From positions 1 through 64,000 of the forward strand of contig JAWOCD010000099.1 in NCBI GenBank assembly GCA_046483985.1: a DNA stretch of 64,000 nt. Direction: 5' to 3'. Positions 1-64,000 of the stretch are shown here, piece by piece. Within the stretch, counting starts at the first letter, position 1. Every line of letters starts with the position of its first letter. The DNA is from Promethearchaeia archaeon (GTDB lineage Archaea; Asgardarchaeota; Lokiarchaeia; Sigyniarchaeales; SOKP01). Both the position numbers and the translations under genes were made by a program. Under the pieces are notes generated by a model. It did no database searches. It worked only from the letters and a program-made list of their open reading frames with translations, and was not told the DNA's origin.

Positions 1-3000
1 AAAACAACAGCGAGTAAAGATGAAGATGACACCTCAAAGTACGACTCTCCGAGGTCGAGTACTAACGTAAACGTAAGTACATTCAAGATAAATGATACAA
101 AAATATACAGGAATGGAACGTTTTACCTTTTTCAAAACGATACCCTCTTTTTCTCCTTGACAGATCCAGATCTCTCTGGAATTGAGGACTATGACGTGAA
201 TATTACTGTAGAACATGAAAGCGAAGATATCACAATAGACCTCGACAGTTCAGATAATAAGGAGTGGAACGCAACTCATAAGTTCGATGTAGCAACTGAT
301 AAATGTGTGTCTTATTTAACTTACAGGAATAATGAAGAAGTGACAAACTTTAACTTTAATCTTGATATTAATAACCCATCTCCTCGGATAGTAAATGTCT
401 GGGGACAAGATAGCAATTTTAATCCGGAATTAACCCCCATCTATGAGAAGGGAATCTATTCTACCTATCGGGGCACTGATTTTAATTTAACCGTGGAAGT
501 TCTCAATAAGGAAGGGGGTATAGATAATGTGGAATTGGATTATACCGATTATAATGAAACTGAGTACACAAAAGAATTGGGTTCCGACGGAAGTAATCCC
601 CCCTTATACAACTACAGTCTCTCCAAGAAAAATGAGGAAATAAGTATTGATTTTAGCGACCCTAATGAATGGAAATCAACAACAAATGACGATGAACTGT
701 ATGAATTCAAATTAAATGCTTCTGACTCGGAAGGGTCTTATGTATTCAAGTTTTTCATTGAGATCAAGAATAAAGCACCGCAAATTGACCAATTTGACTT
801 ATCCAAATCCGAAGAAACCCCAGAGAATTATACCGTCACCGTAGATGCAAACGCCTCGGATCACGAAGATGATAAACTCTATTTTAATAACGATGAAAGA
901 ACCGCAAAATATACCGACCCAGTGGATGAGGTAGATAATAAGGCAGGATGTTATATTAAAAGCGGGGATAAGTCAGACATACAAGAAAACAATTCTGAGT
1001 CTATTGATTTAAACTTCACGGCAAACGAAGGAGGAGAATTGATCATTCATATGGATGTAAACGAGGAGATTAACTTGGATAAAATAGACGCATTTCAAAC
1101 AAAAGTGGTACTCGAAGAAGAGAACTTTAATCCAGAAAATGATTATCCAGAAACTGCGTTATTGGAGATCTATGATTTTGATTCCAGCTCGTGGGAATTA
1201 TTATCCAACCTTTCCTCAGTCTATGAGAAGGAGACCATTGCTAACTCTTCGGCAAACCTTGACAATTCAGCAAACCCATCACATTACTACTCCCCAGATA
1301 ACAAAACGGTAAAACTTAAAATTTCATATAATGATACAGGTGACATAGAACCCAAATTATATTACGTTGATTTAACAACAGAAGTAAAGCGCAGAGAAAC
1401 TTTTTCTCGAATATATCTGAAAGTGTATCATCCTTCAACTCCAACAATTAAAGAGTTGGAAAAGTGGGCTCCAGAAAATGAGGAAGATGATGTAGAGACG
1501 GTTGAATTGATTAACTACTGGGATAATGCCAACGGGCAGTGGTCGTATGAGCATACCATCGATATAGAGGAAAGTAATAATGGGACATGGATGTTCCAAC
1601 TGTTTTGTATGGATCACGGGAGTACGGATTATATCGATCCAATCTGGAAAAATTTCTCGGATTCATATAAGTTTGATGACAATGACATAATATATGATGA
1701 AGAATTTGGAAAAGCATACGCAACACAAATAATTAATTTAGGGGGTAACACAGAGACATTAAATATGACAGGGGCTCCTCAAACGAATTCCACATACGGG
1801 ATGGAGCCGTATCTTGACGATAGTTTCAATATGAGCGTGACTGTTGACGGATATGATAATACAAATGGGGATTTAGATCACATTAATAAGACGGAGGAAT
1901 CATTTGCTTATTCTCCGAGGATTCGGGAAGAGGATATTGATGGAAATGGAACTTGGACAACTGTGGGCCCTAAATATAACCTTTCTGGGAGCATTAGCAA
2001 TACTACTACTCCTGAAAGCGATGTATATTCTTTTCTCTTAGGATCAAACTCTAGTCATACTTATGAAAGTATCGGTATGACTTTTGATTTAGATGATCTG
2101 CAAAAAGAGTGGCTTGAAAAAGATAATATCACGGAAATTAAGGTAAATATTGATAATTGGTTTAACGATACATCCACAATCGATAATGTCTACCTCGAAT
2201 TTCTAAATATAAGTTCCTTGGAATGGATTAATGTCTCTGACGGTTGGGTAGATGATAATTTAAAAACTGAGACTGAAAACGAGCACTTTGAAGGAACTAT
2301 CCTTGCAAAATCTGAGATAGAAGATATTGTCGGAGGAGGGGATGAAATTAGGATGAGACTAAGAATTGACGGTCAAAACAGTACGGATTATAACACCAGT
2401 ATAGATTTTGTAAATATATCGGTGAGCTACAAAAATAATTATCAAGCCTGGCTGCAAATGGATTCCTTCGTAAATGAAGGGGAAAGCTTTAAATTAACTC
2501 CCTATAAAATTGATAGTGATACTATGCAGTATAGCACAATTTTGAATATTTCAAGTGCCGAAGCCGAAATCGATAGATTTAACTTAGGCTTCATGTTTCA
2601 GAATGGGGAATCCAGAATTCTACACGAAGCATTTAGGATGGAGCCCCGTATAACAGATGCAGATAGAGTCCTTAATCAGTATTATAGCTATAATCCTTCC
2701 GAAGAGAATTCTCTGAATGAGAATATGACGTTAAATATCCGAGACGAGCCAATAAGCCTAGAAAAGGATTTTGATATAGACAGGTTCTTATATATTCGGG
2801 GAAGAGATGAGAAATTGGAATTATCGAGTGCTGAAGGAGCCTTGAACCTGAGTAGTTTAGCAGATCACGACAAGCTTGATCTCCGTCTGTATGTAAGAAA
2901 AGGGAGTGAGAAGGCGGATAATTATAAGGAATATACCAGCGACATAGTTGATTCGGACACGGAGTCGTGGGCAAGAGAGATCAGTTTTGATTCTGGTAAT

Positions 3001-4869
3001 CCGTTTTATAGTGAAGGAATTTTTTATTGTTTCTTATATATTCGAGGTCCATATGGGCAAGAATTTAGCACATCCTTAAAGGAATTTCGAATAATCAACG
3101 CACAGCCCGGGGATTTTGAATTTAAAATCGATGACAACGATATAGAAAATATCGACAACAAATCTTATTACCGGAATGAGGATATAAAAATCGACTTCTC
3201 CTTCCACGATTATGATATGACGGAAGAGGAAGCAAAAGCAAAAATATCGGACGTTGTACAAATACGCTTCCAATTAGAAAATAAAACTACCGACACATCC
3301 ACGTGGCTTTATGCAGATTATAGTTCTGATAGCTTTCATAAAAATGATCAGAGATTTGAGTACGAGTTTGAATTAAATATCCCAAGTGATATAACGACGG
3401 GAGAATTCAATAAGAGTTATTATAATTGGGAAATATTGGTAAATGATTCCAATGACGACGTTCAGAGTCAATTATCCTTTTTCAGTTATAATGATACGGA
3501 ATTTATCGTAAAAAATAATCCGCCCTCAATATCAAACCTTCAAACCAATTTTACGGATGATCAAATTTATCGGAATAATGAGATTGATCTTTCGTTCAAT
3601 ATTGAGGATGATGACGCGCTAATAGAGCCCAATTTGTTAAATGTTACTTACTTTAATATATCCGCACCAGAACCAGACCAAGATGAAGTCATTGAAGATA
3701 ATACAACTATTAAATTCAACGGCACTCACAGATTTTATAACTATTTTGCTGAACGCAATGCTAGCTTGGGAATCTACAATATTTCTGTGAAGATAGAGGA
3801 TTCAGACGGACGTGCGGCGTATGATGAGACTCACTTCGTAGTTCTTAATAATATTCCGGAAATAAAGAGAATTAGATACCATTCAAATAATTTAACAGAA
3901 GCTTATGAGAACAAAAGCATATACCGTAATCTGGATAATGAGTCAAAATATGAACCCGTTACTTTCAATGTCACCATCTCAGACGTCGAAGATTCATGGT
4001 TAGATGACAACAGAACTTCTGAAGCTTATTTAATTTTAAAACATGAAGACTCCTATGTTGACGATATAGAGAAAGTCTCTCCAAACTTAGAACCTATCAG
4101 GATAGATCTCAACAATAGTGAGGCAGGTAAAGACTCAAATGGACATAATGAAACATGGGAAGGAAGCTATCAATTTAACAATACCAATAACGTCAACGGA
4201 GAGAAATTATTCGCGGGTAAATTAGAAATCTCGGTCTATGTAAACGATTCTGACGGTGGATTCACGGGAAAGAGGGGGGAGGAGAAAGACCATGTAATTA
4301 TTATGAACCATGCTCCTCAACTCCACAATGTTAAACTGGATGAATTCGGGATGGAAGAAGAAAACACTTATTACTATAAAAATGAAGTAAAAATCGGAGA
4401 GGACATAGATGTTCATATTTTCGTTTCAGATAAAGAAGGATTGAGATTCATAAAACTTACGTATAAACCGAGAATCGGAGTAAATGCACTTCCCGAACCC
4501 CAAGAATTTGTTTATTATTATGAAGAAAATTGGACTCACGAAGTAATTGAAGGAGTAGAGGTTTACACAATAACAATCGAAGCAGATTCTCTTCCTGATG
4601 AGACGGTAGGTCTAGAGGTGGACAAAATTGCCGTTTATGATACAGATTATAGCTATAAGCCGGATAGTAAATACGGAAAGACTGCTGAAACTATAAGTGA
4701 TTTTGGCGATAATGAGGTAATTGAGATTACTGGTGTTGAAGTCGAAGAAACAGAACCGTGGGTGTTATGGATCTTAACCGGTATAGGAATTGTGGCTTTA
4801 ATCGGTGCAGTCATCGGCGGTATCTATTATTATCAGAAAAAAACAAGTTGGAAACGGTTCTTAGACTAA
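1..4869 (+). CDS. Very large acidic cell-surface glycoprotein with Ig/cadherin-like repeats and a C-terminal membrane anchor (5'-truncated by the window edge)
   Basis: Frame 1 is open from base 1 (KTTASKDEDD...) into the 157..4869 ORF. It is D/E/N-rich with many N-x-S/T sequons, recurring N-x-x-P-x-I...D-x-D/E units (NNPSPRI, KNKAPQI, KNNPPSI, LNNIPEI, MNHAPQL), and a C-terminal TM helix WVLWILTGIGIVALIGAVIGGIYYY followed by a basic tail. Confidence 0.8.
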   Translation, partial: KTTASKDEDDTSKYDSPRSSTNVNVSTFKINDTKIYRNGTFYLFQNDTLFFSLTDPDLSGIEDYDVNITVEHESEDITIDLDSSDNKEWNATHKFDVATDKCVSYLTYRNNEEVTNFNFNLDINNPSPRIVNVWGQDSNFNPELTPIYEKGIYSTYRGTDFNLTVEVLNKEGGIDNVELDYTDYNETEYTKELGSDGSNPPLYNYSLSKKNEEISIDFSDPNEWKSTTNDDELYEFKLNASDSEGSYVFKFFIEIKNKAPQIDQFDLSKSEETPENYTVTVDANASDHEDDKLYFNNDERTAKYTDPVDEVDNKAGCYIKSGDKSDIQENNSESIDLNFTANEGGELIIHMDVNEEINLDKIDAFQTKVVLEEENFNPENDYPETALLEIYDFDSSSWELLSNLSSVYEKETIANSSANLDNSANPSHYYSPDNKTVKLKISYNDTGDIEPKLYYVDLTTEVKRRETFSRIYLKVYHPSTPTIKELEKWAPENEEDDVETVELINYWDNANGQWSYEHTIDIEESNNGTWMFQLFCMDHGSTDYIDPIWKNFSDSYKFDDNDIIYDEEFGKAYATQIINLGGNTETLNMTGAPQTNSTYGMEPYLDDSFNMSVTVDGYDNTNGDLDHINKTEESFAYSPRIREEDIDGNGTWTTVGPKYNLSGSISNTTTPESDVYSFLLGSNSSHTYESIGMTFDLDDLQKEWLEKDNITEIKVNIDNWFNDTSTIDNVYLEFLNISSLEWINVSDGWVDDNLKTETENEHFEGTILAKSEIEDIVGGGDEIRMRLRIDGQNSTDYNTSIDFVNISVSYKNNYQAWLQMDSFVNEGESFKLTPYKIDSDTMQYSTILNISSAEAEIDRFNLGFMFQNGESRILHEAFRMEPRITDADRVLNQYYSYNPSEENSLNENMTLNIRDEPISLEKDFDIDRFLYIRGRDEKLELSSAEGALNLSSLADHDKLDLRLYVRKGSEKADNYKEYTSDIVDSDTESWAREISFDSGNPFYSEGIFYCFLYIRGPYGQEFSTSLKEFRIINAQPGDFEFKIDDNDIENIDNKSYYRNEDIKIDFSFHDYDMTEEEAKAKISDVVQIRFQLENKTTDTSTWLYADYSSDSFHKNDQRFEYEFELNIPSDITTGEFNKSYYNWEILVNDSNDDVQSQLSFFSYNDTEFIVKNNPPSISNLQTNFTDDQIYRNNEIDLSFNIEDDDALIEPNLLNVTYFNISAPEPDQDEVIEDNTTIKFNGTHRFYNYFAERNASLGIYNISVKIEDSDGRAAYDETHFVVLNNIPEIKRIRYHSNNLTEAYENKSIYRNLDNESKYEPVTFNVTISDVEDSWLDDNRTSEAYLILKHEDSYVDDIEKVSPNLEPIRIDLNNSEAGKDSNGHNETWEGSYQFNNTNNVNGEKLFAGKLEISVYVNDSDGGFTGKRGEEKDHVIIMNHAPQLHNVKLDEFGMEEENTYYYKNEVKIGEDIDVHIFVSDKEGLRFIKLTYKPRIGVNALPEPQEFVYYYEENWTHEVIEGVEVYTITIEADSLPDETVGLEVDKIAVYDTDYSYKPDSKYGKTAETISDFGDNEVIEITGVEVEETEPWVLWILTGIGIVALIGAVIGGIYYYQKKTSWKRFLD

Positions 4870-4887
4870 AAAAATAAGAACTTTTTT

Positions 4888-6402
4888 TTATAATTTTATT
4901 TCTTTCTTTTTTATTTTTTCTTTCAAGATCTCAGGCAATTCTGGGATTTTAACTCTGATTTGGTCCATGGTATCGCGGTCCCGGATTGTCACCGCGTTGT
5001 CGTCCAGTGAATCATAATCTATAGTGATACAGAAAGGTGTTCCCAATTCGTCTTGTCTCCGGTATCGTTTTCCAATAGAGCCACTTGAATCAAACACCGC
5101 AATAATTTGGGAGTCTAACAATTTTTCATATACTTGGCTGGCTAAGTCCACAATTTCCTCCTTATTGCTCACTAAAGGAAAAACGGCAACGGAATTGGGT
5201 GCTAATCGAGGGCTTAATTGCAAATTTATCCGCTTCTTTTTCACATTAAAAGACAGTTCTAAGAGCGTATAGATGATTCTGTCGATCCCGAACGCAATCT
5301 CTAGTATTTGGGGTATTTCTTTTTCCTTTGCATCATGTTCCATCAATACTTTATGTTTCTTTAATTGGTTCGAAAACTCTCCGTGCCTTCGAAGGTCATA
5401 GTCCGTTCTGTCATGAATCCCGCAAATCTCAACCCAGCCAAATTGCTCCGTTTGGATTTCTAAATCCCATGCATCATCAGCATAATGCGCACGTTCATTG
5501 GGCGAGTGTTGTCGTAATCTGATTTTCTCTAGAGGGATATCAATTGCACGTGTAAGGTAATAGCCCACGTATATGCAATAAGCGTACGCGGGTTTTTTAA
5601 GAATTCCTTGGTTTACTGCCTCATCCAGCGAAACCATTTCCGGTGCATCGACATTTTGTTCTTGCAATGTCCAATTTAGTAAGGGAAGTTCGTTATCCTT
5701 GATTTCATGAAAGTCCGGAAAGTTCATCTCCTGTTCCTTGCTAATGAACAGCTGAAGTTCGAACTGGTCAAAAGAACGCATTCTCAAGACCATTTGGCGG
5801 GGGGATATTTCATTTCTATAGGCTTTTCCGTATTGGAATACTTTTATCGGGTATTGTCTGCGAGCAATTCGGTGAAGTCGGTTAAAAAGAAGATACGTCG
5901 TGGTTGCCGTTTCTGGTCTAAGATAAGCGGTTTCATCGTTTCCAACCTCTGTTTTAAGCATAAGATTATACTCAGAAATCTCCCGAAAGGGGGTCTCACA
6001 ATTCGGACAGTTTATATTATGTTTTTTAATTAAGGTCTCCATCTCGCCAAAGGATAACCCATCAATCATGAGGTCAGGAAGTTGTTTTTTCAAGAATTTA
6101 TCCGCACGGAAAATACTTTTGCAGTTTTCGCACTTAAGTATGGGGTCGATAAATCTTTCTAAATGTCCAGACGCTTCCCATACCCTTTCGGGCATCACAG
6201 TCGGGCATTCAACCTCTCCGAACCCCATAATTCGTAATTCCTTCCGGAAAAGGGTTAAAATATTATTTTTTAATGCCATTCCGGCGGGTCCGTACGAGTA
6301 AAAACCCGCTAATCCACCGTAAAGTTCGGGTGACGGGCCCCAAATAAAGCCTCTGCGTTTAAGTAATGAATTAAAGGTGTCTATATTATCTTCGATTTTC
6401 AT
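4888..6402 (-). CDS. glyS: Glycine--tRNA ligase (archaeal/eukaryotic alpha2 type)
   Basis: KRRGF...YGGLAGFYSYGP, LRPETA, GKAYRNEISPRQ, ERAHYA, and the anticodon-binding domain SGSIGKRYRRQDELGTPFCITID. Confidence 0.97.
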   Translation of the reverse strand: MKIEDNIDTFNSLLKRRGFIWGPSPELYGGLAGFYSYGPAGMALKNNILTLFRKELRIMGFGEVECPTVMPERVWEASGHLERFIDPILKCENCKSIFRADKFLKKQLPDLMIDGLSFGEMETLIKKHNINCPNCETPFREISEYNLMLKTEVGNDETAYLRPETATTTYLLFNRLHRIARRQYPIKVFQYGKAYRNEISPRQMVLRMRSFDQFELQLFISKEQEMNFPDFHEIKDNELPLLNWTLQEQNVDAPEMVSLDEAVNQGILKKPAYAYCIYVGYYLTRAIDIPLEKIRLRQHSPNERAHYADDAWDLEIQTEQFGWVEICGIHDRTDYDLRRHGEFSNQLKKHKVLMEHDAKEKEIPQILEIAFGIDRIIYTLLELSFNVKKKRINLQLSPRLAPNSVAVFPLVSNKEEIVDLASQVYEKLLDSQIIAVFDSSGSIGKRYRRQDELGTPFCITIDYDSLDDNAVTIRDRDTMDQIRVKIPELPEILKEKIKKKEIKL

Positions 6403-6607
6403 TTTAACTCAAAAATAGTTTCTTAGTAGGTTAATGAATTATTAATTGCTTTTTACTTTTTCCCACGTAAATGGAGAAGAATTATCTATGTACGAGTACA
6501 AATTACTCAGAAATTTATTCTTTTATGAAAAAATAAATTTTAATATAATCAATAGTAATATAATATAATAATAAATTATAATTAAAATAACTAAAGCAAA
6601 TTTTAAC

Positions 6608-7468
6608 GTGTTACTTATGATTTTTGGAGAACCGAGTTTTCAATATTTCGGTTATTTCGATGCCATTGAATCGGGCTTATATTTTGTGATTGTTGGGTAT
6701 TATTTTCTTTTATTTGCCTACTTCTTATTGATGAGGTTTCGAATCAGTAAAAAATTATACTGGCTATTCTTCTCATTGTTATTCTTATGGCTTGCTGCGG
6801 GTCGTGTATTCTTTATTATCTATTATTTTTTTGTCCCCGAATTCAATCTCTCAAATGTCGAGATTGTGAATAATCTAATGCTTTATTATCGGCTTGCTAC
6901 CTTTTGCACGTGGATGGGTATCTCCATGATTATGGGCGTGTTAGGCGTTTTATTATTCCCCCTCGAAGCAGAGGTAGGAGAAAAAATTGATAAGGAACAA
7001 AATGATAAAAAATTTGTTCTTACATCAAGAAGAAAACTCTATATTCGAATCATTCTTATTATTATACCTATTGTTGTGGGTATCCTTGTTTTATTTATCC
7101 CGTCTGAATTTTTGATGGATCCGAACTTTGTGACAAAATATAATATTGATATTGATTTAGCAACTATAAAAATCGCGGATTGGTCGTATCCAGTGGGAAG
7201 ATTTGTTTTAAATTTCATCCTCTTGCCATTACTAGTTACAATCATTCCAATTGTCTATATCTATCTTGCATGGAAAACTTTTGGAGTTCTCCGTCGTTCC
7301 TATGCATTAAATGCTGTAGGCTTTTTGATTTATTTCACAGGAAGGATAGGTCAAGGAGTTTTAACAACAATAGGAGCTGTACATACTGCAGCGGTATTAC
7401 CTCCGTTATTCATTTTACTTTCTTTATTGATATTGGTTCTGGCAAATAATATAGAACAGCTAAAATAA
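6608..7468 (+). CDS. Polytopic (about 7 TM) membrane protein of unknown function
   Basis: About 7 hydrophobic segments. The C-terminal LRRSYALNAVGFLIYFTG resembles the equivalent part of the 20130 ORF. Confidence 0.75.
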   Translation: MLLMIFGEPSFQYFGYFDAIESGLYFVIVGYYFLLFAYFLLMRFRISKKLYWLFFSLLFLWLAAGRVFFIIYYFFVPEFNLSNVEIVNNLMLYYRLATFCTWMGISMIMGVLGVLLFPLEAEVGEKIDKEQNDKKFVLTSRRKLYIRIILIIIPIVVGILVLFIPSEFLMDPNFVTKYNIDIDLATIKIADWSYPVGRFVLNFILLPLLVTIIPIVYIYLAWKTFGVLRRSYALNAVGFLIYFTGRIGQGVLTTIGAVHTAAVLPPLFILLSLLILVLANNIEQLK

Positions 7469-7602
7469 AAACAATATTATTATTTCTGCTTCTTTTTTTT
7501 ATCTCTTTGATAAAATAAAATATTTAAATTGAGAGATCATACAATTTTATATACTTTTTAATTTTAATGAGATTTATACATAAATGAGAAAAATAATGGG
7601 GC

Positions 7603-9252
7603 TTGATAATAGATTTGTCAATTCATGGTGATCAATACCTTTCGAAGTATTTCATAAGAAAAGATTCCAAATTACCTCCTGTTACGTTGGCTAGTAATGA
7701 TGAGTTAACACTCGCCTTCTATTTGCTATCAAAAGACCTAAAAGAGGAGGAAAAAATCATTTCATTTTCTCGCCTTATATGGCCCTTTTTGAGTATCCAA
7801 GGGGTAATTTCTACGCATATTATTCTGGACGGACTGAATCTCTTCTCGAAGAGGGGAAAATATACCAATCCACCTCGAAAACCACTAATTGGTCATATAA
7901 TGCGCAATGTAGATCAACGGAATAAATCCGAGATATTAGAAAGAATTATTGAAGTGCTAACATATGAAGATACTGAAGCAGAAGAAGTAAGTGCGGGGGA
8001 AGAATCAGAATTTAAAAGATTAAATATTGAAAACTTAACAAATCCTGAATTTTGTAGCGGATTAATGGAATTGATCCCAAAAATTGAAATGCATTCCATT
8101 AAAGAATACGCCCAGTTAGATACGGCACTAACGACAGATAATGCTTTAGATATATCCGAAAAGTTTCGAAATACCGTCCAAGAGATGAAGGATAATGCAT
8201 TCCGCTGGGAAAATCTTATTGAATTGATCAGTGAGAAAGTGGATAAATGGCTTATAGACTTAAATGTAGAATTAAAAGACGTTAAATCTCGATTTTCTTC
8301 GAAACTTGATAAAATATCATTGAAAATAGACAACGATCAAATAAAACAACGAATGGCAAGAGAAAGAGATAACATAGACCAATGGAAAGTAAAACAAAAG
8401 AAAAAAATAACCGAAAAGATCTCTCTCATGTTCAAAAACCTAGATAGGGATTTGGAAGAAATCCTCAAAAAAAATCGTGCGTACACGAATGGAACTGGTT
8501 TAAAATCAAAAATCTTTGAAAATTTAGTTCCGGATTTTGAAAGTCATTTAGAATTTCTTAATTCTAAACAAGAAAAATTACAAAATTTAATTAAGAAGAT
8601 TCAAGATGATTTTATAAAATTCAAGGAAGAGGCGGAAGAAGTAGATATCAAAGCTCAAAATCGGCTGGAAGAGAAGGAAAAAAACTTACGTTCCGAATTA
8701 GAGAAGCGAAATCAGAAAATTGAGAAAATCAAACAAGAGAAAAAAGAAGCCATAAAAGGTATTCAAAAAAGAAAGGCTAAGATAGAAAATCTGTATAGTA
8801 GAATTCAAACAATCATCACAGAAAAAAAGGAAGATTGCCTCCGGGAAGCAGCAGACCTCAAAAAATGGGCAATAAAGGATACGGAAGCGGCTCTGTTCTC
8901 AAAGCCAATACGATGGTTCTTTTTGCCGGTTTATGTGATATTTATTGAAAATGAGGACATGTTTGAAGAGCGAATGGAAATCCTCTTTCCAGGATATATC
9001 TCTGATTCCCAACCGATTTATGAGGATGTTTCAAGTGCATTCTCGGAACTTCGAAATTTTATCAATGAAAAAGTGGAAGATAATATGAAATTAAGATCAA
9101 ATTTTGAATTTACTGCCGAAGGAAAGAATTTCGTTGAGGATCCAAATTTTTCAAAAAAAATCCAGAAGGGCTTATCCATTCTCCGCAATAAAAATTTAAC
9201 GAACTCGGAAATTGAGAACACAATTCGTAAAAATCTAAATAGATTATCTTAA
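7603..9252 (+). CDS. Long coiled-coil protein with globular N- and C-terminal domains
   Basis: 549-aa ORF with an E/K/Q/L heptad-rich middle (about aa 180-420). The start codon (TTG) is uncertain. Confidence 0.75.
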   Translation: MIIDLSIHGDQYLSKYFIRKDSKLPPVTLASNDELTLAFYLLSKDLKEEEKIISFSRLIWPFLSIQGVISTHIILDGLNLFSKRGKYTNPPRKPLIGHIMRNVDQRNKSEILERIIEVLTYEDTEAEEVSAGEESEFKRLNIENLTNPEFCSGLMELIPKIEMHSIKEYAQLDTALTTDNALDISEKFRNTVQEMKDNAFRWENLIELISEKVDKWLIDLNVELKDVKSRFSSKLDKISLKIDNDQIKQRMARERDNIDQWKVKQKKKITEKISLMFKNLDRDLEEILKKNRAYTNGTGLKSKIFENLVPDFESHLEFLNSKQEKLQNLIKKIQDDFIKFKEEAEEVDIKAQNRLEEKEKNLRSELEKRNQKIEKIKQEKKEAIKGIQKRKAKIENLYSRIQTIITEKKEDCLREAADLKKWAIKDTEAALFSKPIRWFFLPVYVIFIENEDMFEERMEILFPGYISDSQPIYEDVSSAFSELRNFINEKVEDNMKLRSNFEFTAEGKNFVEDPNFSKKIQKGLSILRNKNLTNSEIENTIRKNLNRLS

Positions 9253-9278
9253 TTTATTTCTTTCCTTTAACAAAAATA

Positions 9279-9947
9279 ATGACCGCTGACTCCAAATTCG
9301 ATCTCAAAAAAAAGAGAATCCGTGCCTTTTTTCAAACTCTCGAGAATCTAGCCAAGCATAAAGATGAGATCGATAAAACCCAAGAGAAATTCATGGAAGA
9401 GGGCCTAATTTATCGGCAAATGACCTTACCGGTTGAGAACATTACAAAAGAATTCGAAGAGAATTTGAAAAAAAAGGTCGAAACAAATATGTTACATGCT
9501 AAAATCAGAAGAGTCACAGATACAGATTTAGATATTTTGAAGGATCTCTATAACCGAGCATGGCTTTCGTCTAATACGCCTTTTCGACCAATTACAGTCG
9601 ATGATTTAGAAAAAGTATATCATGATCCCGATACCATTATTTTTATTGGAAAGGTGTATGGAATGGACGCCGGATTCGTCATACTCGACCGAGAAGGAGA
9701 GGATAACGAATATGGGATCATTGCGGGGCTTGGAGTAATTCCGAGATTCCAAAGAAAGGGACTCGGATTAGTATTAGGGATAAAGGCATGGAATTATTTC
9801 AAGAAGGAAGGGGTAAAAAAGTTAAGGTGTGAAGTTTACAGAGAGAACGAGCGTTCCTATCAGTTTATAAAATCATTGGGATTTCAAGAAACTGGTCAGA
9901 AATCATATACTTCGAAAGATTTTGAATTTCCTACCCCAAATGAATAA
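9279..9947 (+). CDS. GNAT family N-acetyltransferase
   Basis: Acetyl-CoA motif GLGVIPRFQRKGLG and N-x-x-S-x-x-F-x-x-x-LGF. Confidence 0.9.
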   Translation: MTADSKFDLKKKRIRAFFQTLENLAKHKDEIDKTQEKFMEEGLIYRQMTLPVENITKEFEENLKKKVETNMLHAKIRRVTDTDLDILKDLYNRAWLSSNTPFRPITVDDLEKVYHDPDTIIFIGKVYGMDAGFVILDREGEDNEYGIIAGLGVIPRFQRKGLGLVLGIKAWNYFKKEGVKKLRCEVYRENERSYQFIKSLGFQETGQKSYTSKDFEFPTPNE

Positions 9948-9958
9948 GTTATATTCCA

Positions 9959-11194
9959 ATGAGCTCATCAAGAGATAATATAAATGATTTGAATCGACTC
10001 GAATTTGACCAAGCGAGTAGTAAAAAGGATAAAAAGATTAAATCTATTGATTTCCTCAAGGGCTTTTCTATTTGTTTAATTATTTTAGGACATATTTCCA
10101 AAATCTGGATTGATAATGAATGGCTCTGGGTTTATGGTTCAATTTTTATAATATTAGATGTATTCGGTCCATCATTATTTATTTTTCTCTCTGCAATGTC
10201 GATTATATTTTCATTAAGAAAAAAAATGGGTTTTATCCCCAAAAAAAGCGTTCAAAATTCCATCATTCTTAGAGGTTTCATTACTATCGGTTTAGGGTTT
10301 GTGGATAATCTTCTTTCTGTTCATCATGTTCTATTTCCTCTAAACTTATGGGGATGGAATATTTTTATATTTTACGGATTTTCCCAGATCATCAGCTACC
10401 TGGCTTTGAAATTATCAAGAGGGGTTAGAATTGGAATTGGGATCATGGCGATCTATTTTACTCCCTCAATACAGGAGCTTTTATTTATCGGAAAAGAAAT
10501 TGATCCAATAATCGGATTTTTGCATTATATATTTATTTCCCCAGCGCCTCATTTTCCTTTCTTCCCATTTGTTGCTCTTTGCTTTTTCTCGACAGCGTTT
10601 GGAGAGATGTTTTTTGAAGCAACGCTATTAGAGACAGATGAGGCATATATGGATACTTTTCGCACTTTTATAAAATATGGGGTTATCCTTGTTTTAACTG
10701 GTATAGGATTTACATTACTGGGAGGGGAAATGCTTTTAACTACTGAAGATATAAATTTTTATGAGTATCCTTTTATTAATTTATTAGAAATTGTGCAAAA
10801 TCAACCATATTTTAAAGTGCTGGGACTTCCCCGCTTCTTATTGAGAGGTACCTCCGAGTATCTTTTTTATTGTTTGGGAATGATTATGATTATCTTAGGA
10901 ATAAGCTTTTATTGGATAGACATAAAAAAGAAGGTCAATCCCTTTATGAATATGCTCAGTTTTTATGGAAAAGTCTCATTCACACTTTTTATTATTCATT
11001 ATATTAGCATTTTCCTCTATATTCGTTCCTTGAACATACTTCTCTTCTGGGCAGTATGGATTGGATATATTGGATTTTTTGGAGTAACTCTATATATCTG
11101 GCATATATTTGGCAGAGGTAAATATACGCTTGAATGGTTTATGAGACAAATGAAAAGAAAAACAAAGAATAATGAGAGAAACAAATCACCCTAA
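9959..11194 (+). CDS. Membrane acyltransferase, DUF1624/HGSNAT-catalytic-domain-like
   Basis: N-terminal IKSIDFLKGFSICLIILGH, FIFLSAMS, FPFFPF, GKVSFTLFIIH; about 10 TM segments. Confidence 0.75.
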   Translation: MSSSRDNINDLNRLEFDQASSKKDKKIKSIDFLKGFSICLIILGHISKIWIDNEWLWVYGSIFIILDVFGPSLFIFLSAMSIIFSLRKKMGFIPKKSVQNSIILRGFITIGLGFVDNLLSVHHVLFPLNLWGWNIFIFYGFSQIISYLALKLSRGVRIGIGIMAIYFTPSIQELLFIGKEIDPIIGFLHYIFISPAPHFPFFPFVALCFFSTAFGEMFFEATLLETDEAYMDTFRTFIKYGVILVLTGIGFTLLGGEMLLTTEDINFYEYPFINLLEIVQNQPYFKVLGLPRFLLRGTSEYLFYCLGMIMIILGISFYWIDIKKKVNPFMNMLSFYGKVSFTLFIIHYISIFLYIRSLNILLFWAVWIGYIGFFGVTLYIWHIFGRGKYTLEWFMRQMKRKTKNNERNKSP

Positions 11195-11206
11195 AATTAG
11201 AAATCC

Positions 11207-12610
11207 TTATTTTAATGAATTTATCTTCTCTTTTAATAAATCTACGTGATAAACATCTTGGATTTCTTTATAATAATGTTGTGCTTCTCTAAAGGATGAG
11301 ATCGCCAAGTCAACTAAATTTTCTTTTAGATAAATTTTTCCAATTGCATGGTGTATATCCGCAACTTGCTTGATGTATTCTAATTCTTCATAGAGCTGAA
11401 GGGCATTCTCGAATTTTCTTAAAGCTTTATCCAATTTTGATAATTCCAAATAAATTTGACCAATTTTATAAGTCCCTTTTGCTTTTTTCTCATCTTGTCC
11501 AAATTTAGAGAAAATCTTATTCGCAAGCGTATAATATTCAATAGATTTAGAAAACTCTTCTTTAATTTCATATACCTTTGCCAACGTTTCCAATACCAAT
11601 GCTTCATTTATACTTTCTCTTGGATGATAAGTGCGAACAGCATCTAAGCTAAGGAAAAGGTGATTCTCAGCCTTCTTAATCTCTTGCTTCTTTAAATATG
11701 TTTTTCCAAGATAAAAGTAGCTTTCCCATTCTAATTCCGCTTTCATATACGGGGAGATTTTTTCTTGTATTTGCTCAATCAGATTAAGGGCCTTATTTAA
11801 AAAGGAGATGGATGTTTCATAATCTCGAGTATTCTTTAGAAAATACAATTTGCCTAATTTATTGTAGGTATTAACCATTCCGTATATTTCATTGGTGTTT
11901 TGAAAATATCTTAAATTCTGTTGCAGCCGCTGGTCAGCCTCCTCAAATTGATTCAATATTATCAAAATCTCTGCAAGATTACTATTTGTTTTAATCACAT
12001 CGTCCATAAGATCTTCCTTTTTAGCCAAGTTAAGCGCTTTTTTATAATAAGAATATGCTTGCTCAATATCTTGAATTAGGTAGTAAGCATTAGCAATATT
12101 ATTGTAAACTTTAATGAGTTTGGCATTTTCTTGTAATTGCTTTAATATTTTTAACGAATCATCGAAATGATAAATTGCCTCATCATAAAATCCTTTTTCT
12201 TCTAAAATTAAACCAATCTGATTGTGGGTAATTGCTATTTTCAGTCTATTTTTTTCTTCTTGAAAAGCTTCTAGGGCTTCTTTTAAAATTTTAAGTGAAT
12301 TCGAAAAGTCACGGTTATTATAATATATCCCTGCTTTTTCAAGCAATAAAGACCCAATCGGTTCTAATTTTTGCAAGTTTCCCTCGATTTGATCTTCGAG
12401 AGCGTTTAATTTGTCCTTGCTTTCTGAGTCAAAAGTCCGAAATAAATTACCTTGATGAGTATTTGTTACTGCAAATCCTTCAGTCTTCTCAGAATCAGTA
12501 TACTTCTCGCTTACTTTCAGATTTACAATTAAGGGTTTGTTGCAATGCTTACAAAATCGCCACTCCGGATTAACTTGTTTATTACAATAAGGACATTTCT
12601 CTGGGGGCAT
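11207..12610 (-). CDS. Zinc-ribbon plus tetratricopeptide repeat protein
   Basis: N-terminal CPYC...FCKHC, then multiple TPRs (e.g. AITHNQIGLILEEKGFYDEAIYHFDDSL). Confidence 0.88.
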   Translation of the reverse strand: MPPEKCPYCNKQVNPEWRFCKHCNKPLIVNLKVSEKYTDSEKTEGFAVTNTHQGNLFRTFDSESKDKLNALEDQIEGNLQKLEPIGSLLLEKAGIYYNNRDFSNSLKILKEALEAFQEEKNRLKIAITHNQIGLILEEKGFYDEAIYHFDDSLKILKQLQENAKLIKVYNNIANAYYLIQDIEQAYSYYKKALNLAKKEDLMDDVIKTNSNLAEILIILNQFEEADQRLQQNLRYFQNTNEIYGMVNTYNKLGKLYFLKNTRDYETSISFLNKALNLIEQIQEKISPYMKAELEWESYFYLGKTYLKKQEIKKAENHLFLSLDAVRTYHPRESINEALVLETLAKVYEIKEEFSKSIEYYTLANKIFSKFGQDEKKAKGTYKIGQIYLELSKLDKALRKFENALQLYEELEYIKQVADIHHAIGKIYLKENLVDLAISSFREAQHYYKEIQDVYHVDLLKEKINSLK

Positions 12611-12677
12611 TCTTACATTTTAAAAAAGGAAAAAAGTATTTAAAATTATTTATAAAAAATTATGAATCTATATATTT

Positions 12678-13631
12678 TTAAGAATTAAGAAGTTCTTCTT
12701 GATCTTTCGTATTTCTATATTCGTTCAATCTCTTTTTGAGATCTTCATCAGTTAAACCCGTTGATTTAAGTAACAATTCAATTTGGAGTTTTGCATTTTT
12801 TGCTCCAACTTTTTTTGATAAATCTAAGGCCCTAATAAATTGGTGTTTTGCCTCTTTATTTTTATCCAACCTGAATAAAGTTTCACCGACATAGGACAGA
12901 CCTTTTATTATCATTTCCGCATAGTTAGCATCGATTGCCGCATTAGTCCCTCTTTTAAAGGAATCAAGAGCTTGTTGGTCATCTTCGAGTTTTTTTCCTT
13001 CAAGGATGCCTAAATTAAAATATGTATTTACTATACCACGAGTATCATCCAATTCTTGAAATGCTTCTAGCACTTTGAGATATAATTCATAAACAAGATC
13101 CCATTGCTCTTCATCTTCATAAACGGAGATTAACTGTCCTAAACAATCTAATAAGTTATAAATATCATTTGTTTCAGAACATAATTCGCTGCATTTTAAG
13201 TAAATATCCGTTGCTTCCTCCCTTTTACTCAAATTTGAATATGCCTCTCCCAAGAATTTATAAGAGGTAATTAACTCCTTCTTTTGTTTTAATTGGTCAT
13301 AGATTTCAGCAGCTTTTTCAAAATACTTTATAGTTTCTTCATATCCTTCTTGTTTATAATATAGCGTCCCTAACATCCCTAAAACTGCAGCTTGACCTAA
13401 TTTATCCTTCTGCTTTTTAAAATGAACAAGACACGTTTTCAGCTTTTCTTCTGCCTCCTTATATCTATTAAGTTCTAGTTCCAATAGTGCAATGTCACTC
13501 AGTGTTTGAATATATTGAGAATTTTTACCCGCTTGTTCTAATTCTTTAAGTTGGGTCTGTTTTTCTTGTAATTTTTGTTTTAACTCCTTCTTGGATATCT
13601 CCTTATCATTTTGATGAGAAATATTAGGCAA
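12678..13631 (-). CDS. Tetratricopeptide repeat protein
   Basis: TPRs such as AAVLGMLGTLYYKQEGYEETIKYFEKAAEIY. Tandem and co-oriented with the 11207 TPR gene. Start uncertain. Confidence 0.85.
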   Translation of the reverse strand: MPNISHQNDKEISKKELKQKLQEKQTQLKELEQAGKNSQYIQTLSDIALLELELNRYKEAEEKLKTCLVHFKKQKDKLGQAAVLGMLGTLYYKQEGYEETIKYFEKAAEIYDQLKQKKELITSYKFLGEAYSNLSKREEATDIYLKCSELCSETNDIYNLLDCLGQLISVYEDEEQWDLVYELYLKVLEAFQELDDTRGIVNTYFNLGILEGKKLEDDQQALDSFKRGTNAAIDANYAEMIIKGLSYVGETLFRLDKNKEAKHQFIRALDLSKKVGAKNAKLQIELLLKSTGLTDEDLKKRLNEYRNTKDQEELLNS

Positions 13632-13800
13632 CCACCATGTAAGTTAAATTCTTGATTAAGTTAGATAATAATCTTCTCATACTAGTTGAGTCATCAAATC
13701 CTTTTATAGTATATACAAAAAAATTATAAATTGAGCCTTGATTAAATAAAAATTAGTATAAACGAGAATTAACTTTATTTGATGAGATGAAAAGAGAAAT

Positions 13801-14916
13801 TTGAAAAAAAAGGCTAGATTATGGGAAAAAAAAGATAATAAAAATTTCGTCCAATGTCATGTCTGTGCGAATGAATGTGTCATCAGTCCCGGAAAGGTTG
13901 GTCGGTGCAGAACAAGGAAAAATTTTGATGGAGAATTATACTCACTTATTTACGGATCTTTAAATTCTTCTGGGAGTCTAGATCCCATTGAGAAAAAGCC
14001 GTTATATAACTTTTGGCCTGGGCATACCGCCTATTCTATAGCCTCTATTGGTTGCTCTTTCCGATGTAAGAATTGTCAAAATTGGTCGCTTAGTCAAGCC
14101 TCTCCAACTGATGACGGAAAAAACGGATACTATGATTTGGAAGAGTTTAAAAACCGTCGGATGTCCTTGGTGGAGCTTACTCCAAAAGAATTGGTCAAAA
14201 GAGTGACAAACAGTGGAGCCAAAACGTTAGCTTTTACATACAATGAACCTCTCATTTGGCACGAATATATATTGGATGTTACCAAGCTCTTGAAGAAGAA
14301 AGAAATTAAGTCTCTTTTGGTTACAAATGGGTATTCCACTCCGGAGGCATCAAAAGAATTAATTGAAACAGGAATAGATGCAGCAAATATCGATATTAAA
14401 GCCATGAACGATGGATTTTACAAGGAAATTTGCGGTGTAGACTCCATGCAGCCCGTTTTAGACACGGCAAAGCGTTTTAAGGAAAATGGAATCCATGTGG
14501 AAATAACTAACCTCATTATTCCTACTCTAAATGATACGGAAGAGGAGCTTCAAGAATTATGTGAGTGGGTTGTTAAAAACTTAGGAAAAAATACGCCAAT
14601 TCACTTTTCAGCGTATCATCCCGATTTTCAAAGTCCCGTAAACCAAAGAACTCCTTATAAAACGCTCGATTTAGCGTATAACATCGCAAAAGAGTCAGGA
14701 ATTTATTATCCTTACGTAGGTAATATACGGCATGAAAAGGGAGGAAATACCTATTGTCCACAGTGTGGACATCTTTTATTTGAGCGTCGAGGGTATATGT
14801 TTGAACAAATTAATGTCAAAACAGACAAAAAATGTCCAAATTGTAATTATAATTTAAAAGACGATATTATTGGCGAATTAAATCCCGAGCCAACCCACAG
14901 ATTTTCAATTTTTTAA
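13801..14916 (+). CDS. amrS: AmmeMemoRadiSam system radical SAM enzyme
   Basis: VQCHVCANEC, DPIEKKPLYNFWPG, CxxxCxxC (GCSFRCKNCQNW), TYNEP, YVGN, CPQCG. Confidence 0.92.
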   Translation: MKKKARLWEKKDNKNFVQCHVCANECVISPGKVGRCRTRKNFDGELYSLIYGSLNSSGSLDPIEKKPLYNFWPGHTAYSIASIGCSFRCKNCQNWSLSQASPTDDGKNGYYDLEEFKNRRMSLVELTPKELVKRVTNSGAKTLAFTYNEPLIWHEYILDVTKLLKKKEIKSLLVTNGYSTPEASKELIETGIDAANIDIKAMNDGFYKEICGVDSMQPVLDTAKRFKENGIHVEITNLIIPTLNDTEEELQELCEWVVKNLGKNTPIHFSAYHPDFQSPVNQRTPYKTLDLAYNIAKESGIYYPYVGNIRHEKGGNTYCPQCGHLLFERRGYMFEQINVKTDKKCPNCNYNLKDDIIGELNPEPTHRFSIF

Positions 14917-14959
14917 ATTATTTAGTAGTAGGTTAAAATATAAAAAAATTGAAAATTAG

Positions 14960-15625
14960 TTAAAAAATCAGAGACGAACCAACGACCAGCAACATAAATC
15001 CTTGGATAAAGCAAAATAGAGAGACAACAAGGGCAAGCGGAGGCCATGATATGATTTTTGAAAGGGCCATAATCCCCGCAGTGTAAATGTAGGCGACTAT
15101 TGCAACTACTGCAAATACAACGATGAAAATTATTAAGAGCACAGTTTTGGGATTTGCATATTCGGCAATGAGAGTTACTGCTTGATCGGGAATCGTTAAA
15201 GCAACAAAAATCGATGCTGCAGACGCTGCAAGTAATCCAATAATACTCGGAATGGGTAAATCATTTAAAGGCTTAAGAAAAGTTAAAAGTCCTAATACGA
15301 TAAGAAAAAGCGCAGTGAATAAATGTTTTGATTCATTAATTTGATGGGCATATGCTAAACTGGGTTCCACATCAAGAATTATTTCCCCCACTCCACTTAG
15401 AATACTTAATATCCCTACGATAAAGCCCAGAAAACTTAAAATTCTCAAGAACAAGGAAATCTTAAAATCCCAATCATCTATATTCAAAATTTTTTTCCAA
15501 GTTTTTCTTCGATTCGCTTCATGCAAACCATAAATTAGCCATATCACTCCCAAAAGAATTAAGAAAAACGCACCAAACTGAGCTAATGGGCTTATCAACC
15601 CCTCAACAATACCTTGATTTAACAT
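14960..15625 (-). CDS. Hypothetical multi-pass membrane protein
   Basis: 221 aa with about 6 hydrophobic segments. Confidence 0.75.
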   Translation of the reverse strand: MLNQGIVEGLISPLAQFGAFFLILLGVIWLIYGLHEANRRKTWKKILNIDDWDFKISLFLRILSFLGFIVGILSILSGVGEIILDVEPSLAYAHQINESKHLFTALFLIVLGLLTFLKPLNDLPIPSIIGLLAASAASIFVALTIPDQAVTLIAEYANPKTVLLIIFIVVFAVVAIVAYIYTAGIMALSKIISWPPLALVVSLFCFIQGFMLLVVGSSLIF

Positions 15626-15739
15626 AATAATTGCACTTACTTTGGCATTAATTTTTCAATATCTTATGTTAATAAATTTGTATATAATATATATATGTGT
15701 GGGAGTCCAATTTTTTAATAAAAAAATAATAAAAAAAGA

Positions 15740-17428
15740 TTAAATAAAAGCAACAGTCTTTTTTACATAGTCCATATATGTGGCAATTTCCTCATTCTTC
15801 CGCTCCTCTGTCCACCCATATTCTTCGGCCATTATATCAGCAACAGCTTCCGCAATTTTTTTGGCTTTCTCATGATGAACAAATAAACTCATCTCGGTCC
15901 TGACTCGAAACACATCCATAAGATGAAGAGTAAGCTCATGCCGAAGAATGTAGATAATTTCACCCTTAATGAAATTATTATCAGGGTCGATTCTTTTTTT
16001 TAGCGATTTATCATCCTTAATCATCTCTAAGATTTTCAGAGCACCTCTTCCATATTGCTGATAAAGATGATTACTAATCTCCTCATCCAACTGAAAGGGA
16101 GAGGCTTTTAAGTGTTTGAACCACTCCTCTTTCTCAAGAGAAACGAGAAATCTTTTCTTCGAAACATTCTTTTTCACCTTTAAATCCGGAAAAATCTCTT
16201 TATCTTCAATTTCTTCCATTAAATCTTCAGCCATTTTTCGAAATGTGGTATATTTTCCTCCTGTAATTGTGAGCAATCCATCGGGCGACCAAAAAATCTC
16301 ATGTTTTCTCGAAACGTCTGACTCCGATTTTCCTTTTTGCATGACAAGCGGTCTAATGCCTGCATACGTAGATATAAGATTTTCATAACCTAATTCAGCC
16401 GTTGGAAAATAATATTTTACAGACTTGATTAAATAATCTGCATCTTCTTTGGTACAGAAGGGTTGAGCAAGTTCCTTATTATAATCTGTATCAGTAGTTC
16501 CGATAATCGTATAATCTCCACGAGGAAGCACAAAAAATGCGCGATCATCGGTTATGGATCGAATGATGGTTGCCATATTATTTTTTACCTTGTCCCTTTC
16601 ATAAATTAAATGGACTCCTTTGGTCGGTCTCATAATAGGCTTTGGAACATCTTCTGGGTATGATTCCAACAGATCATCAGTCCAAATTCCCGTCGCATTA
16701 ACCACTACCTTTCCTTTTATCTCAAACGTCTCCCCACTCTCATGATCTTTACATTCAACTCCTTGTACCTTCCCATTTTCTTTGAGATGGTTAGTTACCT
16801 CACAATAATTCACAACGTCTGCTCCCCGCACAACTGCCTCTTTCAAGGTTTCAATAACTATCCTGCCATCGTCCATATTATTATCCCAGTATATTGCTCC
16901 CCCTTGATTGCCTTCTTTTTTTATCTCCGGTTCAAACTCAAATACTTTTTCTGGAGAATACCATTTATGTTTTTTATAATTATTGTATTTAGAGAACCAG
17001 TCACTTAATATATCATATAAGGTGGTGGCAAGTTTAATCTCAAATTTACTTTCTTTTCCATTTTCCCAATCTATAAAAAGGAATGGTATCGGTCTAATGA
17101 TATGAGGTAAATCATGTAGTAACCAATTCCTTTCGGTCGTGGCTTCGCGTACCAAGCCAAATTCTAAATTTGCAAGATAACGAATGCCGCCATGGGCTAA
17201 TTTAGAACTTCTTGAAGAAGTACCAGCAGCAAAATCTTGCATTTCGACTAATGCCACCTTTAAGTCTCGCATTACAGCTTCCCGAGCGACTCCTGCTCCA
17301 GTTATTCCTCCTCCGATGACAATAATATCATAATCCGTATTTTTAAGATTTTTAAGGATTGTCTCTCGGTTTTCATAATTCCAAGACATATCGAACAACT
17401 TATCTTCAATTTCTGGCATTTTGCTCAT
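15740..17428 (-). CDS. glpD: FAD-dependent glycerol-3-phosphate dehydrogenase/oxidase (GlpA/GlpD family)
   Basis: IGGGITGAG, DFAAGTSSRSSKLAHGGIRYL, NATGIWTD, GTTDTDY, YAGIRPL, GGKYTTFRKMAE. Confidence 0.9.
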   Translation of the reverse strand: MSKMPEIEDKLFDMSWNYENRETILKNLKNTDYDIIVIGGGITGAGVAREAVMRDLKVALVEMQDFAAGTSSRSSKLAHGGIRYLANLEFGLVREATTERNWLLHDLPHIIRPIPFLFIDWENGKESKFEIKLATTLYDILSDWFSKYNNYKKHKWYSPEKVFEFEPEIKKEGNQGGAIYWDNNMDDGRIVIETLKEAVVRGADVVNYCEVTNHLKENGKVQGVECKDHESGETFEIKGKVVVNATGIWTDDLLESYPEDVPKPIMRPTKGVHLIYERDKVKNNMATIIRSITDDRAFFVLPRGDYTIIGTTDTDYNKELAQPFCTKEDADYLIKSVKYYFPTAELGYENLISTYAGIRPLVMQKGKSESDVSRKHEIFWSPDGLLTITGGKYTTFRKMAEDLMEEIEDKEIFPDLKVKKNVSKKRFLVSLEKEEWFKHLKASPFQLDEEISNHLYQQYGRGALKILEMIKDDKSLKKRIDPDNNFIKGEIIYILRHELTLHLMDVFRVRTEMSLFVHHEKAKKIAEAVADIMAEEYGWTEERKNEEIATYMDYVKKTVAFI

Positions 17429-17519
17429 TTTTTCTCGTACTTTTTGCTTATTTTAATTTACTATAAAAATACTAAATTGTCCAAATTTTAAAATATTTGA
17501 TTTTATAATTTTTTAACCT

Positions 17520-18722
17520 TTAACTTGGAAAGGTTGGGATATCTTCTTCAACATATTTCATATAATTCTTAATAAAATGTTTTAATTGGGAGAGATTTGG
17601 AGATTCTCCAGTGCGTACAAAAATGGCTGTTAGACTATTTCCAAGTAAAAGTGCCTCAGCTGGCGTAATATCACAGCAAAGGGCGATAGCTGCTCCAGAA
17701 TGAAAATGATCCCCTGCTCCAGTGGTATATTGGGGGGAGGAAGTATGTCCCTCGGTGACCCAATAATGGTCTTGGTTTTCAAGAGTAACGGTGGCAAAAT
17801 GCGGAGAATGGATAATTAAATAGGAGAGGTTAATGTGTTTATTTATATTTTTGCCGCCGTCAACATAATCTTCAAAATTTTCTTTGGTGGGATTGATATT
17901 GTCTACCTGACCTAGGGCTTTAGTGATATCAATAGATTCTTGATCATTTAAACTTAACATGACCGGGACTTTTTTATCTATTTTGGCAAGAAGGTCAAGC
18001 ATTCGTCGTATATCTTCATCGCTTCTCTTTTTAATATCGGCTAAATCAACAAAGAATAGTTTATTTTCCAATTTATCAATTTTTGGAAAGACCTCATCCA
18101 GCATATGTTGCCATATCTCGTTAAAATGGGGCAATAGTGACCAATGGCCGAATCCCATTAATGTAGAGTTCTCAATCAGAGAAATTAATTTCTCCAATCC
18201 AATCCGTTCGATTAATAAATCCCAGTTAATATTCATCACATTCGCGAAATCAGTAAGCATAATCTTCCCATCATCAAATTCTAGACCCAATGTTTCTCCA
18301 GGATCCGAAAAATTAAGCGTATTTACCGCCTCTCGGTCAGTTAGGTCTTTAAATATAGGTTTTATTTTGGGATAGCCCACTGCAGCAATCAGATTAACTT
18401 TTATTCCTAACCCGTTAATTGCTTTGGCTGTATTGGGGGCAAAACCACCAGAGGTTCTTTTCTTTAATACTCGTTCTATGTTTGCCGAACTACCAGCAAC
18501 ATCTTGTACAATTTGGCCAAAAGTGCTCATATTATCCATCCTTGTCCATTTTAAAGGACTTTTGCGAGATTTTACAAGGGAATACAATGAATCTACATAT
18601 CCATCTAATCCCAAAAAACATGTTTTTGATTGGAACTGGTTCTTTAATTTAGGAAGTTTTCTAAGAAGGGATTGCTGAGTTTTTATGGTGACATCGTATT
18701 CGTTCCTTTTTTCATATTCCAT
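17520..18722 (-). CDS. PfkB/ribokinase-superfamily carbohydrate kinase-like protein
   Basis: C-terminal TTGAGDHFHSG anion-hole motif, N-terminal LGLDGYVD, and GG-x-x-P-N-x-A. Confidence 0.75.
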   Translation of the reverse strand: MEYEKRNEYDVTIKTQQSLLRKLPKLKNQFQSKTCFLGLDGYVDSLYSLVKSRKSPLKWTRMDNMSTFGQIVQDVAGSSANIERVLKKRTSGGFAPNTAKAINGLGIKVNLIAAVGYPKIKPIFKDLTDREAVNTLNFSDPGETLGLEFDDGKIMLTDFANVMNINWDLLIERIGLEKLISLIENSTLMGFGHWSLLPHFNEIWQHMLDEVFPKIDKLENKLFFVDLADIKKRSDEDIRRMLDLLAKIDKKVPVMLSLNDQESIDITKALGQVDNINPTKENFEDYVDGGKNINKHINLSYLIIHSPHFATVTLENQDHYWVTEGHTSSPQYTTGAGDHFHSGAAIALCCDITPAEALLLGNSLTAIFVRTGESPNLSQLKHFIKNYMKYVEEDIPTFPS

Positions 18723-18781
18723 AAATAATTTAATTTTAAAACCATTAAAAAATTTTCAAACTAATCTTAATCTTAGGAAAT

Positions 18782-19855
18782 TCAATTATGATTTAAGAGT
18801 TTCTGAAAAATAAGCGGTAAGGAACGGATATCTTCATAGTTATGCTCTATACTTTTTTTTATAAGACCCACATATCGGTTAGGGTTCTTCTTATAGCGCC
18901 GGTAACATAATCCAACTAAATTGCTCGGTAATTCATTATCACGTTTTGAATTTAAAAGAATGCGTTCCATATTGGTTAAAGTAAAGTCTTGATATTTTTG
19001 CTTAAAAACCCGGCGGCAATTATGATACAGGTCAATATGATGGTACTTAGTATTTATATCTTCATAAGGGGTATCGGACTCTCCAATCATTGGGTTTTCA
19101 TCAAAAAAATAAAGGAGTCGGTTAGAAATATAGGGAATATCAAAACTTTTTCCGTTATAGGTTACAAAACATTTAAACTGCGGCATAATTTCTTGGCGAA
19201 AATGCTCGCATAGAGCCATTTCACTTTCCAATTTGTTGGCAAATAAGACTCGAATATGAAAACCGTGGTCTTTCGTGAAATATCCAAAACCGATCATAAT
19301 TATAGGACTATCATACAGTCCCAAGGTTTCTATATCCAAAAAGAGGAAATCTGTTAGATTAAAACAAAAACTCACGTCAATATCATAGATATACCGGTTT
19401 CGAAGTAACTGGGGATAGGTTTTATTTTTAATATAACTTAAGATTTTTTTGGCGGATTTTCCAAAACGTAAATGGTTCTGCAGATCAGTAAGGGTCACCA
19501 TTCCCCGTTTATGGAACTCTTTTTCGGTGATTTCACCAATGTTATAAATGAGCTTAAGATTCTTAATCAATTTCTTCTTGGTTTGCGATATCGGTAAATT
19601 ACATGGAAATTCCTCATAATCCCATGAAAATTCTGTGAATCGGCCCATTTTGTTTTCAATATACCGATGATCGGAAAAGAGCGTTTCCAACTCTTCTCCT
19701 TGATAATCTTCAATCAAGGTAGTGATATTAAATTCTGTGCTGCGGCGATACATTATCATGTTATAATTATCAGTAATATTTAATAACTTATTCCCTTCCG
19801 ATTTATTAAAATCTTTCTCGCACTCTAGTGGTGAAATTAGAAGAAGCTTGGACAA
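18782..19855 (-). CDS. YprB/RNase_H_2-like DEDD 3'-5' exonuclease with a helix-hairpin-helix-like segment
   Basis: FLDIETLG, TYNGKSFD, HIDLY, HNYEDI, plus the HhH-like LKLIYNIGEITE. The true start may be the ATG near 19759/19753. Confidence 0.85.
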   Translation of the reverse strand: MSKLLLISPLECEKDFNKSEGNKLLNITDNYNMIMYRRSTEFNITTLIEDYQGEELETLFSDHRYIENKMGRFTEFSWDYEEFPCNLPISQTKKKLIKNLKLIYNIGEITEKEFHKRGMVTLTDLQNHLRFGKSAKKILSYIKNKTYPQLLRNRYIYDIDVSFCFNLTDFLFLDIETLGLYDSPIIMIGFGYFTKDHGFHIRVLFANKLESEMALCEHFRQEIMPQFKCFVTYNGKSFDIPYISNRLLYFFDENPMIGESDTPYEDINTKYHHIDLYHNCRRVFKQKYQDFTLTNMERILLNSKRDNELPSNLVGLCYRRYKKNPNRYVGLIKKSIEHNYEDIRSLPLIFQKLLNHN

Positions 19856-20129
19856 GGTTGTATCTGAATTTCACGATCGGCTCTCCAACGACATTGAGGG
19901 TCAAGAGCAAAAGATCTTTCAAGGGAATATAAGTTAATTCAAATTACATATAGGATAAAAATGAGCAAATTATCCATAGGTACTAGCTTTTTAATCTTTT
20001 ATTTCACCTATTAAGCAATTTCGCAAAAATGAAAGGTGAGCTATAATCTCTAACTAATCTATTTAAATACCTTTCTTACTTTATTTATATAATAATACAA
20101 TTAAGAACATAAATCATTCATAAGTTAAA

Positions 20130-20885
20130 ATGACTGTCTCATTAACTACCCTTCAGTTGTTACAAGGGGTTTTTACATTGGCGATGGTGGTTATATCATC
20201 TTTCTCAGGGTTAATAATTATGCTCAAATACCAAAAATACAAACAAAAGCAATTACTTTTCGTAGGAATAACTTGGATATTCCTTGGATCCCCCTATTGG
20301 GGTGATGCAATCTCGTTTCTTTTGATAATTTTTACTGGAGCAAAATTAGACTGGGGGATTTATTTTTTCCTCGCAAACGCATTCATTGCTCCTCTACATA
20401 TAACTTGGATCATAGTAATTACAAATTTTCTATATAAAAGTCGGAAGAAATTAATGCTTTTGGTTTTTAGCATTGAGGCAATTATTTTCGAAACAATTTT
20501 CTTGGTCTTATATTTTTCAGATATAACTTTAATAGGAGCCCCCCAAAGTGCGTTTTATGTGAGATGGAATCCGATAATCATCTTTTATTTACTTTTCTCC
20601 ATTTTCTTATTCCTTATTACGGGACTTCTTTTTACGAGAGAATCTTTAAAATCAAGAAATAAAGAAATACGGCTTAAGGGGAAATCTCTAATTGTCGCAT
20701 TTATTAGTTTTAGTATTGGTACTTTTTTGGATTCAGCCTTTGATTTAAGCCAAGTTCCGCCCGGAGTCGGAGAGACCATTGTTGTCTTGGCGAGAACTTT
20801 TGTGATTATCGCAGCTTTTGCTTTCTATATCGGGTTTATCCTTCCAGAAAGCATAAAGAAACATTTCTTAAAAGATTCAGAGTAA
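20130..20885 (+). CDS. 7-TM membrane protein (expanded Lokiarchaeia-type family)
   Basis: Seven hydrophobic segments; IRLKGKSLIVAFISFSIGTFLD and FYIGFILP motifs. Confidence 0.75.
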   Translation: MTVSLTTLQLLQGVFTLAMVVISSFSGLIIMLKYQKYKQKQLLFVGITWIFLGSPYWGDAISFLLIIFTGAKLDWGIYFFLANAFIAPLHITWIIVITNFLYKSRKKLMLLVFSIEAIIFETIFLVLYFSDITLIGAPQSAFYVRWNPIIIFYLLFSIFLFLITGLLFTRESLKSRNKEIRLKGKSLIVAFISFSIGTFLDSAFDLSQVPPGVGETIVVLARTFVIIAAFAFYIGFILPESIKKHFLKDSE

Positions 20886-20963
20886 TAATTTCATCTTTAA
20901 TGATAAAAATTCGAAGCAAAAAACTTTCGGACCGTCCCCTTATTTTCGCTATAATTTTTTTAT

Positions 20964-21232
20964 CAAAAAAGCAAAAGAAAACTACATCCTTTGGGATGGA
21001 GACGATTTCTGCGTTTAAATCACTAAATATCTTAAGACCATATTTTTAAATAGTTCAATATCTAACTTATAATTATACAATGCTTCGGACTAATACCTTA
21101 GGATTAATATATTCGTAATTATAAAAAGAAGCAAAACCTTAATTTAAGGTTGGAGAACAACCTATATTGTCTAATGTATTGATCAAGCATTAGAGGATAT
21201 GAATCTCACGCCTTTAAGTGTGAGTAGTTCAA
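20964..21232 (+). mobile_element. Non-autonomous IS200/IS605-family mini-element (PATE/MITE-like), degenerate
   Basis: Left end: TTAT|14 nt|AAAA-CTACATCC-TTT-GGGATGGAG hairpin. Right end: GAAT-CTCACGC-CTTTAA-GTGTGAG-TAGT-TCAA. No tnpA or tnpB inside. The right end is homologous to 60648-60704. Confidence 0.75.
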
Positions 21233-21260
21233 GAAGAAATAAATTAGATTGTGAATCGCT

Positions 21261-22049
21261 ATGAATAGTACAGATGTGGATTTTGGAGAGCATATTTTAT
21301 TTAAAGTAGATAAACGGTTTGGCATAATAACATTAAACAGAACACATCGTTCTAATGCACTTACCATTGATTTTTTAGAAAATTTGCTGAAAGCTGTTAA
21401 ATATTGCCAAAATACCGAAAAAATCAGAGGGGTTATGCTCACGAATAACGGAACCTCATTCTCTACGGGGATGGATTTAGACTATATCGATGGGTCGGAC
21501 CATGATGCCGTCAAAAAATTAGAAGGAACCGCAGCAGAGATATGTCAAATTTTATTCAACGGAAAGCCCTCCATTTGTGCGGTAAATGGGCGAACTATGG
21601 GCGAGGGGGTGGTGTTTTTAATATGCTGTGATTATCGTCTTGCTACCCAGGAGAGCTTTTTCCAAATGCCGGAAATATACAGTGGCATCTTCCCCGGAAC
21701 GGGTTGTACAATTCTTTTCTCTAAAATATTGGGAATCTCGTGGGCAAAACGATTATTAATGTTTTCAGAAAGAATTGATGCTGCAAAAGCATTAGACATT
21801 AATTTGATTGATAAAAAGGTAGAATCCAAGGAAATCCTTATGGATAAGGCTCTAAATAAGGCGAGATTCCTTTTTACCAAGAATCAACCTGTTCTAAACT
21901 TAATTAAATTATGTGTCAATAATTTAGTTGATGTTCCCTATAGGGAAGCGTATGAAATAGAAAAGAAAGCCTCGGCGTGGTATGAACATAAAGATAAGGA
22001 TGAATTCCTCAAGCAGTTCCGAGAACTTTTTTCAAACTCCGAGTTTTAA
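21261..22049 (+). CDS. Enoyl-CoA hydratase/isomerase family protein
   Basis: ITLNR...NAL, FSTGMDL, KPSICAVNG, CDYRLA, FQMPE..GIFPG. Confidence 0.92.
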   Translation: MNSTDVDFGEHILFKVDKRFGIITLNRTHRSNALTIDFLENLLKAVKYCQNTEKIRGVMLTNNGTSFSTGMDLDYIDGSDHDAVKKLEGTAAEICQILFNGKPSICAVNGRTMGEGVVFLICCDYRLATQESFFQMPEIYSGIFPGTGCTILFSKILGISWAKRLLMFSERIDAAKALDINLIDKKVESKEILMDKALNKARFLFTKNQPVLNLIKLCVNNLVDVPYREAYEIEKKASAWYEHKDKDEFLKQFRELFSNSEF

Positions 22050-22057
22050 GAGAACGG

Positions 22058-22089
22058 GAAAAAGCTTAATTAAGAAAAAGCTTAATTAA
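22058..22089 (+). repeat. Perfect 16-bp tandem duplication GAAAAAGCTTAATTAA x2 (BRE/TATA-like)
   Basis: Read directly from the sequence; lies about 70-100 bp upstream of the acyl-CoA synthetase ATG. Confidence 0.85.
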
Positions 22090-22156
22090 TGTAATTTTCT
22101 TACCTTAATATATTGAGACTTAAAATAATAGGAATAAAGAAAAGTGAATACTAAAA

Positions 22157-23845
22157 ATGTCTATGGAAGAATTTAATAAGTATCCTCATACTATAAACGG
22201 AGTCATTGATAAATGGGCTGAAAAAAAGCCAGACAACACAGCAATTATTATTGCCGATACTGAGAAGGAATACACCTATAAAGAGTTTCAGGATTCCATT
22301 TTCAGTATGGCTTATAAACTTTTTAATATGGGCTTAAGGAAAGGCGATATTATTGTTACCTCTCTCCCGTTTCTTTATGAGCATATTGTGTTAGGGTATG
22401 CCGCAGCAAAGATTGGAGCGATATGGTGTCCTCTAGACTTACGATTAAAACCGCCAGAAATTATGAAGTGTATGAATTTACTTAAGGAAAAGACAAAAGT
22501 ATATTGCCACTTGGGAAAAACGGATGCCGCAAATTTTGGAATGATCGGCGCTGCCGTGAAGAAAAACTGTCCATGGTTAGAGTATGTGGTTCAATTTAGT
22601 GATCCAGATGATAAATATCGAGAAGGGATTATTCCTGCATATAAAATTGCACAAGAGGCACAAGAAGAAATTAAAGAAGCCTCGAATAATCCGGAAGCTA
22701 TGAAAGAGTTTCAAAAGGAATGCGCAAAGGTCGATGAGAATGATCCAATTCTAATTATCTTCACTACGGGCAGCACGGGATTTCCAAAACCTGCTATGCT
22801 TAAAAATATAGGAATCACTTGTCAGAACTTCTGTTTAAGCAAGGGCTTTGGAATGAATCCTGATGATATAATGGTTGTAAACCTTCCGCCTTCTCATGTG
22901 GGTGGGACAACAGAGCAGTTTATGACACCGCTCTTTGGAGGTGGAACGGCTGTCGTGTTACACATTTTTGACCCCGAACTTACCTTAGAATCCGTCCAAA
23001 AGTATAAAGCTACCTTCATGGGACAAATACCTGCTCTCTATAACATGGAATGGCGCTTGCCCAATTATGAAGATTATGATTTAAGTTCCTTGAGATTCGT
23101 CATTTGCGCGGGACAGTCGGTGGATCGTCCGTTTTTGAAACAGTTAAAAGAAATGGCCCCAGAAATTGGAGGGGGATTAGGGCTTACAGAGACTTCAGGA
23201 TTCTGCTCATATATTTCTGTCAAAGAGAATTGGGAAGATTTTGTCACCGGACTGGGGCATGATTTTCCGATTTACCCCTACTCAATTCGGGAAAAGATGA
23301 ACAAGGATGGCACTGCCGGAGACGAACTACCCCAAGGCGAGATTGGCGAAATATGCTACGGACCAGGGCCCCAAACCTTTGCAAGATATTTCGGGAATGA
23401 AGAAGCTACCAAGGAAACACTCTCAACCGATAATATTCTGTATACCGGAGATATGGGGTACCTTGACGACGACGGTTTGCACCTTTCTGGGCGTAGAAAA
23501 TTCCTCATTAAACCAAAAGGATATCAAGTCTTTCCTCCAGAAGTAGAGGCTTTTATCGCGGAATTACCAGAAGTTGAATCAGTTGGAGTGGTCGGAGCGA
23601 AACATGAAGTGTATTCCGAGGGGATCGTTGCCTATATCAAGGTAAAAGAAGGAGAAACACTTACTCGGGAAGAAGTTATGGAACATTGTAAGGGAATGGC
23701 TGCTTATAAGCGACCCTCATTAATCGTGTTTGTAAACGAATTTCCATTAAATCGCGTCTCGAAAACAGACTATGTTGCCCTTGAAGACCGTGTCCAAGAT
23801 GATATTAAAAAGGCACGGGAAGAAGGCGGTTGGGATGCAAAATAA
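22157..23845 (+). CDS. AMP-dependent acyl-CoA synthetase (long-chain fatty acid--CoA ligase family)
   Basis: IIFTTGSTGFPKPA, GLGLTET, YTGDMG, GRRKFLIKPKGYQVFPPEVE. Confidence 0.92.
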   Translation: MSMEEFNKYPHTINGVIDKWAEKKPDNTAIIIADTEKEYTYKEFQDSIFSMAYKLFNMGLRKGDIIVTSLPFLYEHIVLGYAAAKIGAIWCPLDLRLKPPEIMKCMNLLKEKTKVYCHLGKTDAANFGMIGAAVKKNCPWLEYVVQFSDPDDKYREGIIPAYKIAQEAQEEIKEASNNPEAMKEFQKECAKVDENDPILIIFTTGSTGFPKPAMLKNIGITCQNFCLSKGFGMNPDDIMVVNLPPSHVGGTTEQFMTPLFGGGTAVVLHIFDPELTLESVQKYKATFMGQIPALYNMEWRLPNYEDYDLSSLRFVICAGQSVDRPFLKQLKEMAPEIGGGLGLTETSGFCSYISVKENWEDFVTGLGHDFPIYPYSIREKMNKDGTAGDELPQGEIGEICYGPGPQTFARYFGNEEATKETLSTDNILYTGDMGYLDDDGLHLSGRRKFLIKPKGYQVFPPEVEAFIAELPEVESVGVVGAKHEVYSEGIVAYIKVKEGETLTREEVMEHCKGMAAYKRPSLIVFVNEFPLNRVSKTDYVALEDRVQDDIKKAREEGGWDAK

Positions 23846-23944
23846 GTAATATTTTAACTTTTTTTCTTCTTTACTTTTCTGTAATAACGTTTATTTGCGA
23901 TCATTTCATAATTTCTAATATTCATATTGTGAGATGAAATCATC

Positions 23945-25795
23945 GTGATTTTAAAAGAATTAAAACATCTTCTGAAGCATTTACGAACCCTTCAATTCAA
24001 AAAAACCCATAAAAGTTTGCTGTTTTTAATTCTCTTAACCATTTTCTCGTCCTTTTTCGCCTTTTTAATCCAAAACGATTTTGGAAAGGTCAAGGTTCAA
24101 GTCGTTAAAATCGTGGATGCAGATGGGAATAGTCTTTCAGCACGATTATATCGTCCAATAACCGCAACGGAAGACTCTCCCCAATCAGGAGTTCTTCTAC
24201 TACATGGTTTTAATAACGATAAAGATACTGAAGGACCAGCGGCTTTAGAATTAGCACGAAGAGGTTTTGTTTGTTTAGCTCTTTCAGAACTCGGACACGG
24301 AGATTCTGTACGCGGTCAAGGATTAGATAGCTCTATTCTCTTAGATGGGGGAGAAGTAACCTTGGGGGCGGATTCGGCTTACAAATATCTCAAAAGTTTA
24401 TCTTTTGTGAATAAAAGCGAAATTGGATTAGTGGGACATTCTATGGGGGGTTGGGTTGCCATAAATTTAGCAAAGAAGTATTCCAATCACCGAGCCGTTG
24501 TTATTCAAGCAGGAGGGCCTTTAAATTTAACCGAAAAGGGAAATCTTAATAATTATTTACAGATATGGACACATTATGAGGAACTATTTTCCACTGATGA
24601 TAGAAATGCCTATATCCAAGAAGGACTTGAAATGATTAAATATAATACCGGCAAAAAAGGGGAATTCGATAAAACATATGGAGATTTTGATAACGGAACG
24701 GCCCAAAGATATGCACTATGTGAGACCACACATCCCGGCGGAACTTGGAATTCTAAAAGTATCTCGGAAACGACAAAGTGGATGATTAATGCGCTTAACA
24801 ATGGAGAACTTGACTTAGAGTTGCCCGATCCAGAAAAACAAATATACCAATGGAAAGAAGTATGTATGTTAATTGCTTCAATTGCCGCTATTCTTTCCTT
24901 ACTTCCCCTAAGTGGATGGCTCTTGAAAACCGACTATTTTCAAGAATTAAATAAAAAGATTTCCTCGCGAAACCCGGCGGAAACGAGCCAATGGTGGAAA
25001 ACGGCAAGTCTAAATGCATTCATCGGCGGCTTAAGTTTTTTAGTTATTCCAATGGTCGGTATGATAATTGGAGCACCACTCCCTTTATTCAATTTAGTCA
25101 CCGGAAACGGTACCGTATTGTGGTTCTTGTTTAACGCCATAATTGGTTGGATTGTCTTTAAAAAATGGTTTAGGGACGCAAATGAAGAGCAAAATCTTTC
25201 TTATTATGATTTAGGGATATTGGATAAAAAAAAGGATAAGCATATCGGTTTTACCAATCTGAAAAAAACTCTTCTCCTAGCGGCAATCCTCTTTGTTTAT
25301 CTGTACGCATTAACTAGTTTTATCCAAGTGATTTTTCAAACGGAACTAAGATATCAGTGGGCCTTATTGAAAAGGTTTTCGGCGATGCGGTTCGGACAAT
25401 TTCTCTTATATCTTTTGCCCATCTCCATATTCTTTTTCATAAATGGAGGGGTCCTTCTCTATGGTCAACTTCGTCAGAAGAAGTATGAAAATGCGCAAAA
25501 AACATTAATTGTCTGGTGGTTGAAAAGTTGCTTTGCTATGGAAATGGGACTTGTGCTTATCATGCTCGTACAATACTTGCCCATGATCCTTTTCGGAGCT
25601 GCTCCGCTCTTTGGATGGCTGCCAACGGCAGGACTTTTTCTTATCTTTCTGATGCAATTTGTGCCCTTCTTCGCACTGATGTTCTTTTTAACCACCTATT
25701 TCTTCTTAAAAACGGGAAGAATTTACTTAGGGTCCATAATTGCAACGATATTAACGACGTGGGTTATCTCTGTAAGTTCCGCTGTTCTTTTCTGA
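23945..25795 (+). CDS. Membrane-anchored alpha/beta hydrolase with a C-terminal multi-TM domain
   Basis: LLHG, nucleophile elbow GHSMGG, an N-terminal TM helix and about 8 C-terminal TM helices. Confidence 0.85.
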   Translation: MILKELKHLLKHLRTLQFKKTHKSLLFLILLTIFSSFFAFLIQNDFGKVKVQVVKIVDADGNSLSARLYRPITATEDSPQSGVLLLHGFNNDKDTEGPAALELARRGFVCLALSELGHGDSVRGQGLDSSILLDGGEVTLGADSAYKYLKSLSFVNKSEIGLVGHSMGGWVAINLAKKYSNHRAVVIQAGGPLNLTEKGNLNNYLQIWTHYEELFSTDDRNAYIQEGLEMIKYNTGKKGEFDKTYGDFDNGTAQRYALCETTHPGGTWNSKSISETTKWMINALNNGELDLELPDPEKQIYQWKEVCMLIASIAAILSLLPLSGWLLKTDYFQELNKKISSRNPAETSQWWKTASLNAFIGGLSFLVIPMVGMIIGAPLPLFNLVTGNGTVLWFLFNAIIGWIVFKKWFRDANEEQNLSYYDLGILDKKKDKHIGFTNLKKTLLLAAILFVYLYALTSFIQVIFQTELRYQWALLKRFSAMRFGQFLLYLLPISIFFFINGGVLLYGQLRQKKYENAQKTLIVWWLKSCFAMEMGLVLIMLVQYLPMILFGAAPLFGWLPTAGLFLIFLMQFVPFFALMFFLTTYFFLKTGRIYLGSIIATILTTWVISVSSAVLF

Positions 25796-25850
25796 ATTGA
25801 ATATCTAAAAATTAATTCTCCTTTTTCTTTTTCCTCCAGTAATCCCCCTA

Positions 25851-26528
25851 TTATAGCGAATTTTTCAATCTGCCCAGCAATAGAGTCATTGACCCAAAAT
25901 ACTTGGTATTATAGTAGCAGCGCTTCAGAGTTTTAATCTGAAATTTTTTAAAAATGCTGCTCAAATTCAAGTCCTTAAATTGCCAGATGAGATTTATGAG
26001 CGGTTCCACACAGATTTCATGGATTTTACGTTTTAAAAGAGACTTATCCTGGGGAGGGGCGCTCATTTCTCCCACCGAAATGATTGCCGATTTTTTACAG
26101 ACCTTAAATATCTCTAAGAAGGCTTTCTCTACGTTGATTTGAATGCCGCCCATCCCATAGACTGAGATGATCTTATCAAACACATGATTCCGTAAGGGGA
26201 GGCACCGGGCATCCGCGTTTATGGAAAGAACATCGTTTTTCATGTGAAAATGCTTTAAATTCTTCTTTGCTTCTTTCAGCATCTGGGTCGATAAATCAAT
26301 CCCAATTACCCGGATTTGCTCCGGATATGTTTCGTTTATCGCATAAATTGCAGCCATCGAGGTTCCGGTTCCGATATCTATAACCATTTCTCCGTCTTGT
26401 AACTGTGCTGCTTTTACTACTTCAATTCTGTGTACATTATCGGCCCATAATGTCTGCATATGATGGACAATGTCATAAAATTTAGCTCCTTTATCGTAAA
26501 AGTTCTTAATATCTAAAAAGTTGTCCAA
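25851..26528 (-). CDS. Class I SAM-dependent methyltransferase (UbiE/MenG-like)
   Basis: VIDIGTGT, GIDLSTQML, ADARCLP...FDKI. Confidence 0.88.
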   Translation of the reverse strand: MDNFLDIKNFYDKGAKFYDIVHHMQTLWADNVHRIEVVKAAQLQDGEMVIDIGTGTSMAAIYAINETYPEQIRVIGIDLSTQMLKEAKKNLKHFHMKNDVLSINADARCLPLRNHVFDKIISVYGMGGIQINVEKAFLEIFKVCKKSAIISVGEMSAPPQDKSLLKRKIHEICVEPLINLIWQFKDLNLSSIFKKFQIKTLKRCYYNTKYFGSMTLLLGRLKNSL

Positions 26529-26719
26529 ACAAACTAATTTCTCAATAAGGTATTTTAAAATGATAACTCACATAAATATATCTTTGCGTGGATGTATTTT
26601 AAATTTTCAAGTTCCATGTGCACATTGGAATTAGATGGATTTAATTAAGATCACTCTCAAAAGGAGGGGATCAGAAGAAGTCAAATAGTCTTCAAGTACT
26701 TATTCAATTTTGGTTAAGT

Positions 26720-27013
26720 TTATGTTTTTAACTCTTCTAACGATTGCTGAATTTTTTCAATTGTCGAATTTTGCAGCGAATCATCCTCAATTTCTTGGAG
26801 CAAGTTTAAAAATTGACGAATAAGCGGATGTTCAAGTACTCTGCAGGTTTGATTTAATGTATTTACATCGTAAATCAAGGCGGAATCTAATTTGGTGATG
26901 CCGCCGATAATATCCCGCAATAAAAGATCCTTTTCCTCATTATATCCTAATACCACGACATCTTCTGCCAATTTTGGCTCTTCATTTAATTTTTTTACGT
27001 CAAATTCACACAT
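26720..27013 (-). CDS. cooT: CooT-like nickel-binding CODH accessory protein
   Basis: N-terminal MCE-x-x-V, then EDV...L-RDIIG...I-x-DVN pattern; divergent from cdhB. Confidence 0.7.
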   Translation of the reverse strand: MCEFDVKKLNEEPKLAEDVVVLGYNEEKDLLLRDIIGGITKLDSALIYDVNTLNQTCRVLEHPLIRQFLNLLQEIEDDSLQNSTIEKIQQSLEELKT

Positions 27014-27151
27014 ATTACAACACCTTCTTATTTTCTCTGAATCTATTTCATCATAATTTAAAATTTCATAAGAATTTTTTTAAATTATTCTTAATAAACC
27101 TTAATATATATTAATTTTATAAAATGAGATAAACAATTAGAGGAAAAGTGT

Positions 27152-27688
27152 ATGGCAAAACCGTATCAAAAGCCTAACGTTCCTGGGCCAGAGACAGGTA
27201 CCACAGTCCACGATCCAGAGGTTATGGCGAATATTATAAGAGCAAACAAGAAAAAGCTATTTGTTATAGGCGCTGAAGCATTAAGTGAGAATATGACAAT
27301 AGACGGCATACAAGTTATTGAATTATTTGTGGAAATTGCGAAAAAACTTGATTGCCCCGTGGTCGCTACGGGCCATTCCTACAAATATCTGAATGAACAC
27401 CTCGATGAAGATAAACTATATGATATTAGTTTAATTAATATTACCAATCGACTCTCAGATGAGGATTGGGCAGGACTCGACGGTGAAGGGCAATATAGGA
27501 TGGCAATTTTTGGCGGTCACCAAGTTTTTTACTCCTCCCAAACATTAAGCCGTTTAAAGAACTTTACCAATTGGCTGAGAACAGTAGAATTAGATAAATA
27601 TTCCCATCCCAATGCTCGGTTCAGTTTACCTAACTTTAACAACAAAGAGTGGAAAGAATTCTTAGAAGAATTAATAGAACACTTATGA
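27152..27688 (+). CDS. cdhB: CO dehydrogenase/acetyl-CoA synthase epsilon subunit
   Basis: KPYQ..NVPGP, PVVATGH, LSDEDWAGLDGEGQY, SQTLSRLKNF, LDKYSHPNARFSLPN. Confidence 0.9.
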   Translation: MAKPYQKPNVPGPETGTTVHDPEVMANIIRANKKKLFVIGAEALSENMTIDGIQVIELFVEIAKKLDCPVVATGHSYKYLNEHLDEDKLYDISLINITNRLSDEDWAGLDGEGQYRMAIFGGHQVFYSSQTLSRLKNFTNWLRTVELDKYSHPNARFSLPNFNNKEWKEFLEELIEHL

Positions 27689-28172
27689 ATTACTTTTTTT
27701 TCTTTTTCTTTTTATCATTTCAAAAGTAAACTTGGTGTACTCCTTCTTAATTCCTTCTTACTATTAAATCGAATCGGGGCAAAAGATGAATAATACTCAA
27801 AAAGAAAACTTTAATTTTAGTTGACTTAGTTGACCAATATTCCACAAATTATATTAATACATTCCCAAATCTTTCATCCAATTTTTATGGGGATACACCA
27901 GGAAAACTGTTTCGTCCATATTTGCTATCTGCGTAGGAATTGCCAAAATCCAAATTTTGATTGATTAAAAAATTTCTTCGGACAAGGATTGAGCTTCAAT
28001 GTTATTTGCCGATTTTTATTCATAACCCCTTTATTTACTTCTTTCTAAAGAGATCTTAGACTACAGATTTAAGTCTTGTTAAGTATGAAAAATTAAAGTT
28101 GTAGAATTAATTAAGGCTTTAATCCGTTAGTTAAAACAATAAAAAAATGAAAAATAAAAAAGTACAAGAAAA

Positions 28173-29588
28173 TTATTTCTTTTTCTTCTTCTTGGACCCA
28201 ACACGTCTAATGATTATGCTTTCGGCATGAACTTTACAGTTCTTAAGGATGACTTTAAAGCCGCCACCGCCACCAGCACCAGGAACAGTCATTGTTTGAG
28301 TGCCCATCGGGACCATTGCTCCTTCGTCTTCTCCCCATTCTTCCTCTTCTGCTGCCTCTTCCTCTTCCTCTTCTTCCCACTCTTCGACAATTGGATGGTC
28401 TTTTTCGATTAACCAGTCTTTTAATTCGGCAATATCGTCAACATCATCTTGGGTGGCAATTTTATCCACTAATTCTTCTGGTAAAAATTCTACTACTCTT
28501 TCTTTCAGTTCTTTACCCATCCAGACAATTTGGGATAATCCACCATCATATTGTTGGAATTTCGGGGATGCAATGTATTGAATACTAATTCCGTTAAATC
28601 CAGGCATTTGTTTTCCTCCCCCTGTCTGGTTAGCCATTGCACTAAATGCTAATCCATTAATGGCTACACCATCGAAGTTCCGGTCTACAATACCATGTCC
28701 GGCTACTTCGGGAATGTAAAAGTCAATCGCTTCAAAACAACCACAACTAGTATGCGGATATTCCATACCAGAGTAAAGATACACCCGGTCAATTTCTCCA
28801 AGCGACCGCTTCTTCATCATTTCATTAACGCCTGTATATTCTCCGGCTAATTCATTTTTACATTCGCCTGGCGGCATTTCAAAAATTGGACCTTTCGGAT
28901 CAACCTTTGCAGCTGCACGAGCATCAAACCAATTAATAGATCCACATAATGAAGTTCTGTCCGGTGTTATACAGCACACATGCGTGGGAGCAAATGATTG
29001 ACATAACACGCATCCATAAAACATATCTACATCCTCATCATGAAGTCCACGAGCTCGTTCGTCACGTTTATCGTAAATTCCCATTGCAAAATCAAACGGT
29101 TCTTGGATCGCTTCCTTGCTTGTATAAAATTTAACTTGGGCTTTTTCTACAATTGGTAATTCTGCTTTAAAAAGCCTAATTAAAATCTTTCCAAGATATT
29201 CTAATGAATCGAACCCTTTCTCTAAAACCTTCTTTGAAATTCTCATCCACATCGTGTATCTCTGATTGAGGTGCATCACACCGCTCACATAGTTACAGAA
29301 TTCGTGGATTCTTCTTTCAAAGACTGCTTCTAAATCCTCTTCCAACTGGGAACCTGATACTTCTACTAAAATACCCATATGATGTCGAGAACCCTCTTCC
29401 ATGTCACTTAAGTCTGGCCCATCAATAAATACCTTACCGTCCTCTACTTCCTCATCTTCCTTAACTCTCACGAGCTCAAACTTTTTATCAACCTTAGGCC
29501 CACCTAATTCAACAAACATCTGTTTCGAGCGAATACGTTCACCCTCGTAGACAGGGCCCACATCTGTAGGGATATCATCAAAACTCAT
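28173..29588 (-). CDS. cdhC: Acetyl-CoA synthase (CODH/ACS beta subunit)
   Basis: GPVYEGERIR, ERRIH, MHLNQR, CVLCQSFAPTHVC, LCGSINW, A-cluster motif HTSCGCFE, and the archaeal acidic linker plus C-terminal tail. Confidence 0.96.
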   Translation of the reverse strand: MSFDDIPTDVGPVYEGERIRSKQMFVELGGPKVDKKFELVRVKEDEEVEDGKVFIDGPDLSDMEEGSRHHMGILVEVSGSQLEEDLEAVFERRIHEFCNYVSGVMHLNQRYTMWMRISKKVLEKGFDSLEYLGKILIRLFKAELPIVEKAQVKFYTSKEAIQEPFDFAMGIYDKRDERARGLHDEDVDMFYGCVLCQSFAPTHVCCITPDRTSLCGSINWFDARAAAKVDPKGPIFEMPPGECKNELAGEYTGVNEMMKKRSLGEIDRVYLYSGMEYPHTSCGCFEAIDFYIPEVAGHGIVDRNFDGVAINGLAFSAMANQTGGGKQMPGFNGISIQYIASPKFQQYDGGLSQIVWMGKELKERVVEFLPEELVDKIATQDDVDDIAELKDWLIEKDHPIVEEWEEEEEEEAAEEEEWGEDEGAMVPMGTQTMTVPGAGGGGGFKVILKNCKVHAESIIIRRVGSKKKKKK

Positions 29589-29802
29589 ATCAATTTCCTC
29601 TAATTTTTTAATTAATTTTAATTTCGAAATTAAAATTTGTATATTAAATTGTTAAATTTAATCAATAAATTAAAACTTATTATTTTATCTATAAACCCTA
29701 TGACTTTTATTTTGTTCTGTTCATTTTTAAATTCCTCATTTTGAGTGGGAATGGCAAAAAGAAGAGAAATAAATTAATAGTATAAGATATAACATTTCAA
29801 TT

Positions 29803-31383
29803 ATGAGTTTAAAATCACTTCAAAATAAAAATAAAGTTTTCATTATTCTTAAAGGACTCATCATCGTTTGGATCCTCGTGTTAGTACTCCTTGCATTACT
29901 GGGGCTTCATGACGTAACTTTCTTCAATTATTTAACCAATGAAAGTGCGGGGGGTAAATATACAATACAAATTCCGCTCGTACGTTATATCTTTGAACCC
30001 ATTATTGCAATAGCGTTCTACCTCACAGTGAGAGATTACTATTTTCCTCTGGTACTCATCGGCGGATATCTCATTTACCGGATAAGTTACTTAGTAACGA
30101 AAAGGAAGAAAAGGCATTCTGAAAAGTTTAAACTGCTCACGCATTCCTTCAGGGAATTTTTTAAATTTACTGCAATCGTCGGAATTATTGTGGTCGGCGT
30201 TTTAGTTACCTATTATTTCAGTGGTCTGGTCATCGTGGGTAGTTTTATCAAATACAGCATCATCTCATTAATAGAAGTGGTATCTATAATTTCAGTAATC
30301 GCCATTCTGATAAAATTGGGTCAAATCTTATATAAATTTTACCATCCACATTTGCGATTTAATATTCGAAAAAAACTGAGTTCCCGAAAACAATACAACA
30401 AGTATCTTTCGATTACAAGAAGAGAACTGGGATATTTCTTTTGTTTTTTATTTCTTTTAGTAACAGTAAATATTCTTCTATTAACGACTTTATTCCCCTT
30501 GGGTAAGATTGAAACGGAAAAAGAGGATAATGAGATATTAGTTGATTTTCATTCACATACTACCTTAAGTGATGGATGGCTTTCTCCAGAAGAGCGAGTT
30601 CGATGGTATCTGGATCAAGGGATTGATGTAGCAGCAATCTCGGACCATCAGACGACAGACGGAGGCAAAAAGGCAAGTAAATTTGTTCAAGAAAATGACT
30701 TACCGCTTAAAATTATTATCGCTCAAGAATATACAACAAGTTACGGGATCCACTTAAATATTTATGGCATCGAAGAAGATATCGTTCCCATTGAATATGA
30801 AAGTGAAAGTGACGAACTTGCATTAAGCACAGAGGATATGATCAAATATGTGAAAGAAAAAGGAGGGTACATCATAGTCAACCATTACAATGCAGAGAAA
30901 AATGAAAATGGCGGATGGGGCACACCGTACAATTTCACCCAGTTAAAGGAATGGGGAGTGGATGGGTTTGAAATTATCAATTCCGGAAACCTATATCCCG
31001 AGAGAATAAAAGAATTTTGCCTCGAGAATGATTTAATTTGCATCGCAGCTACGGATGTACATTCAAACGGAGAATTAACGGGATTTATGAAAGTAAAGCT
31101 CAATGATCCAAATAATCCCACGGTAGATCAGCTTTTTGGTGGCCTTCAGAATAACGAACATCAAGCAATACAAATCAGAAGATACGGGGAAATTGTAAAA
31201 TTTCCCGAACCATTAGATATCTTTGAGGAAATCGAAAAGTTCGCTAATTATATTCTTCAATTAGACATCTTCCAATATCTCTCATGGATACTATGGTCAT
31301 TTTTCGGGTACGCCTTGTTTCATTATGCATATCTGAAAATTAGAAAATATGATATTGAGTTATTAAGAAAGAAAGTCCTTTAA
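29803..31383 (+). CDS. Membrane-bound PHP-domain metallophosphoesterase
   Basis: DFHSHTTLSDG, AISDH, AQEYT..HLN, VNH, DGFEI, ATDVH; N-terminal TM helices. Confidence 0.85.
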   Translation: MSLKSLQNKNKVFIILKGLIIVWILVLVLLALLGLHDVTFFNYLTNESAGGKYTIQIPLVRYIFEPIIAIAFYLTVRDYYFPLVLIGGYLIYRISYLVTKRKKRHSEKFKLLTHSFREFFKFTAIVGIIVVGVLVTYYFSGLVIVGSFIKYSIISLIEVVSIISVIAILIKLGQILYKFYHPHLRFNIRKKLSSRKQYNKYLSITRRELGYFFCFLFLLVTVNILLLTTLFPLGKIETEKEDNEILVDFHSHTTLSDGWLSPEERVRWYLDQGIDVAAISDHQTTDGGKKASKFVQENDLPLKIIIAQEYTTSYGIHLNIYGIEEDIVPIEYESESDELALSTEDMIKYVKEKGGYIIVNHYNAEKNENGGWGTPYNFTQLKEWGVDGFEIINSGNLYPERIKEFCLENDLICIAATDVHSNGELTGFMKVKLNDPNNPTVDQLFGGLQNNEHQAIQIRRYGEIVKFPEPLDIFEEIEKFANYILQLDIFQYLSWILWSFFGYALFHYAYLKIRKYDIELLRKKVL

Positions 31384-31449
31384 AGCAGAAGAATTATTCT
31401 ATTCTTTTTTTCTTTTTCTCTTTATTAACGTTTCAAGCTTTTAGAGCAA

Positions 31450-31511
31450 GTTATAAATCTATGTACGATTCATCGGCGGTCTAAAGGACGATGCTTTCTC
31501 GCACTTTAGTG
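31450..31511 (-). mobile_element. Orphan IS200/IS605 left end (same family as the 44049 element)
   Basis: Minus strand TTTAC|CACTAAAGTGCGAG-AAAG-CATCGTCCTTTAGACCGCCGATGAATCGTACATAGATTTATAA aligns to TTTAC|CCATAGAGTGCGAA-AAAG-CACCATCCTCCAGGGCGGTGGTGAATCGCACATATATTTATAA at 44044 onward. Confidence 0.8.
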
Positions 31512-31606
31512 GTAAATTAACCCCCATGAGATTAAAAAGCGGGTTCAAAAAAACCTTTAGTCTTGGTTAAAAAGTTACAGAGCAATCTTAAAAAAGAGAG
31601 TAAAAA

Positions 31607-32086
31607 TTAGATATAATAACCAGTCCTGTCTTCTCTAACCTGGGAATCTTTATCATCGTCATCCCCGTCGTCATCCTCGTCAGCGTCAGTCATTAACTTT
31701 TTATATAAACTACGAATTAAATCCTTAGGATCTTGATTAGGATCTAAATCCAAATCTTTGAAATCGTTAATATTAAATTTAAAAATGCCTCCATTTTTCA
31801 TAGGGACCATCCGTCCCTTAAATTTTTTCTTCATCCGTTTTGCTTTCTTGTGTTTTTCGTTGAGTTCTTTTTTCATTAATTTTTTAAGTTCTTCTGCAAC
31901 CAATTCATCTAATTCTTCAGGAGGATCAAAATTTAGCAATTGTCTGGTCCCAAATCTTTCTGTAATGGATTCTAAAGCATCCATTCTCTTATCTTCGGGT
32001 ATCTCGGAAAGAGAATCAAGACCAATTAAACTTACAATATTAGACCAGTCTAGTTTAATGGTCCAACGTAAATTTTCTTTTCTCAT
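31607..32086 (-). CDS. Hypothetical protein (charged, acidic C-terminus)
   Basis: 159-aa ORF with normal composition and no recognised motif. Confidence 0.7.
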   Translation of the reverse strand: MRKENLRWTIKLDWSNIVSLIGLDSLSEIPEDKRMDALESITERFGTRQLLNFDPPEELDELVAEELKKLMKKELNEKHKKAKRMKKKFKGRMVPMKNGGIFKFNINDFKDLDLDPNQDPKDLIRSLYKKLMTDADEDDDGDDDDKDSQVREDRTGYYI

Positions 32087-32423
32087 TATCTCTTCTATGA
32101 CTTATTCCTAATTTATTATAAGTAAACACAAAAATTAAAGTTATTCCTTTGATATGTTAATAAAATTGCGACATAAAAATGATGGGATTTGAGATTATTA
32201 GTGAAATAACGTATCTTTTTCTTTATTAAAATATATCTGTCAGAAAAAGATCTGTGAACGGCACATGGTACGCACCGATTATTTATAAATAAACTGTCCG
32301 TGGAAGCGCTCTGGCTCTAGTATGGGCGGCATTTAAATCGTTTAGCTAATTAGACATTGGTAAGAAAATTTTTATAAGAAATCCACAAAAATGAGTATTA
32401 TTACTTAAAAATTAATTTTAATA

Positions 32424-34598
32424 TTGATTTCAATGAAAAAAAAAACGAAATACCAATATCTTAGATCAATTGTATTGATCCTTGCCATCTTGGGTATGTC
32501 TAGCGGTACTTTAGTAGGTGCGCTACTAATTAGGAGTGATTCCGAAACGATAGATTTTATGATTGACGAAGAAACCGTGAGAAAATATGGATTCTTTGAT
32601 AAAATCGGGGAAACAAGAATTACCGGAACCATTCTTAAACCCGCTGGAGCAGATATCGATGAGTCAAAGGAGAGACCGTGTGTGTTTGTCTTTCACGGCA
32701 TGTTTATGAATCGATTTCTCCAGCAGCAAACCGCGATGTATTTTGTCGAAGCGGGAATGTATGTGGTGATGCTCGATCATGTAGGACAAGGCGAATCTAT
32801 GGGAAAATACCGCTTGGGATATGAATTAGAAGCATTAGGAAAAACAGTGATAGATTATTTTACTGCCGAGGGATTTGAAAAATTCAATATGAATGTAGAT
32901 CTTGACGCGCTTGGATGTAATGGACATTCATACGGAGGGGTAACCTCTGCTTTCGCCGGAATTAACCGGAACAATCGGATAAAAGCAATAGCTTCCATAT
33001 GGAGTTGGTCAGAATTACCCCAGACTGTAGCAGACATCATGATGGGTATTGGAACTAAGCCCGAAGATCAATTTGATAATCCTATCTATCAATTTCTTAC
33101 CTCCCTTACTAATTTTGGAGACGCACTCTATTATGATAGGGAAGGAGATTACTCTCAAAAACCAGAGGATATACTAAATACCTTGGAGGATAGAAATATA
33201 AAAGACCGAGTTAACTATACCAAGAAATTACCTCCAAATTGGTTATTAATTACGGCAGAAAACGATGAATTAATAACACCTGACCAGCAAATTAAATTGA
33301 TAGCAAAAGCAAGTTGGAATGCTACGACTGGCACGCAATTTTCGGAGTGGAATGATAAAATTTCCGAGTCGATTGAGGAAAACAAGGAATGGACCAATTT
33401 GGAGTATTCGGATAGGAGTATAAAAGGTTCTTTTGAAAGCGGTACAGCTAGAAGTCTATCCTTACCCGAAGGAGAACCCTTTGGACACTTAATGGAAGGT
33501 TTTCTTGTTTCTTCGTATGTAAAAATTATGGAATGGTTTGGAGATGCCTTTAACTGGGAGGTTAAAGAGGTTGTAAATTCGTTAAAGGAAACTGGATTAG
33601 AAACCGATATGTTGGGAATCGATGGACCAGTTCCTGCTTTAGCTACATTTAAATTCGTAGCGGGAATTATTGCCATTATTTCCTTAGTAATTAGCTTACC
33701 CGCCATTATTTCATTCTTGGTACGGAAGTTTAAATTCGACGGGGATGAAATAAAATATCAAGAATTTATAAATTCATATGATAACTATTCTAAACTTAGA
33801 TATGAAGGGTTTGAATTAAAATTAATTGGGATAGCGATCCTGATTTACTTGGGCGCAGAATTTCTTTCAATTATATTACCGATGGGATTAGGAATTAACC
33901 CCAAAGCTTTTGGAATCCCTTATATTGTGGGCGATGCCCTAATTATTATTATGGCGATGCGTTATCTTATCGTTCTCCCCGCAATACTGATTTTATTTTA
34001 TTATCTGGTGAAAAAAATCAAAACTCCCATTAACCTCAAGAAAATCGGGATTTCGCCCGAGAAAAAAGAAATTTTCAAGGACCTTCTCTTGGGCAGTATC
34101 ATCGGAGCATTCTTTATAATCTTCTTTAACTTGATGTCGTTTATTTCGGTCGCACCACGGATGATTCCCCGTGAAAGCCCAACATTGGGATACTTTGGAT
34201 TTTTCCTTTTAATGGTTTATTTCTTTATCTTTTTCCTCATAGACGAAATAAGCTTTCGTGGAATAGTTCAAACCAAAATCCATGATTTTATCTACACAAA
34301 ACTACAGAGAAAACCCGCTTGGCTAAAAAAATGGGTAGAATTTTTTATTGCTAGTGGATTTCAAGTGATTATGTTGTTAGGAGGGACTTTCTTGGGAATG
34401 GTTTTATTCCTCGGGGGGCTCCCTCCGGTACTGGTGAGCGTGGTTCTTATAGGTGGATTCTCAACAACATTTATACCCGCATTTCTTAGTACCTATATCT
34501 ATCAAAGGACTAGGAGAATTATTCCATGTGTCATATCCTCGACATTGATTCTTACATTCTTGCTAGGCGGGAGCCTATTCGGTGCCACGCTCTTCTAA
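32424..34598 (+). CDS. Alpha/beta hydrolase fused to a C-terminal CAAX-protease (Abi)-like multi-TM domain
   Basis: FHG, DHVGQGES, GHSYGG; C-terminal DEISFRGIVQ (EExxFRG-like) and YQRTRRIIPC. Likely ATG at 32433. Confidence 0.8.
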   Translation: MISMKKKTKYQYLRSIVLILAILGMSSGTLVGALLIRSDSETIDFMIDEETVRKYGFFDKIGETRITGTILKPAGADIDESKERPCVFVFHGMFMNRFLQQQTAMYFVEAGMYVVMLDHVGQGESMGKYRLGYELEALGKTVIDYFTAEGFEKFNMNVDLDALGCNGHSYGGVTSAFAGINRNNRIKAIASIWSWSELPQTVADIMMGIGTKPEDQFDNPIYQFLTSLTNFGDALYYDREGDYSQKPEDILNTLEDRNIKDRVNYTKKLPPNWLLITAENDELITPDQQIKLIAKASWNATTGTQFSEWNDKISESIEENKEWTNLEYSDRSIKGSFESGTARSLSLPEGEPFGHLMEGFLVSSYVKIMEWFGDAFNWEVKEVVNSLKETGLETDMLGIDGPVPALATFKFVAGIIAIISLVISLPAIISFLVRKFKFDGDEIKYQEFINSYDNYSKLRYEGFELKLIGIAILIYLGAEFLSIILPMGLGINPKAFGIPYIVGDALIIIMAMRYLIVLPAILILFYYLVKKIKTPINLKKIGISPEKKEIFKDLLLGSIIGAFFIIFFNLMSFISVAPRMIPRESPTLGYFGFFLLMVYFFIFFLIDEISFRGIVQTKIHDFIYTKLQRKPAWLKKWVEFFIASGFQVIMLLGGTFLGMVLFLGGLPPVLVSVVLIGGFSTTFIPAFLSTYIYQRTRRIIPCVISSTLILTFLLGGSLFGATLF

Positions 34599-34698
34599 AA
34601 ACTAAAGATCTTTTTCTTTTTCTTTGATAATCAAAAAATCGTTATAATTAAAAACTTAGAAATTTATATAAACATAAAAGCAAAATGAGGATGAGATA

Positions 34699-35892
34699 TT
34701 GACTGACGAAAGTAATGATATAGTCGAGTCCCTCAGATCATTGACCGTAAAAGAATTAAAGGATATATGCAGATTGTACTCCATCTCTGGCTATTCAAAA
34801 CTACGAAAAGCGGGAATCATCAAAAAAATCGCACGAAGTTTGTCCAAAGAGAATCTGGAACGGGCCTTGAAAGGTGAAGGACCGGAAAGAGTATCAGTTG
34901 AGGATATAGAAGCTCCACCAGAAGTAGAAAAGAGCATTCAAACCCGAACCGTGGACAATCGAACATACCTTACCTATTTATTACCCGCATTAAATAAAAA
35001 AGAATTGAAGCAAATTTGCCGGAATTTTCAGATAAGTGGATATTCAAAATATAACAAGGTTGAGCTCATCGACTATATCTTGGATTTTCTCTCGGAAGAA
35101 GAAATGCTGTTACTTATTAAAAAACGAGAATACGATATCCTTCTAGATAACATTCGGGGTGCCCTTGATAAGATCAGGGGAAAAGATAGGGAACATGTTG
35201 AAAGAATTGACATCGTAAATCCAGATAGGCATGAGGTGGAAATCACATTTAAGGGATTTAATTGGGAAGTGGTGAATTTCTTATCCGTAACTAAAGAGAA
35301 CATACAGAACCCGCTAAGAGATTGCGATTGTAGAGTGGGAGCAAATATGGGTTTCTGCAGCCATTTTTGGGTAAGTTTTATCGTCTCGTTAAAGAAAAAG
35401 TTTTTTGAATTGGAGGATTGGACATTAACCGCCATTCCCGGCATTTTAAAAACTGAAATTAAGGAACTTGAATTGAATGAAGCGGATGATGAGGATGAGG
35501 AAGAGGAAGACGCAGAAGAGGGAGATGTCACAATTGTGGATTCCGGAACCGAGGATTATAATTTGCTTAAATACTTAGGCGATAGAGTTACCGTGTATGA
35601 AGGGGAAATCAAAGAAATTGAAGAAAAAAGCTATGTATATCAAGGAAGAAATACGGTCTATTACCTTGCCACTCTCAAAAACGTGAGATTCGGGCCGCAA
35701 ATCAAGCGGAAAAGCGACTATGATGAAGATAAGATTGTGGACCGAGAGAAATTGCTTATTCGCGTAAGTGAAAAAAAATATACGGAAAACGATCTGAAGG
35801 AGGAGGATACAATTCGTTGCAACGGCGGGGTACGAAGAGATGATTTCTTAGGGTTAATGCTCAAACGGGTAACAAAAGTCGAAAAATTATAG
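34699..35892 (+). CDS. 2x HeH (Rho_N/SAP-like) + SWIM zinc finger + probable OB-fold protein
   Basis: LTVKELKDICRLYSISGYSKLRKAGII and LNKKELKQICRNFQISGYSKYNKVELI, then CDC-x8-C-x-H (CDCRVGANMGFCSH), an acidic linker and a beta-rich C-terminus. Confidence 0.75.
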   Translation: MTDESNDIVESLRSLTVKELKDICRLYSISGYSKLRKAGIIKKIARSLSKENLERALKGEGPERVSVEDIEAPPEVEKSIQTRTVDNRTYLTYLLPALNKKELKQICRNFQISGYSKYNKVELIDYILDFLSEEEMLLLIKKREYDILLDNIRGALDKIRGKDREHVERIDIVNPDRHEVEITFKGFNWEVVNFLSVTKENIQNPLRDCDCRVGANMGFCSHFWVSFIVSLKKKFFELEDWTLTAIPGILKTEIKELELNEADDEDEEEEDAEEGDVTIVDSGTEDYNLLKYLGDRVTVYEGEIKEIEEKSYVYQGRNTVYYLATLKNVRFGPQIKRKSDYDEDKIVDREKLLIRVSEKKYTENDLKEEDTIRCNGGVRRDDFLGLMLKRVTKVEKL

Positions 35893-35992
35893 TTTTCCGT
35901 TTTACCAGATTTTCTTATTTTAAGTCTAAAAATTTAAAAGAGAAAGAGTTTTTTCTATTCACGATTTTAGAGAATATCTATAGAGTGAAATT

Positions 35993-37417
35993 ATGATGGA
36001 AAATAATAAATTTGGGCTTTTAACTGATTTTTACCAACTTACAATGTGCAATGCTTATTTATTAAAGGGGATCGGAGAAAAGCGAGCAGTATTTGATTTG
36101 TTTTTCCGTAGAGCACCCTTCCAGGGAGTATATGCGATTGCCTATGGATTGAATAAAGCAATTAAAGATATCTGCAATATGAAATTCTATACAGATGACA
36201 TAGAGTTTCTCAGGAATAAAGGCACATTTTCAGAGGTTTTCCTTGATTATCTTGGAAACTGGGACTGTACTCTCACTTTTCGCAGTATCGATGAGGGACG
36301 AGTTATCTTCCCCTATGAAACCATTATGCAAGTGGAAGGACCCCTCATTCAATGTCAGCTTATTGAAACGTATTTATTAAATTCGTTTAACTTTCCCACG
36401 CTCTGTGCCACAAAAGCCAACCGAATGTGGCTTACCAGTGGAAAGGAACCCATCTTGGAGTTCGGGCTTCGTCGCGCACAGGGACCAAATGGGGGAATCT
36501 CCGCCAGCGAGGCAGCGATGGTGGGGGGTTGTGTGGGCACCTCCAATGTCCTTGCGGGAAAGATCCACGACATTGATATCAGCGGGACTCACGCGCATTC
36601 ATGGGTTATGGCGTTTGATTCCGAATTAGAGGCGTTTCGAACTTATGCTGAGATATATCCAGATTCGTGCGTGCTTCTGGTGGACACCTATGACACCTTA
36701 AAAAGTGGAGTCCCAAATGCCATAAAAGTGGGAAAAGAACTCGAGGAAAAGGGGCATAAATTGATGGGAATTCGGATAGATTCGGGAGATTTGGCATATT
36801 TCAGCAGAAAGGCACGGAAAATGTTAGATGATGCCGATCTTGATTATGTGAAAATAATTCTTTCTAATGATGTAGATGAATATATTATTTCTGAAATTCA
36901 TAAACAGCAAGGGGAGGTAGACATCTGGGGTATCGGCACGAAATTAGCAACTTGTTACGATGACCCTGCATTGGGGGGAGTCTATAAACTCTCGGATCTT
37001 GATTTCGAACCGCGATTGAAAATTTCCAGCAACGTGAAAAAGACTACGATCCCGTGTAAGAAACAAGTATTCCGAGTCTATGATGAGAATAATTATATGA
37101 CCGGTGATATTATGGAACTAATTGAGAATAAGATATTGGAAAATCAGACCGTCTATGATCCGATTAATCCTATGAGACATTATGCCCTAAACAATCCCAC
37201 ACGAGTGGAGCCGCTCTTGAATCTGAAAGTTAAGGAGGGAAAAGTTGTTAAGCCTTTAGGGGGGTGGAAAGAAGCTAGAGAAATAATGGAGGAGGATATT
37301 TCACATCTCACTGAATCCCATACGCGACTATTAAATCCCCAAACGTATAAAGTTAGTATAAGTGAACAACTTCATCAATTACGGACCAAATTGATCGATC
37401 AGCATACCGCTAAATAG
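35993..37417 (+). CDS. pncB: Nicotinate phosphoribosyltransferase
   Basis: LLTDFYQLTM, EFGLRRAQG, GTHAHSW, LVDTYDT, GIRIDSGD, GIGTKL, LGGVYKL. Confidence 0.96.
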   Translation: MMENNKFGLLTDFYQLTMCNAYLLKGIGEKRAVFDLFFRRAPFQGVYAIAYGLNKAIKDICNMKFYTDDIEFLRNKGTFSEVFLDYLGNWDCTLTFRSIDEGRVIFPYETIMQVEGPLIQCQLIETYLLNSFNFPTLCATKANRMWLTSGKEPILEFGLRRAQGPNGGISASEAAMVGGCVGTSNVLAGKIHDIDISGTHAHSWVMAFDSELEAFRTYAEIYPDSCVLLVDTYDTLKSGVPNAIKVGKELEEKGHKLMGIRIDSGDLAYFSRKARKMLDDADLDYVKIILSNDVDEYIISEIHKQQGEVDIWGIGTKLATCYDDPALGGVYKLSDLDFEPRLKISSNVKKTTIPCKKQVFRVYDENNYMTGDIMELIENKILENQTVYDPINPMRHYALNNPTRVEPLLNLKVKEGKVVKPLGGWKEAREIMEEDISHLTESHTRLLNPQTYKVSISEQLHQLRTKLIDQHTAK

Positions 37418-37564
37418 AACTTTTGGGAAAATTATCCCATACAAAATAAGGAAACTTTTGTCATTAATCACAAGATACAACGCTTAATACTTGTAATTAT
37501 ATTAAAATTTTTTTTAAGGATCAAGTAGTTTTTATTATAATAAATTTCAAAAAAGGTATAAATT

Positions 37565-39301
37565 ATGTATCATATAGACGGAACAGACTATTTGAAAGAA
37601 AAATACTACAAAAAAACTGAATCAATATGCCCAGAATGTTTAGATAAAATCGATGCGGAAATTGTCGAAGAAGACGGAGAGATTTGGATGAAGAAAACGT
37701 GCCCAGAACACGGGGACTTTAAGGATAAGATAAGTTCCTCTGCAAAATACTATAAATGGACGCATTATGGCACAGACGAGTGGTCGTTTGAAAAAGATGG
37801 GGAAACAAATCCCCCCGATTGCATGGGAGATGACCCCAGAGGCTGTCCCTATAATTGTGGACTTTGCGATGAACATATTTCTACATGTTCACTTGCATTA
37901 ATTGATGTGACAAATCGCTGTAATTTTAATTGCAACTTTTGTTATGCTAATGTAAAAAAAGCGGGTTATTTAATTGAACCGTCATTAGAAGAAATTGGAA
38001 GAATAATGGATCATTTCCGAAATAAACCAATTCCTGCTCCATCTGTAATGTTTTCAGGTGGAGAACCCACAGTCCGAAAAGATTTTCCAGAGATATGTGC
38101 AATGGCAAAAGAAAAAGGGTTTAAAGAAGTGATTGTGGCAACAAACGGATACGGGTTTCAACGAAAAAACGGCGGTCTTGAGTTTACAAAAGAGTGCTTT
38201 GAAAAAGGATTAGATACATTATATTTCCAATTTGACGGAATTAACAATGAAACTTACGAAAAAACCCGGGGTATTAAAAATTTAATGCCATATAAAGAGC
38301 GGGTAATCGAAAACTGTCGAAAAGCGGGATTATCATCTGTGGTTCTTGTAGCGACCATTGTAAAGGGAGTTACAGACCTCGAGGTAGGAAATATTATTCA
38401 ATACGCAATTGACAACATTGACGTAGTTCGTGGAATAACCTATCAACCTGTGTCACTCTGTGGACGTATTGCGGCAGAAGAAAGAATGGATTTACGGATT
38501 ACGAATGCAGATGTCATCAAAGAAATAGATAAACAAACCAACGGTAAAATTGGAATTGAAAATTCATGGTATCCTTTAACCTCCATTGTAGAACTAGGAA
38601 GATTAATTTCCTATATAGCAGATGTAGATCCCGTGGAATTTACATGTCATCCTGACTGTGGATTTGCTACCTATATGGTTATCGATCCAGATACCAACGA
38701 ATTAGTTCCGATCACAGATTACTTTGATCCGGTGAAAATTATCGATTTCTCAAACAAGTTATGGAACAAGGTCAAACATAAAGAAAACGAACCAATTGAC
38801 TTTTTCTCAAATCTTTTAGGTAATTTCAGCGAAGTAGGAGAATCCGTTGGGGAATTATTAGATAAAGGCGCCAATTGGCTTGATAAAAAACAAATAAGCG
38901 CTAGATTCTTAGCTGGTATGTTGCAATATACGAAGAAGCCGGGTAAGTTGATGGAATTATTTAGCAGAGTATTATTAAACGGAAATTGGGAAGCAATAAG
39001 TTCATTTACTCATGGAACTCTGTTGATTTCATCCATGCACTTTCAAGATGCATACAATATGGATCTTGAGCGAACAAGACGATGTATTGTTCATTTTGGG
39101 TATGCAATGCCTGATGGCAGTGTATATGAAGCCCCGTTCTGTACGACGAACACATTGCATAGACCCGAAATCGAAAAGAAGATCGCAAAGAAGGTAACTC
39201 CTAAGGTAGAAAACGAATTTGATACTTCTAAAGGAGTACGCGTCGAGAATATTGAGGAAGAAATCGCCCATAATGGTGGAACCGAAAAAAAATCTGAATA
39301 A
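37565..39301 (+). CDS. tes: Tetraether lipid synthase (Tes/GDGT-MAS, MJ0619-family radical SAM)
   Basis: Rubredoxin-like TESICPEC...KTCPEHG, GCPYNCGLCDEH, radical SAM DVTNRCNFNCNFCYA, SGGEPT, TCHPDCG, MHFQDAYN...RCIVH...PFC. Confidence 0.85.
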   Translation: MYHIDGTDYLKEKYYKKTESICPECLDKIDAEIVEEDGEIWMKKTCPEHGDFKDKISSSAKYYKWTHYGTDEWSFEKDGETNPPDCMGDDPRGCPYNCGLCDEHISTCSLALIDVTNRCNFNCNFCYANVKKAGYLIEPSLEEIGRIMDHFRNKPIPAPSVMFSGGEPTVRKDFPEICAMAKEKGFKEVIVATNGYGFQRKNGGLEFTKECFEKGLDTLYFQFDGINNETYEKTRGIKNLMPYKERVIENCRKAGLSSVVLVATIVKGVTDLEVGNIIQYAIDNIDVVRGITYQPVSLCGRIAAEERMDLRITNADVIKEIDKQTNGKIGIENSWYPLTSIVELGRLISYIADVDPVEFTCHPDCGFATYMVIDPDTNELVPITDYFDPVKIIDFSNKLWNKVKHKENEPIDFFSNLLGNFSEVGESVGELLDKGANWLDKKQISARFLAGMLQYTKKPGKLMELFSRVLLNGNWEAISSFTHGTLLISSMHFQDAYNMDLERTRRCIVHFGYAMPDGSVYEAPFCTTNTLHRPEIEKKIAKKVTPKVENEFDTSKGVRVENIEEEIAHNGGTEKKSE

Positions 39302-39319
39302 TAATTAGGAGGATTGAAA

Positions 39320-39616
39320 ATGAGTAAAGAAAAGAAAGAAGCCGTAGTAGAAACCGAGGATGGACTAAAGATCAGAAAATTGACCGAATTACGGCCAACA
39401 GCAGGACAAGAATATAAGGAAGCGATGCTAAATCGTGTTGATTATTTCTCAGAAAAATACAAAAACGAATCCATCTTCAATAGTATTACAGAAAATACGA
39501 TTGTAAAGGGTATGGGTACTATACTCAAATTTAAGTCCAAAGTGGACGACGTACTCGGCGATAACAAGGAAAAAGTGCAAAATATAATTCAAAAAGCTCT
39601 TTTATTTGGTCTTTAG
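39320..39616 (+). CDS. Small hypothetical protein directly downstream of tes
   Basis: Strong AGGAGG RBS at about 39307-39312; starts 18 bp after the tes stop; followed by a T-rich tract. Confidence 0.75.
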   Translation: MSKEKKEAVVETEDGLKIRKLTELRPTAGQEYKEAMLNRVDYFSEKYKNESIFNSITENTIVKGMGTILKFKSKVDDVLGDNKEKVQNIIQKALLFGL

Positions 39617-39716
39617 CCCTAAATCTTTTATTTATTTTTTATTTTTTTTTATGAAAAATTAACTATTTAGACTAAAATTACATGTTTATGAATCATATAT
39701 AAGGAGAAATATAAGG

Positions 39717-40781
39717 ATGGTTAACTTGCTATTGACAATTCCGATCACCGTTATGTTTATTTTAAATGGATTTGGTCAATTATATTATGGAATTAAATTA
39801 AAAAAACAATTTACAAAACAGCACAATCTCCATAACACCATATTTGCAATGGGTTTATGGATTACTGCGGGAATCTTATATCCCTTTTATTATTCAACAT
39901 ATAATGCACAAATTGCATGGCTTCAATCAATTTCATTATTTTGCATTTTAGGAATCACGCCCTTAATGATCTTTCTAATTCTGTTTTATCAATATCTTTT
40001 AGTGAAAAAGAACCCAGAGATTAAGAACAAGAGAAATATTAATATTTTTTTGGAAAATTATGACAAGCGAAATAAAGGAAAAAAATATACATATAAGACG
40101 GATCTTCACAGGAAAGCCCTTCATCTTTTTCCAGCAAGTGTTATATTATTTATACTAATCTTTGCAACACATATTTGGGATGGGATGTGGAACCAAAATT
40201 TGGTTTGGGGGATTTCGGGGGGGGATTACGGTCGATTTTTAATGTTAACAGCTGGTTTCTCCGGAATATTGATATTTGCGGCATTAGACTATGTACGCTT
40301 ATCCTATATCTTCAAAAAGAGTACAATGTATCATTTATTACCCAATAATGTGGAAGAATTATTAGGAAAAGCAATGAAGCGAAAGGAAATTTTTGAATTC
40401 ACGAAGCCCGCTTCATTGGTCTTAGCGATGGCCCCCCTTTTTATCTTTCCATTTGGAGTGTTCTGTGCAGCGGCTATGATCGCAACGCTGGGAGATGGTG
40501 CGGCCTCGGTCATTGGAATGAGATATGGAAAAAAGCATTTCCCGAAAAATAGCTCAAAAACAGTTATCGGGTATGTGGGAGGATTCTTGGCATCATTTGG
40601 AGTGTCCATCCCTTGTTTACTGCTTTTTGACGCGCATCTGGGAATGGCAAAGATCTTACTGATTTCCCTAGGGGGAGCCAGTATGTTTTTTTTGGTGGAT
40701 CTCTTAAACTTAGAAATCGATGATAATATGCTGAACCCGATTCTTGCGGGCTCGATGATGGCATTTCTCTATTTTCTTTAA
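39717..40781 (+). CDS. CTP-dependent polyprenol/phytol/dolichol kinase family membrane protein
   Basis: RKALHL, LGDGAASVIGMRYGK, SKTVIG, IDDNMLNP. Confidence 0.85.
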   Translation: MVNLLLTIPITVMFILNGFGQLYYGIKLKKQFTKQHNLHNTIFAMGLWITAGILYPFYYSTYNAQIAWLQSISLFCILGITPLMIFLILFYQYLLVKKNPEIKNKRNINIFLENYDKRNKGKKYTYKTDLHRKALHLFPASVILFILIFATHIWDGMWNQNLVWGISGGDYGRFLMLTAGFSGILIFAALDYVRLSYIFKKSTMYHLLPNNVEELLGKAMKRKEIFEFTKPASLVLAMAPLFIFPFGVFCAAAMIATLGDGAASVIGMRYGKKHFPKNSSKTVIGYVGGFLASFGVSIPCLLLFDAHLGMAKILLISLGGASMFFLVDLLNLEIDDNMLNPILAGSMMAFLYFL

Positions 40782-40836
40782 TTTTTTTGTTATGAGATTA
40801 GAAGATCTGGAATCCAATAACAATCTATGTCAAACT

Positions 40837-43797
40837 TTAGAAAAAGGTGTCCATTTTTTTAATCCCTTTAATTTCTTCGTAAGTTATGCCTAACGCATCT
40901 AACACTTGCTCCAGGGCTGAGCGCAGCAATTCTTTGTATTTCCTTACATTGAGATCCTGAATCTTAGCCAAACTAATAGCTTTCGCACCGGCTGAATCTT
41001 TACTCTTGATGAATGACACTACATCTCCCTTTTGCAATTCCTTTCCTGTCCTTCTCTTGAGATCTAAAGCCGCGCGAACATGTTGGGGAGTGGTTTTATT
41101 ATAATTGTCAAGCTTTTTGCGAAGACTAATATTTATGGCATAATCTTCTAAAGGAAAGGCGCCTTTCCTCCCAATTTTCTTTTGGCTCTTTCGAACGGTT
41201 TCAATGATATTATTCTTCGCTTTTTCAAATTCTTCCATGGTGGTGATATCCTTTAAGATTTCAATGAGCCCTTCAAATACCTTTTTTATAAAATCAGGGG
41301 TATTTTTTTTCTTGGCGAGTAAACCTTTCATGTCTACATACTGCGTGTCTTTATGGATTCCTATATAATTTTTCTTTCGATCAGATAATCCCAAGAATTG
41401 ATATATCTTCTCTTCTTCCAAATCTAAATCCAATTCTTCCTTACTCCATTGGGATAACTTTTCTAATTTTTCTTGAGAAGGGTTATGTAGGAAAACCGAA
41501 TCGCTATCGCCATATAGGACATCTATCCCCATTTCTTTTGCTTTTTCTACTGTAGATTTTATCGAATAACGACCTATTCCCGTGGTACTTTCTGCAACAG
41601 GGAGACAAAATAGAGGAAAGTTTTTAGATCCAAAAACTCCGTAGCTTCCATTAATAAACACCTTTAAAGCTTGCTGTATTGTATAATAATAACTTCTGCG
41701 CTGCTCTGGTAAACTCTCATCCTTTGATTTTGGCTTAAAATACTTTACGCGAATATCCCTAAAAAATCCGACAACATAGGCGAAGATGCCCATCTTATGC
41801 TTGCACACATGATAAGGGGTTCCCTTAATCATATTTTCGATACACTCATCATGAGGACATTGTACAGTTTCGTAAGAAAGATTATATTCTTTAATAATTG
41901 ATGGGTAAAGACTTGCAAAATCCATCACAACCACGTCAAAATAAATACCTGGTTCCGGCGGTATCACATAAGCCCCTTTAAAACCTTTTCCTTCCACTGT
42001 TGATTTGGAATATCCTCCCTTTTTAAGCTCGGATATTTCCCGCCTTAGGGGAATCAAGAAGTTCTGTTGTCGATGCTCGAAAAAGAAAATATTTTGAATC
42101 CACGAAGAGATTTGATGACGAATCATATCATGGATCGGCATTTTTGTTATCCTGCATAATAAAATAATAAGATTCCAAACCAGAGAATTGTTAAATTGGG
42201 TTAATTCCAAGGTTAAAATGGAGTCCTTCAAGTTATACCATGCGAGTGTGCCATAATTCAATTCATGGATTTCTTCTTCGTGAGAGTATTTTTCTTTGCC
42301 CAACAATGCAGAACTAATTGAATTCAAGGAACTTCGATCATAGGCCCCTCCAAATGCATATCCCGCTATACTGCGGTTAAAGAAGAAATTGAATAGATCG
42401 ATATGGATTCCTCTTCGGAGATTGCATTCTGCACGGGAAAGAAATCCGTACCCTCGTTTGACATGAATGGGATTAAGATCCCTTTCTACTTTCAATTTTG
42501 TTGCCCGATGGGATAAATAATTAAGATCAAAATTATCCCCATTAAAGGTAACAAGAATTGGATATTCCCAGATGAGGCGAAAGGTCTCCTCAATCAAGGT
42601 TTTTTCATTCTTAAAAAATATGAGTTCCGCATCTTCGGGAAACTTTTCGTGTAATTCCCCATAAGAAAAACCCTCACGTTCTAGCATAAACACCTTTTTT
42701 AGTCCATCATTAGCCACCAAGGAAACGCTGATGATTGGTTGCTTTACTTGACGAGGATTGGGAATTGCCTTTTGATTTGGACCCATCTGGACTTCTATAT
42801 CTAATGCTAATCTGTTTACTTCAGGGATCGGCGTGAGAAAGACGTCTAAGTTTGAGGTGGCAAATTCTTGCATCTCTTCCGGTGTATCCTTAAAGAGATT
42901 TGTCAATTCCGTTTCAAGCGTTTTTAAATTATTCTCATCCTCATAATACTCTAACCGTTCTAACTTTCCGTTTTTCATCGTATATATGAGACCAGGGAAT
43001 AAATTACGATCATAAATATAGTTTAGATGATAGCGAATATTTGCCTCCCAAGCGTTGCCGCTTCCCAAAATCTTCCGAATGTTGCTACGTGAGCCCCCTA
43101 TATCTGTCGGAGTCTCTCCGTAGATTTTAGTCATTTCTATATCTTTATCACGCAATAAATCAATTCGTTTTATGGCCTCAAAACGCTCAAGACCCGAGTA
43201 ATTGGTGAGTTCAATATTATTCTCTAACTGTGCTATGGATTCTTTACTAAGGCAATAAGGCTCATGGTCAGTGGTGTCTAACCAGATTTTAATCTCGCCG
43301 GTCTCTAAATCGTAAAACTTACACACTGCCTTATTTTCGCCTCCATCATAACCGACATCAAGCAATAAGCCTTTTTCCAGATCTTTAACTATATCTCCTT
43401 TTTTAATGAGATATCGGATATAACGGGAACTTATGTTTTCCCGTTTAATTTTCTTCAGATTCACTTCTTCAGCTTGGATTCCAAAAGGTGTGTCGCTCCC
43501 TTCGAAAAATAAATCCTTAGGAATTTCCTTTATATCCTTCTGGGTCTCATCTTTTTTGTCTTTTTTCTCCTCTTCCGTCTGTTTGCTTACATTCTCTCGT
43601 ACTCCCCTTTTTTTCCTCTTCACTTTTTTCTTCTCTTCTTTCTTTTTAGTTTCCTCTGGTTTTTCCGTTCTTTCCTTTTCCTTTTGCTTTTCCTTAGTTG
43701 ATTGTTTTTCTTGCTTTTTTTTCGAATCGTCTACAAAGGAGAATAGGGAACTCTGTGATTTATCTTTATTATCCTTCTTTTTAGCCATTTCATTCAC
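40837..43797 (-). CDS. polB1: Family B DNA polymerase, PolB1 type
   Basis: ExoI ALDIEV, ExoII TFNGDNFD, DFASLYPSII, QQALKVFINGSYG, YGDSDS, KKNY. Lys-rich N-terminal extension. Confidence 0.93.
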   Translation of the reverse strand: MNEMAKKKDNKDKSQSSLFSFVDDSKKKQEKQSTKEKQKEKERTEKPEETKKKEEKKKVKRKKRGVRENVSKQTEEEKKDKKDETQKDIKEIPKDLFFEGSDTPFGIQAEEVNLKKIKRENISSRYIRYLIKKGDIVKDLEKGLLLDVGYDGGENKAVCKFYDLETGEIKIWLDTTDHEPYCLSKESIAQLENNIELTNYSGLERFEAIKRIDLLRDKDIEMTKIYGETPTDIGGSRSNIRKILGSGNAWEANIRYHLNYIYDRNLFPGLIYTMKNGKLERLEYYEDENNLKTLETELTNLFKDTPEEMQEFATSNLDVFLTPIPEVNRLALDIEVQMGPNQKAIPNPRQVKQPIISVSLVANDGLKKVFMLEREGFSYGELHEKFPEDAELIFFKNEKTLIEETFRLIWEYPILVTFNGDNFDLNYLSHRATKLKVERDLNPIHVKRGYGFLSRAECNLRRGIHIDLFNFFFNRSIAGYAFGGAYDRSSLNSISSALLGKEKYSHEEEIHELNYGTLAWYNLKDSILTLELTQFNNSLVWNLIILLCRITKMPIHDMIRHQISSWIQNIFFFEHRQQNFLIPLRREISELKKGGYSKSTVEGKGFKGAYVIPPEPGIYFDVVVMDFASLYPSIIKEYNLSYETVQCPHDECIENMIKGTPYHVCKHKMGIFAYVVGFFRDIRVKYFKPKSKDESLPEQRRSYYYTIQQALKVFINGSYGVFGSKNFPLFCLPVAESTTGIGRYSIKSTVEKAKEMGIDVLYGDSDSVFLHNPSQEKLEKLSQWSKEELDLDLEEEKIYQFLGLSDRKKNYIGIHKDTQYVDMKGLLAKKKNTPDFIKKVFEGLIEILKDITTMEEFEKAKNNIIETVRKSQKKIGRKGAFPLEDYAINISLRKKLDNYNKTTPQHVRAALDLKRRTGKELQKGDVVSFIKSKDSAGAKAISLAKIQDLNVRKYKELLRSALEQVLDALGITYEEIKGIKKMDTFF

Positions 43798-44048
43798 GAA
43801 AATTAGTTCAAATTAAACTCTCTATATATATTATTTTATCTTCTATTTTAATTTCATCTATTCAGAGTTTAATATCTTTTATAGAGAATATAATTTCTAC
43901 AAATAAATAAGAGAGGGGGGAATCTATTTTTCTCAAATATTACTCATAAAATAAGATTCTACCGAAATCAATAAAACACGGGCAATTTCTAAAAGAAGAA
44001 TAATAATCTATGGGATACATATTGAAATCCAAAATTTATTAACTTTAC

Positions 44049-44272
44049 CCATAGAGTGCGAAAAAGCACCATCCTCCAGGGCGGTGGTGAATCGCACATA
44101 TATTTATAAAGGAGCGCTACTATAATGTAATTGATGGACGATAACCAAGTTCATCATATAACCGCAGGGACTGCGGGGCTGGCGTTCGGAGAGGATGTAA
44201 GATCGATGTTATCTGTGTCGGCGATTCTCGATGAATTACGAATCCATCGCCCTTCAGGGCGTGATAGTTCAA
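44049..44272 (+). mobile_element. Non-autonomous IS200/IS605 mini-element (internally deleted tnpB, intact ends)
   Basis: TTAC|left end with AAAG guide and hairpin; TATA box TATTTATAAA at 44101; vestigial TnpB C-terminus TAGTAGLAFGEDVR; right end GAAT-CCATCGCCCTTCAGGGCGTGATAGT-TCAA. Confidence 0.88.
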
Positions 44273-44292
44273 AAGCTAAGCATAAGTATAGA
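44158..44292 (+). ncRNA. Putative TnpB omegaRNA (reRNA/sotRNA-like) scaffold plus flanking guide
   Basis: Hairpin CCGCAG-GGA-CTGCGG; CGTTCGGAGAG/CTCGATGAA stem; pseudoknot TGAATT (44232-44237) with AGTTCA (44266-44271); right-end hairpin. The guide would begin AAGCTAAGCATAAG at 44273. Boundaries are approximate. Confidence 0.65.
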
Positions 44293-44318
44293 AAAAAATA
44301 TCAAAATGGCTTAAAAAA

Positions 44319-45767
44319 ATGAAAAATGGAAAAGATTTAGCTGATTTTGCGGTTAATTTTGGATCTTCGCAAGGTACAGAATATATGGAAGCACGGTTTA
44401 TAGAATCAACAGAAGAAAGCTATACTGCACGGAATGGGATGTTTTTGGGCATTTTAAATAATACTAAAAAGGGGGTAGGCATCAGGGCTTTAGTAGACGG
44501 CGGAATGGCATTTGGATCTACTGAGAAGTTAACCAAACAATCCGTCAAAAAATTAGTCAATGATATAGTCGATATGGCACGGGCAACTAGACCAAAAGAT
44601 CCCATTCATCTTTCTTCAGAATCTCCCACGGAGACTTCATGGAAGACAGAAGTTGAGCGGAAATTCGAGGATGTCACCGGAGAAGAAAAGCAGGAGTTTA
44701 TAAAACGATTAGATAAAAATCTCAAAAAAGAGGGTAGTCGAAAACTGAAAAACCGAATCGCCTTTATGTTGTTATATAAAGAAAATAAATATTTCGTGAC
44801 AAATGAAGGCTCTAAAATCGATTCAGATCATTCTTTGATTACTATGACTTTAATGAATACGGCCAAGGGAAAAGGAGGTTCAGAGCAGCGACTATTCAGT
44901 ATGGGGGGCACCGCAGGATGGGAGTGGTTAGATGATATTAATTTTATCGATCTTGCCGTAAATGATTGTAAAAATGTAATGAGGGCAGCGGAAGAAGCGG
45001 AAATTGTTAAATTCAATAATCCGATCGATATTGTCGTTAGCGGAGAGATTTCTGGAATTATGGCCCATGAAAATGTGGGGCATCCCAGTGAAGGAGATAG
45101 AATTTTAGGACGTGAAGGAGCACAAGCGGGAGAATCTTTTTATGCAGACATTTTAGACAAAAAAGAGTTGGGAGAAGCAAAAATTGGAAATGAAGAGGTG
45201 TCCGTTATCGATGATCCCACCCTTCCTGGCAGTCCGGGATTTTATCTGTTTGATGACGAAGGGGTAAAAGCCCGAAAACGCTATCTCATAAAAAATGGAA
45301 TGTTAAATGAATTGCTATTGAATAGAGAATATGCAGCAAGATTTGATACGAAGTCCACGGCGGCTGCTCGTGCCTTGAGCTACAATCGGGAACCCATCCC
45401 GCGTATGGCTAATACCTTTTTTGAGCGGGGAGATTTTACAAAAGAAGAATTAGTCGAGGATATTGATGAAGGTATATTGATGAATAGTTTTACAGAATGG
45501 AATATCGATGACCGGCGCTTTCAGAGTAAATACGTGGGATTGGAAGTATATCTTATAAAAAACGGGGAAATAACAGATACTATGGTTCGCCGCCCCATTT
45601 TAGAGTTAACTACTTATGGAATTATGGAAAGTGTCGATGCTGTCGGAAAAGATTTCTTTGCTCCAATGGGTCTCTGCGGCAAGGGAGATCCACTACAAGG
45701 AATTCCCGTATCTCTGGGAGGGCCCCATATACGATTAAGAAATATTAAAATCGGTGGGGGAAACTAA
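44319..45767 (+). CDS. tldD: TldD family metalloprotease
   Basis: GVGIRAL, HENVGHPSEGD (HExxGH), DDPT...FDDEG, PIPRMANTF, CGKGDPLQGIPVSLGGP. Confidence 0.93.
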   Translation: MKNGKDLADFAVNFGSSQGTEYMEARFIESTEESYTARNGMFLGILNNTKKGVGIRALVDGGMAFGSTEKLTKQSVKKLVNDIVDMARATRPKDPIHLSSESPTETSWKTEVERKFEDVTGEEKQEFIKRLDKNLKKEGSRKLKNRIAFMLLYKENKYFVTNEGSKIDSDHSLITMTLMNTAKGKGGSEQRLFSMGGTAGWEWLDDINFIDLAVNDCKNVMRAAEEAEIVKFNNPIDIVVSGEISGIMAHENVGHPSEGDRILGREGAQAGESFYADILDKKELGEAKIGNEEVSVIDDPTLPGSPGFYLFDDEGVKARKRYLIKNGMLNELLLNREYAARFDTKSTAAARALSYNREPIPRMANTFFERGDFTKEELVEDIDEGILMNSFTEWNIDDRRFQSKYVGLEVYLIKNGEITDTMVRRPILELTTYGIMESVDAVGKDFFAPMGLCGKGDPLQGIPVSLGGPHIRLRNIKIGGGN

Positions 45768-45768
45768 A

Positions 45769-47205
45769 ATGGATCTAAATGAGGATTTATTGGAATATAC
45801 TGTAAACGTTGCAAAAGAATATGATGCAAATGATGTGATTGCCAAATTGGTAAAGAACCAAGAATACCAGATACGGTTCTCAAATTCTCAGATCGATATT
45901 TTCAAACAATGGAATAACCATTTCTTGGAGTTGTTTATGGATTATAAAAAGTGGTACTCCCTTCGGCATAAAATTTCGGTTATATCAATTCAAAACCCCA
46001 CTAAAGAGAAGATCCAAAAACAAATTTCGCAAGGTATGGAAAAATTAAAGAATTTGCCAAAAACCCTCCTCTATTGGGGAATGGATAAACGTGACCATTC
46101 ATATAAAAAAATGGACAATCTACATGACTCTCGGATTACGACTTTTTCCGAAAAAGCACCCTCCTTAGCACAATCCGCGATTAATAGTGCAATGGAGCAA
46201 GGCGCAAAAAAGGTTGCGGGAGTTTTATACTTTGGGGATCAAAAAACGGGAGTTTTGACGGGATATAACAATGGTGGAACATATGATAACTCCTATTACC
46301 GGTTAACTATCCGTTCCTTCCTCGGACCTGAAAGCAGCGGACAGGATGTAGTTGTGGGCAGAGATTTATCCGAAATAGAACAAAAATTTAGAAAAGCAGG
46401 AAAAAATTCTGGTAAATTGGCAAAGATGGCTGAGAACGGCGTGCAGGGAAAGCCCGGTATCTATGACTTAATTCTAAGCCCCATGGTGGGTGCGAATATC
46501 TTTAATCATCTTTTAAACGGCGCTAACCCTGTTTATATTATCGCGGGGATGAGCTGTTTAAAGGGAAAAATGAACCAAAAAATCGGGCCCAACAATTTGA
46601 CAGTACACGACGATGCAACTATCCCCGAAGGGTTAAATAGTAGACCATTTGATTTTGAAGGAACACCCTCTCAATCAACTCCCCTAATTAAGAAGGGAAA
46701 ACTGGTAGGGCTAATTCAAAATACCAGCTCGGCAAAAATTTGGAGATTATTATACATCCTTCGGCTGCGATTCTGGAAGAAATTTAAAACCACTGGAAAC
46801 TCCTACTTGGGAGGAGTGCTTGATGAATCGCTGGGTCCTCGATTATTAGCCCCCATTCCGAGTAATTATGTATATAGCCCAGGTGACTCTACCTTAGATG
46901 AACTGATCGAAGATTCACAAAAGTCCACTATCTATGTCACCTCTAATTGGTATACCCGGTTTACTAACTACACAGAAGGGAATTTTTCTACGATCCCCCG
47001 AGATGGAATGTTTCTAATCAAAGACGGAGAGATAAAAAAACCAATAAGAAAGTTACGGATAACCGAGGATTTATTAGGAATGTGTAATCGAATAGCAAGC
47101 ATTGGAAAGAAACCGAGGCAAATAAAATGGTGGGAAGTAGATACACCAACCTTTATTCCGAATATAAAAGTAAAGGATTGTCATCTTACTGCGGCAACCC
47201 AATGA
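45769..47205 (+). CDS. tldE: TldE/PmbA family protein
   Basis: IRFSNSQI, SRPFDFEGTP, TTGNS, NWYTRFTNY..GNFSTIPRDG; no HExxxH; ATG 1 nt after the tldD stop. Confidence 0.88.
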   Translation: MDLNEDLLEYTVNVAKEYDANDVIAKLVKNQEYQIRFSNSQIDIFKQWNNHFLELFMDYKKWYSLRHKISVISIQNPTKEKIQKQISQGMEKLKNLPKTLLYWGMDKRDHSYKKMDNLHDSRITTFSEKAPSLAQSAINSAMEQGAKKVAGVLYFGDQKTGVLTGYNNGGTYDNSYYRLTIRSFLGPESSGQDVVVGRDLSEIEQKFRKAGKNSGKLAKMAENGVQGKPGIYDLILSPMVGANIFNHLLNGANPVYIIAGMSCLKGKMNQKIGPNNLTVHDDATIPEGLNSRPFDFEGTPSQSTPLIKKGKLVGLIQNTSSAKIWRLLYILRLRFWKKFKTTGNSYLGGVLDESLGPRLLAPIPSNYVYSPGDSTLDELIEDSQKSTIYVTSNWYTRFTNYTEGNFSTIPRDGMFLIKDGEIKKPIRKLRITEDLLGMCNRIASIGKKPRQIKWWEVDTPTFIPNIKVKDCHLTAATQ

Positions 47206-47221
47206 AAAAGGAGAAATACCC

Positions 47222-47578
47222 TTATTCTTTATTATTTTTTTCCATAAGATTTCTTATTTCTTCAAGGAGCAATGTTTTCTCGGCGATAAACCAGTGAAGT
47301 TTTGATTTTTCCGGGTGGGAGTCATAAATTATTTCACTCATCTCTTCAACTTCTTCTTTTGACGGTTCTATCAACTTTCCATTAATATTTTCATTTAAGA
47401 GTAGCACTAAGTTATCAGTTTCTAATGGCTCGATGGAGTCTCCCTTCCTTATATTTTTATTAATAGTACAGACTAATTCTGCCAGATACCAAACAGATTT
47501 CTCATAAGATTCTCCAGATTTATACCGGCGATATGCTAATATCTCGATATCTTCTTTAGTGAACGGCATCGTAATCAA
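47222..47578 (-). CDS. Small protein with two DUF2934-like repeats
   Basis: KEDIEILAYRRYKSGESYEKSVWYLAE and KEEVEEMSEIIYDSHPEKSKLHWFIAE. Likely ATG at 47569. Confidence 0.7.
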   Translation of the reverse strand: MITMPFTKEDIEILAYRRYKSGESYEKSVWYLAELVCTINKNIRKGDSIEPLETDNLVLLLNENINGKLIEPSKEEVEEMSEIIYDSHPEKSKLHWFIAEKTLLLEEIRNLMEKNNKE

Positions 47579-47751
47579 TACAGCGTGAAAAAAGATTTTT
47601 TTGTTACAGTATCTAAAAAGATAAATTGTCTTTTAACAATTTTGATTTAAATAGAGTATTTCAAATAATCCCGAAAGACCACAAAATTAAAAATTAACTA
47701 AAAATTATAATAAGTTATATCCTTATTCTTGGATAGCATCACAACACTAAT

Positions 47752-47856
47752 GCCTCTGTGGCTTAGCGGTATAACAGCGTTTAAGATATAGATGCTGGGC
47801 TAAGCGGCTGATTTGTAATCAGCAGGGCGGGGGTTCAAATCCCCTCAGGGGCTCCA
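47752..47856 (+). tRNA. tRNA-Thr(UGU) with an about 30-nt non-canonical intron in the D arm; CCA is encoded
   Basis: Acceptor GCCTCTG/CAGGGGC-T-CCA; anticodon arm GCTGA-TTTGTAA-TCAGC; T arm GGGGG-TTCAAAT-CCCCT; extra hairpin CAGCGTTTA/TAGATGCTG at about 47774-47803. Confidence 0.93.
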
Positions 47857-47983
47857 TTTCTATTCCTTACCTTGTATTTTATAGATCTCATAATCTGAGA
47901 TATTTTTGCTCAAAGAAAGTATATGATAAAATATTATAAATAAAGCAAATCATTTTAAGACTAGAAAAAAGTCATAATAAACA

Positions 47984-49315
47984 ATGCCAGACTTTAAAAA
48001 AAAGGAGTTTAGTAAATCATATACTTTTATCTTTTGTTTTTTCTATTTAATCCAAGGGCTCTACAACGGACTACAGTACATTGTTTTACCGATTTGGCTG
48101 ATCGGGATTGTGGAAACCGTGGAACTAAGTGCCATCATAGGGATCTTTGCTATTACGTCAATGCCTTGGTCTGTAAAGTTTTTAATTGGATTAATCAATG
48201 ATAAATACGGAAGTAAAAAATTTGGTCGGAGATTTCCATGGATATTTTGTTTTGGTATTTTCGCCGGAATTGCATTCATCCTCACTGGAATGGGAATTCC
48301 TCTACAGCCAAAAGGTTTAGTTATAACTTTTACCGTTCTCGGAGCGCTTTTCTGGAATATCGGTATTGCGGTGGCGGATACTGCATTAGATGGTCTCATT
48401 TTGGATGTGACCCCAAAGGAACAACTTGGAGAAGTCCAAGGCTATACGTGGGCGTTAAATATGTTCGGAAGTGGTGCAGGTGGAATTATTCTCGGAGCAA
48501 TCTTTTTTTTAATAGATGGAGTTCCAGTTTTGTTTATGTTGGAAGGTATTTTACTCATTATCAGCTGTACCCTACCTTACTATATAAAAGAGTCAGAAGT
48601 GCAAGAGGATATTAAGGTATGGAAGGATTTAAAAAATATTCTCAGTAAAAAAAAGAACTGGAAAGTCTTTCTGTTTACCTTGCTCGATAACATTCCGTAT
48701 AACATTCTCACTGTTGCCTATGGATTACTGGTCCTAATCTATATGCCAAATAGCCCAATCTCAGCAGAAGTCACCACCATTCAATTAATGGGAGAGAGTT
48801 TGGAGCTTTTTATCTTTTATAGTATATTAGGAGCGATTAACGGGGTAGGGATTATTTTAGGGAGCGTTATTGGAGGAAAGTTAGCGGATAAGCGACGTAA
48901 ATTGGCTGTCTATGTTGGAAATTTAATATATATTCCGTTCTTTCTCATTAGCACACTCTTCATCGGAAATATCCTCTTGGGACTGATGATGATGATTATA
49001 TTAGGTGCGGGACAAGGAGCAGTGAAGGCGGCATATCAATCAGTACGGGGAGATATTGCAAAAAAATATCCTACACTAAAGGCTACCTATTATGCGCTGC
49101 TGATCTCCTTTTTAAATGGAGGAGCAGTGGTCGGTATGGGAATCACGGCCATTTTATTACCTATTTTTGCCGGCCTATTTACCGAATTTGTATTCATTTA
49201 TTTCTGTATTATGATTGTCATGACTTTATTCCAAACTAGCTCCTTTCTTGTGTTTAATACCATCAAAGAGGAGGAATATGAATTTGAACATTACTTAATC
49301 CAAAGCGAGTTATAA
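47984..49315 (+). CDS. MFS transporter (AmpG/BT1-like)
   Basis: FYLIQGL, PWSVKFLIGLINDKYG..KFGRRFPW, ADTALDGLILD, GGKLADKRRK; about 12 TM segments. Confidence 0.88.
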   Translation: MPDFKKKEFSKSYTFIFCFFYLIQGLYNGLQYIVLPIWLIGIVETVELSAIIGIFAITSMPWSVKFLIGLINDKYGSKKFGRRFPWIFCFGIFAGIAFILTGMGIPLQPKGLVITFTVLGALFWNIGIAVADTALDGLILDVTPKEQLGEVQGYTWALNMFGSGAGGIILGAIFFLIDGVPVLFMLEGILLIISCTLPYYIKESEVQEDIKVWKDLKNILSKKKNWKVFLFTLLDNIPYNILTVAYGLLVLIYMPNSPISAEVTTIQLMGESLELFIFYSILGAINGVGIILGSVIGGKLADKRRKLAVYVGNLIYIPFFLISTLFIGNILLGLMMMIILGAGQGAVKAAYQSVRGDIAKKYPTLKATYYALLISFLNGGAVVGMGITAILLPIFAGLFTEFVFIYFCIMIVMTLFQTSSFLVFNTIKEEEYEFEHYLIQSEL

Positions 49316-49322
49316 AATAAGA

Positions 49323-50912
49323 ATGAATCAAATAAATTATGTCATATTTTGCATCATCGATAATTGCCGTTCGACCCACTTTTTCGATTTTATTAAACGG
49401 GGGCTTCTGCCCAATATTGAAAGTTTAATGAAGAATGGTTTATATTCTAAGAACTGCATCACCGATTTTCCCTCTGTAACTTATCCCACCCAGCCCACAA
49501 TGGTGACTGGAACCTATACGGGAGATTATCGGCGAGAATTATGCCATGGAATTCCCTCCTATAGCTGGATGGGGAGAAATATTGTCCCGCCTGATTTGAG
49601 ATCCTATGGAGGGACAGGTTCGGACGAACATATCCAAGCATATAAATTAAATGAGGATTTGGGTCCCAATTGTCAGACACTTTTAGAGATGATTGATAAT
49701 GGAAACTGTACCAGTTCTACTCAATTTCTTTCTCGAGGAACAGATTATTTATTTCCAGAATCGAAAGCAAAATTAGCATTTTATTATCTTGTAATGAAGT
49801 ATGCCCGGAATGTTAAAAAAATGATGGCGCGAGCAAACACTATTGTGGTAGAAAAATTACTTGACACCTTTCGAAGACCCCAAAAGTATTTTGAGACCAA
49901 GGAAGCACCAGTTGGAAGTTTTCTCTGGTTTATGAGTTCAGATGTTTTATCACATTTATATGGATACGATAGCTTTATTTATAAGCTCAATTTATTGCAT
50001 ATAGATAAGGTGATGGGTAAATTAGTTGATAAGTTAGAAGAAATGGGATATTTAGATCAAATAGCCATTGGAATTACCGCAGATCATGGGAATTATAAGG
50101 GCAAAAGAAACGGTAATGTGCAGAAGATATTCCACCATTTAAACCTCCAGAACTATCACCCCAAACACAACAAGGAAGGAGTTATTAATATTGCGGAATA
50201 TGGAGGCGTAGGACTTTTTTATTTCAAAAGTAAAAAAAATCATGGATTGTCTGATGTTTGGTATCCCCCTTCTCTTGAAGAGTTACGTAATTTCGGCCCT
50301 AATAAAATAAATATTATGGACAAGTTATTGGAATTAGACACCACCCAGTTGATGTACTTTAGAGACAATTCTACAGGTTCAAATGAGCACGGAACCATCT
50401 ATCTCCGAAAGAAAAAAAATGGGACAGGAAAAATCATTAAAGGAAAAATAGAATTTAAGGGGAGCGGAAAAAATTTAAAAACGAGATATATAACGAATTC
50501 TGAGGACCAAGATATTTTCGGATATAATAATGACGAGCATGCAGCAAAACTGCTAGATCACCGATTTCATACAATAGATGAGTGGTTAGATGCAACTTAC
50601 CCTCTTGATTATCCACTCTATATTGACCACCTTTCCCGACACTTTAAGAACCCCCGGAGCAGCGATATTATCTTGAGTACGCAAGGAAAAACGATATATA
50701 ATATAGCACACGGCAAAAAGAAAAATGATAATATCTATACCCACGATATTGGACTCAGAAAAAGTTCTGTGGTGCCCCTCATTATTGGGGGTTCTCCGGA
50801 GATCCCTCAAAAAGAAATTCTTTATTGTAAAGGGACAGATATTGTTCCCACCTTATGCAAGATGATAGGTGTTACCCCGCATAAAAGTGTACTGGGACGA
50901 AGCTTAATTTAG
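49323..50912 (+). CDS. Alkaline phosphatase superfamily (nucleotide pyrophosphatase/phosphodiesterase)
   Basis: IIDNCR, FPSVTYPT (catalytic Thr), DVLSH, TADHG, THD...VPLII. Starts 7 bp after the MFS gene. Confidence 0.88.
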   Translation: MNQINYVIFCIIDNCRSTHFFDFIKRGLLPNIESLMKNGLYSKNCITDFPSVTYPTQPTMVTGTYTGDYRRELCHGIPSYSWMGRNIVPPDLRSYGGTGSDEHIQAYKLNEDLGPNCQTLLEMIDNGNCTSSTQFLSRGTDYLFPESKAKLAFYYLVMKYARNVKKMMARANTIVVEKLLDTFRRPQKYFETKEAPVGSFLWFMSSDVLSHLYGYDSFIYKLNLLHIDKVMGKLVDKLEEMGYLDQIAIGITADHGNYKGKRNGNVQKIFHHLNLQNYHPKHNKEGVINIAEYGGVGLFYFKSKKNHGLSDVWYPPSLEELRNFGPNKINIMDKLLELDTTQLMYFRDNSTGSNEHGTIYLRKKKNGTGKIIKGKIEFKGSGKNLKTRYITNSEDQDIFGYNNDEHAAKLLDHRFHTIDEWLDATYPLDYPLYIDHLSRHFKNPRSSDIILSTQGKTIYNIAHGKKKNDNIYTHDIGLRKSSVVPLIIGGSPEIPQKEILYCKGTDIVPTLCKMIGVTPHKSVLGRSLI

Positions 50913-51099
50913 ATAGGATCTTTATTTAATAGGCAATTGAATTCTCGGTAAATACTATTTTACATATTTTCGTGCCTTATTGGTCAAAAATTGGACAAAT
51001 CTCCCAACGAAATGGTGTTTTCTATTGGTTAAGAGTCTTGTTCCCCTTGGTTTGTCCTGGTAAAAATCATCTCAACCTAAAAGACGGGAACTTGTTTCG

Positions 51100-51756
51100 C
51101 TAAAGTAAAAGAATATAACCGTGTAGGATCATAAGAAGAGGAAAAATTAATCTTATAATTAATGCCACAAAAATTCCCAAAAGAAAAGCCACAAAAACAT
51201 CCGAGAGATAGTGGACGCCCAAATAAATTCTTGAGGTCCCCGTGAGAACTCCAACGGAGAGTGCAAGTAAAAAAGCAAGTAAGCCACCGTAACAGAGTGC
51301 CAAGGAAACCGCACTAACGGTCGCATAATATGTATGCCCGCTCGGAAAGGAAAAATCCTTTTGGGTGGTTAAGGGATTTAAAGCAAGGTGTTTATCATAA
51401 GGGCGGCGCCTTCGATATCGCTCTTTTAACGGAAAGATAATAAGTGAACTTAATCCTGCAAAAATAAGAACCAATCCCACATGGAACATTCGAAATGTGA
51501 AGCTATAAAAAACGCCAATCAAAGTCCAGAAAAATGGATATCCGAAAAGGAAAGATATAGTTTTCCAAAATAAATTACCAATTTTTGTCCTGAATTTTTC
51601 TATTCCGAATATGACATCGCTATCAAAATCCACAACAACTTCCCGTAAATCATGGAAATAATGAATCTTTTTGCCTTGTCTTTTCTTCTTAAGCTGAGAA
51701 CTGGTAGCAATATGCATTATATTTTTCTGTTGAGATCTCTCTTGCGTTCCAGACAT
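51100..51756 (-). CDS. PAP2 family lipid phosphate phosphatase
   Basis: K-x6-RP (KERYRRRRP), SFPSGH, SRIYLGVHYLSDV. Confidence 0.93.
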   Translation of the reverse strand: MSGTQERSQQKNIMHIATSSQLKKKRQGKKIHYFHDLREVVVDFDSDVIFGIEKFRTKIGNLFWKTISFLFGYPFFWTLIGVFYSFTFRMFHVGLVLIFAGLSSLIIFPLKERYRRRRPYDKHLALNPLTTQKDFSFPSGHTYYATVSAVSLALCYGGLLAFLLALSVGVLTGTSRIYLGVHYLSDVFVAFLLGIFVALIIRLIFPLLMILHGYILLL

Positions 51757-51902
51757 GATATTTTAACGTTTTTTATATATGATTATCTCATATCCATTTG
51801 TCTTTAGAAAAAATGAAATCCTATATTTCATAAGATTATTAATATTGAATCATCTTCACTATTTAAACATTTCCCCAAAGAAACAATAAGATTCTAAAAA
51901 AA

Positions 51903-52148
51903 TTAAACTTCCTTAAAGATTTTAACCGTATTATAGACCACATAGATTATCAACACGGAAATGAAAACAAAAACGAAGACAGAAAACGAAGAGAATATAT
52001 AAGGATAAATCAAGAAACCATAAATATTAACCACAGCCAAGATAGAAGCCACTAACAGAAGAGCTATCGGAAACCAATAACTTTCTTGAGGATCCGACAT
52101 ACCTTTTTCTTTTCTATCCTTTATGTTTGCATCCTTTTTATTGGACAT
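51903..52148 (-). CDS. Small 2-TM membrane protein
   Basis: 81 aa with two hydrophobic segments. Confidence 0.6.
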   Translation of the reverse strand: MSNKKDANIKDRKEKGMSDPQESYWFPIALLLVASILAVVNIYGFLIYPYIFSSFSVFVFVFISVLIIYVVYNTVKIFKEV

Positions 52149-52362
52149 AATTAAGTATGGATTAGTTTACTCTGTTAGTGATCAATTAATTTCAACTATT
52201 TAAATTTTTTTGTTAACGTAAGTAAGTTTAATTAGAGATTTGTTTAATTAAATGAATGTTTGAATAAACATTTTCCAAAATCAAAAATAATTTATAATTT
52301 ATTAATCAAATCATTAACTACAACAAAAAGAGAGAGAGGAACTTTAAAATGAAAATTAAATT

Positions 52363-53478
52363 TTAGGTTTGCTCGACTTTTGGTGGAGGAACAAATACGT
52401 TTCTCTGACCCGTACGGTCCAATATCATGGCTTCTTCAGGACAATGATACGCGCATACACCACATCCAATACATCTATTTTTATTTACAACGGCAACATC
52501 ATCTTCCAAAGTAACTGCCTCCATTGCACACATTCTGGTGCATGTGCCACATCCGATGCAATTATCTTCATTCAGTTTTGCCAGGTATGAGGTGGTAGTA
52601 TGGATGGGCATAACTCCCCGGTAAAACAGCTGGAATATTCCACAGCAACATTTACAACAGCTGCAAATTGCTTCCTCATCTCGCTCTGGGTTCTGATGAA
52701 TATGGAACGCTCTATGTACCAACCCGTGTTCTTCTGCTTCATTTAATAGGTCTTTCGCCTCTTTTTTTGAGATAGGCTTGGCAAATCCTTGTTGAATAGA
52801 AAATCGTGCGGTTTTGCCAAACGTCAGACAATTCTCGCGGGGAGCATCAATTTTACACGGATCTCCAAGTAGTTCTTTTTCATGACGACAATAACAAAGA
52901 GCCACAGCAATATTATCGAACTTGTCCACTACTTTTTTTACTTCTTCAGAGGGTAAAACGACCTCTTGTTCTATATCAATTTCTTTTTCAACAGGAATTA
53001 CTCTGTCAACGGGAGGAAAATTTTTATACTGAGGGACGATATTGTCATAATTCTTTTGAGTTCCTTCACTCATTTCCTTGAATAGCGTATCAAATAGGGT
53101 TGCTAACTTCTTATCTCGTTTTAAGGTATCAGCGGTAGACTTCTTCATTAATGAAAACTCAAATATGCCAGGAAAGGGCGGCATGAGACGATAGACCATA
53201 ACGCCAGTACTAGTACTTGGGAGTCCGGTAAGAATTCCCTTCTGCATTAATGTGGACAGCGTGTCCTCCAATTCATCTTCTGGTTTGTCGGTAGCGTCTT
53301 TAATTTGGTTAATATTAAGGTTGGGTTGGCGATTAAAAACATCAGAGATAAATCGAGCTTCTTCCTCGGTTATTAATGTTTGTAATAACTCAATTAATGT
53401 GTCGCTTACAGGGAAGGGCATTTGGCCCGCCTTTATTATTGCCCGTGCAGTTTTATACCATAATTTTTTTTTGCTCAT
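52363..53478 (-). CDS. 4Fe-4S dicluster domain protein with an N-terminal wHTH-like region
   Basis: CYCR, ICSCCKCCCG, and two CxxCxxCxxxC motifs (CIGCGTCTRMC, CIGCGVCAYHCP). Confidence 0.88.
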   Translation of the reverse strand: MSKKKLWYKTARAIIKAGQMPFPVSDTLIELLQTLITEEEARFISDVFNRQPNLNINQIKDATDKPEDELEDTLSTLMQKGILTGLPSTSTGVMVYRLMPPFPGIFEFSLMKKSTADTLKRDKKLATLFDTLFKEMSEGTQKNYDNIVPQYKNFPPVDRVIPVEKEIDIEQEVVLPSEEVKKVVDKFDNIAVALCYCRHEKELLGDPCKIDAPRENCLTFGKTARFSIQQGFAKPISKKEAKDLLNEAEEHGLVHRAFHIHQNPERDEEAICSCCKCCCGIFQLFYRGVMPIHTTTSYLAKLNEDNCIGCGTCTRMCAMEAVTLEDDVAVVNKNRCIGCGVCAYHCPEEAMILDRTGQRNVFVPPPKVEQT

Positions 53479-53588
53479 GATTTTTCCTACTTGTACAAAA
53501 TAACTTAAAATAATTCACGAAATAAGAAAGAATGGTTTGTATTAAATTTTCTAATAAATTTATTTATTAGAAAAAGGTAAGGGAGAAA

Positions 53589-54005
53589 TTAGACCGGTTC
53601 TCTTTCGAGATAATATACTTTTTCTGAACCACATTCTGGGCAGGTAGCTTTTCTATCCTTAGAAGCTTCTTCGTCTTCCCATTCATTATCGCAATTCATA
53701 CAGCCGTAGCCGACAAAACCTCGCTTATATACCACATTCCCCCCAGCAACTCGGATTGCTTTTCCCTCAATCAAAGCTCTTGTTACTTTTTGATGAGCGC
53801 TGTCTAGAATTCTGGAAAATGTGGGTTGAGAAATGTTCATCTTTTTGGCTGATGTCTGCTGATTCATTCCCACATAATGTTTTAATCGCATCGCTTCAAA
53901 CTCCGCAACGGTTATATCTATACTGTTAACATCTTGCGCATTTCGGGTAAAATAGAAATTTCTCGGAGTTCTTTTAACACGTCGCATTCGAGTCCTACGA
54001 CCCAT
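53589..54005 (-). CDS. DUF134 (UPF0251) HTH protein with a C-terminal zinc ribbon
   Basis: EFEAMRLKH..GMNQ..SAKKMNISQPTFSRIL.SAHQKV..ALIEGKAI, then CMNC...CPECGS. Confidence 0.9.
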   Translation of the reverse strand: MGRRTRMRRVKRTPRNFYFTRNAQDVNSIDITVAEFEAMRLKHYVGMNQQTSAKKMNISQPTFSRILDSAHQKVTRALIEGKAIRVAGGNVVYKRGFVGYGCMNCDNEWEDEEASKDRKATCPECGSEKVYYLEREPV

Positions 54006-54232
54006 TCTTAATCAACTAAATTTAAAATTTCTTAAATTTGTTTATATTTTTCTTCTTTTAATAATAATTATTCAATTATTATATTAAAAATTAAAAATTT
54101 TTGTAATACAAAAATTTTCGTATTATATTTTCAAGATCATTTTTATTACAAACTAAATTTTTTAATATTAAAATAATTTGAAATTTCAAAACACAGTGAA
54201 AGAAAATTAGGTACTTAGAATTTAAAATCGTC

Positions 54233-55282
54233 ATGGGCGATACACCTTCAGGGTTAATTATTGATGAAATACGGGATCTAGCGAAACCTGTAGAGTTTCG
54301 GGAAAAGGAAGAAGAGGAAGGTAACGAAGATCCACTATGGACGGAGGGAGTCATCCATCATTTGTCAAAAAGTAATTATAGTTGGAACTTTTCTTTAATC
54401 TATAAATCAGGGAATTTTGACATGATTAAATGGAAAACGGGATTCGCTTGGAAGCACATGGAAGAGGATCCCACCATAAATAAACCAATATTTATAGGTG
54501 CTAGTGCAGGAGTCTTCTTTATAGAAATCACGGAAAATATTCACGAAAACTTCGGGCATCTCAAACAATTAGTGGAAATATTTATCGAAAAAACGCGAGG
54601 TCAAGCCCCCTTCCTTATATATGCAATTCTGGAAAACAAGCAAAAAATTGCAGAACTAAAAGAAAATAATAAAATGTTTAAGAACTTAGCAATTGTCAAA
54701 AAATGGACTTCCGCAAAGGGGGGTGAATTGCGATTAGAAAATTTAACAGAAATGCAAATGAATCCGACCTATTTAATTAATGATTATTCTCAATTCATTC
54801 TCACTCATTTAGAAGGAAAAACCAGTTATCCGAATTTGGATGTTAATGAGGTACACTTTTTAGATTACGAGGATATTAGAAGCCTCAAGGAGATTGAACG
54901 ATCACTGGCTAAGCAAATCAAAGAAGGAGAAACAGTAGATCATCTTCTTTCGGAACTTATGTTTGAATATTTAGAGATGCCCCAATTCCAAGAAGAGGAG
55001 ACTGTTCCCGTTAAAGAAGGTATAGGAGAAGAGGAGGGAGAGGCAGAAGAGTTAAAAGCAAAACCCGCAAAAATTAAAGTCATTCTGGAAGAAATTCGAA
55101 AAGGTCGGCGACAATGTCCAAACTGTTTTAACAAAGATCGGGAGAAAATCCGGGAAGTATTGGATAAAGATAATGTAATTATGCAATTAGGCGGGGGATC
55201 AAATAATATTTACGGATACAAATATATATGTGGTGTTTGCGGTACAGAATGGCGAACAGAGAAGAAATGGAAAGAAGATTAA
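54233..55282 (+). CDS. Degenerate small-GTPase-like domain fused to a C-terminal C4 zinc ribbon
   Basis: IFIGASAGVFFIEIT..ENFGHLKQLVE...PFLIYAILENK resembles Rab YYRGAxGAxxVYDIT..ETFNHL..W...IMLIGNK. No GxxxxGK motif. C-terminal RRQCPNC...KYICGVCGTEW. Confidence 0.6.
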   Translation: MGDTPSGLIIDEIRDLAKPVEFREKEEEEGNEDPLWTEGVIHHLSKSNYSWNFSLIYKSGNFDMIKWKTGFAWKHMEEDPTINKPIFIGASAGVFFIEITENIHENFGHLKQLVEIFIEKTRGQAPFLIYAILENKQKIAELKENNKMFKNLAIVKKWTSAKGGELRLENLTEMQMNPTYLINDYSQFILTHLEGKTSYPNLDVNEVHFLDYEDIRSLKEIERSLAKQIKEGETVDHLLSELMFEYLEMPQFQEEETVPVKEGIGEEEGEAEELKAKPAKIKVILEEIRKGRRQCPNCFNKDREKIREVLDKDNVIMQLGGGSNNIYGYKYICGVCGTEWRTEKKWKED

Positions 55283-55411
55283 ATCATTATTTGTTCTTAG
55301 TATCATTAGAAGCAAACAAAGAAGATTGAAAATTCCTTTTCTAATTCGAAAAATTTTTAACATTTTTTTAATGATTACAACTACAACTTTCCTTATTTAA
55401 GTTAACCTTAG

Positions 55412-56593
55412 GTGTTAATAATTAATTTAGAATATGCAGAAAGAATTGGGAGATTACCGAAATACATTTTTGCTGAAATTGAAGAACTAACCCTTGAGAA
55501 AAGGAAACAAGGAGCCGATCTTATACCCTTAGGAATTGGAGATCCAGATTTAACCGCCCCAGAGATAATTGTTAATGAGATTAGGGATCAAATTAAAGTG
55601 CCAAAAAATCAAAACTATCCCTCCAGCATGGGCGAAGAGGATTTTCGCAAAACTATTGCACAATGGTATAATGTACGTTTTGGCCTTGATTTTAATTACC
55701 AAAAGGAAGTGACGAATCTCATTGGCGGAAAAGAGGGGATTGCTAATATTGCCCGAGCCTTCGTAAATCCAGGAGATGTCGTTTTATGCCCCAATCCCGG
55801 TTACCCAGTATATGCAAATGGAGCAACCAAATTATGTGACGGTAAACCTTATTTAATGCCGCTTTCAAAAGAAAACAATTTTTTACCTGATTTTGAGAGT
55901 ATTGATTCAAATGTGTTACATGAAGCTAAAATGATGTATTTAAATTATCCTAATAATCCCACGGGTGCCATTGCCCCAGAGGAGTTTCTCAAAGAAGCCG
56001 TAGATTTGGCTGAAGATTACAAATTTTTTATTGTCTATGATAATCCTTATTCTGAATTTACCTTCAATGATTATATTGCCCCTTCTCTTCTGCAGATAAG
56101 CCAAGAACATATCGAAATTAACAGCGCATCTAAAATGTTTTGTATGACGGGGTTTCGATGCGGATGGGCTGCGGGTAATGAGTTTTTAATTGAAGGGGTC
56201 CGAAAAGTAAAATCACAAATAGACTCTGGGTGTCCAAAATTTATTCAAAAAGGAGTGATTAAAGGACTTCAGCAATACGAATCAGAAAAAAAGCCATCTA
56301 TTGTACAGAAGAGTATTGATATTTATGAGAAACGGAGAGATGTATTAATTAATGGTTTAAATGAGCTAGGGTGGACGACTGATCGACCCCATGCAACTTT
56401 TTATGTTTGGACACAGATTCCCGAAGGTGAAAACAATAGTATGGAATTTGTCAAAAAATTAATTGAAGTTGGGGTTATTATTACTCCAGGAGTAGGATTT
56501 GGTAAATATGGAAAAGGATTCGTCAGATTTGCATTAACTCAACCAGTTGAGAGAATTAAAGAAGCATTAGAAAGAATAGAAAAAGTATTATAA
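55412..56593 (+). CDS. Class I/II PLP-dependent aminotransferase, LL-diaminopimelate aminotransferase-like
   Basis: LPKYIFAEI, LGIGDPD, GGKEG, PGYPVY, NYPNNPTG, DNPYSE, SASKMFCMTGFRCG. Confidence 0.88.
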   Translation: MLIINLEYAERIGRLPKYIFAEIEELTLEKRKQGADLIPLGIGDPDLTAPEIIVNEIRDQIKVPKNQNYPSSMGEEDFRKTIAQWYNVRFGLDFNYQKEVTNLIGGKEGIANIARAFVNPGDVVLCPNPGYPVYANGATKLCDGKPYLMPLSKENNFLPDFESIDSNVLHEAKMMYLNYPNNPTGAIAPEEFLKEAVDLAEDYKFFIVYDNPYSEFTFNDYIAPSLLQISQEHIEINSASKMFCMTGFRCGWAAGNEFLIEGVRKVKSQIDSGCPKFIQKGVIKGLQQYESEKKPSIVQKSIDIYEKRRDVLINGLNELGWTTDRPHATFYVWTQIPEGENNSMEFVKKLIEVGVIITPGVGFGKYGKGFVRFALTQPVERIKEALERIEKVL

Positions 56594-56627
56594 AAAGTCT
56601 TTAATTTTCCTTCCCCATCGGGAATCG

Positions 56628-56768
56628 TTATTTTTTAAGGCGTTTCGAATATTTTCTCCATAGAGCAAACGTTTTTGATTCGTCCTCGATTTCCAGCTTA
56701 TTAGAGAAAGCAGAACTCGGTTCAATATACCTGAAAGCAGATTTAGATTCCTCTTTCCTTTTTTCCAT
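56628..56768 (-). CDS. Possible small protein (MEKRKEESKSAFRYIEPSS..., 46 aa)
   Basis: Hand-translated ATG-to-TAA ORF below the track cutoff, with GGAGTG upstream. Confidence 0.35.
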   Translation of the reverse strand: MEKRKEESKSAFRYIEPSSAFSNKLEIEDESKTFALWRKYSKRLKK

Positions 56769-56962
56769 CTTCACTCCCGATTTTTTTTATTTACTTTATC
56801 TTATTTTTTTCTAATTAAAATGGTTTAATCTTATTCTAGAGTAACTGGTTATTTAAGGGTTCGATTTCCTTAAACATTATAATAATAAAATTAATAATAT
56901 TTAAGCACTTAATTAGCCCTATTTCCTTTCCCTCTTTTCATGGGTTTTCACATGCTTTTCAT

Positions 56963-57103
56963 TTACCAAGCAATATCCTTTTCTTCAGTAATGAAACATT
57001 CCGCCGGCAGTGAAAATCTTGAAGTATCAAGATACTCTCCAAGATCGTGAATTTTTTCCTTTTTAGAATGTATCTCATTAATCTTTTCACGAATGACTGT
57101 CAT
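56963..57103 (-). CDS. Possible small protein (MTVIREKINEIHSKKEKIHDLGEYLDTSRFSLPAECFITEEKDIAW, 46 aa)
   Basis: Hand-translated; GGAGG RBS about 7 nt upstream of the ATG. Confidence 0.45.
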   Translation of the reverse strand: MTVIREKINEIHSKKEKIHDLGEYLDTSRFSLPAECFITEEKDIAW

Positions 57104-57107
57104 ATAT

Positions 57108-57340
57108 TAACCTCCTTTTTTAATTATTGAACTATTTTGACCAATGGATCCCTTCGAAAGCAATATAATCCTTTCTCTCTCAAATATTATCCTTACCGAA
57201 GCAAACAAACCCAGAACACCAGAAAATAAAGAAAGAGAAAAGATTTGTTTGCTTACTTATAATAATAATACTAATCCTACAACGCCTAAAGCGCTTAAGA
57301 AAGTGCGGATTCGTAGTGTTGTATTATTATTAGAGATCAT
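57108..57340 (-). pseudogene. Probable pseudogene of a small 2-TM protein (in-frame TAA)
   Basis: MISNNNTTLRIRTFLSALGVVGLVLLL*VSKQIFSLSLFSGVLGLFASVRIIFE... The reading frame continues with a second hydrophobic helix after the stop. Confidence 0.4.
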
Positions 57341-57633
57341 TATATAATATTACCTTTTCCTCTTATTTAAATATTTTCTATCGAATGATAGAATGAATTG
57401 CAGAGATTTTAAAGCCCACGGAGTGTGTGTATCTTTCTGAAAAAAGAAATAAACTGAAACTTAAAATTATTCCCAGATTCAAAAGATTCCTTAAACTTCT
57501 TGTTATAATAATGGTGCAAGTAGCCGTGTTTAACTTTTTAGAGAACGAAGGAAAAGGGGTGATTTTATTCTTATCTTCTTACAAAAAATATAACACTTAG
57601 TCAAAAAATAAAAAAGGAAATTTATAGTTATTT

Positions 57634-59631
57634 TTATTCAACTTTCAATAATTTGGCATTTATTGCAACAATTACCGTACTAAGAGACATTAACAGAGCG
57701 CCGATGGCAGGTGAAATCACAATCCCCAAATTAATTAATACTCCAGCCGCCAAGGGGATAGCAAACACATTATAGCCCGTAGCCCAGAACAAGTTTTGGA
57801 TAATCTTGTTGTATGTGGCTTCTCCGAATTTAATGAGAGAGGATACATCCTTAGGGCTACTTTCCACTAAAATGATATCGGCCGTTTCTGCGGCAATATC
57901 TGTCCCAGATCCAATCGCGATGCCTACATCTGCCTGCGCAAGCGCTGGAGCATCATTTATTCCATCTCCAGTCATTGCCACGAATTCTCCTCGTTTTTGA
58001 ATCTCCTTGATCTTTTCGAGTTTCTCATCAGGCAATAATTCTGCAAAATAACCATCCAATTTTAATTCCTCGGAAACTGTTTTTGCGACTTTTTCATTGT
58101 CACCAGTTAGCATCCAACATTTGATACCCATTTTTTTTAGCGTGTCAATGGCTTCATAAGATTCATCTCTAATTTTATCGGAAAGGGTAACCGCTGCAAT
58201 TAGGTCTTGTCTCTCTTGAACTAAAAAAACTACAGTATCAATCGGTCCGGTCTTTAAATTTTTAGGTTCTTCGAGATCGATCTTTTCTAAATAATTAGGG
58301 CTATATATCCCGTATTTATCTCCATTCAGTGTCGCTTCTACTCCTTTTCCCTTCATTATATTAAAATTTTTAGCTTCAGGAATAGGTATATTTTTTTCTT
58401 TTGCTTTCCTTATTATTCCTTGAGCGATAGGATGTTCTGATTTTTGTTCGAGCGAGGCTGCAATCTTCAGAATCTCATCTTCATCATATTCCGTTTTAAG
58501 TGATTGAATTTTATTTACTGCAAATTTCCCCTCTGTGAGGGTCCCCGTTTTATCAAAAATTACTGTTGAGATTTTGCGGGATGCCTCAAAGGCCGACCGG
58601 TTTCGTATAAGTAATCCATTTTTAGCAGATAGGGTAGTAGAAACTGCAACAACTAAAGGAATTGCCAAACCTAATGCATGTGGACAAGTTATGACCATGA
58701 CTGTAGCCATTCGCTCTATTGCAAAATTAAAACTTTCGCCTAATAATGACCAGCTTATCAAAGTCGTAAATCCAACACTAAGGGCAATAATAGTTAACCA
58801 GAATGCTGCTCTATCTGCTAGCCTCTGATTCTTGGATTTTGAGGCTTGAGCTTCCCGTACCATATTAATAACCCTTGATAAATAGGAATCTTCACCCGTG
58901 GATTTTACCCGCACTTTAAGCGAACTATCCCCATTAATTGAACCTCCAATTACTTCTTGATCCTCTTCCCTTTTAACTGGAATCGATTCTCCGGTTAACA
59001 TAGATTCATCAATATAACTCTTTCCTTCCAGAATTATACCATCTGCGGGAATCTTTTCCCCCGGTTTTATTAAAATTTTATCTTCTTTTTTTAGTTCTTG
59101 GAGATCTACATCATTTACCTCTCCATCTTGAATTAAATGAGCCTCCGAGGGCATTAATTCAACAAGCTTTTCCAGTGCCCGTGACGCTCCAAGGATAGAA
59201 CGCATTTCTATCCAATGTCCAAGTAACATAATATCGATTAGAGTTGCTAGTTCCCAGAAAAATATATCTCCCTCAAGGCCAAATGTCACAGCAGTACTGT
59301 AAAAATAAGCAACCGAAATAGCAACGGCTATTAAAGTCATCATGCCGAGCGAACGTTCCCTAACTTCATCGATTAAACCGGAAAGGAATGGCCTTCCCCC
59401 GTAGAAAAATATCACTGAGGATAATCCAAATGAAACATACGAAATGCCAGGAAAGAGTATAGTTAATCCTGTTAAGGACTGAATAAAAGGAGAAAAAAGT
59501 AAAATCGGAATTGTTATGATAATAGAAATTATGAAGCGCCTTCGAAAATCTCTAATCATCATTCGATGATGTGCGGTTTTTGAGGTTTTTTTTCCATCGT
59601 TCATCTGATGTTCTTCTTTACCTTCTTTCAT
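57634..59631 (-). CDS. copB: Copper-translocating P1B-type ATPase (CopB/P1B-3, CPH motif)
   Basis: TGES, ITCPHALGL, DKTGT, SEHP, TGD, GDGINDAPAL, YN...MSLST. Confidence 0.92.
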   Translation of the reverse strand: MKEGKEEHQMNDGKKTSKTAHHRMMIRDFRRRFIISIIITIPILLFSPFIQSLTGLTILFPGISYVSFGLSSVIFFYGGRPFLSGLIDEVRERSLGMMTLIAVAISVAYFYSTAVTFGLEGDIFFWELATLIDIMLLGHWIEMRSILGASRALEKLVELMPSEAHLIQDGEVNDVDLQELKKEDKILIKPGEKIPADGIILEGKSYIDESMLTGESIPVKREEDQEVIGGSINGDSSLKVRVKSTGEDSYLSRVINMVREAQASKSKNQRLADRAAFWLTIIALSVGFTTLISWSLLGESFNFAIERMATVMVITCPHALGLAIPLVVAVSTTLSAKNGLLIRNRSAFEASRKISTVIFDKTGTLTEGKFAVNKIQSLKTEYDEDEILKIAASLEQKSEHPIAQGIIRKAKEKNIPIPEAKNFNIMKGKGVEATLNGDKYGIYSPNYLEKIDLEEPKNLKTGPIDTVVFLVQERQDLIAAVTLSDKIRDESYEAIDTLKKMGIKCWMLTGDNEKVAKTVSEELKLDGYFAELLPDEKLEKIKEIQKRGEFVAMTGDGINDAPALAQADVGIAIGSGTDIAAETADIILVESSPKDVSSLIKFGEATYNKIIQNLFWATGYNVFAIPLAAGVLINLGIVISPAIGALLMSLSTVIVAINAKLLKVE

Positions 59632-59773
59632 ATTTTTTCACATAAATTAATATCTTAAACGCAAAAAGAAAAACTAATTTTTAACAAAATTCCTTATAGA
59701 TTATAAAAATCTTGTGAAATTTTAGGGGGAAAAAAAGAAAAGAAAGGGATAAATTATGAGTTGAATAAATCTC

Positions 59774-60589
59774 TTAAAGTTTCATTTTTATGCCGTGTTC
59801 GATGCAATATTCTTTTACTTCACGGATAGAAAGCTCGCGGAAATGAAAGACTGATGCTGCTAAAGCGGCTGCGGCTTTTCCTTTGGTAAAGGCTTCTAAA
59901 ATATGTTGAGCTGTTCCTGCCCCACCAGACGCTGTTACTGGCAAACCCGTCGCCTCTGCAATCATTTCAGTCATTTCCAAATCGTAGCCCTTTTTAGTTC
60001 CGTCATAGGTTTTGGAGGTCGGTAAGACTTCTCCCGCTCCAAGTTCTGCCACTCTTTCAGCCCATTGTATGGCGTCCATCCCTGTTGATTTGGTTCCCCC
60101 GTGAGTTAATACATCAAACCAGCAATATTTATCATCAACTTCCACCAATGTTTTATCGGGCGCTTCTTCCTCTGAGCTGACATAGTTCCGTTTTCCGTCT
60201 ATTGCACTTACTAACCGCTCTGAACCATATTCCTTTGAGATTTCTGTTAAGAAGTCTGGATTTTGTACGCCCGCGCTGTTAACTGATATCTTATCAGCAC
60301 CTGCCTTTAGAATTGCCTCTGCATCCGCTATAGAGGAAATTCCACCACCGACAGTAAAGGGAATCGAAATACTTTCGGCAACTTTTTTGACTAAATCTGT
60401 AACTGTTTTTCTCTTCTCTACTGTTGCAGTGATATCTAAAAAGACTAACTCATCGGCCCCTTCTTTTTCATAATATTGCGCAAATTCCACCGGATCTCCA
60501 GCATCTTTAATATTTACAAATTTAACTCCCTTGACTACACGACCATCCTTTACATCGAGACAGGGGATAATTTTTTTATATTCGGTCAT
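59774..60589 (-). CDS. hisF: Imidazole glycerol phosphate synthase cyclase subunit
   Basis: IIPCLDVKDGRVVKGV, GADELVFLDITA, PFTVGGGI, DGTKKGYD, ASGGAG, ALAASVFH. Confidence 0.97.
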   Translation of the reverse strand: MTEYKKIIPCLDVKDGRVVKGVKFVNIKDAGDPVEFAQYYEKEGADELVFLDITATVEKRKTVTDLVKKVAESISIPFTVGGGISSIADAEAILKAGADKISVNSAGVQNPDFLTEISKEYGSERLVSAIDGKRNYVSSEEEAPDKTLVEVDDKYCWFDVLTHGGTKSTGMDAIQWAERVAELGAGEVLPTSKTYDGTKKGYDLEMTEMIAEATGLPVTASGGAGTAQHILEAFTKGKAAAALAASVFHFRELSIREVKEYCIEHGIKMKL

Positions 60590-60647
60590 ATCTCTTAATT
60601 CCTTCTATGTAAAATAAATAATGTATGATCCCATAAAATTTTAAACA

Positions 60648-60704
60648 TTGGACTACTCCCACCTAAAGACGTGAGATTCATATTCTCTAATGCGAGATCA
60701 TTAG
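60648..60704 (-). mobile_element. Orphan IS200/IS605 right end (same family as the 20964 element)
   Basis: Minus strand CTAATG..GCATTAGAGAATATGAATCTCACGTCTTTAGGTGGGAGTAGTCCAA versus GCATTAGAGGATATGAATCTCACGCCTTTAAGTGTGAGTAGTTCAA at 21187-21232. Confidence 0.8.
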
Positions 60705-60778
60705 GGATCATTACATTTCATTTAGACAATAAAAAAAGGAGGGTGGAAATAAGCGTGAGATTGATAAAAAATAAAAGT

Positions 60779-60982
60779 TCAAGGGAGATTCTTTTTTTTC
60801 CATTCTTCAATAAATTGACGGTAATCTGATTCAGAAATCCCAAGGGAATTTTTTGGATTTTTTCCATTAGGCGTATTCTTGTTCTCAACTAACCTAGTCT
60901 GAACCATGTTTTTTCGAGTTTCGTGCTTTCCTTTCTTTTTGAACCGTAATTCCCAATCATAATATGATACAGACTTTGACAT
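60779..60982 (-). CDS. Small hypothetical basic protein
   Basis: 67-aa ORF with an ATG start, in an otherwise non-coding gap downstream of polB2. Confidence 0.55.
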   Translation of the reverse strand: MSKSVSYYDWELRFKKKGKHETRKNMVQTRLVENKNTPNGKNPKNSLGISESDYRQFIEEWKKKNLP

Positions 60983-61087
60983 ATTAATAAGATAATATTT
61001 TTCAAAAATAAATTAAAAGGGGCTGTCGATTTTCTAAAATAATACCCAGGTGATATGATCAAATCTCATTTATGAACAAAAGAATTG

Positions 61088-63502
61088 CTATTCTAAATAT
61101 GAAGTAAGCGTTTTTTGTCGATTCTCTTTTTGTGAATAAGATTCAACTAAGTCATCAAGGCCCGGCACTTCAAAAGGAAAGACATTTTCAAAGGCTCTTT
61201 GGAGAAGTTCAACATATTTCTCTTTATCGTATTGATGGACGGTGTTGTCATATTGATGAGTGAGGATAACTTTTTTCTCTGGAAAGTCGGGATCCGCATC
61301 AGCGTTTAAAATAATATAATTTACCTTCTTTCCAGGTGTCATAACTTTTCCCGAATCCTCCGCTTGTTTGGCAGCAATGGCTTGATAGGTATTAACCTTA
61401 TATTGAGAGGGTTTTCGGGAAATACGCTGAGAAATCGAAAGTTCTTCCGCTGTTACATCTCCTTGTCGGATCTTTTGTACATAAGTACAAAAAAGTTCTT
61501 TCGCTCGGGAGATTCTCTCTCTAAATTCTTGAACCGATGTGACTCCCATAAAGATATCAAGCAATGTTCTCTGTGCCTCTTTTATGACGGAGGGGGTATC
61601 CCGACGTCGAATTTCAATTCCTCGAATTTTTTTCTCTCCATTTGGCTTAATTCCCCAATAATGGTTTAAGGTCGGGACATCGGGGTGGGCTTGTGAGGGA
61701 AGGAAAGTGATAACATTATATCTTCCATCCCAACTCATGGGAATATTAGTTTCTTCAGTAATTTCCTTAGCAATGGTTCTTGTAACTCGCTCAAATTCTT
61801 CGATAGATCTCCCTTGTATATCTTGAAGCCATAATGAATCAACGATGCCATGAATAATTTTACAGCCGTATGCCTTTGCAATTTCAGCAGACCGCATCAG
61901 AAACTCTCGTGCAAAGGCACATACAGCTTGATGCGCCTCGATCTTTCCAAAACGTGCATTTCGAAAACCTAAATATCCAAAACTGACGACAAGCACCCAT
62001 TTTAACGCACGGTCCGTGAATTCATACCGAGGGTCTCCCGTAGTTCGCACATATTTTTTACATCTTAACCGTTTGGTAAGGGGAAGGCGAATGGATTTTG
62101 AAATAATGCCTTCCCGTTTTGAACAAATATGAAAATCTAACCCTGGAACTTTTATCCCCGTGTTATCATCTTTGCAGCACTTACAATTGATGGTTTCTGA
62201 GGAGATGTTATAATTTGCCATAAGCGAAGGGTACATCGATGAAAAATCGAGTTCCACAACTTGATTAAATACCCCGATTTTGGGTTCAAAAATGTGTCCT
62301 CCCCTATCTCCCCGTATTAAGTCTGTTCCTGAGCGAAAGTCCTCTGGGCTTTTCTTAAAAGGGGGAATAAGGTGGTTCAATTTGTACGCATTCTGAAACT
62401 GAATGGATTGCAATGCACCGCCAATAGTGATCCGGCAAAGACGTTGAAGGGAAACACGGGAGATCCGGGCCACTTCAATCACACCAGGGATATTCCCATC
62501 ATGAAAATGAAGGCTCCCATATGAAGTGGTATCTAAGTGAAAACGACCGTTAAAGTAAACATGTGTCTTGGAACGGCGCCGAATAACCCCATAGGACATA
62601 TAATGATCAGACTCCCCTGAAAGATGAAAAATACAATTTCGCAAGGGGGTCTTATCCCGAGATAAGTATATCTCATTTGAAATACGGTTTGTCGAAGCAC
62701 GAGATGCCAGATAGGGAAAGATAAATTCATCTCCTCCTTGAGTAAGAATAATATCGGGATCCAACATCTCCACCACTTGCGCAATTTTTTTAAGATTCTC
62801 GATCTCATCGGCTTCATTAATAAGGATCGTCTTCTGTCTTTTCCCATCCGCTCGCGGCAGATCGTTTTCCTCATCCACGATGCCGACTTGTGCGTAACTT
62901 AAAGGTTCATTATAGTACGATTTTATATCATTATCTTGGACCTTTATTTCAAGCCAAATAGCTTTTAACGGAGGTAAATCATAGAATAATCGTTCGTTAT
63001 CGTCTTTTAACTCTAAGGAAATCAGTTGGAGAGCAGTAGAGTTATTAATCTTCGTTCGCGTGACTTTCACCGTAAAATGACCAAATGCCATCGGAAAGAG
63101 ATCATTGACATAAAAATACATCTGTGCAATAGGAAGATCCGTGTTGTACAGCGTAAATAAGTCCAGAGCGTTGATTTTCTTGATAATTTTCTTAAATTTT
63201 GTGGGATTTTTTACTGAAACACCACATACATCTGATTTTTGATGGTCTTCAAGGTCTACATATTTTTGACAAATTCTGATCGATTTTATATCTGGTTGTG
63301 AGGCGAGGATTGATTTGAGAGTTTTTAACCTTTTTCCCGTATTTTTCTTAGGGACGGCAAAAAACTCGGGGGAAAATTTATCGAAAACTTGGATTACTTT
63401 TTGACGTTTCTTTGTTTTGACCCACAAAATAACGCCATTATGACAAGTGGAAACATCCAACAGCCAGCCATCAAATTGCTTCTGATAAGCTCTATTTTTC
63501 AT
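61088..63502 (-). CDS. polB2: Family B DNA polymerase, PolB2 (Dpo2) type, degenerate proofreading domain
   Basis: DFSSMYPS, ALKWVLVVSFGYLGFRNARFGKIEAH, motif C HGIVDS, KIRGIEIRRRDTP. Exonuclease motifs are degenerate (WLEIKV, GGDEFIFP). Confidence 0.9.
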   Translation of the reverse strand: MKNRAYQKQFDGWLLDVSTCHNGVILWVKTKKRQKVIQVFDKFSPEFFAVPKKNTGKRLKTLKSILASQPDIKSIRICQKYVDLEDHQKSDVCGVSVKNPTKFKKIIKKINALDLFTLYNTDLPIAQMYFYVNDLFPMAFGHFTVKVTRTKINNSTALQLISLELKDDNERLFYDLPPLKAIWLEIKVQDNDIKSYYNEPLSYAQVGIVDEENDLPRADGKRQKTILINEADEIENLKKIAQVVEMLDPDIILTQGGDEFIFPYLASRASTNRISNEIYLSRDKTPLRNCIFHLSGESDHYMSYGVIRRRSKTHVYFNGRFHLDTTSYGSLHFHDGNIPGVIEVARISRVSLQRLCRITIGGALQSIQFQNAYKLNHLIPPFKKSPEDFRSGTDLIRGDRGGHIFEPKIGVFNQVVELDFSSMYPSLMANYNISSETINCKCCKDDNTGIKVPGLDFHICSKREGIISKSIRLPLTKRLRCKKYVRTTGDPRYEFTDRALKWVLVVSFGYLGFRNARFGKIEAHQAVCAFAREFLMRSAEIAKAYGCKIIHGIVDSLWLQDIQGRSIEEFERVTRTIAKEITEETNIPMSWDGRYNVITFLPSQAHPDVPTLNHYWGIKPNGEKKIRGIEIRRRDTPSVIKEAQRTLLDIFMGVTSVQEFRERISRAKELFCTYVQKIRQGDVTAEELSISQRISRKPSQYKVNTYQAIAAKQAEDSGKVMTPGKKVNYIILNADADPDFPEKKVILTHQYDNTVHQYDKEKYVELLQRAFENVFPFEVPGLDDLVESYSQKENRQKTLTSYLE

Positions 63503-63770
63503 TACCTTGTTCGAGTTTTGCTTCCAGTTTTTTTATTCTAGTTTCAAGCGAATTGATTTTCTTTTGTTGCTCTAACGCGAACGACATAAACAAAAAATCG
63601 GAAAGAATCGGTCGAGCGCTCATACTACCTGCGTCAGAATGAATTCGTGCAAAATTCATTAACTTATCAAAAACAGTCTGCAAGTCAGGACGAAGGGCTC
63701 GTTTGAAATCCTTCCAACTCTCAATCTCCTCTTCCAAAGCGGGTCGGAATGATGGAACCGTTCTACCCAT
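63492..63770 (-). CDS. PolB2-associated small helical protein (arCOG07300-like)
   Basis: MGRTVPSFR..LEEE...W..FKRALR....FD.L...AR.H pattern; overlaps the polB2 start by 11 nt. Confidence 0.8.
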   Translation of the reverse strand: MGRTVPSFRPALEEEIESWKDFKRALRPDLQTVFDKLMNFARIHSDAGSMSARPILSDFLFMSFALEQQKKINSLETRIKKLEAKLEQGNEK

Positions 63771-63920
63771 AATAGGTCACCATTATCGTGTTTATATGAG
63801 TAGTTCACCAAAAAATAAAAAGTGAGATACATCGACAATTTTCTAATTTTTCCACTTAAAGAAAAAAGTTAATTAGGAGGCGAGATTCTATAAATCCAAA
63901 TGGCTCGGAGGTATTGTTTT

Positions 63921-64000
63921 ATGAGTATATATATTAATGATCATGCTCCTTGCGGGATCTATTGCAAACGTTGTCCCGGAAAAAAGACATATAATTGTAA
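63921..64000 (+). CDS. Cys-rich DUF3795-like protein (3'-truncated by the window edge)
   Basis: GGAGG RBS followed by MSIYINDHAPCGIYCKRCPGKKTYNC..., matching A-P-CG-x-x-C-x-x-CP. Confidence 0.65.
   Translation, partial: MSIYINDHAPCGIYCKRCPGKKTYNC

Follow-up and report, generated by a model that had tools for sequence, protein, structure and literature searches.

The element described here lies at positions 44049 to 44272 on the forward strand of a 64,000-nucleotide stretch of DNA from a Promethearchaeia archaeon (referred to below as the window; positions 1 to 64,000 of contig JAWOCD010000099.1 in assembly GCA_046483985.1). It is 224 bp long and sharply bordered, with TTTAC directly before it and TCAA at its end. 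On the same strand and 46 bp downstream is tldD (44319 to 45767), which encodes a PmbA/TldD metallopeptidase (Pfam PF19289, PF01523, and PF19290) and is followed by a second PmbA/TldD peptidase gene. Upstream, a gene encoding a family-B DNA polymerase (polB) is divergently oriented. The host genome, G000, is a draft MAG of 4.06 Mb in 128 contigs with a G+C content of 35%.

The left end of the element (44049 to 44099) is built from an outer stem in which GTGCGA (44056 to 44061) pairs with TCGCAC (44092 to 44097), enclosing the guide tetranucleotide AAAG (44063 to 44066) and, directly 3' of it, a subterminal hairpin formed by CACCATCC and GGGCGGTG (44067 to 44086). When folded as DNA, the left end gives these nested stems (z = −2.9). 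Next comes a TATA-like box, TTTATAAA (44103 to 44110), a putative archaeal promoter that is kept in nearly all copies of the element and that aligns with AT-rich boxes of the mini-elements in genome G022 and of a left end in genome G150. As the family is Asgard archaeal, a TATA box is the relevant promoter type, and from the position of this box transcription would be predicted to start near 44133. A hairpin, GATGGAC/GTTCATC (44133 to 44155), is predicted in the single-sequence fold and is formed across what proved to be a deletion joint between 44149 and 44150.

The remainder of the element, from 44150 to 44272, is the remnant of a tnpB 3' end together with the right end of the transposon, that is, a scaffold of the omega-RNA type. 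It contains the hairpin CCGCAG/CTGCGG (44162 to 44176), a long-range stem (44191 to 44196 with 44224 to 44229) that encloses a variable hairpin (44201 to 44207 with 44216 to 44221), the tetranucleotide GAAT (44240 to 44243) 5' of the right hairpin (44244 to 44264), and the TCAA terminus (44269 to 44272), all on the forward strand. The right hairpin can be drawn with one unpaired T. The hexamers TGAATT (44232 to 44237) and AGTTCA (44266 to 44271) are complementary and had been proposed to form a pseudoknot. All of the motifs listed in a preliminary description of this DNA could be read from the sequence in their places. The same description called the ends intact; both ends are indeed kept, but each terminal hairpin of this copy carries one mismatch relative to the family consensus (A.C in the left hairpin and C.A at the foot of the right hairpin). 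If an RNA is made, TnpB biology would place the guide-supplying flank directly beyond the right end (44273 to 44292, forward strand; AAGCTAAGCATAAGTATAGA) (PMC10691335), and the predicted guide target in this copy would be TTTAC followed by AAGCTAAGCATAAGTA. The first 16 nucleotides of this flank had no other site in the genome at one mismatch or fewer.

A profile search of the host genome recovered 23 end-to-end copies of the element, the full unit being 224 to 230 bp, along with 32 fragments containing only the left end and 29 containing only the right end. When copies were aligned with their flanks, similarity began exactly at TTTAC and stopped exactly after TCAA, and the flanks were unrelated. 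All 23 full copies were intergenic by a crude open reading frame call, the right flank was different in each, and no target duplication was found. TTTAC (44044 to 44048 on the forward strand in the window, outside the element) formed the left border in 17 of the 23 end-to-end copies and in full-length relatives, and TTTAT or TTTAA was present in most of the other copies; this conserved left flank bears out the earlier prediction that TTTAC is the target and transposon-adjacent motif. An AT-rich context such as this one is a place where TTAC, TCAA, and TATA-like motifs are common, and the locus could in principle have come together from such motifs by chance, or be a regulatory region conserved in the host, and not the relic of a transposon. 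Since the unit recurs 23 times with the same exact borders and unrelated flanks, it must be more than a chance arrangement, and because both of its halves are also homologous to full-length tnpA/tnpB elements (see below), we regard this explanation as extremely improbable.

The family is not confined to this position of the contig. A left-end-only fragment is present in the window on the reverse strand at 31451 to 31520 (model positions 1 to 66; E = 1.4e-11), and a nearly full further copy lies just past the end of the window at contig position 64402 to 64611. The genome also contains single-copy derivatives of about 100 to 170 bp in which the hairpin ends are kept and most of the scaffold is gone (G000 C23:27939-28053, C85:50050-50148, and C87:9393-9562); amplification in G000 was confined to versions with the whole scaffold and the TATA-like box. 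Outside the host, a 23-base right-end pattern was found at 32 loci among approximately 185,000 species genomes. Wherever the host of this pattern was named, it was a member of the Promethearchaeota or Helarchaeota (Asgard), the other records being labelled only "uncultured archaeon," so that the family to which the element belongs is Asgard archaeal. Genome G022, which belongs to a different genus, has its own family of approximately 250-bp mini-elements of like design.

A protein homologue search that took an alignment of the translated remnants as its query and was aimed at longer proteins gave two short matches and no full-length TnpB. The parent elements were located by DNA and protein searches of related genomes, and full-length tnpB homologues were present in 26 of 134 related genomes of the same family. 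One of these, in genome G024 (L034:332-1597), encodes a 421-amino-acid TnpB, P0003, with the HTH_OrfB_IS605, OrfB_IS605, and Cas12f1-like TNB domains (PF12323, PF01385, and PF07282), and the gene is flanked by TTTAC and the left end on one side and by ...GGTAGTTCAA on the other. The right half of the mini-element aligned with the last ~125 nucleotides of ten full-length tnpB elements (that of P0003 and nine others), with which it shares the CCGTAGGGACTACGG hairpin, GCGTTTGGAGAGGATGTAAGAC, the variable hairpin, CAATTCTCGATGAATTACGAATCC, the right hairpin, and TAGTTCAA. The segment thus occupies the position of the omega-RNA (reRNA), since its homology to full-length tnpB genes covers their 3' end and continues as far as TCAA.

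The left half was traced to a locus in G150 (L081) at which TTTAC is followed by a left end that is ~85% identical over 59 nucleotides, then by tnpA, and then by tnpB. The TnpA encoded there is a 141-amino-acid Y1 transposase with HUH and SQSY motifs (L081:1074-1499). The noncoding left region of this locus and the left part of the mini-element run collinearly up to ...GATACCCAAG, where homology ends, and this places the deletion joint at 44149|44150 (CCAAG|TTCATC). These alignments confirm that tnpB genes with these ends exist, in one case together with tnpA, in relatives of the host, and that the element is, as had been supposed, a tnpB-less derivative that retains both ends, the TATA-like box, and the omega-RNA-encoding segment. 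One detail of the preliminary description needs qualification. The ATG at 44134, which opens a frame reading ...TAGTAGLAFGEDVR, had been described as fused almost directly to the TnpB C-terminal signature; we reject the idea that it is the start of tnpB because the segment is collinear with noncoding left-end DNA upstream of tnpA in L081, from which the ATG derives.

The organization of the ends resembles that of a well-studied insertion sequence. IS608 inserts 3' of TTAC, and its TTAC and TCAA cleavage sites are recognized by guide tetranucleotides located 5' of hairpins (PMC3201880). As in IS608 of Helicobacter pylori, the cleavage and target tetranucleotides of the element are TTAC at the left and TCAA at the right (PMC3201880). 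The left guide AAAG likewise stands directly 5' of the foot of the left hairpin, and GAAT is found here in the corresponding place at the right. We take the right guide of IS608 to read GAAT also. The distance from TTAC to the left hairpin is 18 nucleotides here and 19 in IS608, and the TCAA end is reached 8 nucleotides after the right hairpin here compared with ~10 in IS608. Unlike IS608, a bacterial insertion sequence of 1.8 kb that carries tnpA and tnpB, the element is archaeal, is 224 bp long, and has neither gene, and apart from the short motifs no nucleotide similarity between the two can be detected. The specific target, the lack of target duplication and of terminal inverted repeats, the guided hairpins, and the homology of the ends all place it with IS200/IS605 elements of the IS608-like type, and its dispersed copies with precise borders are an indirect sign that TnpA may have mobilized it.

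Gene-less derivatives of IS200/IS605 elements, named PATEs, were first described in Haloquadratum walsbyi, where some carry a disrupted C-terminal remnant and many occur in genomes in which every tnpA gene is broken (PMC3119063). PATEs have also been noted in Geobacillus stearothermophilus, with the comment that they "often encode omega-RNAs," whose use by TnpB would be in trans (Meers et al. 2023, doi 10.1101/2023.03.14.532601). Like PATEs, the element lacks terminal inverted repeats and target duplication, has subterminal hairpins, is preceded at its 5' border by a short target oligonucleotide, is too short to encode a protein, and arose through deletion of an IS605-type core with retention of a C-terminal remnant, as in some PATEs. 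It is 224 bp long and multicopy, its remnant is disrupted, and both of its ends are common to a full-length element from which an internal segment has been deleted. Based on these features, the element is very probably a nonautonomous IS200/IS605 mini-element (a PATE or MITE) with IS608-like ends that was produced by a single internal deletion. It differs from described PATEs in having an Asgard host, in the TATA-like box directly upstream of the scaffold in an amplified family, in a deletion joint that could be mapped and that created a new 5' hairpin, and in that neither a compatible tnpB nor an intact tnpA was found in this assembly.

Downstream, the element runs toward tldD, and the preliminary description had suggested that a residual open reading frame could drive or translationally couple tldDE. 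This frame, of 63 codons (44131 to 44322, forward strand), has as its stop a TGA overlapping the start codon of tldD (ATG at 44319). It had no match in Pfam, and its last 50 nucleotides, including the stop/ATG overlap, belong to the unique flank. In several other copies the frame is interrupted by stops and frame changes, and the parental tnpB frame, which ends ...AVGTTVNAFGEDVRLSMGEQFSMNYESTTFRKW*, can be followed in the mini-element only with a change of frame. Given these stops and the frame change relative to the parent, we judge the remnant to be noncoding, and its overlap with the tldD start codon is then incidental.

Regulatory co-option of the element could take the form of an outward-facing promoter or of translational coupling through the residual frame, either of which would drive or modulate tldD and tldE. 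The element is co-oriented with tldD at a distance of 46 bp, no T-run terminator follows the TATA-like box on the forward strand before the ATG of tldD is reached, and the stop of the frame overlaps the start of the gene; a read-through transcript into tldD would be conceivable from the sequence. However, the frame is not conserved in other copies and its ATG comes from noncoding left-end DNA. A downstream gene was called for 22 copies; 10 of these genes share the strand of the element and 12 lie on the other one, which amounts to no orientation bias toward downstream genes. In addition, the AT-rich stretch in the 46-bp spacer could be the core promoter of tldD itself. The element was also absent from the 600 nucleotides upstream of tldD in the six best orthologues in relatives, all of which are more distant than the same genus; this agrees with the earlier view that it is an insertion and not a fixed part of tldD promoters. 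With the frame broken elsewhere, the overlap in unique flank, and no bias in orientation, we did not uphold the proposed driving or coupling of tldDE through the residual frame, and co-option of either kind appears to us distinctly unlikely.

The structure of the scaffold was examined comparatively on 46 sequences, comprising 18 copies from G000, 18 from G022, and 10 full-length elements. In the alignment, 89.2% of cells were paired, compared with 28 to 43% when the partners were slid by 1 to 3 columns. Both sides had changed in 22 of 42 pairs, and none of 500 shuffles reached any of the observed measures, although the sequences entering this test are related to one another. Most of the signal came from the internal helices, with 4, 4, and 5 pairs changed on both sides in helices 2, 4, and 5, respectively. 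Examples of compensation include CCGCAG/CTGCGG versus CCGTAG/CTACGG; GAGGAT/ATTCTC versus GGGGAT/ATCCCC versus GCA/TGC; and CCGAT/GTCGG versus CTGAT/GTCAG versus CTTGT/GCAAG. Compensatory and wobble changes were also present in the stems of the terminal hairpins (helices 7 and 8, and the left end too). The stems thus covary between subfamilies. For the proposed pseudoknot TGAATT:AGTTCA, 94% of cells were paired and no pair had changed on both sides; its segments are nearly invariant and covariation is therefore uninformative for this pairing, and RNAalifold preferred a competing pairing, GGACTA:TAGTTC. The single-sequence RNA fold of 44132 to 44272 (z = −1.2) was not distinctive alone. It is possible that the covariation reflects the structure of single-stranded DNA instead of RNA, or that it was inherited from several full-length parents and not maintained in the mini-element lineage.

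An Rfam scan of positions 43000 to 45000 at E ≤ 10 gave no match to an omega-RNA, sotRNA (RF02656/RF02657), or IS605-orfB family. The sole overlapping match was to the Enterococcus small RNA Ref70 (44156 to 44288), at chance level (21 bits, with the gathering score at 115; E = 1.3). The match has the CNGNAGGGACUNCNGGG hairpin in common with the element, which in frame reads G-T-x-G, as at the TnpB C terminus, and Ref70 may itself be a tnpB 3' RNA. The element is similar to the haloarchaeal IS1341-type sotRNAs (RF02656 and RF02657; PMC12558985) in being an archaeal noncoding RNA region that overlaps the 3' end of tnpB. Unlike those sotRNAs, which are expressed from intact tnpB loci (PMC12558985), its scaffold is unrelated in sequence and has no Rfam match.

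The behavior of individual copies was different from that of the subfamilies. Substitutions private to one copy (singletons) were counted within each subfamily and expressed per site per copy. In the main subfamily they amounted to 0.040 in stems and 0.040 in unpaired positions, and in the G022 family to 0.024 and 0.026, respectively. The two small subfamilies, with 3 and 6 copies, had somewhat higher values in stems (0.056 versus 0.039 and 0.062 versus 0.045). Base pairing was lost through 63 of the stem singletons and preserved in 41. Pairwise identity between full copies reached a maximum of 91.7%, with a median of 75%. Because singletons fall on stems as much as on loops and more often disrupt a pair than preserve it, and because no two copies are more than 92% identical, the copies look like old relics that drifted neutrally after insertion. 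The compensation is seen between subfamilies, which we interpret as change along the spreading lineages that was followed by drift once each copy had inserted. This age estimate could be biased if near-identical young copies were collapsed or lost during assembly.

Whether such an element could still be mobile or functional depends on partners encoded elsewhere, and the preliminary description had proposed that it borrows TnpA and TnpB in trans. The search for a cognate tnpB that it had recommended was successful in relatives, whereas the host's own assembly contained none intact. No cognate full-length tnpB was found in the host genome at E ≤ 1e-30, and tblastn with the P0003 TnpB recovered C-terminal remnants only. 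A cognate-type tnpB 3' end of ~60 codons with its right end begins exactly at the start of a 2.8-kb contig (L128; G000:C31:1-191), and a full-length cognate gene may be present but unassembled. No intact tnpA was found in the assembly either; each assembled copy, all of them belonging to a second element referred to here as family A, has a frameshift or an internal deletion or is truncated at a contig end. In a draft MAG repeated genes are often lost or broken, and the lack of a partner should be read as not found in this assembly. The sole intact-looking tnpB in the assembly is also of family A (L126:3-1229, reverse strand) and is ~30% identical to P0003. Family A was considered as a source of compatible TnpB and judged unlikely; its hairpins are similar, but the low identity is accompanied by a 3' RNA region that cannot be aligned.

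An active, mobile stand-alone guide-RNA gene would have its own promoter, would produce an omega-RNA that is loaded by TnpB encoded elsewhere, and would still be moved by TnpA. The retention of the TATA-like box in nearly all copies and the covarying scaffold stems are what such a gene would present, stand-alone omega-RNAs do work in trans in other organisms (PMC10691335; Meers 2023), and the cognate-type fragment at a contig start leaves room for a full gene that escaped assembly. Against this stand the failure to recover a cognate tnpB beyond C-terminal remnants, the divergence of the family A gene and its unrelated 3' RNA region, and the fact that every assembled tnpA is broken or cut by a contig end. 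Furthermore, identity between copies does not exceed 92%, singletons that disrupt stems have built up at the neutral rate, and this copy is mismatched in both of its terminal hairpins. We therefore consider present activity unlikely, and with no intact cognate gene found and neutral accumulation of stem-breaking mutations among copies this divergent, the claim that the element now borrows TnpA and TnpB in trans was not sustained.

Other transposons in the genome share features with the mini-element. Family A (L126; G000:C97:1-2200) is a second multicopy IS605-type element with tnpA and tnpB, is flanked by TTTAAC, ends in TTCAA, and breaks the assembly at many contig ends. On two contigs (L010, G000:C97:58750-58953, and L021, G000:C13:38352-38456), a copy of the mini-element is cut at about position 204 by the start of a family A tnpA that runs into the contig end; the identical junction on both suggests an insertion sequence nested in a mini-element. 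A third tnpB lineage, family B (...NDRDMVRSINILKKY...), is represented by remnants at L127 (G000:C71:19100-19704), C18 (104495 to 105017), and C24 (23618 to 23891). Family B and the mini-element have the left end, a TATA-like box, and the last 35 nucleotides of the right end in common, whereas the 3' RNA body differs. This suggests that one set of ends recognized by TnpA may be common to several types of tnpB and omega-RNA.

A history consistent with these observations can be proposed. Homology shows that the element originated when a single internal deletion in an IS608-like tnpA-tnpB insertion sequence of Asgard archaea joined the noncoding left end and its TATA-like box to the last ~125 nucleotides of the parent, comprising the 3' end of tnpB and the right end with the omega-RNA scaffold. 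If IS608 rules apply, a Y1 transposase supplied in trans would have peeled off the element as single-stranded DNA and inserted it 3' of TTTAC, using AAAG/TTAC and GAAT/TCAA pairing between guide and cleavage site at the two subterminal hairpins. Excision of this copy would leave an empty site reading TTTAC|AAGCTAAG. While the family was active, an RNA whose guide came from the right flank could have been loaded into a compatible TnpB made elsewhere, and the loaded TnpB would have cut the empty site left by excision, so that retention of the element was favored. Retention of this kind would explain why the amplified subfamilies have the whole scaffold and compensatory changes in its stems. The copy between polB and tldD most likely has no present function beyond, possibly, that of a promoter facing tldD.

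The idea of a mobile stand-alone omega-RNA is already published and is not new. In a survey of TnpB systems, stand-alone omega-RNAs were described as mobilized and as functioning in trans (PNAS 2023; PMC10691335). The element resembles the stand-alone omega-RNAs of OMEGA systems (Altae-Tran et al. 2021, via PMC10691335) in having neither effector nor transposase and in having its guide flank outside the right end; it differs from them in that it is known here from sequence alone and in that its copies look neutral. A far-reaching possibility is that self-promoted omega-RNA mini-elements of Asgard archaea form a working repertoire of trans-acting guides, with the TnpB either unassembled or divergent in this MAG. 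We think this improbable. If it were true, one TnpB would load RNAs from 20-plus loci and guard the insertions or act at their flanks, which here would be the tldD promoter region, and the hairpin at the deletion joint would be the dedicated 5' end of a promoter-driven omega-RNA made without processing from a tnpB mRNA.

The finding adds an Asgard archaeal example to the gene-less IS200/IS605 elements that keep an omega-RNA, and for this example both the deletion joint and the type of parent (tnpA-tnpB with TTTAC/TCAA ends) are now mapped. For annotation, it means that about 85 intergenic fragments in this genome are transposon debris and that the small open reading frame before tldD should not be called a gene. 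Most informative is the behavior of the stems, which are compensated between subfamilies, yet decay neutrally in single copies. This contrast fits selfish retention, in which the RNA matters during spread and not afterwards, and it speaks against the view that every such cassette is a domesticated guide gene.
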